Virus record (IMG/VR): IMGVR_UViG_3300037467_000692
Coordinates: 1-41,714 of that record
Direction: 5' to 3' (one strand)
DNA: 41,714 bases
From: a virus
Lineage: Duplodnaviria > Caudoviricetes
Part shown: positions 1-41,714 of the stretch, piece by piece
How positions within the stretch are numbered: position 1 is the stretch's first letter
Layout: every line of letters starts with the position of its first letter
Notes under the pieces: generated by a model
What the model saw: only the letters and a program-made list of their open reading frames with translations
Told to the model about the DNA's origin: nothing
Database searches by the model: none
Program-made: the position numbers and the translations under genes

Positions 1-22
1 TCTTTGATACGGTCCCCGGTTG

Positions 23-682
23 TCATTTGCAGGCGATGCCGGGGATCGCCTGCTCACATACGCCGGCCGCTTGAGCGTCGACGTACGGCCGAACCGGCTC
101 CGGCTGCGGTGCAGGTGCCACCGGGGCAGCGATCGCCGGCTGTGCGCCGAATGCGGCCGAGAAGCTCGCCACTGCCGCGTCGAACAAGGTGCGGGCTTGG
201 CTGTTGGGCGGCAAGTGCTCGGTCATCTTGCTGAGCAGGATTTCGCGCTGGTGCGTACGCTCAACTTCTTGCAGGGTATCGTTGAACTTGGCTTCGGCTT
301 CCAGGATGGCGTTGTACGGCGCCATATCCACGCGCTGGACAATCCACTTGTAGTCGAAGTCCGCGTCCACGTCAATGCGCGGGGTTTCGTCCAAACGGTG
401 CACCACGGCGATCGTCAGACCGGTGTGGCTGTTCTGGCTTTCCACAATGACACGGTCACCCGGCTTGAGATCGCGGTCTTTGGTCTTGTACGTGTAAGTC
501 CGTGGAGTCGGCGTTTGCGCCTGCATATTCGGATTCCAAACTCGAGTATCCTCGGCCCACGGTGCCGGGGCTGCACCACGCGCCTTAGGAACAGCAGCTT
601 CCACACCATTGTGGTCAGCGAAGTACACGTTGACGGTCGTATAGCCGGTCTGCAGCAGCGACAACATATGTTTCTGTTTCAT
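23..682 (-). CDS. Hypothetical phage protein (219 aa), Pro/Ala-rich C-terminus
   Basis: AAGGA RBS, ATGA overlap with the upstream RNase H-like gene. Confidence 0.8.
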   Translation of the reverse strand: MKQKHMLSLLQTGYTTVNVYFADHNGVEAAVPKARGAAPAPWAEDTRVWNPNMQAQTPTPRTYTYKTKDRDLKPGDRVIVESQNSHTGLTIAVVHRLDETPRIDVDADFDYKWIVQRVDMAPYNAILEAEAKFNDTLQEVERTHQREILLSKMTEHLPPNSQARTLFDAAVASFSAAFGAQPAIAAPVAPAPQPEPVRPYVDAQAAGVCEQAIPGIACK

Positions 683-1167
683 TTGGATTCCTTGTTATTA
701 AGATAAAATTCGTGACGGGCGCGGCGCATGGCGCGCTTGGCAAACTCATCACACTTGTTGTTGATATACAGGCGGGGTTGCTTCCCGTCCGTATGCCCCT
801 TGACGTGTCTGTAGGCTACGGCAACCTGCGCTTTGTCTATCAGATCTGTCATGTACCGCACTAGAACAACTTCTTCAGGCTTGCGCTCGTTGTACTTTGG
901 CGCCTGCCCGCTAAACAAACGGATAGCGTCTTGGCAGTCCGTTTGCAACAGCACCCTGTCGCCCGGCTGTACAAGATTGCTTTTGCACGCTTGGTGCAGG
1001 GCGTTGACAAGGGCCATCATCTCGGCCGCAGTGCTGCTAACCACAGAGGTACGGAATGCGCCGCTGCCGCCTTGCTTGCCGCGATCCGACGCAATCCAGA
1101 AGCCATAACCGCCAACGTGCGTATTAGGGCACCAAGAAGCGTCGGCGATAATGGTCACACTTGCCAT
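679..1167 (-). CDS. Ribonuclease HI-like protein
   Basis: RNase H catalytic pattern: IIADASW (D), AAEMMAL (E), LQTDCQ (D), HVKGH, NNKCDEFAK (N..D). Confidence 0.88.
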   Translation of the reverse strand: MASVTIIADASWCPNTHVGGYGFWIASDRGKQGGSGAFRTSVVSSTAAEMMALVNALHQACKSNLVQPGDRVLLQTDCQDAIRLFSGQAPKYNERKPEEVVLVRYMTDLIDKAQVAVAYRHVKGHTDGKQPRLYINNKCDEFAKRAMRRARHEFYLNNKESK

Positions 1168-1169
1168 CT

Positions 1170-1589
1170 TTACTTCGCCGCTTTCGGCGGTTTGATGTCA
1201 AGCTCCGGCGAGCCATCTTTGATAGTCAAGCACTGGTCAAACAGCTTGCGCTGTTCCTCGGTCAGCTCGCGGTACGCCTTGGTATTGAGCTCGGGCTTCA
1301 TGCGGATCAGGTTGTTCATTGGCACACCTTGCTTGCACAGATCGTCCCACATGGCACGCATGACCGGCTCGTCCACCGAGCGGTTAATCTTGTGAACGCC
1401 GTTCAGGCGGTAGCCGTCGTCCAGCGTGTACCAGTTGCCGCTGCCTTCTTTCGGCGCCTTGAAAAAGTGCGTAAAGATGCGCTTGCGCAGCAGCATTTCG
1501 GACGCTTGCAGGGCAATGAGGTCCTTCTTTTTACGGAACCATTCCGCAACGGTTCCGAGGTTCACTTCTGGTTCAGGAATCAGCGTCAT
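1170..1589 (-). CDS. Hypothetical phage replication-module protein (139 aa)
   Basis: AAGGAG RBS before ATG at 1589; packed into the operon. Confidence 0.75.
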   Translation of the reverse strand: MTLIPEPEVNLGTVAEWFRKKKDLIALQASEMLLRKRIFTHFFKAPKEGSGNWYTLDDGYRLNGVHKINRSVDEPVMRAMWDDLCKQGVPMNNLIRMKPELNTKAYRELTEEQRKLFDQCLTIKDGSPELDIKPPKAAK

Positions 1590-1643
1590 AAACACTCCTT
1601 GTTGAAAACGCGCGCCCGTGTTAGCAGGCGCGCACCGTAGCCA

Positions 1644-2297
1644 TTAGGCCGACGCGCCGCCGGACAGCGCGTCGGCAATCGAGATGATCTTGTCGGCCAC
1701 AGTTCCCGGCTGGAATTCGTCCGCCTTGTCAGCGCGGGCAATGGCGTCAGCGTTGCTGTACACGCCGTCAGGGAAGCGGATGGCCAGCTTTTCCGCGTTG
1801 CGCTTGCAGATGTGGTCGTCAGAGAAGCCCATGAAGAACAGCACGTCCTGATATGCGGCCATGGCGCCTTCCATTTGCTCCAGCAGGTCACGTGCGTCAA
1901 CTTCCTTGCCGTAGATCCAAGCCTTTTTCGACAGGTCGAGGATTGCGCCGCTGTGGATAATCACGTTTTCTACAGCGAACGTCAGCCCGCCAGTGCTGCC
2001 CGGCATCGGCAGAACAAAGCTGTCGTATTCCCAACCGTAGATGTTCCAGACCTTCTGCGTGTAGAAGCGCCAGTCGCCGAGCTCCAGCGCGAAGTTGTCC
2101 AGGTCCGCGCCTGCCAGCGTATGCAACGGCTTGTTGCGCCACAGACGGAACAGGTCCAGAATTTCCGCCGTCTCGCCGGCCATTCCGGTCGTCGCGTGGT
2201 GCAGGGTGAGCTCGTCGGTCTCGAGCTTTTTGAACAGGTTTTCCACCATCTGCTGGTATGCGACGAACGCGGGCTGGACTTGGTTGTTAGCTTGCAT
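1644..2297 (-). CDS. mazG: MazG-like nucleotide pyrophosphohydrolase, apparently internally duplicated
   Basis: GMAGETAEILD...LELGD acidic motif; C-terminal NAEKLAIRFPDG.YS...ARADK typical of phage MazG-like proteins. Confidence 0.75.
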   Translation of the reverse strand: MQANNQVQPAFVAYQQMVENLFKKLETDELTLHHATTGMAGETAEILDLFRLWRNKPLHTLAGADLDNFALELGDWRFYTQKVWNIYGWEYDSFVLPMPGSTGGLTFAVENVIIHSGAILDLSKKAWIYGKEVDARDLLEQMEGAMAAYQDVLFFMGFSDDHICKRNAEKLAIRFPDGVYSNADAIARADKADEFQPGTVADKIISIADALSGGASA

Positions 2298-2404
2298 TAT
2301 CAGGATCTCCTAGTAAATGCGGGTTGTTGTTAGTAAAAGGCGCGGCGTTTTTGCGTTGCGCCCAGTTAATATAGCTTAACTGCAAGTGTCCGTAACACAA
2401 ATAA

Positions 2405-4813
2405 TTACGGACTGTTGTTGCGCCTACCCCGGCTTGCGGGAAGCGACATCACACGGTAAGCCTTACCGTGGAAATTGTGTTCAGCGGCCAACTTAGCACG
2501 ATCGCATTCAGCCAAGTAACCGCTGTCGCACAGGCTGCGCAGGGTGGCATCCATGGCGAACGTTGCGCCGTTGCGGTGGTTCGAGAACGCCGTAACGCGG
2601 GCCAGCTTAATCTGGAGCACCTTGCGCGGTATGATGCCGGCCTTGCGCAACGCGTCAGGTATTTTGTAACTGTCAGGAACACCGCTCTCAAGGTACTCCT
2701 TAACTGTGGCCATCAGTTTCGTCTCGCACACAGCGTCGCCTGTACCGATGTCACCCTCGTCCAACCTGCGCTGGAACATGGCAATGTCGCGGCTAATCAG
2801 ATCAATGGCCCAAGACACATGCTGAGGGTACACCACGGGAACTAAATGGTTGTCGGCCACGGCCAACAGGCCGGCAATGCGCATAGCCTTGAGGTGTGCG
2901 CGGTTCCACATCTGGCGTTGACTTTCGTCGTCACCTGCCGCACGAATGTTGCCGTCGCAGAACTTGTTGAACTCGTCCAACGTCTGCCAAGCCTGCGCTT
3001 CAAACTGAACATCACTTTTGTTAGTTCTGTCCAGAATAGTAATAGCCTGCACAACAAGCTGGTGCAACGCTTGTGCCAGCCCTTGGTCCATGCGTGTAAT
3101 CGGATTCGGATTCGGATCTGGCCGCTCACCGGCGTACTCAATGATTGTGAAACGCGAAAGGAAGCCGTCTTCCATCATCGTTTCGGTCAGGGAGTTAAAG
3201 AAGGTCTTAGGCGTCGTCTCGCCAATCATGCTGTACGCAACGCCAGACACGGACGCGACGTTTTTATCCTTGTCTGAATAACCTAAGCCGGCAACAACAG
3301 ACGTAGGTCCGGACTTCTGGTACAGGTTGGTCATTACCGTGCGCAGGGAATGCATTGCGGCGTCTCGGCCATCCTCGCGCGCCAAGCGCTCCAGTTTTTT
3401 ACCAAACTCGCCCGACACGTTGACAAACGACAAGTTCGACGCGCAAGCCTTTTGCAGCGCAGGGCCAGACACGAAATCCGTGAAGTCAACGAAGCGCTGC
3501 ACAGGCGGGATCGACTCCCGCAGCTCAGCAAGGATGCCACCGATACCGCTGTGCATGGCTTCCTTACCAATTGCCGACCGCGCGACCAGCACAATATACA
3601 GGTTGAGACCTGAGCCCGGTATCTGGTACGCCTTGCCGCACACGCCGGCCAAGAATCCCAGCGCGGACACGATAGCGACCTCTTTAACCGGACGCGGCGC
3701 CGACTGGTATATATGCCATGAGATAGCGCCAGCCAAGCCGGGGGGCCAATCAATGCCCGTGGCAGGCGGCTGCGGCCCCACAGCGGCGCTTGCGGTTACG
3801 GGCTGGGGTATGTCGCCCACAGGAGCCGCGTTCGCCGCTATGGCCTGTTGTTGCAGCTCCTGCACCAACGACGCCGCCATGGCTTTGGATTGTTCATCCA
3901 TTGCCGCCTCGCGTGCCTGCCGGCTGCGAATAAGGCGCAGCGTCAAGTTCAGGTAGCGGTCGTCCTTTTGCGCCTTGTCGCGCTTGCCCAGCCCGGTCAT
4001 GCGGAACAGGCGCCGGCATTGTTCGTTTGACTTGCTGTAGAACGTGAAGATGGACATGAGCGCAAGGTCCGCGTCCGACTGCGACTCGTAGCCCATAGCA
4101 CGATATGAACCGTCGCGCGCCTTGGGCTTGCTATCCGACGTGCATGCGCACAGTGCATTGAACTTTTCGCCATTGGCTGCGTTCATGGCGCGCTCAAACA
4201 CTTCCTCGTCCGTGTCCACTTCGTCGAGCTCCACAAGCTCCAGTTGGCCGCCCTTGTTGGCGCCTTGGCGCATGCGGATCTCTGCCACCAGCGAATCCAG
4301 ATACTCCTGCCGGTAGTCGATGGGCTTGTCCAACACGACAACGCCAGTACACACAATGAAGCGTTCCTGGGAATACACTTCCACACCGTCGTACTTGCAA
4401 CCCTCGCCAATCTTACCGCGCACCCATATGTGCAGGCCCTGCATACTGCGCGACTTTTCCGTGTAGCTGTCGAACGCGCAGGCGATGCGCCAGAAGCGGT
4501 CAATCTGCGCTTGCGTGGTCCACAGGTGTGGCTCGTTAGGGGCGTTGAACTGGTTCTTAACGTCCATGTCGATGCACGCATATGCGTCATCCGCGGTCAG
4601 CACGTAGCCGATACCAAGGCCGTACGCGGACGCCAGTTCGCAAGCGGTCTCGAAGTCATACCACTGCGACGGGTCCGTGTTGCTGGCCGGCTTAATGTGG
4701 CCATTGTGAAGACGCGCAGGGACTTTAAGTTCACCTTCTTCGTTGGGCATGGCCAGCAGCCATTGCCGCGCCCACTTTAGTTCTTCTGGAATGTTGTCCC
4801 AAGTTGGATTCAT
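2405..4813 (-). CDS. Primase-polymerase (AEP-type) fused to a helicase-like (DUF3987-like) domain
   Basis: N-terminal CIDMD, EKSRSMQGLHIW, VEVYSQERF; SQSDADLAL accessory segment; P-loop-like ARSAIGKE and GFLSRF in the C-terminal half. Confidence 0.85.
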   Translation of the reverse strand: MNPTWDNIPEELKWARQWLLAMPNEEGELKVPARLHNGHIKPASNTDPSQWYDFETACELASAYGLGIGYVLTADDAYACIDMDVKNQFNAPNEPHLWTTQAQIDRFWRIACAFDSYTEKSRSMQGLHIWVRGKIGEGCKYDGVEVYSQERFIVCTGVVVLDKPIDYRQEYLDSLVAEIRMRQGANKGGQLELVELDEVDTDEEVFERAMNAANGEKFNALCACTSDSKPKARDGSYRAMGYESQSDADLALMSIFTFYSKSNEQCRRLFRMTGLGKRDKAQKDDRYLNLTLRLIRSRQAREAAMDEQSKAMAASLVQELQQQAIAANAAPVGDIPQPVTASAAVGPQPPATGIDWPPGLAGAISWHIYQSAPRPVKEVAIVSALGFLAGVCGKAYQIPGSGLNLYIVLVARSAIGKEAMHSGIGGILAELRESIPPVQRFVDFTDFVSGPALQKACASNLSFVNVSGEFGKKLERLAREDGRDAAMHSLRTVMTNLYQKSGPTSVVAGLGYSDKDKNVASVSGVAYSMIGETTPKTFFNSLTETMMEDGFLSRFTIIEYAGERPDPNPNPITRMDQGLAQALHQLVVQAITILDRTNKSDVQFEAQAWQTLDEFNKFCDGNIRAAGDDESQRQMWNRAHLKAMRIAGLLAVADNHLVPVVYPQHVSWAIDLISRDIAMFQRRLDEGDIGTGDAVCETKLMATVKEYLESGVPDSYKIPDALRKAGIIPRKVLQIKLARVTAFSNHRNGATFAMDATLRSLCDSGYLAECDRAKLAAEHNFHGKAYRVMSLPASRGRRNNSP

Positions 4814-4825
4814 TGTTGCTCCGTG

Positions 4826-5308
4826 TTACAGCGTCCACCACTCCGCTTTACGCATGCGCTTGGTCATGCCCTTTTCCAGCATCATATGCATGCCGTAATC
4901 GTGGCACACAAACGCACCCTTTGGATTGCGCACATCGAACACGTCGTCAACGAACACGTTCCCGTTAGTGAGCACACCAAAGTTGTCCAGCTTGAGGTCG
5001 GTAAAGAACGCCGGCACCTTGTCAGGGTAATAGGTTGGCCGGCTAGTGCGACGCTGCACCAGCACGCGGCCGTTAGGGCTGATGGCCACACATGGCGCGA
5101 AGTACTGCGCAAGGTCTGTGTGCTTGACGCGCTCCCACGTCTGCCATTCGGTAATGTTCTGGAAGCTGTAGTCACCCGTCTCAACTTTGATAACAACCTT
5201 ACCGTCGAAGTTGTGTTCGTACACCTTGCGGGCAGCGCCTTCGCCAAGCACCTTGCCGCAGAACAGGTTGTAGAAGTCAGTCAGCACGCTTTCCGGTGGG
5301 TTAGTCAT
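4826..5308 (-). CDS. Minimal protein-kinase-like protein (160 aa)
   Basis: LGEGAARKVY (Gly loop), VVIKV (Lys), NITEW (Glu), DLKLDNFG (catalytic loop), CHDYG (DFG equivalent); ATG at 5308 overlaps the upstream stop (ATGA). Confidence 0.78.
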   Translation of the reverse strand: MTNPPESVLTDFYNLFCGKVLGEGAARKVYEHNFDGKVVIKVETGDYSFQNITEWQTWERVKHTDLAQYFAPCVAISPNGRVLVQRRTSRPTYYPDKVPAFFTDLKLDNFGVLTNGNVFVDDVFDVRNPKGAFVCHDYGMHMMLEKGMTKRMRKAEWWTL

Positions 5309-5493
5309 TGGTTGCCCTTGTAAAAGTTGTTGAGCAGGTCGCGGATCAGTACCGCGCTGGCCTTGTCGGTGCACGTTGCCTTGACAGCGTACGTGCCGGG
5401 CTCGCGGCCAAGCGTGTGCGTGTCCTGGACTTCGATGTACACAGGAAGGAGTTCCCGTAGTTGGAAGCGGTCGTGTACGGAATGGGCGCTCAT
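5305..5493 (-). CDS. Hypothetical protein (62 aa)
   Basis: ATGA overlaps at both ends. Confidence 0.7.
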   Translation of the reverse strand: MSAHSVHDRFQLRELLPVYIEVQDTHTLGREPGTYAVKATCTDKASAVLIRDLLNNFYKGNQ

Positions 5494-5972
5494 TTGAGTG
5501 ACTCCGGAATGGCAAAGATGGTCTCGACGTTGTACACATCGAACCCGTTGTCCTTGCAGTAGTACGGCTTAGGGGTGACGGGGCCGCCAACGGTTGGGCA
5601 CCACAGAACTTCGAGACCGTATTCACCGACCTTGGCGACAACACAGTGGCAGCAGTCGTAACGCGGGCTCTGCACTGTCAGCAGGAACGGCAGGCCGCCA
5701 GTTGCCAGCTTAATACACTCAGTCGTGTAACCCTGATTGGCCGCAAACGTGTTCACGGTCATTGTAAGGCCGCGCGACTTCAGCCAAGCCAGAACAGCAA
5801 TGCGGGTGTGCTCGCCTTCGTTGTGGTGGCCTGCAAGAATACTGTCCTGAACAAAGTGCGGCACGTCCAGGGCATCCATGCCCAGCAGGATTGCAATACA
5901 GGTGCGGTAGCAATCACCGTAGATGCCGGCTTCGGGGTTGTACCCCATGATTGTCTGCAATTGGAATCTCAT
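5490..5972 (-). CDS. Hypothetical protein, possible papain-like (C39-type) cysteine peptidase fold (160 aa)
   Basis: GDCYRTCIA..L, VPHF, HCVV, LWCP pattern; ATG at 5972 overlaps the upstream stop. Confidence 0.55.
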   Translation of the reverse strand: MRFQLQTIMGYNPEAGIYGDCYRTCIAILLGMDALDVPHFVQDSILAGHHNEGEHTRIAVLAWLKSRGLTMTVNTFAANQGYTTECIKLATGGLPFLLTVQSPRYDCCHCVVAKVGEYGLEVLWCPTVGGPVTPKPYYCKDNGFDVYNVETIFAIPESLK

Positions 5973-6547
5973 TCGTCCAACCTCTTCGGTTCCAGGAACG
6001 GGTTGCTGGTGCCCAGCGGGATAACGACAGTTTCGCCGCGACGCAACTTCACTGACGTCTCCCATGCCTTGAGGTACGGCTCAACTTCTTTGCGCTCCCA
6101 GATGTAGATCTGGCCGTCGTTGACGCACACAGGTTCGGGCAACACACCACGGCGGCGGGCGTGCATAACGGCCGGGCGGCTGACGCCAAGGCGTTCGCCA
6201 ATCTCGAGGCTGGAGATGTACAGGGCGTCAAAGCGCTCCTGAGCGGTGGTAGGCTCCGGGTTGAGAAGCTCCTGAATAGCGCTGCGCCAGCCGTTGGTCG
6301 GATCGCCGCACTTGTGCACGGTGCCCAGCGGGAAACCGCAAGCGCCAACAGGGCCGGCTTTGTCAGCGGCAGGGTGCAGGGGCGAGAAACACGCTTCAAT
6401 GCCGACGCGGCAACCGCAAGCGTGCTGTGCCATCACTTCGGCCATGTGGGGCGGCAGGTCAACAACGCTTTCTGGTGCCTTTAGGCACGGGCCATCGGTG
6501 AGGCAGCGAATGCAATCGCCGCACCGGTTAGTCGTTGGATTGTTCAT
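5969..6547 (-). CDS. DNA-binding protein: Cys-rich N-terminus plus AlpA/excisionase-like HTH
   Basis: YISSLEIGERLGVSRPAVMHARRRGVLPEP...IWERKEV; CGDCIRC and other Cys clusters at the N-terminus. Confidence 0.75.
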   Translation of the reverse strand: MNNPTTNRCGDCIRCLTDGPCLKAPESVVDLPPHMAEVMAQHACGCRVGIEACFSPLHPAADKAGPVGACGFPLGTVHKCGDPTNGWRSAIQELLNPEPTTAQERFDALYISSLEIGERLGVSRPAVMHARRRGVLPEPVCVNDGQIYIWERKEVEPYLKAWETSVKLRRGETVVIPLGTSNPFLEPKRLDE

Positions 6548-6578
6548 TGGTGGCTCACTGTGGTTAGGGCAAAGCGCT

Positions 6579-6607
6579 ATTATGTACGTGCGGTTAAACA
6601 GTCACAA
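6579..6607 (-). promoter_or_regulatory. Putative sigma70-type promoter
   Basis: TTGTGA-N17-CATAAT on the minus strand in the gap before the HTH gene. Confidence 0.45.
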
Positions 6608-6853
6608 CACGTCTTTGTTGCAGTATTCCTTAAAGCGCTCCAGCACCCAGCTAGGCCCGGTAGGGTTGGAGACGATGATAACCGGCACAGGCTTGCGTGT
6701 TATGCGGCCAAACCATTGCGGAGGCCAACCTTCGAACATGGACAACGCTTGGCCGGGATACAGGAGCGACCGAACGTCGCTTTCAAAGTCAACGACCAGC
6801 CGCATAACGTGTGGTGCCCACTTGCGCCGACAGGCTCGTGTACGCATCTTCAT
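6602..6853 (-). CDS. Hypothetical protein (83 aa)
   Basis: GAGG RBS, ATGA overlap with the upstream ORF. Confidence 0.65.
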   Translation of the reverse strand: MKMRTRACRRKWAPHVMRLVVDFESDVRSLLYPGQALSMFEGWPPQWFGRITRKPVPVIIVSNPTGPSWVLERFKEYCNKDVL

Positions 6854-7059
6854 TTGCCACCTCGGATCGTATTGAACATCTCGGCCGTGTATTCACGCGT
6901 TACCGTGTGGTACTCGGTCAGCAGGTTGTGCGCGTGCCGTTGCAAGTGCTCGACGTCAGCAGTACCCATCATAAGCGCAGCGTCGATAAGCTTATGTGAC
7001 GCGTCCAATTGACACAGGATGCCGTTGCGCTTGAGCGCCAGTTGTTGAAGCTTAGTCAT
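6850..7059 (-). CDS. Hypothetical protein (69 aa)
   Basis: Translationally coupled at both ends. Confidence 0.65.
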   Translation of the reverse strand: MTKLQQLALKRNGILCQLDASHKLIDAALMMGTADVEHLQRHAHNLLTEYHTVTREYTAEMFNTIRGGK

Positions 7060-7133
7060 TATTTAGCCTTCCACAGAATCCAGATAAAGCATCCGGCAAC
7101 AGCGCAGGCCCACACGCCATAAATGATGTCCAT
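7059..7133 (-). CDS. 24-aa single-pass membrane peptide MDIIYGVWACAVAGCFIWILWKAK (below the ORF-track cutoff)
   Basis: GGAG RBS upstream, TAATG overlap with the next gene, fills the gap exactly; hydrophobic core and basic tail. Confidence 0.65.
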   Translation of the reverse strand: MDIIYGVWACAVAGCFIWILWKAK

Positions 7134-7136
7134 GTT

Positions 7137-7352
7137 CTACTCCACGTGATCACGTAAGCCAATGAGATCGCCCAAGCCAACGCGGACGCTACCGGCGCCA
7201 GCGTAACCGCACTTGTGGAACGCAAGCGCGTGCTGTGCACGAGCCACCATTACCAGAAAATCGCCTTCTGACTGGTCAAGGTTAAGGCGCACAGGTTTAG
7301 TGAACGTGTTCGTGCACGCACGACACCTATATACGAGACGTAAGGCGTCCAT
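7137..7352 (-). CDS. Small putative zinc-binding protein (71 aa)
   Basis: CRAC...HKC ligand pattern; ATG directly after the upstream stop. Confidence 0.6.
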   Translation of the reverse strand: MDALRLVYRCRACTNTFTKPVRLNLDQSEGDFLVMVARAQHALAFHKCGYAGAGSVRVGLGDLIGLRDHVE

Positions 7353-7353
7353 T

Positions 7354-7797
7354 TTAATAGCCTTGAGCTTTGATGCGTTGGTATTCAGCGCGCGCTGCCG
7401 CCACCTTGGCATCACATTCAGTAACCACACGCGTACGTTCGGCAACAGCCGTGCGCCACGCTTGGTTAGCTTCAAACACTGCGCGTTCATGCGCCTGCTT
7501 GCGCTCCATGCGTGCAGCGCTTTTAACCGGGTCGTACCGCTCAGCCTTGGCACGGTCAGCGTCTTCGATAGCCTTGCGCTGCGCACGCTCTGCGTTTAGC
7601 AACTCCCAGTGCCGAATAACCTTGTCTGGAGTGTCCAGCAAACCGAGGCCGGGGTATGCGCTGGTGGTGCCCAGCAGACTCTTTTGGTCAGCTGACAGGC
7701 CGCAGTTTGGTGGGAACGGATCGTCCTGCGCGGTGGGTAAAGTGGCAGGCATACCGGCCGGGTCGTACTGTGCTGCGTCGAAGTTGATTTGTGCCAT
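7354..7797 (-). CDS. Hypothetical protein with coiled-coil C-terminus (147 aa); first gene of the leftward operon
   Basis: AAGG RBS; helical Ala/Arg/Glu-rich C-terminal half. Confidence 0.75.
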   Translation of the reverse strand: MAQINFDAAQYDPAGMPATLPTAQDDPFPPNCGLSADQKSLLGTTSAYPGLGLLDTPDKVIRHWELLNAERAQRKAIEDADRAKAERYDPVKSAARMERKQAHERAVFEANQAWRTAVAERTRVVTECDAKVAAARAEYQRIKAQGY

Positions 7798-7824
7798 GGT
7801 GAAGAACCTTTAAAAGTGGGTTGT

Positions 7825-8203
7825 GTTAATTAGGTTTATGCATAGGTGTATTTTAGGTTATTCTGTGCAGTGAATAAAACAAAGACTAGCGAATGTTGCA
7901 CCGGGCACCACATAACACCCGATAAAGCACCGAAAAGGGGTGGTGCAGGTTAATTATAAAAATGGTGGGGTATAAATGAAATTAACATTGGTGCCAGCAC
8001 CGACAGAAATTAACATAAACGCCTATATACCTGTGTGTGCGAAATATATAAAAGAAAAACCACACACACCGATATTCATATGTTAATTGTTAATGTAGTG
8101 TGTATATAGTGCTATAAGTACTTGTTTTATAAGGGCTTTTTCAAAATTTTGCGTAAACATTGCATTAACCGAACTTGTTAATGCCCTATGGCAGCGCATT
8201 AAC
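7825..8203. repeat. AT-rich non-coding region with nine ATTAAC/GTTAAT hexamers; candidate origin or operator array
   Basis: Copies at 7825, 7949, 7981, 8009, 8082, 8089, 8164, 8177, 8198 in both orientations. Confidence 0.6.
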
Positions 8204-8221
8204 ACTGTATGCATTCACAGT
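8204..8221. promoter_or_regulatory. LexA (SOS) box-like palindrome ACTGTATGCATTCACAGT
   Basis: Matches the beta/gamma-proteobacterial CTGT-N8-ACAG consensus with an AT-rich core. Confidence 0.65.
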
Positions 8222-8246
8222 AGTGACGCCATCACTTCACTGACAA
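8217..8246 (-). promoter_or_regulatory. Putative leftward promoter overlapping the SOS box
   Basis: TTGTCA-N18-TACTGT on the minus strand. Confidence 0.4.
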
Positions 8247-8391
8247 GCGAGCGCGGCAGCGAACCGGCCGCAACTAGGCGCCGTACCATGTGGTCACCAC
8301 TATGCTCATAGGGTAGTGAGGTGATAGGTTTCACCCATCGCTCCGATAGAAATAAATTCGTTAGCGATCAGCAAATAGATCGCTTATAGGC

Positions 8392-8420
8392 TTGCAGTCT
8401 TTGAACTGTCAGTCCACAAT
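8392..8420 (+). promoter_or_regulatory. Early promoter P1
   Basis: gcTTGCAG-N17-CACAAT; member of a five-copy family. Confidence 0.6.
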
Positions 8421-8474
8421 ACGTACATCAGCAAACGCAAGCAACCTAACCCAAACAACGTCAAGGAGCCAGCC

Positions 8475-8777
8475 ATGTCCACCGTCACCGCAGCCACCAA
8501 AGCAGCAGCAAACGAAGTCAAAGTTACCGTCAACGAACTGACCCTGCTGCAAGCGATTCGCAGCGCCGCAAAAGAGCTCAAGGTTGACCCGGTCGAGATG
8601 GCCGTGCCTTGCGTCAACCCGTTCGCTACCAAGCAGCAAGGTTCGGGCACGTACGCAAGCGCCATGCGCAAGGGCCTCGTGCAGTCGCAGGACTACGGCA
8701 CCAAGGACCACGCCGTCAGCCTCACCGAACTGGGCGCCGCTGTGCTGAAGCGCGAAGATACCGGCGCCAAGAAGTAA
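8475..8777 (+). CDS. Putative winged-helix DNA-binding protein (100 aa)
   Basis: AAGGAG RBS; C-terminal KGLV...VSLTELGAAVL wing signature. Confidence 0.7.
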   Translation: MSTVTAATKAAANEVKVTVNELTLLQAIRSAAKELKVDPVEMAVPCVNPFATKQQGSGTYASAMRKGLVQSQDYGTKDHAVSLTELGAAVLKREDTGAKK

Positions 8778-8798
8778 CAAGCAACCACGGAGATAACC

Positions 8799-8975
8799 AT
8801 GACTTACGACGAAGCCGTTCAGTACGCGCAAAACATACGTGAAGACGTGAATATTATGCTTGACGAAAGGTCCGGAAAGTACCACGTCATTCGTCTGTTC
8901 GCTGTCGAGCACTGGCGGCAGCACTACAAGGACGTCGCAACGGTACGTGTACAGATGCTAGTCACACTGTTATAG
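8799..8975 (+). CDS. Hypothetical protein (58 aa, MTYDEAVQYAQ...; below the ORF-track cutoff)
   Basis: GGAG RBS, ATG at 8799, TAG at 8973-8975. Confidence 0.65.
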   Translation: MTYDEAVQYAQNIREDVNIMLDERSGKYHVIRLFAVEHWRQHYKDVATVRVQMLVTLL

Positions 8976-9019
8976 GTTGCATGTGGTCAACAGGGGGCGC
9001 TTCGGCGCCCTAAGTCGTC

Positions 9020-9103
9020 GGGGCGGTAGAGAACCGTCAAACTACCTGCTGTTCCGCGAGGCGGCAGGGTGCGGGTAACTACGTAGTCCCGTCCGCTCCA
9101 CCA
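9020..9103 (+). ncRNA. tRNA-like / tmRNA-TLD-like small RNA with alanine acceptor identity and no anticodon
   Basis: GGGGCGG (9020-9026) pairs with CCGCTCC (9093-9099) including G3:U70, followed by A and CCA; T-arm-like stem GCGGG/CCCGT; central helix capped by a GCGA tetraloop. Confidence 0.65.
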
Positions 9104-9142
9104 CGCTGTTACAAATTAATTCAAAGAATCTGGATAAAGTGC

Positions 9143-9171
9143 TTGCGTCACTGGATGTGTTCACGTATAGT
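9143..9171 (+). promoter_or_regulatory. Early promoter P2
   Basis: gcTTGCGT-N17-TATAGT with AT-rich upstream sequence. Confidence 0.75.
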
Positions 9172-9235
9172 TACATTCATACGCAGCACAACCAACCCGC
9201 AAGGGGCCAACCCTCAACACTAGGAGAAATGAGTC

Positions 9236-9472
9236 ATGGCTCACATTCACTTCGGACACTTTACTTACGCCAACAACCTCGGCACTGCCAACACTGCACA
9301 GCGTATCGTCGCTTGGGGCAACATTGACGACAACCTGTTCGACAACACTGACGATGGCTTCATGTACGAGATGGCGGGTTGCCTCGACGCACCGCAGCGC
9401 ATTCCGGCAGGCTCGACCAAGTGCTGGGAATCCAACCCGCTGTACGTCAGCTCCAGCCACATTAACCGCTAA
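9236..9472 (+). CDS. Hypothetical early protein (78 aa)
   Basis: AGGAG RBS downstream of P2. Confidence 0.7.
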   Translation: MAHIHFGHFTYANNLGTANTAQRIVAWGNIDDNLFDNTDDGFMYEMAGCLDAPQRIPAGSTKCWESNPLYVSSSHINR

Positions 9473-9519
9473 AATGTAGCCAAGCGCCCGCAAGGGCGCC
9501 ATCATTTAGGAGAATTGAC

Positions 9520-9942
9520 ATGTCCCAACAACCTCACCCCGTTCTCGGCGTATGGCAACAAGACGATGACGGCAACGCCGTCATGGAATACCTTGGCCGG
9601 CGTCTGGCCATCAAGTGGAACAACGTGCGCGGCATGTATGACGGGTTCATCGACGGCAAGGACGTTGACATGCACTCGCTTGGCACCGCGCAAGGGCTGG
9701 TCGGCCTGACCGGCATGCTGCAACGCGAGGCCCGAAAGCGGTACGAGGCAGAAACGTTCAAGTACAAGCAAGGACAGCGCGTGGAATGCGCATGGTGCGT
9801 GGACAATCAGTTGCGCAGCAACGGCATCATCGAACATGTGCGCTACGTGCCGGAGGCTGGCGACCGTGAGCCCGCCTACCTGATCAACTTCGGTGACGGG
9901 CTGTGCCAAGCCAACGAATCCGAAATCCGCTTAGGGGAGTAA
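9520..9942 (+). CDS. Hypothetical protein, possible C-terminal SH3/Tudor-like barrel (140 aa)
   Basis: AGGAG RBS; YKQGQRV...G.I...YLINF...ESEI pattern. Confidence 0.75.
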   Translation: MSQQPHPVLGVWQQDDDGNAVMEYLGRRLAIKWNNVRGMYDGFIDGKDVDMHSLGTAQGLVGLTGMLQREARKRYEAETFKYKQGQRVECAWCVDNQLRSNGIIEHVRYVPEAGDREPAYLINFGDGLCQANESEIRLGE

Positions 9943-9945
9943 CGT

Positions 9946-10587
9946 ATGTACATCATTCAGAACGACAAAGGCGAGATCTACGACGGCTGGCACGTCTACA
10001 CGCCGAACCAGATGGAACCGATATTTAGCGTCAACGCCGCCCTGCTGGTGCCCGCACAAGCGGTGGATGCTGTGGTCACCGCGCTCGAGCGGGCGGACGA
10101 AGTGGTGCACGCCATCCCAATTCCAGCACCCGGCGAACAGCACCCGGAGATTGCCCGGCTGGCGGCGCATGTGCAGCACCTCGAGAAGCTGCGACCACAC
10201 TGGGCGCAGGGCTACACCAGCGACGGGCAGGCTGCGCAGGCCGCTACCGGCGCCCTACAGACGTTGTGGGACATGCTGGGCGCCACCGACCAGACGCAGG
10301 CGGTGCAGAAGCTGCGCGATCTGATCGCATTGCCAGCAGTCAGCCAGAAGGACGGGGAATTGGTCTACCAGATGCGCAACAGGCTCGGTGGTCCGTGGAA
10401 CCCTACGGATGCAGACGGCGTCGCGGCATTGCAGCGTATGCCGAAATGGAAAGGTGTGTATGAGTTCCGCACGTTACAAGTCGTGTCCTCTGCAACAACC
10501 ACGGCCGTGCAAGCTGAGTGCACATGTGCATACGACCTCGGTGTTACTCGGTTCAACACTTGCCCCGGCTGCGGTGCGTCTAAATAA
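9946..10587 (+). CDS. Hypothetical protein (213 aa) with C-terminal Cys ribbon
   Basis: GGGGAG RBS; CTC...CPGC at the C-terminus. Confidence 0.75.
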   Translation: MYIIQNDKGEIYDGWHVYTPNQMEPIFSVNAALLVPAQAVDAVVTALERADEVVHAIPIPAPGEQHPEIARLAAHVQHLEKLRPHWAQGYTSDGQAAQAATGALQTLWDMLGATDQTQAVQKLRDLIALPAVSQKDGELVYQMRNRLGGPWNPTDADGVAALQRMPKWKGVYEFRTLQVVSSATTTAVQAECTCAYDLGVTRFNTCPGCGASK

Positions 10588-10590
10588 TGC

Positions 10591-10619
10591 TTGCAGAGCT
10601 GGATGTGTTCGGTTACATT
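10591..10619 (+). promoter_or_regulatory. Early promoter P3
   Basis: gcTTGCAG-N17-TACATT; spacer shares CTGGATGTGTTC with P2. Confidence 0.7.
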
Positions 10620-10651
10620 AAACACATCCAGCAACCAAGCGGGGTAAGTAA

Positions 10652-10858
10652 ATGACCAAAGTTCAGTTTCTCGAAGATTTGCAAGCCCTCCTTGCCCCGT
10701 ACATTGCCGCAGGTCGCAATAACCCGGCCATTGTGCGGCACATCAACAAAGTTACTGCTATGTCCCAAGAACAGTTCGAAGTCCACTATGCTGCGCAGCA
10801 GGCTCAGAAAGCTGAACGCCATGCTGCCGCCCGCCGCATGGCTAAGGCTCAGTTCTAA
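10652..10858 (+). CDS. Hypothetical protein (68 aa)
   Basis: First ORF after P3. Confidence 0.65.
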   Translation: MTKVQFLEDLQALLAPYIAAGRNNPAIVRHINKVTAMSQEQFEVHYAAQQAQKAERHAAARRMAKAQF

Positions 10859-10878
10859 CCCATCCAAAAGGTGAAATT

Positions 10879-11121
10879 GTGTTCCAAGTAATCATTACCG
10901 CTGCCCTACCCGACCGCCGCAGCCCTACCAAATTCATCAACGTTGCGACGCTGGTGCTGGCCACGGCGTGCGAGCGCGCTACGGCCGAATGGCTCTGCGA
11001 TAACGCCGAAGAATCCAGTGATTACTTGCGCATGGTGTTCACCTTGCAAGGGTTGTTCCCGGGATGTCAGATTGCAACTGGTGTGCGTCCGGTTGTAACT
11101 GACATCATGCCGCAACGCTGA
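10879..11121 (+). CDS. Hypothetical protein (80 aa)
   Basis: AAGGTG RBS, GTG start. Confidence 0.6.
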   Translation: MFQVIITAALPDRRSPTKFINVATLVLATACERATAEWLCDNAEESSDYLRMVFTLQGLFPGCQIATGVRPVVTDIMPQR

Positions 11122-11184
11122 ACCAGAAGCCTGTACACTGCAAATGCCCGCATGGTGCGGGCGAATACCTCTAGGAGAGTGAAA

Positions 11185-11373
11185 TTGAACAAAGCCACTG
11201 CAACGGTCGTCACGGCCGACCAGCGCACCACGCGCACCGCAAGCGTATCCGGCAACAAGACCTACATCCAGACTGAATTCGGCATGGCAGTCTTCGACCG
11301 CCCGTTCAGCGTGGTGGAGCTGGTCGACTTCATCTGCGACCCGCTGCGTTCGCGTCCGCCTGTTGTTGCCTAA
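11185..11373 (+). CDS. Hypothetical protein (about 62 aa)
   Basis: AGGAG RBS 7 nt before a TTG start. Confidence 0.55.
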   Translation: MNKATATVVTADQRTTRTASVSGNKTYIQTEFGMAVFDRPFSVVELVDFICDPLRSRPPVVA

Positions 11374-11428
11374 CCAGTTGTACAATGCACAAGCCCGCAT
11401 GTGCGGGCATACCCTATTTGGAGGTGAA

Positions 11429-11722
11429 ATGAGTATCACTCGGATGGATTGGGTCAACGGCCAGCCCAAGACGTTGAAGGCGCTGCGCATGTGGCATTGG
11501 CGGCAGATGCTGGTCAACCGCGCTGAACAGATTAAATTTGAAACGCTTGCAATCAACATGGGTTCGGATTACCCGGCCAAGCGGGACACGTTCACAGCCA
11601 TTGCGGACCACGCCCGGCAGCAAGCAAACCTGCATCTGTCCGCCGTACAGGTGCTGAACGACAGCGTGCCCGGCACGGCTGAACAAGACTGCTCAGCGGA
11701 GGTCAAGAATGAGCAGGGTTAA
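11429..11722 (+). CDS. Hypothetical protein (97 aa)
   Basis: GGAGG RBS before ATG at 11429. Confidence 0.7.
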   Translation: MSITRMDWVNGQPKTLKALRMWHWRQMLVNRAEQIKFETLAINMGSDYPAKRDTFTAIADHARQQANLHLSAVQVLNDSVPGTAEQDCSAEVKNEQG

Positions 11723-12023
11723 GGAGATGGTAACGGGGCCGTATGAGGTTCTATTCGGGCACGACCGCGAGATCAAACGTGACGTATACGACATCGTGGA
11801 TACGCGTGTGTCCGAGGCGCCAGTTTCGCGCAGCTACACGGAGGATGACGCGCAGCTTGTGTGCGACGCCCTGAACTTCCATCATAACTGCATGGCGCAC
11901 GCGCACGAAGTGCTTGACTTCACGCGCCCTGCGCGCCCGAGTACGTATCACCTGACGTGCGCATGCGGTGAACCTGCCGCACAAGGCATCATACACAGAC
12001 GCAACCTGTGCCGACCGGCCTAG
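11709..12023 (+). CDS. Hypothetical protein (104 aa)
   Basis: GGAGG RBS, overlaps the upstream gene. Confidence 0.7.
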   Translation: MSRVKEMVTGPYEVLFGHDREIKRDVYDIVDTRVSEAPVSRSYTEDDAQLVCDALNFHHNCMAHAHEVLDFTRPARPSTYHLTCACGEPAAQGIIHRRNLCRPA

Positions 12024-12045
12024 CGCCACGCACTGTGGTCACCTG

Positions 12046-12070
12046 CGGCCCTTCGGGGCCGTTGTTGTTT
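12046..12070 (+). terminator. Probable intrinsic terminator
   Basis: CGGCCC-TTCG-GGGCCG followed by TTGTTGTTT. Confidence 0.55.
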
Positions 12071-12083
12071 GCGCAAATAGTGC

Positions 12084-12112
12084 TTGCACAGTTCAGAAGT
12101 TTCCTCCACTAT
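12084..12112 (+). promoter_or_regulatory. Early promoter P4
   Basis: gcTTGCAC-N17-CACTAT with AAATA upstream. Confidence 0.6.
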
Positions 12113-12139
12113 AAGCACATCTAACGCACGGAGGCACAC

Positions 12140-12466
12140 ATGCAACTCACCGCCAAACAAGTTCAGCGCATTGACACGATTACCAATCTGATTGTCAAGT
12201 ATTACCAAGACCGCACCAGCACCGGGCGCTTCGACTTTCACATCGTTGAGCAGCGCGAGAACGGCGAGGTGTACGTGTTCTGCTCCAATAACAACGACCT
12301 GCGCTGGTTCGATACACACCACTGGGCGGGCTTCTTCATCACTAAGGGTGGCAGCGTGCGCTACTACACCGGCAGCATGTCGCCGAAGCTGGTGCTGCCG
12401 GTGGTGCCGCGCCTCTGCAAGTACGAGAATCCGTACAAAAAATCTAAAAAATCTACACAAGCGTAG
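12140..12466 (+). CDS. Hypothetical protein (108 aa)
   Basis: GGAGG RBS downstream of P4. Confidence 0.75.
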   Translation: MQLTAKQVQRIDTITNLIVKYYQDRTSTGRFDFHIVEQRENGEVYVFCSNNNDLRWFDTHHWAGFFITKGGSVRYYTGSMSPKLVLPVVPRLCKYENPYKKSKKSTQA

Positions 12467-12535
12467 AACGTTCTGTTACATTAAGCCAGTCCGCAGCATG
12501 TGCTACGGCAACACCCTAACCACAGGAGAAATTGT

Positions 12536-13339
12536 ATGTCCGACGTATCCAACCGCGTGCTTGCCCGCTTCCGCAAGCTGATGAACCTCGCCAACAATGC
12601 CGGGGCAACCGAAGGCGAACGTGCTGCCGCGCTGCACCACGCTAACACCCTGATGCAGAAGTACAACCTGTCGTTGGCTGAGCTGCCGCCTGAGCAGAAC
12701 GACGAGGCGCGCGAGGAACAAAAAGTCACCATCAGCGGGGACCGTTGGATCCGAGACATCTGCGGCGACATTGCCGACCTGTTCTTCTGCAAATACCTCT
12801 ACAGCAGCACGGGCACTAGCGGCAAGACCAACCATCACTTTATCGGCCGGCAAAGCAACGTCATCACGGCCATGGGCATGTCGGAGTACCTGATCAAATC
12901 CATTAAGCGTGAGGCAACCAAGCGCTACCGTACGCCAACCACGCCCGAGGGCCGCAGCTTCTGCGTTGGCGCGACCCGTACCTTGTGCGTGCGCATCGGT
13001 GAGGAGAAAGCGGCCAAGGTTGCACAGGCAGACAAGTTCACCACTGCCAGAGCCGAGACCGAATATGGTATGGACGAGGTTGCCAAGGAAACGTCGGCTG
13101 ACTTCGCTGGCGTCAAGACCACTGCGCTCGCGCTGGCCAACCTGTACAAGTCGGAAGAGGAGGCGAACGCGCTTGTTGTGGCCAACCTGTACGGCGATCG
13201 CGTGCAGACTAAGAAATACCGGCAAGGGGGCAACCTGCAAGCTAATGCGTTCTACGACGGCAAGGAACACGGTAAAACCATCGGCCTCAATCAGCAAGTC
13301 GGCGGCACTGTACCAAAGCGCACCGCCATCGGTAACTAA
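12536..13339 (+). CDS. DUF2786-family protein
   Basis: N-terminal RFRKLMNLA...TEGERAAA...ANTLMQKYNL signature; AGGAG RBS. Confidence 0.8.
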   Translation: MSDVSNRVLARFRKLMNLANNAGATEGERAAALHHANTLMQKYNLSLAELPPEQNDEAREEQKVTISGDRWIRDICGDIADLFFCKYLYSSTGTSGKTNHHFIGRQSNVITAMGMSEYLIKSIKREATKRYRTPTTPEGRSFCVGATRTLCVRIGEEKAAKVAQADKFTTARAETEYGMDEVAKETSADFAGVKTTALALANLYKSEEEANALVVANLYGDRVQTKKYRQGGNLQANAFYDGKEHGKTIGLNQQVGGTVPKRTAIGN

Positions 13340-13383
13340 TCTTTACCCGGACCATTACGGGCCAACCCTACCAAGGAGAAATT

Positions 13384-13695
13384 GTGGAACCCATTCTGAA
13401 CATCAAGACTGCATACTGGCGCAACGGCAAGGTTGTACGCCTCAACTCGTCGAAGGACATCGACCGCGCCGTTGGGCAGGCCATCACCCACATGCGCCGC
13501 AACCGCAACAAGGCAGACTACGTCGAGGTCTACGACGCGGCAGACGCCGACCGCTTGCATGCTCAAGTGTTGCGCAGCCCGGCAACCGGCGACATCAAAA
13601 TCTGGGAACGCAAGGCTGACGGCGTACAGGCCAGCAAGTTCGCCGCCACTCCGCTGATCCACATGCCCCGGCCGCACTTGCGCGCCGTACGCTAG
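13384..13695 (+). CDS. Hypothetical protein (103 aa)
   Basis: AAGGAG RBS, GTG start. Confidence 0.75.
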   Translation: MEPILNIKTAYWRNGKVVRLNSSKDIDRAVGQAITHMRRNRNKADYVEVYDAADADRLHAQVLRSPATGDIKIWERKADGVQASKFAATPLIHMPRPHLRAVR

Positions 13696-13849
13696 GCCCT
13701 ACACGCCGCGCAAGCGGCTCGCTGCCACCCTGCCCCTGAGCCCGTGCCGATCGGGCCGTGGCGGGGCTGTGCGCGAGCCGGCGTCGCCAGCGCTGTGCAT
13801 CGGCAACACCCATCCGGCGCAGTGCCGGCAATCCAGTTAACGCATCCGC

Positions 13850-13879
13850 TTGCATGGATGGAAAATCACTGTGCATAAT
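13850..13879 (+). promoter_or_regulatory. Promoter P5
   Basis: gcTTGCAT-N18-CATAAT; same family as P1-P4. Confidence 0.55.
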
Positions 13880-13885
13880 GCTGCC

Positions 13886-14272
13886 AAGCACAAAGCAGCC
13901 CAAGAGTAAGCCGGACCGCCCTCGCACCACACAGCAATGCGAGGTGCCGGGGCTGAACCGGCCCAGGATTGGGACTCCCGTTACGGCGCGGGGCATGACA
14001 GGCAACATACACCGTACGCAACGCACAAACGAACAGAATTGTAGTAAAGGTGCGCCACAACAGTCCGAAAGGAATGGGAGACGCCCTCGAACAGGCCCTT
14101 TAAGCTGGGGGCAACCGGGATCACGCGATAGAAGCCTTAAAGCGCCCGCCTGTTCACCCACAGCTTGCATACAGGGGCGTCTGGATAGGGTGCGTCAACA
14201 CCTCAAACGCTTTGACGGGCGCCTCGCGCAGAGGACCGGACAACCCTGCATGCAAGTTGCACTCAACCAATC
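13886..14272 (+). ncRNA. Candidate structured ncRNA or long 5' leader (about 390 nt)
   Basis: No RBS-supported ORF; nested helices 14079-87/14174-82, 14089-96/14148-55, 14098-104/14136-42, 13975-82/14073-80; GAAA and GCAA tetraloops. Confidence 0.5.
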
Positions 14273-14282
14273 GGAGGATGAA

Positions 14283-14546
14283 ATGAGTCAAGTAAGTAAC
14301 GGCATCGTGTACAAAACGCCATCGGGCAAGTTCGTGCGCACGTTCCAAGTGCGCAACCACGTCGGCACCCGCGAATTCGTGCAGGAGACGCCCGACATCC
14401 ACTGCGCCACTGTGGTCAGGGGCCTGTACCAGATGGACGTCAAGCGCATGGCCGAGCGCGAGTTCGGCGAGCTGACCGAAGTGGAAATCGAGATCACCCG
14501 CGAGATCAAAATTCTACGTGACGGGCAGCAGCCCTCGCTCTGCTAA
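14283..14546 (+). CDS. Hypothetical protein (87 aa)
   Basis: GGAGG RBS before ATG at 14283; the longer 13758 start in the track is unsupported. Confidence 0.7.
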   Translation: MSQVSNGIVYKTPSGKFVRTFQVRNHVGTREFVQETPDIHCATVVRGLYQMDVKRMAEREFGELTEVEIEITREIKILRDGQQPSLC

Positions 14547-14549
14547 GCC

Positions 14550-14903
14550 ATGGCCCGCATCGTTCACGGCTACGTCCTCATTTCCGATCAGGGCGTAACG
14601 GGTGACCCTATCCGTCCACTTCTTTACATCCGGGTGCGCTTCCCCGGCGCAAACCGCACAATCATTGAAGCTCACATCAAGCAGACGACTGACATCTACG
14701 AATGCACCGTGTTCAACGATGACAATCCAATTCACGATTCGGCTTTGGTGGTTGTGCACCGGATGTACCCTAATGCAGTACCCGTGCGGGTCCAGTTGAC
14801 CCGTGTCATTGATGTTATTGTGGAGATACCAAGTGAAAATCCCGCCAGTGATTCTGATGTCCAGCGGTTGCGAGTTCAACTTCCTCGAACCAGAGACAAG
14901 TAA
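14550..14903 (+). CDS. Hypothetical protein (117 aa)
   Basis: Starts 3 nt after the upstream stop; 3' end overlaps the HD gene. Confidence 0.55.
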   Translation: MARIVHGYVLISDQGVTGDPIRPLLYIRVRFPGANRTIIEAHIKQTTDIYECTVFNDDNPIHDSALVVVHRMYPNAVPVRVQLTRVIDVIVEIPSENPASDSDVQRLRVQLPRTRDK

Positions 14904-15375
14904 GTTCAAGCTGCTCGACATTGCGTCGGCACTGTCCAAGATCTGCCGTTTTACTGGCCACACCCGGCAGTTCTACAGCGTGGCGCAGCACAGCGTTATG
15001 TGCAGCCACCTTGTCCCCAAAGAAGACCGCCTTGCTGCCCTGATGCACGACGCGGCCGAAGCCTTTATTGGTGACGTGTCCACGCCGCTCAAGCAACTGC
15101 TGCCGGACTACAAGGCCATTGAGGCGCGCGTCGAAGCTGTCGTGTTTGCCCGATTTGGCCTGCCGGCAGAACTGCCGAGCAGCGTCAAGGCGGCGGACCT
15201 GCGCATGCTGGCAACCGAAGCAAAGAAGTTCATGCCGCGCGAGGCAATGAACTGGGACATCCTGGCTTTCGTGGAACTGGTTCCGGTTAATCTGGTGCCG
15301 TGGTCCCCTGCGCAGGCACAGGCAGAGTTTCTGGACCGCTACCAAGAAATCACTGGCCTGAATCCGTACCTGTAA
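14833..15375 (+). CDS. HD-domain phosphohydrolase (YfbR/YfdR-like 5'-deoxynucleotidase family)
   Basis: CRFTGH..FYSVAQHS, LMHDAAEAFIGD..TPLK, VKAAD; GGAG RBS before GTG at 14833. Confidence 0.88.
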   Translation: MKIPPVILMSSGCEFNFLEPETSKFKLLDIASALSKICRFTGHTRQFYSVAQHSVMCSHLVPKEDRLAALMHDAAEAFIGDVSTPLKQLLPDYKAIEARVEAVVFARFGLPAELPSSVKAADLRMLATEAKKFMPREAMNWDILAFVELVPVNLVPWSPAQAQAEFLDRYQEITGLNPYL

Positions 15376-15430
15376 CCGGTACAATAACGGGTCGCGTTCA
15401 GTGACCCTATTCAACCAACCGGAGGACAAC

Positions 15431-15652
15431 ATGGCAGACCAAATCAGACCGCGTGCGGCTAAGCCCCGCGCACGCTACAGCAACGGGCAATGGTGCGTTT
15501 TCAACGGCACCGGAAATAACGATGCAACTATGTGCGCCGTCGCAACCGAGTTCCGTGAGGCACTTTACGGCTTCTCGCTGGCAAAGAGCTGGGCACGCCG
15601 GAATAACGTGCAGCGCGGCGACAAGGTTCAGATAAACATGGTCAACCCATGA
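15431..15652 (+). CDS. Hypothetical protein (73 aa)
   Basis: GGAGG RBS. Confidence 0.7.
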   Translation: MADQIRPRAAKPRARYSNGQWCVFNGTGNNDATMCAVATEFREALYGFSLAKSWARRNNVQRGDKVQINMVNP

Positions 15653-15909
15653 GCGAGTTCCTGCTCAGTGACGGCTTGCCATACTACATCCTAGGCGTTG
15701 GCCTGATGCTGGTGGACGTGCTTTGGGTGTACGAGACCGCGCCCGTCGTGCTGGTCGGCCGTGCGCTGGTGTTCACCGCGAAGCTGGCCGCACTGGCGCT
15801 TGGTGTGGTCATCGCCGTGTGCGTCGCCATGGTGGCGTTCCTGTTCGCCGCTGTGGTGCTCTGCTTCATCCTTAAATCGAAAGCCAACCGTGTAAGGTTC
15901 ATGAAATGA
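15649..15909 (+). CDS. Membrane protein (86 aa)
   Basis: Long hydrophobic segments; ATGA overlaps at both ends. Confidence 0.7.
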   Translation: MSEFLLSDGLPYYILGVGLMLVDVLWVYETAPVVLVGRALVFTAKLAALALGVVIAVCVAMVAFLFAAVVLCFILKSKANRVRFMK

Positions 15910-16541
15910 AAGACAAACACTCGCACTATTACAAGGACGTGCGCCACCTGAGCGAAATTGACGTCTACCGCGTGCTGCAACTGTTCAACGTTACTGACCC
16001 GTGTGTTCAGCACGCGGTCAAGAAGCTGCTGTGCGCAGGCGGGCGCGGCGCCAAAGACCAGGAACGTGACCTGCGCGAAGCCGTCGACAGCGTCAACCGT
16101 TCTCTGCAGATGCACGCCGAGGACTGCAACGTCGGCGTGCTGTACCCGCAGCATGCGCCGAAGAAGGAAGACATTGTTACACTGTCCGTCGGCGTAAAGG
16201 TGGACCCGGGCGTTGGCCTGTTGATGGAAGCTGCCAAGTTCATCGCAAGCGTAGAAGACGGTAGCGTGCATACTTACACAGACCCGCGCATTCCGGCACG
16301 AGCGTTGCTGTACAAGATCAAGAACTTCGCGCCAATGGTCCTGGATCGCAATGAAGCTGCCGCCGCGCAGGGCTTCGACCTCGTGCAAGCTCACCAGAAG
16401 CGCGCAGACGATCTGCAAGCGGTCATGCGCAGCATGGAAGTTGACAGCTACCAGCACATCGCAGCGCAACAGGTTCCGCAAACCGGCGTGCACAACGACG
16501 GCCGCTTCAAAGACATTGCGTCGGGAGCCAAGAATGGTTAA
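15906..16541 (+). CDS. Phage protein with DUF3310-like N-terminal domain
   Basis: HSHYYK...IDVY...HAVKKLLCAG.RG.KD...DL.EA. Confidence 0.6.
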   Translation: MKDKHSHYYKDVRHLSEIDVYRVLQLFNVTDPCVQHAVKKLLCAGGRGAKDQERDLREAVDSVNRSLQMHAEDCNVGVLYPQHAPKKEDIVTLSVGVKVDPGVGLLMEAAKFIASVEDGSVHTYTDPRIPARALLYKIKNFAPMVLDRNEAAAAQGFDLVQAHQKRADDLQAVMRSMEVDSYQHIAAQQVPQTGVHNDGRFKDIASGAKNG

Positions 16542-16983
16542 TATCCGCCAAAAGGGCGCAGGCGGTGAGCGCGAGATCGCAGACGACCTCAATTATATCA
16601 TTTATACGACGATGCAGGAGCTCGGCTGCGAGAACCCGACCATGCGCAGCGTGCAACGCAACCAGAACCAGTCGGCCGTCGGCGGCAGTGACTTGACTGG
16701 CACGCTTGGCCTCGCCATCGAGATCAAGCGGCAGGAAGCGCTGTCGATCAATACGTGGTGGCAGCAATGCACCGCAGCCGCACAGCAGAACGGCGGCGTG
16801 CCGGTGCTGCTGTTCCGTCAGAACGGTAAGAAGTGGCGCTGTGTCATGATTGTGGACTTGCCACTGCCGCAAACGCACGCTCTCATCCCGGCGCGTGCGG
16901 AAATCGACTACGACACGTTCAAGCACTGGTTCAAAGAACACGTTCGCCGCTACCTGAACGCAGGCGGCAAGATCGTTGTGTAG
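16534..16983 (+). CDS. PD-(D/E)xK nuclease, Holliday junction resolvase-like
   Basis: RQKGAGGERE, GSDL, IEIKRQE, WWQQ, PVLLFRQN..KW; GGAG RBS before ATG at 16534. Confidence 0.8.
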   Translation: MVNIRQKGAGGEREIADDLNYIIYTTMQELGCENPTMRSVQRNQNQSAVGGSDLTGTLGLAIEIKRQEALSINTWWQQCTAAAQQNGGVPVLLFRQNGKKWRCVMIVDLPLPQTHALIPARAEIDYDTFKHWFKEHVRRYLNAGGKIVV

Positions 16984-17007
16984 GCGCACGCCTACTTTGC
17001 TCCACAG

Positions 17008-17032
17008 GGCCGCTGAACTAGCGGCCTTTTTT
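17008..17032 (+). terminator. Intrinsic terminator
   Basis: GGCCGCT-N5-AGCGGCC-TTTTTT. Confidence 0.8.
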
Positions 17033-17084
17033 ACGTCTCTGTTATGCTCCGCACCATACCGCAACCCCGTATAGGCGCAACCCA

Positions 17085-17525
17085 ATGAAACTCACCGTCG
17101 TCCGTAAGGAATTTTCTGAGACCACTACCATCGGGGAAATGTTCGTGGATGGCGTCTTTCAGTGCTACACGCTCGAAGACACCGTTCGCAATCTGAAGTC
17201 GGCCAAAGACAAAATCTACGGCAAGACCGCCATCCCCGCAGGCACGTACAAGGTCACCATTACGGACAGCGCCCGCTTCAAACGCAAGCTGCCGCTGGTC
17301 AATGACGTACCGTTCTTTGAGGGAATCCGCATCCACCCCGGCAACACTGCCGCAGATACCGACGGCTGCATTCTTGTTGGTACGTCGAAGCTTTCTGCGG
17401 TGGACCGGCCAACCCTGTTCATTGGGAACTCGCGTGTTGCTTTCGAGGCCCTGTTCGCCAAGCTGGTGACGGCGGGCAGCATTTCCATCACCATTACCGA
17501 GGACCGTAATGCAACTGCTCCCTGA
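17085..17525 (+). CDS. DUF5675-family protein, probable endolysin
   Basis: TIG...CYTLED, TAIPAGTY, VP.FEGIRIHPGN...DTDGCILVG; first gene of the lysis cassette. Confidence 0.8.
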   Translation: MKLTVVRKEFSETTTIGEMFVDGVFQCYTLEDTVRNLKSAKDKIYGKTAIPAGTYKVTITDSARFKRKLPLVNDVPFFEGIRIHPGNTAADTDGCILVGTSKLSAVDRPTLFIGNSRVAFEALFAKLVTAGSISITITEDRNATAP

Positions 17526-17838
17526 AGAGACTCGGTGGTGGCTTGAAGCTTTGCTCTATGCTGCGCTTGCAGCACTGGGCGGGCTGCTGGGACACATCAT
17601 GCGAGCTATCGACAAACAAGAGAAGATCAACGTCGCCCGTGCAATAATCGAGGCGATGGCGGCGGGCTTTGTTGGCCTGCTGATGATGCTGGCCTGTAAT
17701 GCGATGGCTCTGCCGTCACAATGGACCGGCGTTATTGTGGGCGTGTGTGGATGGCTGGGCGCAAACGCAACCATCCGCATACTTGAAGAACTGGTGTACA
17801 AAAAGCTCGGTCTGAAAAAGGCCAGAAAGGCGCAATAA
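17509..17838 (+). CDS. Holin (three TM segments)
   Basis: Three hydrophobic helices, basic C-terminus, position in the cassette. Confidence 0.8.
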   Translation: MQLLPEETRWWLEALLYAALAALGGLLGHIMRAIDKQEKINVARAIIEAMAAGFVGLLMMLACNAMALPSQWTGVIVGVCGWLGANATIRILEELVYKKLGLKKARKAQ

Positions 17839-18080
17839 TGAACCAGATCAAATCGTTTTTCGTGCAGGCATTCACGGAGCCCAATAACCACACGATCTGC
17901 CCGGTGCGCATCATCGGCGTAGCGGCCGTTTTGCAGGGTTTGGGGCTGAGCGCGTACGCGGTGGTTGTGCAGCATGCCACGTTTGACTTGCTGGCCTATG
18001 GTGGCGGTATTGGCGCCCTGCTGGGTGCTTTGGGTGCTGCGCTGGGCATGAAAAAGGACACGCCCCATGGCTCTGCTTGA
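17838..18080 (+). CDS. Second lysis-cassette membrane protein (two TM segments; holin/antiholin-like)
   Basis: Two hydrophobic helices; TAATG coupling. Confidence 0.6.
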   Translation: MNQIKSFFVQAFTEPNNHTICPVRIIGVAAVLQGLGLSAYAVVVQHATFDLLAYGGGIGALLGALGAALGMKKDTPHGSA

Positions 18081-18579
18081 CGCCGTGGCGCCGTACCGGT
18101 GGGCCGCTGAGGCTGTGGTCATCGGTGCCGTGGTAGCCGGCTGCGCGTACGCCTTTCATGAGTACAGCATGGGCCAGCAGGACATCGGCTACAAGCGCGC
18201 CAAAGCCGAACAGGCGACACTGGACAAGGTTCGCGACACGGCGCAGGCCAAGCTGGACGCGGTCCTAACTCAACGCGTCTCGGACGCAGAAAGCAAAGCC
18301 AATGAACGTGACACAACTCAAAAGGCGCTCAACGCTGCTGTTGGCGTGTCTGCTGACCGGTTGCAGCGCGCCATCGATCAAGTACGTGCCGGTTCCGACA
18401 CCGCTACCGTCGAAGCCCTCCGTGCGTCAACCGCTACCCTCGCAACCGTATTCCAAGACTGCGCAGGACAATATCGATCGCTGGCAAAAGCAGCTGACGG
18501 ACACGCAAGCGACGTCCAAACGCTGATCGATGCATGGCCCGTAACACCCCCTCAACCCCAACAGGAGCAATCCAAATGA
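18067..18579 (+). CDS. Rz: Inner-membrane spanin
   Basis: N-terminal TM anchor, coiled coil, embedded lipoprotein gene. Confidence 0.85.
   Translation: MALLDAVAPYRWAAEAVVIGAVVAGCAYAFHEYSMGQQDIGYKRAKAEQATLDKVRDTAQAKLDAVLTQRVSDAESKANERDTTQKALNAAVGVSADRLQRAIDQVRAGSDTATVEALRASTATLATVFQDCAGQYRSLAKAADGHASDVQTLIDAWPVTPPQPQQEQSK
18302..18526 (+). CDS. Rz1: Outer-membrane spanin lipoprotein, fully embedded in Rz (+1 frame)
   Basis: Signal peptide with LLTGC lipobox; Pro-rich mature part. Confidence 0.85.
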   Translation: MNVTQLKRRSTLLLACLLTGCSAPSIKYVPVPTPLPSKPSVRQPLPSQPYSKTAQDNIDRWQKQLTDTQATSKR

Positions 18580-18821
18580 GCACCAATATGCGCGCAAAGC
18601 TGCAAATCAACCGCATCGAGCAGTTCGCCACCTGCGAAACCTTGCACTTCAACGCGGTCTGCGCCAAGTCGTACCCGGCGGACGGCAGCGACGAGGACAA
18701 CACCTTCGCCAAATTCTCTCCCTCGGCGACTCTGCAGATCCAGATCTCCAATCCGGCGCTGCTGGGTCAGTTCAAGGTCGGCGAGAAATACTACGTCGAC
18801 TTCACGCCTGCGCCGCAGTAA
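18576..18821 (+). CDS. Small phage protein of unknown function (81 aa)
   Basis: AGGAG RBS, ATGA overlap; MRAK...F..FSPS...I.NP...F..G..YYVDFT. Confidence 0.75.
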   Translation: MSTNMRAKLQINRIEQFATCETLHFNAVCAKSYPADGSDEDNTFAKFSPSATLQIQISNPALLGQFKVGEKYYVDFTPAPQ

Positions 18822-18836
18822 GCCCGCATCGGCTAG

Positions 18837-18867
18837 AAAAAGGCCCGCCATCGTGCGGGCCTTTTTT
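18837..18867 (+). terminator. Bidirectional intrinsic terminator
   Basis: AAAAA-GGCCCGC-N6-GCGGGCC-TTTTTT. Confidence 0.85.
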
Positions 18868-18955
18868 GTCCATGTTGCCCCTTCATCCGGGGCCATACTA
18901 TACTCCGACGTGTGTAGGCCGATATGAGTCGGCATCAATAAAGGGAGTGCGGCGC

Positions 18956-19483
18956 ATGGCGACCGACCACATGATCACCAACATCGTTCTTGACGCGGCA
19001 ATGATGCCCGAAATGAGCGAGCGAGAGAAGGCCCTGCGGGACTTGTTTGTCCGCGAGTACTTCGTAGATTACAATGAAATCGCCGCGTGCCTGCGCTGCG
19101 GTTTTATGCGGTCCTTTGCGGAAGAATACGCTAAGAAGTTCATGGCTGAGCCGTACGTGCGGCAGCAATTGGCCATCATGGAGCAGACCGCCCCACTCCC
19201 CAACACCGGCAACAAGAACGCTGACGATTTCAACCGGCAGCGCATTATCCAAGGGCTGTTCAAAGAAGCCCACGACCGCACCAGCAGCGGCTCGGCCCGC
19301 GTGTCCGCACTCAAAGAACTTGCAGAAATCTACAAGCTGAAAGAGCCTACCAAGGCACCCGAAGATAATAACAAGAAACATCGCGGCGGCGTGATCCAAG
19401 TTCCTGAAATTGCGGACGTCACCAAGTGGGAAGAGGTTGCGGTAGCCACACAAGAAAAGTTGGTTGAAGATGTCCGCAACTAA
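18956..19483 (+). CDS. terS: Terminase small subunit
   Basis: FVREYFVDYNEIAACLRCG HTH, SARVSALKELA; directly upstream of TerL. Confidence 0.85.
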   Translation: MATDHMITNIVLDAAMMPEMSEREKALRDLFVREYFVDYNEIAACLRCGFMRSFAEEYAKKFMAEPYVRQQLAIMEQTAPLPNTGNKNADDFNRQRIIQGLFKEAHDRTSSGSARVSALKELAEIYKLKEPTKAPEDNNKKHRGGVIQVPEIADVTKWEEVAVATQEKLVEDVRN

Positions 19484-21125
19484 CGCCCAGTTCGCATACA
19501 AGGACGGGCCTGCAACCAACGCCGTCAACGCGCCAAGCAACGTAAAGTGGAAGCCGTTGCCGGGGTCGCAGACGCTGGCCATGTCATGCCCCGCGAACAT
19601 CATCGTTTACCACGGCACGCGCGGCCCCGGCAAAACCGACTCACAGCTGATGCGCTTCAGGCGCCGCGTGGGGCTGGGCTACGGCCGGCACTGGCGCGGT
19701 ATCATCTTTGACCGCGAATACAAGAACTTGGACGACCTCGTGTCCAAGTCACAGCGCTGGTTCCCCGAAATGCCTGACGAGCAAGGGCGCCTGCCCCGCT
19801 TTTTGAGCAGCAAGAGCGATTACCGCTGGGTGTGGCCATCGGGTGAAGAACTGCTGTTCCGCGCGATCAAAAAAGAGTCCGATTACTGGGGCTACCACGG
19901 CCAAGAGTTCCCGTTCATCGGCTGGAACGAGCTCACCAAGTACCCGACGGACACGCTGTTTGAATCGCTGATGTCCTGCAACCGTACATCGTTCCGCCCC
20001 GAGGATTATCCCATCTACAACCAGGACACTGACTCGTGGGAGTACCTGCCGGAGCTAACGCTGGAGGTATTTGCAACTTGCAACCCGTACGGCGCCGGGC
20101 ACAACTGGGTCAAGAAGCGGTTCATCAACGCCGCGCCAATGGGCAAGATCCAAGTCAAGACGATGAACGTGTTCAACCCGCGCACGCAGCGCAAGGAAGA
20201 CATCGTTAAGACGCAAGTGCATCTGTTCGGCAGCTACCGCGAGAACATTTACCTGCCACCGGAGTACATTGCCGAGCTGTCGTCCATCACTGACCCTAAC
20301 AAGCGCAAGGCGTGGTTGCAAGGCGATTGGGACGTGCTTGCCGGTGGCATGTTCGACGATATGTGGGACTCGTTGCACAACGTCGTGAAGCCGTTTGGTA
20401 TCCCGTCGTCGTGGCGCATCGACCGCTCGTTTGACTGGGGCTCAAGCAAGCCGTTCAGCGTTGGCTGGTGGGCAGAGTCCGACGGCAGTGACGTTATGAT
20501 GCCGGACGGCACATGGCGCAGCACGGTACGCGGTGACTTGTTCAGGATTGCTGAATGGTACGGCTGGAACGGCAAGAGTAATCAGGGTCTAATGATGCTG
20601 GCAAGCGATGTTGCGGCCGGTATTGTTGAGCGCGAACTGGCGCTCGGCATCCATGGTCGTGTGCAGCCCGGCCCCGCCGACAACGCGATCTGGGACGTTG
20701 AGAACGGCAACAGCATCGCCGTGGACATGCGCAAACCTGTGACAATTAAGAAGGGGCCGTTCGCTGGTAAAGGTCCGCTTGCTGGCGGCAAGTGGCCCGG
20801 CGTAGAATGGGGGCGCTCCGATAAGTCGGCCGGTAGCCGTAAGGCCGGCTGGGAAAAAATGCGCAAGTACATGCGCTACGCGAGACCGAATTATCTGCTG
20901 GATGCCAATGGCCAACCGCTGAGCCGCATCCCGCGAGAGCACCCCGGCTTGTTTGTATTCAATACCTGCACGATGTTCATTGACCTTGTGCCGGTGCTGC
21001 CGCGAGACGAAGTGGACCAAGACGACGTTGACACCGAGTCCGAAGACCACATTGGTGACGAAGCGCGATACCGCGTATTGGCGACTGGCATGGGCGCCCG
21101 AATGGGCAAAACGAAAGGTACTTAA
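19470..21125 (+). CDS. terL: Terminase large subunit
   Basis: Walker A GTRGPGKT, Walker B FIGWNE, ATCNP, nuclease motifs FDWG and EDH..DE.RY. Confidence 0.95.
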   Translation: MSATNAQFAYKDGPATNAVNAPSNVKWKPLPGSQTLAMSCPANIIVYHGTRGPGKTDSQLMRFRRRVGLGYGRHWRGIIFDREYKNLDDLVSKSQRWFPEMPDEQGRLPRFLSSKSDYRWVWPSGEELLFRAIKKESDYWGYHGQEFPFIGWNELTKYPTDTLFESLMSCNRTSFRPEDYPIYNQDTDSWEYLPELTLEVFATCNPYGAGHNWVKKRFINAAPMGKIQVKTMNVFNPRTQRKEDIVKTQVHLFGSYRENIYLPPEYIAELSSITDPNKRKAWLQGDWDVLAGGMFDDMWDSLHNVVKPFGIPSSWRIDRSFDWGSSKPFSVGWWAESDGSDVMMPDGTWRSTVRGDLFRIAEWYGWNGKSNQGLMMLASDVAAGIVERELALGIHGRVQPGPADNAIWDVENGNSIAVDMRKPVTIKKGPFAGKGPLAGGKWPGVEWGRSDKSAGSRKAGWEKMRKYMRYARPNYLLDANGQPLSRIPREHPGLFVFNTCTMFIDLVPVLPRDEVDQDDVDTESEDHIGDEARYRVLATGMGARMGKTKGT

Positions 21126-21136
21126 AGGAACTATTT

Positions 21137-22624
21137 ATGGCACTGGACAGCACACACCCGCTCTACGCGGAGACGCTCGACGATATGACGCTGATGCGCG
21201 ACTCCTACGGCGGCGAACGCAGAATGAAGGCAAAGGACAAGACGTATTTGCCGCCAACGCCCGGCATGCTCATTGATGGTATGGGCATAGGCGAGCCGGG
21301 GTACGAGAATTATCAGGCGTACAAGCAGCGCGCCCGCTACCCGGAGTTTGTGTCCGACGCTGTGGAGTTCCTGCTGGGCATGATGCACAACAAGCCACCG
21401 GTCATTGAAGTGCCGGACCGGCTGAAGGGCCTGCTGGAAAAGGCTACAGCGGACGGCGAGACTCTTGAGGGCCTGCTGCGCCGCATCAATGAACAACAGC
21501 TTGTCACCGGGCGCGTTGGTGCAATGCTTGACCTGCCCCTGACCCCTGACCCGACCAACCCGATGCCTTTCATCGCGCTGTACAACGCTGAAGCGATCAT
21601 CAATTGGGACGACAGCAACGACAACGTCGACTACAACAAGCTGTCGCTCGTTGTGTTGGACGAAAGCGGATTCGAGCGAAACAGTGAATTCAACTGGGTG
21701 CTTGTGAAGCGTTACCGGGTGTTGGCGGATGCAACCGCAATGGAGATTGCTGGCCACACGGGCTATGTGTTCGGTGTCTACAAGAACACCACAACGTTCG
21801 ACGTTACTACGGTGCAGTCACCGACGTTGCGCGGCGTGAAGTTGGATACTGTGCCGTTTGTGTTCATCAACACCAAGGACAACATGGGGCGCCCCGATAA
21901 CCCGCCCCTGCTGCCGCTGGCGTACGCCGCCAAGGCCGTGTATCAATCCGAAGGCGACTACCGGCAAGCCCTGTTCTTGCAGGGCCAGGACACGCTTGTG
22001 GTCATTGGTGGCATCCGGGCTGCGGCCGGCGACAGTGATGACGATACCCGCGTCGGCGCAGGCGCCATGATTCAGGTTGAGATGGGCGGTGACGCCAAGT
22101 ACATCGGCGTGAGTGCAACCGGCCTGCCGGAGCTTCGTCAGGCGCTCGAGAACGATTACAAGCGTGCCGAGGCCAAGACCGGGCAACTTGTCAACAGCAT
22201 GGGCAGCAATGCAGAGAGTGGCAACGCGCTCGAGACGCGCCTTGGCGCGCAGACGGCAACGCTCAAACAGATTGCCAAGGCTGGCGCGGCCGGGCTGGAA
22301 CGTCTGCTCAAGATCGCTGCAAGATGGATGGGTGCGGACGAGACGGCTGTCAAGGTTACTCCGAACCTTGAGTTTGCTGACGTCACCATGACCGGCAAAG
22401 ATCTGGTTGACCTGATGACGGCGAAGAACATGGGCGCCCCGCTGTCGCAGGAAACCATCCACGACAACATGCGTTCGCGCGGCATTACTACCCGCGACTT
22501 CGAGGAAGAAATGGGCCTGATCAACGACGAGGCGCCAGTGCTGGGCACGCTGTCTGGCGGCGGTCACCCGAATCTCAACGCGCCGCCTGATAATGCCAAC
22601 ACTCCGCCGAGTAACAAGAAATGA
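21137..22624 (+). CDS. Portal protein (DUF4055-like)
   Basis: Follows TerL; YLP, Y..RA, IINW, PPLLPLA, ESG.AL motifs. Confidence 0.9.
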   Translation: MALDSTHPLYAETLDDMTLMRDSYGGERRMKAKDKTYLPPTPGMLIDGMGIGEPGYENYQAYKQRARYPEFVSDAVEFLLGMMHNKPPVIEVPDRLKGLLEKATADGETLEGLLRRINEQQLVTGRVGAMLDLPLTPDPTNPMPFIALYNAEAIINWDDSNDNVDYNKLSLVVLDESGFERNSEFNWVLVKRYRVLADATAMEIAGHTGYVFGVYKNTTTFDVTTVQSPTLRGVKLDTVPFVFINTKDNMGRPDNPPLLPLAYAAKAVYQSEGDYRQALFLQGQDTLVVIGGIRAAAGDSDDDTRVGAGAMIQVEMGGDAKYIGVSATGLPELRQALENDYKRAEAKTGQLVNSMGSNAESGNALETRLGAQTATLKQIAKAGAAGLERLLKIAARWMGADETAVKVTPNLEFADVTMTGKDLVDLMTAKNMGAPLSQETIHDNMRSRGITTRDFEEEMGLINDEAPVLGTLSGGGHPNLNAPPDNANTPPSNKK

Positions 22625-23820
22625 AGACAGCGAATGAGGAATTAGCGGATGCCCTCATTCGCCACCAGATCTGGCTGCTGCGCTACAGCGGCACAGTGCG
22701 CAACAAGATCACGGCGCTGTTGAGCAAGTCCGAGAAGGACATTGCAGAGAAGATCCGAGGGTACGAATTGGGCGCAGCGGGCCTCAGCAACCCGCAGGAA
22801 TACCAGCGCTTGAAGGCGCTATACGCCGCAATCGAGGAGATGCGCAAGAACGCATGGGGCGAGGTTGACAGTTTCTTCACCGACGAAATGAAGGCGCTGA
22901 CGTACCAAGAGCCAATCGTGCTGAGCAAGGTTGTGCAGACGGTGCTACCCGTCACCGTGTCGACCGTAGTGCCGACGGCAAACCTGCTGCGCTCAATGGT
23001 GCTGTCCAAGCCGTTCGAAGGCCGTGTCATGAGCGATTGGGTGAGCACGCTTGCTGCCGACGACATCCGCCGCATGGAGAACGCAATCCAGCTTGGCATG
23101 GTTGCAGGCGAGCCAATGGACAAGATTGCGAAGCGGGTGGCTGGTAGCACTGCGCTCAAGGGTAGCGACGGTATCACCGCCCTTACGCGCCGCCAGATTG
23201 ACGCCGTAACGCGTACGGCCGTGCAGCATGTGGCCAACAACGCTCGTAACGAGTGGCTCAAGCAGAACAGCGACCTGTTCAAGCTCGAGCAATTTGTTGC
23301 GACGTTGGACTCCCGCACAACGCCAATATGCCGGGCCGAGGACGGCAAACGATATCCAGTTGGACAGGGGCCGATTCCACCCTTACACTACGGTTGCCGT
23401 TCACTGAGGGTGGCAGTGTTCAACGATAAGCTGCTGGGCAACAGGCCAGCAAACCCCACTACCGAAAGCATCCTGGTTGGCGAATATGCGGACGAGAATG
23501 GGCTCGGCAGTATCGGCGCGCGGGATGACCTGCCGCGCGGCCAGAAGGGCAAGTATGATGAGTGGGCGCGCGGACGTATTCGGGAGCTTGTTGGCCCGGT
23601 GCCCGCGGACAGCACATACCAAACTTGGTTGGAGAAGCAGAGCAAAGCATTCCAGGAAGACGTGCTCGGCATTGCTAAATCCAAGCTGTTCCGCGATGGC
23701 GGGCTTACGTTGGACAAGTTCGTTGACCACAACGGTAACGAGCTCACCCTCAAGGATCTGGTAAAGAAACACGAAGAAGCTTTCGTTGCGGCGGGCTTGG
23801 ATCCGTCAAAGTATTTTTAA
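22621..23820 (+). CDS. Minor head protein (SPP1 gp7 / Mu F family)
   Basis: TRTA, ATLDSRTTPICR, PPLHYGCRS. Confidence 0.92.
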   Translation: MKTANEELADALIRHQIWLLRYSGTVRNKITALLSKSEKDIAEKIRGYELGAAGLSNPQEYQRLKALYAAIEEMRKNAWGEVDSFFTDEMKALTYQEPIVLSKVVQTVLPVTVSTVVPTANLLRSMVLSKPFEGRVMSDWVSTLAADDIRRMENAIQLGMVAGEPMDKIAKRVAGSTALKGSDGITALTRRQIDAVTRTAVQHVANNARNEWLKQNSDLFKLEQFVATLDSRTTPICRAEDGKRYPVGQGPIPPLHYGCRSLRVAVFNDKLLGNRPANPTTESILVGEYADENGLGSIGARDDLPRGQKGKYDEWARGRIRELVGPVPADSTYQTWLEKQSKAFQEDVLGIAKSKLFRDGGLTLDKFVDHNGNELTLKDLVKKHEEAFVAAGLDPSKYF

Positions 23821-23852
23821 CCGTCACATGAGTGACACAACAAGGAGTAGCC

Positions 23853-24671
23853 ATGGGGCTCGCATATCAGGTAGACAGTCTGGACGGCATCGCCAACCAC
23901 TTCCACGAACTCTATTCGGAGCAGAACGGTAAGTTTGTTCTGACCGGCGTCGAAGGCGTCAAGCCGTTGACGGAGTTCTCGACGGTGCACACCGCACTCG
24001 GCAAAGAGCGCAACGAACACAAGGGCACGAAGGCCAAGCTGGACGCATGGGCGCAACTCGGCACGCCGGAAGAAGTGCAGGCCAAGCTGGACCGCATTGC
24101 CGAGCTGGAAGCGGCAGGCGGCGGCGCGCTGGACAAGGCCGCGATCGACAAGCTGGTGGAAGGTCGCCTGAACAGCACGAAGGCCCCGCTGGAACGCCAG
24201 ATCCAGCAGCTTACCGGTCAGCTGACCGAACGTGACACCCTGCTGAACCAGTACAAGGCCAAGGAAACGACGCGCACCATCCACGACGGCCTGCGCGAAG
24301 CCCTGAAGAAGCACGAGGGCTTTCAGGCGAGCGCGTTCGAAGACGCCGCGATGCTGGCCGAGCGCATGTTCGAGGTCAGCGAAGACGGTCGTGTGGTCAC
24401 CAAAGACGGCGTCGGCGTCACCCCCGGCGTGGACCCGGCCGTGTGGCTCACCGAGATGCAGAACAAGCGTCCCCACTGGTGGGGTCCGTCTGCTGGCGGC
24501 GGCGCACGCGGCAGTGCCGGTGCCGGTGGCACTGGTGGCAGCAACCCGTTCAGCCGTGCGAACTGGAACATGACCGAGCAAGCCAAGCTCTACCGCGAAA
24601 ATCCTGCCCGCGCTGAGCAGCTTGCCAAGTCGGCCGGAACTACGATCGGCGGCGCAATGCCGGCCCAGTGA
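23853..24671 (+). CDS. Head scaffolding protein
   Basis: Coiled coil with Gly-rich tail and NPF motif; directly before the capsid gene; AAGGAG RBS. Confidence 0.8.
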   Translation: MGLAYQVDSLDGIANHFHELYSEQNGKFVLTGVEGVKPLTEFSTVHTALGKERNEHKGTKAKLDAWAQLGTPEEVQAKLDRIAELEAAGGGALDKAAIDKLVEGRLNSTKAPLERQIQQLTGQLTERDTLLNQYKAKETTRTIHDGLREALKKHEGFQASAFEDAAMLAERMFEVSEDGRVVTKDGVGVTPGVDPAVWLTEMQNKRPHWWGPSAGGGARGSAGAGGTGGSNPFSRANWNMTEQAKLYRENPARAEQLAKSAGTTIGGAMPAQ

Positions 24672-24820
24672 TTTTAATCAAGTTGCGGCTGCTGCGCTGG
24701 GGCTGGTATATTTTGCCTCAGCGTGGCATGTGCCACTGACAACTTGACCCGCAGCCATGGGGCTTGCGATGGTTAAAGACCTCTCTTTTTCCAACCAAGC
24801 CAACCTTAGGAGAATTCCAC

Positions 24821-25849
24821 ATGGCTTCCGGTGCAGTAGCAATTTCGGACGTTATCGTCCCGCAGATCTTCTCCCCCTATACGCAACAGATGACCACGCA
24901 GAAGTCCCGCCTGATTCGTTCCGGCGCGGTGGTCGAAGACGCGTACCTCAACAACTTCCTGGCCGGCGATGGCATCACCATCAACGCGCCGTCGTTCAAA
25001 GACCTGGACGATGACGCAGAGAACGTGTCGTCTGACACCGGCTCCGACAGCACGCCGAACAAACTGGGCACCGCCCAGGAAATCGCCGTGCGCCTGTCGC
25101 GCAACAACTCCTGGAAGTCGGCAGACCTCGTCTCGGCCCTAATCGACAAGGACCCGCTGCAAGCAATCGCTACCCGCGTCAGTGACTACTGGACCCGCCG
25201 CAAGCAGGGTGCCTTCATCGCCGTGATGAAGGGTATCTTCGCCAACAACGCCGCCGCGACCGATGCGTTCCACACGCAGAATGACATGACGTCGGACATC
25301 TCGTCCACGGCGTTCTCGGCCGGCGTGACCTCGTTCAGCGCCGAAGCGTTCATCGACGCTACGACCACGATGGGCGACAGCATGGACGAACTGACGATGG
25401 TCGCCGTGCACTCGATCGTCTACGCCCGCATGCTGAAGAACAACCTGATCGACTTCATCCCGGACTCGACCAACCCGAACGCGCAGGGCATCCCGACGTT
25501 CCTGGGCCGCATCGTTATGGTGGACGACGCCATGCCGGTGACCTCGGGCGTGTTCGAGACGTGGCTGTTCGGTGCTGGCGCCGTGCGTATGGGTATCGGT
25601 GCACCGAAAGTGGCAACCGAAGTCAAGCGCTATCCGGAAGCCAACAACGGCGGCGGCGCCGAAGCGCTGTTCAACCGCGTCGAGTGGTGCTTGCACCCGG
25701 CTGGCCACGCGTACATCGGCACCCCGGCCAACGGTGGTCCGTCGAACGCGGCCACGACCAACAACCTCGCAGCGGCCGGGTCCTGGAAGCGTGTGTTCAC
25801 TGAACGCAAGCAGATCAAGATCGCCCGCCTGATCACCCGCGAATTCTAA
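24821..25849 (+). CDS. Major capsid protein
   Basis: ISDVIVPQIF..Y, DP..AIA..V..YW, VHS.VY, LHP.G motifs; strong RBS and biased codon use. Confidence 0.92.
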   Translation: MASGAVAISDVIVPQIFSPYTQQMTTQKSRLIRSGAVVEDAYLNNFLAGDGITINAPSFKDLDDDAENVSSDTGSDSTPNKLGTAQEIAVRLSRNNSWKSADLVSALIDKDPLQAIATRVSDYWTRRKQGAFIAVMKGIFANNAAATDAFHTQNDMTSDISSTAFSAGVTSFSAEAFIDATTTMGDSMDELTMVAVHSIVYARMLKNNLIDFIPDSTNPNAQGIPTFLGRIVMVDDAMPVTSGVFETWLFGAGAVRMGIGAPKVATEVKRYPEANNGGGAEALFNRVEWCLHPAGHAYIGTPANGGPSNAATTNNLAAAGSWKRVFTERKQIKIARLITREF

Positions 25850-25857
25850 TCGCGGTC

Positions 25858-25882
25858 AACCCGGCGCCACGCGCGCCGGGTT
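25858..25882 (+). terminator. GC-rich hairpin after the capsid gene (terminator or stabiliser)
   Basis: AACCCGGCGC-N5-GCGCCGGGTT; no clear U tract. Confidence 0.45.
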
Positions 25883-25906
25883 CCCCTAACTTCAGGAGTT
25901 TGCATC

Positions 25907-26362
25907 ATGGCCCGTGCGCCCAAGACGAAACACGCCCGTAAGGGCAACTTTGCGCGCCTGCGCAAGAGCAAACGAGCACTCGCATTCCTGGGTGAGCGCG
26001 CCCTTACGCTTACCGCCTCTGCTACGCCGCAGACCTTCACTGTGGTCAGTAGCGACGGCGACAATGCACTGACAATCACGGCACACGGCCGCAAGCTGGG
26101 TGAAGGCCCGTTCGTTGTGAGCACAACCGGCGCGCTGCCGGGCGGTCTGGTTGCCAACCAAAAATACTGGGTGAAGTCGATCTTGAGCGCAAACAAGCTT
26201 GTTCTGTCGACCAAGCTGGGCGGTCCGGCGGTCACGCTGAGCAGCAACGGCACCGGCACCCACACGATCAAGCGAGGCGTCACCACAGCAGACATTCATG
26301 CGCTGCTGAAACAATCCAATTCCCGTGCCGTTGCTGCGGCTACGGACGTCGACAATCTGTAA
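25907..26362 (+). CDS. Probable virion/head accessory protein with basic N-terminus (151 aa)
   Basis: AGGAG RBS; TTGALPGGL....YWV and GTGTHT beta motifs. Confidence 0.65.
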   Translation: MARAPKTKHARKGNFARLRKSKRALAFLGERALTLTASATPQTFTVVSSDGDNALTITAHGRKLGEGPFVVSTTGALPGGLVANQKYWVKSILSANKLVLSTKLGGPAVTLSSNGTGTHTIKRGVTTADIHALLKQSNSRAVAAATDVDNL

Positions 26363-26371
26363 GGAGTTCAC

Positions 26372-27067
26372 ATGAGCAAGATTATTGCAGCGCTCGGTCA
26401 GCTGGACGTCGGCAACGACGCCCACTGGACCAGCGACGGTCTGCCGCGCATCGACACGGTTAAGTTTCTGGTTGGCGACCAGAGCTTGACTCGCGAGGAC
26501 ATCAACAAAGCTGCGCCGGGGTTCTCGCGCGCAAATACCGCACTGCCGGGCGTACAGCCCGACCAAGCTGCACAAGGCGCAGCAGGCGGGGGTAGTACCG
26601 ACACCGGCTCGATCGCGCCGCCTGCGGCCGATACGCAAGCCGGGCCGGCCGACAACGGGGGCAGCAATGGCGAAGTACACCAGGAAGCAGCGGAAGGCGC
26701 TGGCCAATCCGAACCCCTTACCGAGCGCGCCGCGCTGGAAGCGGAGCTCGCTGTTGCACAAGCCGAGCTGGACGAAATCGAACAAGCGTTCGTTCGCGCG
26801 GAAACTATCCGCAGCAAGGCGCGCGAGAAGCGCGATCGAATCCTTGTTGCGATCGACCGACTCCCGGCTGAACCTTCCACCGCTCCCTTTCTCGGTTATC
26901 TGGCCAGTCAGGCACGACAACTGGAAACACGCGCGGCGCAGCGCCGGGCACTGAACGAAAGCGGCGTCAACCTCAAGGATTTGATGGCCATCACCGGTGC
27001 CTCCCCTCTGGACGTTGCCATGGCCCGCAAGACCGGCTACGGCACCAAACGCCCGGGAGCTAAATGA
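26372..27067 (+). CDS. Head-region protein of unknown function (231 aa)
   Basis: AAGGAG RBS; LD..ND.HWT.DGLP N-terminal domain, low-complexity linker, coiled coil. Confidence 0.75.
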   Translation: MSKIIAALGQLDVGNDAHWTSDGLPRIDTVKFLVGDQSLTREDINKAAPGFSRANTALPGVQPDQAAQGAAGGGSTDTGSIAPPAADTQAGPADNGGSNGEVHQEAAEGAGQSEPLTERAALEAELAVAQAELDEIEQAFVRAETIRSKAREKRDRILVAIDRLPAEPSTAPFLGYLASQARQLETRAAQRRALNESGVNLKDLMAITGASPLDVAMARKTGYGTKRPGAK

Positions 27068-27405
27068 TGTACCGCGACCAGATCTGTGACAACCGGAAGC
27101 ACCGTCAGGACTTAACGAAGTTCAACGGTCTGGTCGCTACTCCCGGCAACCTTGTTACCGGTGTCGTGCTGCCAGCGAATGCGAAGTTGTACGCGTCCTG
27201 CGACGCGGTGATTGCGGCGCCCGTCGCTGTGGTCACCATCAAGGGCAAGTCGTACAGCTTACCCGCGTGCGCTGCCAACACGATATTTCCAATCCAGTAC
27301 GCTGAGCGGGACGCAACTGTCCAAAAGGCTGCTGGGGCACCCGGCGTTATCTCGCTTTACATCGAGGGCAACCTCGGCAAGCTTCTCAAAATCGCTCAAG
27401 GATAA
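27064..27405 (+). CDS. Hypothetical virion-region protein (113 aa)
   Basis: GGAG RBS, overlap with the upstream gene. Confidence 0.7.
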   Translation: MMYRDQICDNRKHRQDLTKFNGLVATPGNLVTGVVLPANAKLYASCDAVIAAPVAVVTIKGKSYSLPACAANTIFPIQYAERDATVQKAAGAPGVISLYIEGNLGKLLKIAQG

Positions 27406-27408
27406 AAC

Positions 27409-27996
27409 ATGAACAGTTTCAACAGCCTCGACAAAATGATCGGCCACGCCGCAACCGGTGCGTCCGTGAGCTCTGCCGGTGTTGCTGCGGATACGGCAAA
27501 AGCTCAAGGCCGTTACGTTGCGCGCCTGTATGACAAGGACGGCAACCTCAAGTGGGAAGACACGTTCGACAACGTGGTGACCACAGTTGGCGGCAATGAC
27601 ATGCTCGACAAGTACCTTGCGGGCAGTTCGTACACGGCGGCGTTCTACCTTGGCCTGATCGGCTCGGTTGGCTATACGTCAGTTCCGGTTGTTGGCGACA
27701 CCATGGCATCGCATTCGACGTGGGCCGAGTGCGGCGGCACCAACGCCCCGGCATACTCGGCAGGCACCCGCCCGGCCGCAAGCTGGGCGGCAGCGTCGGC
27801 CAAGTCGAAGGCCCTGTCCACGCCGGCATCGTTCACGTTCTCGAGCGGTGGCACCGTCAAAGGCTCTTTCCTCGTAACCAACTCCACCAAGGACGGCACT
27901 ACGGGTATTCTGTTCAGCGCCGGCCTGTTCACCGGTGGTGACAAGACGGTTGCCGCGAGCGACACCCTGCAAGTCTCGTATTCCCTCAGCGTGTAA
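27409..27996 (+). CDS. Putative structural protein (195 aa) resembling fibre-attachment domains
   Basis: NVVTTVG, YLGL, ASFTFS, GILFSAG.F...KTV..SDTL.V.Y pattern. Confidence 0.65.
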   Translation: MNSFNSLDKMIGHAATGASVSSAGVAADTAKAQGRYVARLYDKDGNLKWEDTFDNVVTTVGGNDMLDKYLAGSSYTAAFYLGLIGSVGYTSVPVVGDTMASHSTWAECGGTNAPAYSAGTRPAASWAAASAKSKALSTPASFTFSSGGTVKGSFLVTNSTKDGTTGILFSAGLFTGGDKTVAASDTLQVSYSLSV

Positions 27997-28005
27997 GGAT
28001 CAAAC

Positions 28006-28185
28006 ATGGCTCTTCCGTTTAAACCCGGTGACTCGGTCAAACAAAACGTCAGGATTATCGAAGGCACCGTTAGCGGGCTGGAGATCGTGGACAGCGAAGT
28101 CCAGTACAAGGTGCAATATACCGGCGAGGACGGCCAGCCGCACGAGCGCCTGTTCAAAGAAGAAGACATCACCAAGGTGGAATAA
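28006..28185 (+). CDS. 59-aa SH3/KOW-like small protein (MALPFKPGDSV...; below the ORF-track cutoff)
   Basis: AAGGA RBS; FKPGDSV...GTV...Y.VQY...F.EEDI; fills the gap exactly. Confidence 0.75.
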   Translation: MALPFKPGDSVKQNVRIIEGTVSGLEIVDSEVQYKVQYTGEDGQPHERLFKEEDITKVE

Positions 28186-28188
28186 GCC

Positions 28189-28632
28189 ATGCTGAGCATT
28201 CTCGCCCAGGAACTGAAGAACGACCCCGAACAGTTGGGCTACGCCGCTCACTTGCCGGACGACCCGGTGCGTGTGGTCGAATTGCTCAGCAGCCATAGTA
28301 CGACGATGGTCAAGACCCGGATGATCAACGGCCGGACAATCTTGGAGCACTGCGCCACGGGTAAATCGATCCTGCGCAAGATCAAAGCTGCCGCTGACGC
28401 CGACGCAGTCATGGAGGTGGTTTGGGCCTTCCTTAAGCAGGAATCCGGGCTCGACATTGGCTCGCCCGCCACTCGCACCAGCATCGACGGTCTGGTGGCG
28501 GACGGAAGTTGGGAGCAGCAGGAGGGTGACGAGCTCAAGAACTTGGCGGTGCAGCCTGCCAGCAGGGCCGAGGCGCTGGGTATCCCCGCTCCGTCTGCGC
28601 TCGACATCGTAGAAGCATGGAGTGAACAATAA
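28189..28632 (+). CDS. Hypothetical protein of the fibre cassette (147 aa)
   Basis: Coupled ORF; ELKNDP..LGY, SRAEALG. Confidence 0.75.
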   Translation: MLSILAQELKNDPEQLGYAAHLPDDPVRVVELLSSHSTTMVKTRMINGRTILEHCATGKSILRKIKAAADADAVMEVVWAFLKQESGLDIGSPATRTSIDGLVADGSWEQQEGDELKNLAVQPASRAEALGIPAPSALDIVEAWSEQ

Positions 28633-29102
28633 TGGCCGGCACAATTAAATGGCAGGACGGATCTATCCTGACCCTGACGAGCACCGGTTCGTCAGCCGCT
28701 ACGGGATCTGCTGCCTCTGGCGGAACGCTTGATTGCCGGTCCACGGGTAACGCAGCTGACCTTATCGCGGCGTTATTTTCACTGACGGCACAGTGGTCTA
28801 CTGTGACCGGCATCGCTGCCGGAACGGTCATCGCCGACTTGTATCTTGTGCCAGCGATCGACGGCACGAATTTCCCTGACATCGATACGACAGCAGGGGC
28901 AAGCGTGATCCCTTACACGATGCTTGCCGGATCGTTCGTGGCAGCAAAGACGCCCGGCGTATCCACAAATGCGGTGTTCCAGTCAGCGGTCGCTGATTTG
29001 ATGCCAGTGCTCTACAACGTGTACATCCTCAACCGAAGCGGCCAAACGATATCCGCCAACTGGACGCTTAAAGTTCTGGCTGCGGCTGCGCAGTACACGT
29101 AA
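28632..29102 (+). CDS. Beta-rich putative structural protein (156 aa)
   Basis: TAATG coupling; LYLVPAIDGTNF, NRSGQTI. Confidence 0.7.
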   Translation: MAGTIKWQDGSILTLTSTGSSAATGSAASGGTLDCRSTGNAADLIAALFSLTAQWSTVTGIAAGTVIADLYLVPAIDGTNFPDIDTTAGASVIPYTMLAGSFVAAKTPGVSTNAVFQSAVADLMPVLYNVYILNRSGQTISANWTLKVLAAAAQYT

Positions 29103-30640
29103 TGAGCGCCGTCATAACGCGTCGCGTTCGCACCTCGCAGCCGTCTGGTTGTGTTATCGCGGCATCTGATTGGCGCGCGCTCGGGTTGCAGAACCTGACG
29201 ATGTTCGGTGCAGCCGATATTGACGCAGCGAACCCGGTAGGCTTCACGCGCAGCGGCACGGGGCACACGCTTAAGGCCAATGCGTTCGGCGTGGGTGTGT
29301 CGCAGAACGGCGGCAACAACACATGGACGGTTGGCGCCAAGGGTAAAACCATCGGCGTTGGAAACCAGTTTGCGGTCGTCGTCGCGTTCCAGTTGAATGC
29401 CACCGGACAGACCCAAAAGTACCTTGTCATGGACGGCGCCAGTGCCGATCAGACGGCCATAATTTACGGGTACGTCGCCAACACCGTCGAATTTTTCGCG
29501 CAAGGCTACACCGGCACGGACCCGCGCACTGGCAGCGGCATCGTCGTTAATGACACGCTGCCGCACGTCATCATCTACACGTACGATGGTACGAATTGGC
29601 GTGGATACCTTGATGGCGTTGAAAAGTTTTCGGTAACACGCACGTTCTCCCTCTTTGGACTCGCAGGTACACCATCGGGATTCATTGGTGGTGCTACGGC
29701 CACGGGCGGGGTGATTAATGCTACGTTCAATCTGCACGCCCGTTTCAGTGCAGGTCTGCCAAGAACGGCGGCGCTGCGGATTTCGGCCAACCAATGGCAG
29801 TTGTTCAAGCCGAACCTGAGACGGATCTGGATGCCGTTCCCAGCGACAGGCAGCATCCTGACGGCAACATCCGTAGAGGCATTGAGCGGATCCGAATCCA
29901 ACTCCAATGCCCTTCTTGCCGCCGCCAGCCTGAACGACAGCCTGAGCGCCTTGGAACTTCCCGCCGCGCTTGCCGCGTATGCTGCCAGCAGACAAGAAAG
30001 CGTCGCCGCTAGCGATGCCGCCACGGCCTCCGCCGCATACAAGGCCACTGCCGCCGACTCTGTGGCCACAAGCGACGCCGTGCAAGCACTGGCCCAGTGG
30101 GCGGCACAGGCGTCTGACACCGGGTCCGCAAACGATAACACGTACACAGGGGCCTCGGCTGCACAGGCAACGGCAGCGGAGACGGTGAGTGCGGCTGACG
30201 CCGGGACTGCCACAACGGCTGGAACGGCTTCAGTTACAAACTCTATCAATGCCAGTGACACAACGTCTGCGGCGGTACAATACCTGAGCAGCCTGCTTGA
30301 CGGGCTTTCGGTCACCGATCAACAGTTTGTTGGCGGTTCGGTGTACGTTGCATCCAACGGGGAGTTGGTCTCGTCTGCTGAGGTTGTGTCTGCTGGCGCA
30401 AATATTGCGTCGGCACAGGCCGAAACGGTCATTAGCGCGGACCAGATTGCCGCGTTCCTTGCTGGCAATCTGCCCCCGGCAAACATTGACCCGAATCTGG
30501 TGCCCAAGACGCGCTGGATTTCGTTCGAGGGGAACACTCGCGTTGTGGTGTTCGAGGGTACGTCCCGCGTTGTGGTGTATGAAGGCAATTCCCGGGTTGT
30601 AACATTTGAAGGTAACAATAGGACGGTGGTGTTCCAATGA
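29102..30640 (+). CDS. Putative fibre/adhesin: LamG/ConA-like domain, Ala/Ser/Thr stalk, C-terminal 9-aa repeats
   Basis: PHVIIYTYDGTNWRGYLDG LamG-type motif; low-complexity stalk. Confidence 0.7.
   Translation: MSAVITRRVRTSQPSGCVIAASDWRALGLQNLTMFGAADIDAANPVGFTRSGTGHTLKANAFGVGVSQNGGNNTWTVGAKGKTIGVGNQFAVVVAFQLNATGQTQKYLVMDGASADQTAIIYGYVANTVEFFAQGYTGTDPRTGSGIVVNDTLPHVIIYTYDGTNWRGYLDGVEKFSVTRTFSLFGLAGTPSGFIGGATATGGVINATFNLHARFSAGLPRTAALRISANQWQLFKPNLRRIWMPFPATGSILTATSVEALSGSESNSNALLAAASLNDSLSALELPAALAAYAASRQESVAASDAATASAAYKATAADSVATSDAVQALAQWAAQASDTGSANDNTYTGASAAQATAAETVSAADAGTATTAGTASVTNSINASDTTSAAVQYLSSLLDGLSVTDQQFVGGSVYVASNGELVSSAEVVSAGANIASAQAETVISADQIAAFLAGNLPPANIDPNLVPKTRWISFEGNTRVVVFEGTSRVVVYEGNSRVVTFEGNNRTVVFQ
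30523..30634 (+). repeat. Four tandem 27-nt coding repeats (FEGNTRVVV / FEGTSRVVV / YEGNSRVVT / FEGNNRTVV)
   Basis: Visible in both DNA and translation. Confidence 0.85.
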
Positions 30641-30975
30641 CTATTAATCGCGACCCGTACATTTTCAACGAGCGGCACTACGTCGACAAAGACCCTGACA
30701 ACAAGTGGTATTACGTCATTGACGTAACCGACGAGATTACCAAGAACAACACCACGGCTGTAAGCGCAACTTACACGACGAGCCGGATGACTGTTCTCGA
30801 GGGGCCAACCGTCTCGAGTGGCAAGTACATTACCATCAAGGTGACCGGGCCGTCCGACCCAGTCAACCAAACGGACGAGGACGCATTCGTGCAGTTACAC
30901 GTGACCTGCGCCAACACGGAAGAATTCGATAAACGGCTCTGGTTCAATCAGGGTAACAAAGTGGTGGTGGACTAA
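30637..30975 (+). CDS. Putative fibre adaptor protein (112 aa)
   Basis: KDPD...Y.ID motif and beta-sandwich-like pattern; ATGA overlap. Confidence 0.6.
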   Translation: MTINRDPYIFNERHYVDKDPDNKWYYVIDVTDEITKNNTTAVSATYTTSRMTVLEGPTVSSGKYITIKVTGPSDPVNQTDEDAFVQLHVTCANTEEFDKRLWFNQGNKVVVD

Positions 30976-30976
30976 C

Positions 30977-31108
30977 ATGATTGATGCGGAAGAATTGGTG
31001 CGCCTACACAAGCTGCGCCAGAAGGCAAACGAGCCCGCGCCGGCCCCTGCGCCTGCGCCCGCACCCGCCGCGCCGGTGACGCAGTACCCTCTGGCGCCAA
31101 AGAAGTAA
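30977..31108 (+). CDS. 43-aa peptide with a PAPAPAPAPA tract
   Basis: ATG 1 nt after the upstream stop; ends just before the RBS of the next gene. Confidence 0.5.
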   Translation: MIDAEELVRLHKLRQKANEPAPAPAPAPAPAAPVTQYPLAPKK

Positions 31109-31117
31109 GGAGCTAGC

Positions 31118-31603
31118 ATGACTCTGATTGTTGAAGACGGCACTGGCGTTCCGGACGCTGAATCTTACACCAGCGTGGACTACGCGGACAAGTACTTCAG
31201 TGACCGTGGGGTTGCATCGTGGGCGTCGTTGACGACTGCTGACAAGGAACGCGGCCTGCGGCTTGCAACGGATTACGTTGAACTGCGCTTCTCGACGCGG
31301 TTTCGCGGCACCAAGCTTGACCCCGATCAGTATCTCAGTTTTCCGCGTGCGGACGGCAAGCCAATCCCGGTCAACTTGCAACGCGCCTGCGCCGAATATG
31401 CAGTGCGCGCGCTGGCCGCACCACTGGTGGCAGACCCTGTCGTTGATGACCGTGGGCTGGTGGTGAAAAGCGTGTCGGAAAAGCTTGGCCCGCTTGACGA
31501 GACGACCGAATACGCTACCACGGCGCGTGAGTTATTCAAACCGTACCCGGCTGCGGATAACCTGCTAAAATCACTGTTGCGTCCATCACAGTTAATCCGA
31601 TAA
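31118..31603 (+). CDS. Head-tail adaptor (often annotated DnaT-like)
   Basis: LIVEDGTG..DAESY, ATDY, Q.LSFPR, ACAEYA, YPAAD.LL. Confidence 0.85.
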   Translation: MTLIVEDGTGVPDAESYTSVDYADKYFSDRGVASWASLTTADKERGLRLATDYVELRFSTRFRGTKLDPDQYLSFPRADGKPIPVNLQRACAEYAVRALAAPLVADPVVDDRGLVVKSVSEKLGPLDETTEYATTARELFKPYPAADNLLKSLLRPSQLIR

Positions 31604-31607
31604 CCAC

Positions 31608-31988
31608 ATGGCTGATTATTCCAAGTTCGTTGCGCTGGCACAGAAGCTGATCACCAAGCGTGGTCGGTTGGTGTCGTTGCAACAGCTTTCGGGTGGTGCC
31701 AGTGACCCGACAAAGCCATGGAAAGGCGCCGGGGCGCCGGCTGTGGCGGTTCAGGTTGACAATGTGCCCGCCGTGTTCCTTGACGCAAAGGGCTTGGACA
31801 TTAAGTCCGTTATCAAAGACGATAACTTGCTCAAGCGGGCAACCGACGTTGCGCTGATCGCGCCGGGCGCAGTGGACTTTTCCATTATGAATATGATTCT
31901 TGATGGAAAGCCGATGCGCATTGAATGGTGCCATGTGCTAAAGCCCGGTGATACCGTGTGCTTGTACGTGTTTGGGATGATGCGATGA
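31608..31988 (+). CDS. Head closure / neck protein
   Basis: Position; A.KLI.K.GR.V, KPW, LKPG. Confidence 0.7.
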   Translation: MADYSKFVALAQKLITKRGRLVSLQQLSGGASDPTKPWKGAGAPAVAVQVDNVPAVFLDAKGLDIKSVIKDDNLLKRATDVALIAPGAVDFSIMNMILDGKPMRIEWCHVLKPGDTVCLYVFGMMR

Positions 31989-32392
31989 CGCCGACCGACG
32001 CAGTAGACACCATGTGTGGCGTGTTTCGAGACGCATGGGTTGCCGCAGGCTACGACCTTGCGAACGTGCGCTGGGACGACGTAACGGGCGCTGTAACGGA
32101 CGAGCAAGTCACGTGGGCACGGGTAACGATCAAGCACTTTGCCGGCCCTACGCGAGCGTTTGGCCAGCACCGTGCCCTGTACAGCAACACGGGCACCCTG
32201 TACGTGCAGATTTTTACGCCTGCGGGCGGCGCCAACCAAGAAGCGTACGACGCCTCGTACGCTGTGGTTAGTGCCTACCGTGGCGCAATTAATTCGGGCG
32301 TGAGTTTCCGCGACACGCGAATCCGAGAAGTAGGTGTAAGCGGAGCATTTCAACAAACCAACGTCCTCACGGACTTCTCTTACGACGATTAG
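31985..32392 (+). CDS. Tail terminator-like protein
   Basis: WARVTI.H, G..YVQIFTP.G, FQ.NV...F.YD; ATGA overlap. Confidence 0.7.
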   Translation: MTPTDAVDTMCGVFRDAWVAAGYDLANVRWDDVTGAVTDEQVTWARVTIKHFAGPTRAFGQHRALYSNTGTLYVQIFTPAGGANQEAYDASYAVVSAYRGAINSGVSFRDTRIREVGVSGAFQQTNVLTDFSYDD

Positions 32393-32399
32393 GTGAACC

Positions 32400-33857
32400 A
32401 TGACCAATAAAATCGATTCCAATCTCACCGGCCTCTGCTATGTTGAAGAGGTCACGCCGGGCGTGCTGCCGGGTTCACCTGTCTGGAAACCGCTGGAGCC
32501 GAACAGCTACAGTGACTTCGGTGCCCAGACCAAGAACACGGCACGCAACCCTATTACCCAGTCGCGCCAGCGCCAGAAAGGCTCCGTGACGGACCTGGAT
32601 GCATCGGCCGGCTTCTCGCTGGACATGACGCAGGACAATCTGTATGACCTGCTGCAAGGTTTCATGTTCGCTGACTGGCGCAAGAAAGACGTTGACACTG
32701 TCACCGCCGTCTCCACGTCGTACACGCTGGCAGCAAACGGCACCGACTACCGCGCGAATGACCTTGTGTTCGGTTCCGGTTTCGGTGTTGCTGCGAACAA
32801 CGGCCTGCACCTCGTCACCGCGTCGACCTCGACCAGCGTCACCGCCAACGGCATCGCAGCCGAGGCCACTCCGCCCGCCACCGCGCAGATTCACCGCATG
32901 GGTGCGCAGTTCGCATCGGGCGACGCAACCATCACCGTGACGTCAGGCGTTGCTGCGCTGGTCACCACGACGAAAGACCTGACGCAACTGGGCCTGATCC
33001 CGGGTGAATGGGTCTTCATCGGCGGCGACACCGCAACGATGCAGTTCGCAACGGCAACCAACAACTGCTTCGCCCGCGTTGCCACCATCGCCACGAACAA
33101 GATCACGTTCGACAAAACTGGTCAAACGATGGTGGCTGACACCGGCACCGGCAAGACGATCCAGATCTTCTTCGGCGATGTCATCAAGAACGAATCGAAC
33201 CCGGCGCTGATCAAATCGCGCAGCTACCAGTTCGAACGTTCGCTGAGCACGGCCGGCTACGAATACGTCATCGGTTCGTTCGCAAACGAGATGCAGATCA
33301 AGCTGACGCAGGGCAGCAAGATCACAGTCGACCTGAATTTCGTGTCATTGGACGCGCAGACGCAGGCTGGTGCAAAGACTGGCACGCACCCGGCAATCGC
33401 CACGTCGTCCTCGGCCTTCAACACCTCGTCGGACTTCAGCCGCTTGCGCCTGGAAAAGCTGGACGCGACCGGCCTGACGAACTACATGACGGAAGCCACC
33501 GTCACCATCAACAACGGTATCACCCCGATCAAGGCGCTGGGCAAGCTGGGCGCGGTGGACGTCAGCTACGGTGACTTCGCCGTGTCAGGTAGCCTGACCG
33601 CCCTGTTCACTGACATCGCTACCGTGCAAGCCGTGCGCAACAACGCCGACGTGACGATGGACTTCGCGCTGGTGGCCCGCAATGCCGGTGTGGTTATCGA
33701 CATCCCGCTGGTGGCACTGGGCAACGGCCGTCTGCAGGTCGAGAAGGACAACCCGATCAAGATTCCGCTGACCCCGGAAGCTGCTGCGCACCAGACTCTG
33801 AACCACACGCTGCTCATCTGCAATTTCTGCTACCTGCCGTCGCTGGCAGACAGCTAA
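32400..33857 (+). CDS. Major tail tube protein
   Basis: KIDSN.TGL, LEPNSYSDFG, ARNPI...RQ..KG..TDLDA, VRNNADV; precedes the chaperones. Confidence 0.88.
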   Translation: MTNKIDSNLTGLCYVEEVTPGVLPGSPVWKPLEPNSYSDFGAQTKNTARNPITQSRQRQKGSVTDLDASAGFSLDMTQDNLYDLLQGFMFADWRKKDVDTVTAVSTSYTLAANGTDYRANDLVFGSGFGVAANNGLHLVTASTSTSVTANGIAAEATPPATAQIHRMGAQFASGDATITVTSGVAALVTTTKDLTQLGLIPGEWVFIGGDTATMQFATATNNCFARVATIATNKITFDKTGQTMVADTGTGKTIQIFFGDVIKNESNPALIKSRSYQFERSLSTAGYEYVIGSFANEMQIKLTQGSKITVDLNFVSLDAQTQAGAKTGTHPAIATSSSAFNTSSDFSRLRLEKLDATGLTNYMTEATVTINNGITPIKALGKLGAVDVSYGDFAVSGSLTALFTDIATVQAVRNNADVTMDFALVARNAGVVIDIPLVALGNGRLQVEKDNPIKIPLTPEAAAHQTLNHTLLICNFCYLPSLADS

Positions 33858-33890
33858 AATAGCGCTACCTGCCCCGCAGGATTTCCTTCG

Positions 33891-33917
33891 CCGCTGCCTT
33901 CGGGCAGCGGTTCTTTT
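33891..33917 (+). terminator. Intrinsic terminator
   Basis: CCGCTGCC-TTCG-GGCAGCGG-TTCTTTT. Confidence 0.75.
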
Positions 33918-33933
33918 ACCTCAAGGAGTTACA

Positions 33934-34389
33934 ATGTCCGCATACGCAATGTTCAAGACCAACAAAGACACCGAAAAGAACGGTATCACCCTCAACTACG
34001 GCGACTTCTACCTCGTGGTTGGCCGTGCTGGCGGTGCCAACCAGAAATTCAAGGGCGCAATCAAGCGTATCATGGACCCGCACCGCCGCGCACTGCAAAC
34101 CGACACCCTGTCGGAAAAGAAAGTGACGGAGCTCATGATCCAGGCGTACGCTGAATCGAACGTGTACGACTGGGGCTACAAGGCCAACCCGGAAGACAAA
34201 GACTTCATCGCCGGCAAGTTCCTGGCCAAGGACGACCAAGGTAATGACGTCGTGCTGGATCTGAACCGCGACAACATCATCAAGGTCTTCACGGACCTGC
34301 CGGACCTGTTCTCCGACGTCCAGGAGCAAGCGGGCAAAGTGAGCCTGTTCCGCGACGAGATCACGGACGAGGACGCAAAAAACTTGTAA
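33934..34389 (+). CDS. Tail assembly chaperone (gpG-like)
   Basis: Between tube and tape measure genes; RAGGAN, LPDLF; ends at a slippery site. Confidence 0.85.
   Translation: MSAYAMFKTNKDTEKNGITLNYGDFYLVVGRAGGANQKFKGAIKRIMDPHRRALQTDTLSEKKVTELMIQAYAESNVYDWGYKANPEDKDFIAGKFLAKDDQGNDVVLDLNRDNIIKVFTDLPDLFSDVQEQAGKVSLFRDEITDEDAKNL
34377..34383 (+). other. -1 ribosomal frameshift site A AAA AAC
   Basis: X XXY YYZ heptamer; the -1 frame is open and continuous with ORF 34413-34721. Confidence 0.85.
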
Positions 34390-34721
34390 GCGTCCTCAAG
34401 TACGCGCTGAAGATGGGGAAGACCGAGCGGCAGATCATTGAAACCTGCAAAAAGCGAGGACAACCCCTACCCGAAGCGCTCCAGAACGCGCCTGTGCTTT
34501 ATAGTGGGCTTGACGAGTACTACAGCGCGTTCTGGCGCCTGCATACAGACCGGCAAATCGGCATGGGTATTGGGCAGATCCCGTGGACTTCGATGGTCAA
34601 CTATGCGGACAGAGAAGAAATGGACGCTGAGGAGTTTCTTCGGTTTGAAACTCTGATTCGGGCCATGGACGACGCTTACCTGGAACACGCTGCCAAACCT
34701 AAAGACAACGCGGGGGGATAA
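34383..34721 (+). CDS. Tail assembly chaperone frameshift extension (gpT-like)
   Basis: AFW.L.TDR.IGMG.GQIPW, IRAMD.AYL; reached by the -1 shift. Confidence 0.8.
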   Translation, partial: LVSVLKYALKMGKTERQIIETCKKRGQPLPEALQNAPVLYSGLDEYYSAFWRLHTDRQIGMGIGQIPWTSMVNYADREEMDAEEFLRFETLIRAMDDAYLEHAAKPKDNAGG

Positions 34722-35149
34722 TGGATCTGAGAACGTTTTCCCGCCGTATCACCGCCATCGCAGAGCGTGTCGAGCCCGCAGCGCAGGACGTTGTGCGCAA
34801 GACCGCTCTTGCAGTGGACCAAACGGTAGTGATGGCCACACCAGTTGACACGGGCCGCGCCCGCGCTAACTGGCAGGTACAGGCCGGCGCTATGCCCTCA
34901 GACGTAGTGCCCCCTTACGCGCCCGGTGCAGGCGGTAGCACAGCCGCGCAAAACACGCAAGCGGCCCTGGAGCAAGGTAAAATTGCTATCAGTGGCGCGC
35001 AGCCGGGTCAAGAAATCCACATCACCAACAACCTGCCCTACGTTGGCAGGCTCAATGAAGGCCATTCTGCTCAGGCGCCAGCCGGTTTTGTAGAACAAGC
35101 TGTCAATGCAGGCATCGAGACCATACGTCAGGCGAGGCTCATTGAATAG
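34721..35149 (+). CDS. HK97 gp10-like tail completion protein
   Basis: TPVDTGRARANW, NNLPY..RLN.GHS.QAP.GFV. Confidence 0.88.
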   Translation: MDLRTFSRRITAIAERVEPAAQDVVRKTALAVDQTVVMATPVDTGRARANWQVQAGAMPSDVVPPYAPGAGGSTAAQNTQAALEQGKIAISGAQPGQEIHITNNLPYVGRLNEGHSAQAPAGFVEQAVNAGIETIRQARLIE

Positions 35150-35168
35150 CACCATCCAAGGGTGTTGA

Positions 35169-38100
35169 ATGACAACCGAACGCATTGATATTGTCGTCCG
35201 AGAGGACGGCTCCCGCGAAGTACGGCGCAACCTTGAAGACATTGGCACAGGCGCGCGCACTGGTGCAAGCGGCGTTGACCGCCTGCAAGGTGCGCTCGGC
35301 CAGCTCAAGACGTTGCTTGCAACCATGGGCATCAGCGCCGGCATTGTAGAAATCATCAAGCTTACTGACACATGGGCCAACCTGCAAGGCCGGCTCGCGT
35401 TGGTTACGGACTCGTTCCAGCAACTCAAGCAGGTACAAGAAAGCCTGTTTAACATCGCGCAAAAGACGCGCGTAAGCTACGAGAGCACGGCCGACGTATT
35501 CACGCGTATCTCGCGCGCCACTAAAGACATGAACACGACAGACGCCGACCGGCTCAAGGTTGTGGAAAATATCAACAAGGCGCTCATTGTCTCCGGTGCA
35601 AGCACCGAGGAGGCACATCGCGCGCTAATTCAGCTTGGACAGGGTCTTAGCGCTGGCGTGCTGCGCGGCCAGGACCTTAACTCGGTGCTGGAGCAGACGC
35701 CACGCCTTGCACAAGCAATCGCAGAAGGCATGGGCAAGACGACCGGCGAGCTCAAGAAAATGGGCGAGGCCGGCACACTGACGTCCAAGGCAGTGTTCGA
35801 CGCGCTTCTGCAACAAGGCAACGCACTGCAGAACGAGTTTGCGCAGATGCCGCAGACCATCGGACAATCGTTCGAGTTGCTGAAGAACCAAGTGCTCAAG
35901 TTTGTCGGCGAGACCGGAGAGGCAAATGGCATCGCTGGCAACTTCGCAACCGTGCTGAAGCTGGTGGCAGACAACCTGAATGTTATCGCTGCCGTCATCC
36001 AGGGCGTGATGGTGTACAAACTGGCTGAGTATTTCTTGACCAGCGCTGCCGCAGCCGTGCGCAAGTATCTCGCCCTTGTGGATTCCACCAACGCCATGAT
36101 CGCCGAACGCGCTGCATCAGTTGCCGCCGCCGAATCCGCCGTGGCGCTGGCCGGCGCTCAACTTGCTGTGGCCACAGCCACTGACGCCGCCATTGCAACG
36201 GCGCGCGCTGAACAAGTTGCTCGACTGAACCAAGCCAACGCTAATATCGGGGCTGCACAAGCTGCGATGGCAGCGGCAGAAGCGGCTGGCGTGCAGAGCT
36301 TTGCCTTGTACACGCTGCGCGCCGCCACCATGGAACTCGCCGCTGCTGAGGCGGCTCGCGTTGCCGCGATGGCTGAGCTTGCGCTGCTTGGCCAGCAACA
36401 GGCCCGCGTAAGCGCCCAAATCGCCGCAGCAACCGCCGCAGAAACCGCCGCTACCACGGCCCTGACCGCTGCTCGATCGGCCGGCACAGGGGCCGCAGCG
36501 CTCGCGGGTCGGGCATTGGGCTTGCTGGGTGGCCCGATCGGCATTATTACAACCGTGCTCAGCCTCGGCGCAACCGCGTGGGCGCTGTGGGGCAGCAAGG
36601 CGGCACAGGGTGAGCAGCAAGCTCAAAGTGCAGTCGAACAGACGCACGAACAGATTATGGGCAAGCTGGACGAGGAAATCAAGAAGCTCAAAGAACGTAA
36701 CCTTCTTGCGCAGACCAACCCCGAGTTGGCAACACCGGACGCTAATCCGAAGGCCGCAGCGGCACAGGCTGACGCGGCACGGGCTCTCGCACAGATCAAG
36801 GAAACCTCCGCACGTACGGACCTTTCCCTGGAAGCCCGCACTGAGATTTTGCGCGTGCTGGGTGGACAGTACAACGATGCGACGGCCAAGCTCATGCAGT
36901 TCAACAAGGCGCAGGATGACTTTAACACCACGCAGAACGGTGATAAAGTCAAGGCGTGGTTGGATAAAAACCAGCAGTACATGAGCAAGACGGAACAGCT
37001 TGCCGCAGCCATCAAGGACGCTAAGAAAGAGCTTGGTACTGCGTTTACGCCGGAAATTGAAAAACGTATTACGGACTCGTTGAACAAAAAGGACGAGACG
37101 CACGACGCCCTGTTGCAGTACAAACAGACGATCGAAGAGCTCAAAATGCAACAGAAGTTGCAAAAAGAGATCTCGGATGGTCGGCAGTCGCACAACGAGG
37201 CACTGTACAACCAAGGCGGTATGAGCCAAGACGTGTTCATGAAGGCACAGCGGGACGCCCAACTTGAAGAGAACCAGCGCAACATTGAGTTCGCGCAAAA
37301 GCAGTTGGAAGTCACCAAGGGCGCGGGCAAGGAGCAGGTTGCGGCACGCGCCCAGTACGCCGGCGAACTGGCGGTGCTGGCGCAGCAGCGTCTTAACATC
37401 GAGCAGGGTTACAACGACAAGGTTGCTGGTGTGTTCGCTGCCCGCAAACGTGCTGAGATTGACGCCGGCAACAGCGAAATCTCAGCACTGAACGACAAGA
37501 ACAAGCAGTTGCAGGACCAGATTACCTACTTCAACATGCTGCCGGACGCTATCACCCGCGCAACGATTGCCGAGCTGGAGAACCAGAAGGCCACGTTGCA
37601 GGGCGACTTCTACGATGAAGCCAAGGTCAACGCCATCAACGGTAAGATTGAAGCTCTCAAGCGTCTTGCCAATTCGCAGGCCGGGCAGCAACAACAGGCG
37701 TTCGACTGGGACATGGCCCAGCAGACCGGTGAGGCATGGCGCGCAACCGGCGAGCTTATCGGCAACTCGCTGTCCTCAGCATTCGGCAAGGGTGGCGCGG
37801 CACTGGGCAAGATGGTGCAGGGTTACACGTCGTTCAAGGGTGCAGAAGAGAACCTGCGCAAACTGTACGACGAGCGCGTCAAGGTTGCCGCTGGCAACGA
37901 GCAGCGCATTGCTGAGGCACAACAGCAGTACCGCAACGACCGTCAACAAGCCGAATATGCGATGTATGCGGATATGGCCGGTGCCGCCAAGGGCTACTTC
38001 GGCGAACAGACCGCAGCGTACAAGGTTCTGAGCGGCCTTGAGCAAGCGTTCCGTATTGCGCAGATTGCCATGGCATACGAGGAGATGGTTCGCAAGGTGT

Positions 38101-41100
38101 TCTTCACACAGACCGTGACCGCCGCGAAGATTGGTGCCATCGCAACCGAGACCACGGCCAACGCCGCCAGCGTGGCGCCAAACGTTGCGGCCGACAGTGC
38201 CAAGGCCAGCGCGTCGGGCGTGGCTGCTGTGGCCAAAACTATCGCAAGCCTGCCGTTCCCGTTTAACGTGGCGGCGGGGGCGGCAGTGTTCGCCATGCTG
38301 GTAAAGCTCGGTGTTGCCATGAAAGGCGGAGTGAGCGGCTCTAGCATCTCCGTGTCAGAGCAACGGCAGACGGAGCAAGGTACGGGCACGGTGCTCGGTG
38401 ACAGCGCGAAGAAGTCGGATTCGATTGCCAAAGCGATTGAGCACTTGTCCGGCAACTCGGACATGAGCCTTAAGCATAGCGCCGGAATGTTGACGGCATT
38501 GAACAACATTCAGAATAACATCAGTGGGCTGTCCGCCCTGCTGGTGCGTGGCAGTGGCCTGAGTGGCAATGTGTCCGCTGACAGCCAAGGCGCGGCGGCA
38601 AAGTTTGCAAGCAGCGGCACCGGGCTGGACCTGATTGTTATGCCTATTGTTGGCCGTGTCCTGGACAAGATTACTGGTGGCTGGCTCGGCAAGACGCTCG
38701 GAACCATTGCCAACTCGATCTTCGGCGGTAAGGTGAGCACACTAGACACCGGCTTGACCGCGAACAGTGGCAGCGTGTCGAGCATCCTGGCGGGTGGCCT
38801 GCAAGCCGGCCAGTACACCGACACGAAGACTAGCGGCGGCTGGTTCCATAGCGACAAGTACAACACGGCGGTGAACAGCCTTGGTAGCGAAGCAGACGAC
38901 CAGTTCACCAAGATCATTAAGAACATGGTGCAGGGCGTTACGGCGGCTGGCGCAGCACTGGGTCAGAACTCGCAGGAATTCACGGATCACCTGAACACTT
39001 TCGTTGTGGACATTGGCAAGGTAAGCCTCAAGGGTCTTACCGGAGAGCAGATCCAGCAGCAACTTGAGGCTGTGTTCTCCAAGGTTGGTGACGATATGGC
39101 CAAGTACGCGCTGAGTGGACTGGAAGATTTCCAGAAGGTTGGCGAGGGCTACTTCAACACGCTGGTGCGTGTTGCCACGGGCACCGAGGCGGCAGGGGCA
39201 GCGCTCAGCGTGCTTGGTGTCAAGGCAGTGGACTACACGGCCATCGTCAACAAGCAAGCAGACGTCGAGACCGAGATTATCCGGCAGAGCCTTGTGGCCA
39301 GCGAGACCGGCAATGGCCTGATTGCCATGCTGCAGAACTTCAGCGGCACTGCGGACGACCTAATTAGCAACTACAAAGATCTGGTTAAAGTTCGGCAGAT
39401 GTTGAACAACGTTGGCCTGAACGGCAGCAACCTGTCGTCTGATACCCTGCTTGGCGCGGGTGGCCTGAGCACACTGAGCGACGGTGTTAAAACGTTCTTT
39501 GATGACTTCTTCAGCGATGCCGAGAAGCACGCGGCGGAGCTGTCCAACCTTACGGATGCGTTTGGGAAGCTGGGCCTTGCCGTTCCGCAGAGCAAGGATG
39601 CATTCAAGCAGTTGGTTCTGAGCTTCAATGACGGCACCGACGCAGGGAACAAGATGGTTGGTGCCTTGTTGGCAATGACCGGTCAAGTAAGCGAGTTCTA
39701 CGGTAAGGTGACCGACACGAGCGAACTGGCGTCCTCCAAGCGCGCAATCGAACTGAAGATGATCGAGTTGTCCGGCGATAAGGTTAAGGCTCTGGCCGAG
39801 TCCCGCAAGGATGAGTTAGCTGCAATGGACGCCTCCTTGCGCTACATGCAGATTCAGGAATACGCCCTGCAAGACCTTAGCGATGCCCGGGACGCGCTTA
39901 ACCAAGCATACGAGGACGAGAAGAGTAACCTTGAAACGGTGCGTGACAAGTTTAAAGACCTGTCCAAGAGCCTGAAGGACTTCTCTCAACAGTTGGCAAT
40001 TGGCGATCTGAGCAACCTGGATCCAAAGGGCAAGTATGACGCCGCCAAGTCCACGTTCGATAAGACGTACCAGCTCGCCAAGGCCGGTGATACAACTGCC
40101 ATGGGTGATTTGCAACAGGTGTCCCAGGATTTCCTGAACGCATCGAAAGGCTACTATGCCAGCACGAGCCAATACGGCAAGGATTACGCAGCCGTGCAGG
40201 CAGCGATCAGCTCAACGGCAAAGGTCGCAGACAGCCAAGCGGATATTGCGCAGAAGCAGCTTGACAAGATGGGCAGCATGGTGAGCGGAATTTTGGATCT
40301 CAACGACACTACGGACAAGTTCAAGAAGGCTTTTGACGCGTACGTTGCAGCTCAGGCTAAAGTTGCAGCTCCGGCGGCGAACGCAATTGATACTACGTAT
40401 CAGAACGTTCTCGGTCGCGCGCCTGATGCAGCCGGGAGCGCTTATTGGCAGAACCAGATTAACACGGGGGCCGCAACGCCAACGCAGGTGATTGACGCCA
40501 TCACCAACTCGCCGGAAGCTAAAGTGCGCGCGCTGTACAAGAGCGTATTTAACCGGACGGCGGACGACGCTGGGGTTGCGTACTGGGTGAAATATATCAA
40601 CGGGGGCGGCACGCTGGCACAGGTTGAGGCCGCAATGCGCAGCAGCGCCGAAGCCACCAAGACGCCGGCTACCACTACGGCGCAGCAGGCACAGACGGGC
40701 ACAGCGGCCACTACTGCCGCTGCTGCAACTGTGAACCCGATCGAGGCGCAGCTCAAAGCTTTGTATCAGAACTTACTTGGCCGCACGCCGGATGCTGCCG
40801 GCCTGTCCTACTGGGAGAACTACCTGAACGGCGGCGGTTCGATGGCGCAAGTTGAGGCGGCAATCAAGAGCAGCAGCGAATACTTGAACATGCCGAAGCG
40901 CGCGCTGGGCGGGTACACCCCGGCCGGAATGGTGAAGGTTGGTGAATACGGACCGGAATACGTAAACTTTGACCGGCCCGGCATGGTGTATAGCGCAGGT
41001 CAGACCGCGCATATGGACAGCAACGCGGACGCCAAGCTTGACGCAGTGTGCACGGCAGTTGAGGAACTTAAGGTTGCTGTGGTTAGGGAACTGCAAGCTG

Positions 41101-41204
41101 CAAACACGCAGCGCGGGGCGGCGGCAACTCAAACTCTTAACAAGCTCGACAAAGTTGTGGACAGCACGGACGATCTGCGCCGCACTTATGAAAGGAATGC
41201 GTAA
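35169..41204 (+). CDS. Tape measure protein (2011 aa) with C-terminal DUF4214-like repeats
   Basis: N-terminal tape-measure domain (QLGQGL..G.LRG.DLNSV.EQ.P.LA), long helical body, A.GG...VGE.GPE near the C-terminus. Confidence 0.95.
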   Translation: MTTERIDIVVREDGSREVRRNLEDIGTGARTGASGVDRLQGALGQLKTLLATMGISAGIVEIIKLTDTWANLQGRLALVTDSFQQLKQVQESLFNIAQKTRVSYESTADVFTRISRATKDMNTTDADRLKVVENINKALIVSGASTEEAHRALIQLGQGLSAGVLRGQDLNSVLEQTPRLAQAIAEGMGKTTGELKKMGEAGTLTSKAVFDALLQQGNALQNEFAQMPQTIGQSFELLKNQVLKFVGETGEANGIAGNFATVLKLVADNLNVIAAVIQGVMVYKLAEYFLTSAAAAVRKYLALVDSTNAMIAERAASVAAAESAVALAGAQLAVATATDAAIATARAEQVARLNQANANIGAAQAAMAAAEAAGVQSFALYTLRAATMELAAAEAARVAAMAELALLGQQQARVSAQIAAATAAETAATTALTAARSAGTGAAALAGRALGLLGGPIGIITTVLSLGATAWALWGSKAAQGEQQAQSAVEQTHEQIMGKLDEEIKKLKERNLLAQTNPELATPDANPKAAAAQADAARALAQIKETSARTDLSLEARTEILRVLGGQYNDATAKLMQFNKAQDDFNTTQNGDKVKAWLDKNQQYMSKTEQLAAAIKDAKKELGTAFTPEIEKRITDSLNKKDETHDALLQYKQTIEELKMQQKLQKEISDGRQSHNEALYNQGGMSQDVFMKAQRDAQLEENQRNIEFAQKQLEVTKGAGKEQVAARAQYAGELAVLAQQRLNIEQGYNDKVAGVFAARKRAEIDAGNSEISALNDKNKQLQDQITYFNMLPDAITRATIAELENQKATLQGDFYDEAKVNAINGKIEALKRLANSQAGQQQQAFDWDMAQQTGEAWRATGELIGNSLSSAFGKGGAALGKMVQGYTSFKGAEENLRKLYDERVKVAAGNEQRIAEAQQQYRNDRQQAEYAMYADMAGAAKGYFGEQTAAYKVLSGLEQAFRIAQIAMAYEEMVRKVFFTQTVTAAKIGAIATETTANAASVAPNVAADSAKASASGVAAVAKTIASLPFPFNVAAGAAVFAMLVKLGVAMKGGVSGSSISVSEQRQTEQGTGTVLGDSAKKSDSIAKAIEHLSGNSDMSLKHSAGMLTALNNIQNNISGLSALLVRGSGLSGNVSADSQGAAAKFASSGTGLDLIVMPIVGRVLDKITGGWLGKTLGTIANSIFGGKVSTLDTGLTANSGSVSSILAGGLQAGQYTDTKTSGGWFHSDKYNTAVNSLGSEADDQFTKIIKNMVQGVTAAGAALGQNSQEFTDHLNTFVVDIGKVSLKGLTGEQIQQQLEAVFSKVGDDMAKYALSGLEDFQKVGEGYFNTLVRVATGTEAAGAALSVLGVKAVDYTAIVNKQADVETEIIRQSLVASETGNGLIAMLQNFSGTADDLISNYKDLVKVRQMLNNVGLNGSNLSSDTLLGAGGLSTLSDGVKTFFDDFFSDAEKHAAELSNLTDAFGKLGLAVPQSKDAFKQLVLSFNDGTDAGNKMVGALLAMTGQVSEFYGKVTDTSELASSKRAIELKMIELSGDKVKALAESRKDELAAMDASLRYMQIQEYALQDLSDARDALNQAYEDEKSNLETVRDKFKDLSKSLKDFSQQLAIGDLSNLDPKGKYDAAKSTFDKTYQLAKAGDTTAMGDLQQVSQDFLNASKGYYASTSQYGKDYAAVQAAISSTAKVADSQADIAQKQLDKMGSMVSGILDLNDTTDKFKKAFDAYVAAQAKVAAPAANAIDTTYQNVLGRAPDAAGSAYWQNQINTGAATPTQVIDAITNSPEAKVRALYKSVFNRTADDAGVAYWVKYINGGGTLAQVEAAMRSSAEATKTPATTTAQQAQTGTAATTAAAATVNPIEAQLKALYQNLLGRTPDAAGLSYWENYLNGGGSMAQVEAAIKSSSEYLNMPKRALGGYTPAGMVKVGEYGPEYVNFDRPGMVYSAGQTAHMDSNADAKLDAVCTAVEELKVAVVRELQAANTQRGAAATQTLNKLDKVVDSTDDLRRTYERNA

Positions 41205-41714
41205 TGGTTTTAGTCGAGATTTCATCCGATGGAAACGCGGGGCAGCAGATTTACCGGTTCAGCGATAAGGGGTATGTTACAAAGCCGACGGATGCTCTTC
41301 CGAACACAGTATTCGCAGGAAGACTAAAAGATTCCGGGCGCATTGGCATCAACGCATATTCAGACGGTCGCACTGGCGGCGGCACCCACTTAGAGCTCGG
41401 TCAAGTTATCGTTGACAATTCAGACGGTAAATATGATTCTATATTGACCCAATTCTTTAGCGGGCAGTTGGTCACCATCTATTACGGCCAACAGGATGAC
41501 GCCCCGTTTAACAGCACGAATTATCCAGTTGTGTTCTCCGGAACTCTACAATCTGTCACTGCGGATTTCAACTCGATTATTTTCACATTGCGTGATAAGC
41601 TGTATTCGTTTGATAAACCATTGCTGACCACAACGTACGCGGGCAACAACGTTGCGCCAAACGGCATTGAAGGCGGAGCGGATATTCTTGGTAAAGTAAA
41701 GCCTCTAGTGTTGG
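41204..41714 (+). CDS. Tail tip / baseplate-hub-like protein, truncated by the window end
   Basis: TAATG coupling; open frame MVLVEISSDG...LRDK...YAG.N...GIEG...GKVKPLVL to the end. Confidence 0.7.
   Translation, partial: MVLVEISSDGNAGQQIYRFSDKGYVTKPTDALPNTVFAGRLKDSGRIGINAYSDGRTGGGTHLELGQVIVDNSDGKYDSILTQFFSGQLVTIYYGQQDDAPFNSTNYPVVFSGTLQSVTADFNSIIFTLRDKLYSFDKPLLTTTYAGNNVAPNGIEGGADILGKVKPLVL

Follow-up and report, generated by a model that had tools for sequence, protein, structure and literature searches.

Is the tRNA-like stretch at positions 9020 to 9103 of this viral DNA a genuine RNA gene, and what could a phage gain from a tRNA-shaped RNA without an anticodon? The window, that is, the whole stretch of 41,714 nucleotides analyzed, is a 41.7-kb siphophage fragment (estimated 66% complete) with genes for primase, RNase H, MazG, terminase, portal, capsid, and tail proteins, and its terminase is 66–71% identical to those of Seurat-like, PBPA162-like, and Acinetobacter HD01 phages. 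On the plus strand, amid small early ORFs, the element stands 9 nt downstream of a GC-rich UUCG hairpin (8994–9011) that has no U-tract; downstream of the element is a promoter-like hexamer pair with 17-nt spacing (9143–9171), noticed by eye and lying below the scan threshold. A promoter and terminator scan of 7800–9600 returned no promoter-like and two terminator-like matches, none at the element and not above shuffles. Since two other IMG/VR contigs carry the identical region (L018 and L032; 100% over 5016 and 3733 nt, respectively), an assembly error is ruled out. Of all carriers of the element, G005 (L448–L451) is most closely related to the window, with identical gene order and with primase, terminase, and capsid matches at E below 1e-100; despite this close relationship of the genomes, its copy of the RNA is merely 69% identical to that of the window.

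A check of the sequence agreed with the coordinates and stems proposed in an earlier note on this DNA, including the acceptor stem, A73, CCA, 18-nt D-region, 2-nt linker, and 12-nt loop. The parts of the element are as follows.

9020..9103, plus strand: whole tRNA-like RNA gene, 84 nt, single copy in the record
9020..9026, plus strand: 5' strand of the acceptor stem, with G1, G2, and G3, the last belonging to the G3·U70 alanine determinant
9027..9044, plus strand: D-arm, 18 nt, with a 2–3-bp stem (9027–9029 or 9030–9031 with 9042–9044)
9035–9037, plus strand: conserved D-loop CGU, enclosed by the D-stem
9045..9068, plus strand: central helix in place of the anticodon and variable arms, with no anticodon; loop and length not conserved
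9069..9070, plus strand: connector, 2 nt (0–3 nt across the family)
9071..9092, plus strand: T-arm, with a 5-bp stem (9071–9075/9088–9092) and a 12-nt loop (9076–9087)
T-stem pairs of this element: G49·U65, C50-G64, and G51-C63, predicted to be of the tightest EF-Tu class
9081–9083, plus strand: T-loop ACG, predicted to pair with the D-loop CGU
9093..9103, plus strand: 3' strand of the acceptor (9093–9099, with U70), discriminator A73 (9100), and encoded CCA (9101–9103)

Two details of the first description stood in part. The D-region keeps its length of 18 nt but is not stemless, having a 2–4-bp stem inside; the central helix was confirmed, while the GCGA tetraloop drawn at its tip belongs to one of two possible folds, the MFE fold having a 9-bp helix with a 6-nt loop. 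The acceptor, central, and T helices are all present in the MFE fold, and its energy is unremarkable (z, −1.07; 29 of 200 shuffles equally good). A structural descriptor consisting of a 7-bp acceptor with G3·U70, a 5-bp T-stem, and ACCA found one match in the window and matches in 2 of 100 simulated windows. The decisive evidence that the element is real is not its energy but the covariation in its relatives.

As had been expected of standard tRNA finders, the element escapes them: ARAGORN called nothing in the window. Rfam yielded nothing relevant at E up to 5 (window) or 10 (8980–9140), neither RF00005 nor RF00023 matching the element at E up to 10, and no Rfam 15 family was reached at the gathering threshold by the element or by the members tested. 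By blastn, its 3' end was matched in Xanthomonas phage 10KY502B and in Alteromonas phages, where it is unannotated. A scan of IMG/VR with a T-arm pattern of 16 bases, the acceptor being left unconstrained, gave 35 loci (21 members and 14 chance matches), and the pattern scans together yielded at least 41 distinct sequences of 75–92 nt; with six more GenBank sequences and one odd copy (L038), the family comprises at least 48 distinct members (74–92 nt). A covariance model built from 10 members recovered all 41 sequences at 44.7–88.4 bits, ordinary tRNAs reaching 28 bits or less, and family models R1 and R2 found the window's element as the one match there (78.1 and 75.8 bits, respectively). L208 (19.6 bits) was excluded from the family as doubtful. 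Relaxed T-loop scans added, among the matches listed, just two AUG sequences, and the other loci that they returned were rejected as chance matches by descriptor and model. An odd 92-nt tRNA-like gene (L247:167–258), called as Ile(tat) by ARAGORN, scores 26 bits on the family model.

The carriers are unrelated phages, T5-like and N4-like isolates among them, with Escherichia, Salmonella, Klebsiella, Erwinia, Alteromonas, Xanthomonas, and Acinetobacter as named hosts; further carriers point to Pectobacterium (from the phage name) and include one record labelled Microcystis, and the T5-like copy has matches in 103 GenBank records. A host or prophage copy was rejected, as 185,579 prokaryote genomes, scanned twice with exact patterns that diverged copies could escape, gave no copy and the family model gave no match in E. 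coli K-12; plasmids gave short chance matches only. Assembled RNA-seq contigs from four runs span the T5-like copy, such contigs showing neither ends, level, nor RNA origin and therefore being given no weight. No published description of this family was found in a search that covered few subscription papers, and its motifs are absent from the tables, the part compared, of a collection of 10,006 candidate viral structured RNA models (PMC10690425).

In the alignment of 41 sequences, 95.4% of 719 cells are paired (38–53% in slid controls) and 14 of 18 pairs show two-sided changes; the alignment was fitted to the model, and the acceptor and T-stem counts are unchanged in an ends-anchored parse. 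Acceptor pairs 4–7 covary, taking four or five forms each, whereas G3·U70 is constant in 41 of 41. All six model pairs of the central helix changed on both sides. Across the 48 members, this helix has about 6–13 pairs and an apical loop of 3–8 nt without fixed sequence; the loop measures 7 nt in merely 6 of 48, with unrelated sequences, and the alanine anticodon arm (5-bp stem, 7-nt loop) does not appear. With no fixed apical loop, there is no anticodon. The 2–4-bp stem of the D-region also varies in sequence between members, and in the T5-like subgroup the D-arm comes close to the canonical form and includes the GG motif, pointing to a tRNA origin. The T-loop (11 or 12 nt) is nearly invariant and far more conserved than the stems, six of its positions being invariant in the 41 members. 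Acceptor stems range from 6 to 8 bp, several members having 6 bp plus a mismatch; two N4-like copies (L438:424–503 and L440:1454–1533) have an 8-bp acceptor (8+5) and lie between convergent genes behind a terminator-like hairpin. On these comparative grounds, the 84-nt element is a genuine and conserved RNA gene.

The D-region contains CGU in 33 of the 34 members with a 12-nt ACG T-loop (CGG in the remaining one), CAU without CGU in both members with an AUG T-loop, and CGG in all 12 members with an 11-nt T-loop. The triplet compensation from CGU/ACG to CAU/AUG rests on two sequences, perhaps on one event, and the tree of the 41 members, which has long branches, is compatible with one or two origins of the AUG members. 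Since 10 ACG members have CAU elsewhere in the 20-nt region, it is the position of the triplet, not its presence, that carries the pairing argument. The canonical elbow contact of tRNA is G19-C56 (PMC7609411), and we read the pattern in this family, in which the canonical T-loop of decoding tRNA is absent (0 of 48), as an elbow rebuilt around that pair and extended to 2–3 Watson–Crick pairs.

Alanine identity appeared even with the acceptor unconstrained in the search, G3·U70, A73, and CCA being found in 20 of the 21 members from the T-arm pattern; in total, G3·U70 and A73 are kept in 46 of 48 members, most later scans having demanded an alanine-type 3' end and hence being no test of this identity. 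Of the features that mark a tRNA for alanine, G3·U70 is the principal one (PMC9976931). The claim of an anticodon-less RNA with alanine identity therefore holds, and the neighboring pairs that change on both sides indicate that this identity is under selection. The two members lacking it, L038 and L441, both have G73; in L038:2489–2562 (minus strand), the acceptor measures 5 bp and CCA is not encoded, and L441:1490–1572 is the other non-alanine variant. They are either decayed copies or copies that have changed to a different identity needing no anticodon, for example, serine.

Thirteen of the 41 copies begin 5–10 nt behind a tRNA called by ARAGORN, and the others stand alone between ORFs. A pyrimidine, which RNase P prefers, occupies position −1 in 37 of 41 copies. 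Processing by RNase P and at the 3' end as for tRNA is predicted with high confidence, and alanylation by host AlaRS is predicted to be likely; EF-Tu binding is somewhat more probable than its absence, and decoding is almost certainly not a function of the RNA. Affinities for EF-Tu were predicted from Table 2 of PMC3239215, which derives from canonical tRNAs, and ranged from −10.0 to −11.2 kcal/mol (mean, −10.52) for the 46 of 48 members scored, with −11.2 for the window. The corresponding values were −9.96 kcal/mol for 138 of 156 phage tRNAs (those of these loci and of two T5-type tRNA regions), −9.77 for random Watson–Crick stems, and −10.23 (mean) for six phage tRNA-Ala. G-C-rich T-stems could simply support the large loop, and the members are related. 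Ordinary tRNA-Ala genes are also present in three carriers (L211, L216, and L219); thus, the element does not replace tRNA-Ala.

Not one protein family recurs in more than 3 of the 41 neighborhoods, terminase alone is common to more than 3 of 12 whole records, and an SmpB gene was found in 0 of 26 carrier records. With no shared phage partner gene, the partner would have to be a host factor. In the 11 whole records that were scanned, the element occurs once per record. The copy of OSYSP is part of a 350-nt block, missing from T5, between RNA2 and RNAIV. Besides the element, the indel relative to T5 (L160:1790–2140 in OSYSP; L437:1343–1695) holds a 56-codon ORF, trn 2.10.1, and, downstream of the element, ~105 nt of unannotated spacer. 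In AJ604531, a record annotated by hand, RNA2, RNA3, and RNAIV are named, but no RNA is marked at the element. Among T5-like records, carriage amounts to about 77 of 82 for Klebsiella, 16 of 269 for Salmonella, and 5 of 132 for Escherichia, counts of records that include duplicates and laboratory recombinants and are confounded with phage lineage. Comparison of these records shows a patchy gain and loss of what appears to be an accessory element in T5-like phages.

Collectively, sequence comparison supports the fold, selection for alanine, absence of an anticodon, a putative D-loop/T-loop pairing, lack of a phage partner, and patchy distribution. We tentatively favor the explanation that the RNA is a decoy for host proteins that recognize charged tRNA by its acceptor arm and elbow. 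Anti-phage toxins that inactivate tRNA are the most plausible candidates, the specific target being a guess. The stand-alone phage gene would yield a tRNA-derived RNA excised as tRNAs are, host AlaRS would load it with alanine, EF-Tu would hold the alanylated RNA, and the charged RNA would occupy host factors that recognize charged tRNA, with the nearly invariant rebuilt elbow as the likely binding surface. Presumably, alanine was retained because AlaRS needs the acceptor stem alone, which would make it the easiest route to charging and protection without an anticodon. The decoy is ranked first because the element is distributed as an accessory and has lost the features of tmRNA; accessory behavior, as seen in the OSYSP block absent from T5 and the uneven carriage among host genera, is typical of counter-defense genes. 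Phages, including T5, are documented to trigger host defenses that cut tRNA (PMC13434031), but the tRNA nucleases described there cut in the anticodon loop, which the element lacks. Moreover, it is not obvious how a decoy with an elbow unlike that of any host tRNA would serve as a mimic, and the two copies without alanine identity as well as the acceptor stems of 6–8 bp also count against the decoy. Possible, although doubtful, is the wider proposal of a phage-only class of alanyl-RNA with a kissing elbow, carried by EF-Tu, that jams tRNA-targeting immunity or redirects ribosome rescue, sometimes together with a message-only tmRNA piece.

Ribosome rescue by itself, which we consider unlikely, would have the RNA compete, like the DS6A RNA, against host tmRNA for SmpB or for stalled ribosomes, promote tag-less release, or serve as the acceptor half of a phage message-only RNA. 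It ranks a close second because of the DS6A precedent, RNA of this type inhibiting tmRNA in E. coli (PMC4131195, PMC11915505), and because of co-occurring tmRNA pieces: tmRNA-type RNA is found in 5 of 32 carrier records, in G001, a full permuted tmRNA follows the member at a distance of 116 nt, and W06, W07, W11, and G017 have message pieces that bear a tag but show no evident tRNA-like half, ~1 kb upstream in three. The overall layout and alanine identity likewise match the tRNA-like domain of tmRNA, the T-stems of the window's element and E. coli tmRNA differ by one base, and two members match RF00023 faintly (13.6–13.7 bits; E, 0.08). In tmRNA, however, the D-loop is stemless, and SmpB takes the place of the D-stem and binds this loop (PMC3968760), whereas a D-stem occupies that place in the family. 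The canonical T-loop and CGAC are each found in 0 of 48 members and the connector is shorter (0–3 nt), so that the earlier reading as a tmRNA tRNA-like domain without the message was abandoned. Furthermore, the carriers have no SmpB gene in the 26 records searched, 27 of 32 records, including the window, have no tmRNA-type RNA, and an SmpB sponge would harm a phage carrying its own tmRNA. Complementarity to the message pieces is 6–8 nt at most and no better within genomes than between them. Docking on message-only RNAs or host tmRNA was rejected, as complementarity never exceeds 8 nt, and no tag reading frame with pseudoknots was found in the window.

Several tmRNA-related genes were observed in the carriers. 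L005:2647–3064 (G001) is a complete permuted two-piece tmRNA with the tag ANDESFAPLALVA (104 bits on RF04321), located in a phage tRNA cluster. The message pieces at L439:513–720, L443, and L494 (W06, W07, and W11) and at L498/L458 (G017, Erwinia phage Faunus) are unannotated and encode the tag ANDDVVLMAA or ANDSEMRMVA. Two sequences in L439 (382–458 and 1200–1277) are tRNA-shaped, with canonical T-arms and no ARAGORN call, in an N4-like RNA island shared with the message piece. L034:3020–3083, 490 nt downstream of a member, has a tmRNA-type T-arm, a weak RF00023 match (22 bits), and a poor acceptor stem.

It is improbable that the tRNA body acts as no more than a stable chassis, its enlarged T-loop serving as an aptamer that binds a conserved host protein with no part in tRNA attack or mediating dimers through its self-complementarity. 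The conservation of the T-loop beyond that of the stems and the palindrome formed by loop bases 3–12 in the window speak for such a role, but the tertiary fold can account for the conservation, and the compensating D-loop change favors intramolecular pairing. Mimicry of 23S rRNA was rejected: the likeness to E. coli 23S rRNA 1910–1917, a region that we take to be helix 69, amounts to 7 shared nt (8 in one AUG variant) and is no better than chance, 1554 of 2000 shuffles matching as long or longer.

A t-element, that is, a cis-acting signal at which host RNase P and 3' nucleases cut the ends and so split or trim polycistronic transcripts, is quite improbable. Many non-cluster copies are intergenic, with an RBS and start codon within about 30 nt (L001, L011, L023, L035, L228, and L296), and the window's copy follows a hairpin between two early ORFs; such cleavage, however, needs no invariant G3·U70, A73, tight EF-Tu stems, or invariant T-loop. 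Moreover, the 13 of 41 copies directly behind ordinary tRNAs already have cut sites supplied, and two N4-like copies lie between convergent genes. Dedicated aminoacyl donors also show altered D- and T-loops. The earlier suggestion that the RNA might be a dedicated alanine donor for a non-ribosomal, Fem/MprF-like transferase of host or phage, which would suit alanine identity without decoding, is weakened to the point of being very improbable by its predicted EF-Tu-tight T-stem pairs, since Staphylococcus tRNA-Gly donors lose EF-Tu pairs 49-65 and 51-63 (PMC9976931), and by the finding of no shared enzyme or transferase gene in 41 neighborhoods or 12 whole records.

With this family, an RNA gene that annotation has missed is placed in well-studied lytic phages (T5-like, N4-like, and others; over 100 GenBank records). 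The family suggests that the elbow of a tRNA can be remodeled, with a larger T-loop at its core, while alanine identity is retained, and it bears on the function of phage tRNA-like stable RNAs. Because the K-12 coliphage TrudiGerster has the element (NC_105114:77811–77898, 88 nt) and T5 is without it at a clean indel, its role is directly testable in laboratory E. coli, and the covariance model lets annotators detect the family.

Among known RNAs, the TLD-only tmRNA of DS6A (JN698994:28478–28560; PMC4131195, PMC11915505) resembles the family in being phage-encoded and small (about 83 nt), with G3·U70 and A73, no anticodon, no tag frame, and a single helix between D-region and T-arm. The DS6A RNA, however, has CGAC in its D-loop, a connector of 4 nt, and a T-loop of the canonical kind, UUCGA; with the tool used for the window, it reaches 43.2 bits on RF00023. 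The family has a D-stem, a 0–3-nt connector, and an 11–12-nt T-loop that probably pairs with the D-loop; the models do not cross-match, those of the family giving no match on DS6A or T5. The tRNA-like domain of tmRNA (RF00023, RF04321) likewise has an alanine acceptor, a 7+5 acceptor/T helix, and a central helix positioned as a long variable arm, but the family differs from tmRNA in having no message domain, stemless D-loop, canonical 7-nt UUCRA T-loop, or 4-nt connector, and its carriers in having no SmpB gene in the 26 records searched. With ordinary tRNA-Ala (RF00005), the family shares the acceptor identity, D-stem, and T-stem; unlike tRNA-Ala, it has no fixed-size anticodon arm, variable loop, or TΨC loop, and draws no RF00005 or ARAGORN call.

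Allo-tRNAs and irregular 8/4 and 9/3 tRNAs are likewise non-canonical and tRNA-shaped, although the allo-tRNAs described in PMC5389517 keep anticodon arms. Bacterial Y RNAs (PMC4201824), also tRNA-shaped, work with Ro60 and are in Rfam, where the family has no match, and the non-proteinogenic tRNA-Gly of Staphylococcus has lost the EF-Tu pairs that the family keeps; in this group of allo-tRNAs, Y RNAs, and Gly donors, some are non-translating and some lie near toxin-antitoxin genes. The stable RNAs of T5 (AY543070: RNA1, RNA2, RNA3, RNAI, RNAIII, RNAIV, RNA2H, and RNAX) have a similar genomic setting, the element lying between RNA2 and RNAIV in OSYSP and Salmonella phage 5, but none has the sequence or fold of the family, and T5 itself is without the element. 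A phage-made, alanine-accepting, non-decoding RNA is thus already known as a kind from DS6A, as are tRNA-like RNAs of other sequence from T5; the family described here combines a D-stem with a predicted rebuilt elbow and matches neither DS6A, the T5 RNAs, nor Rfam.
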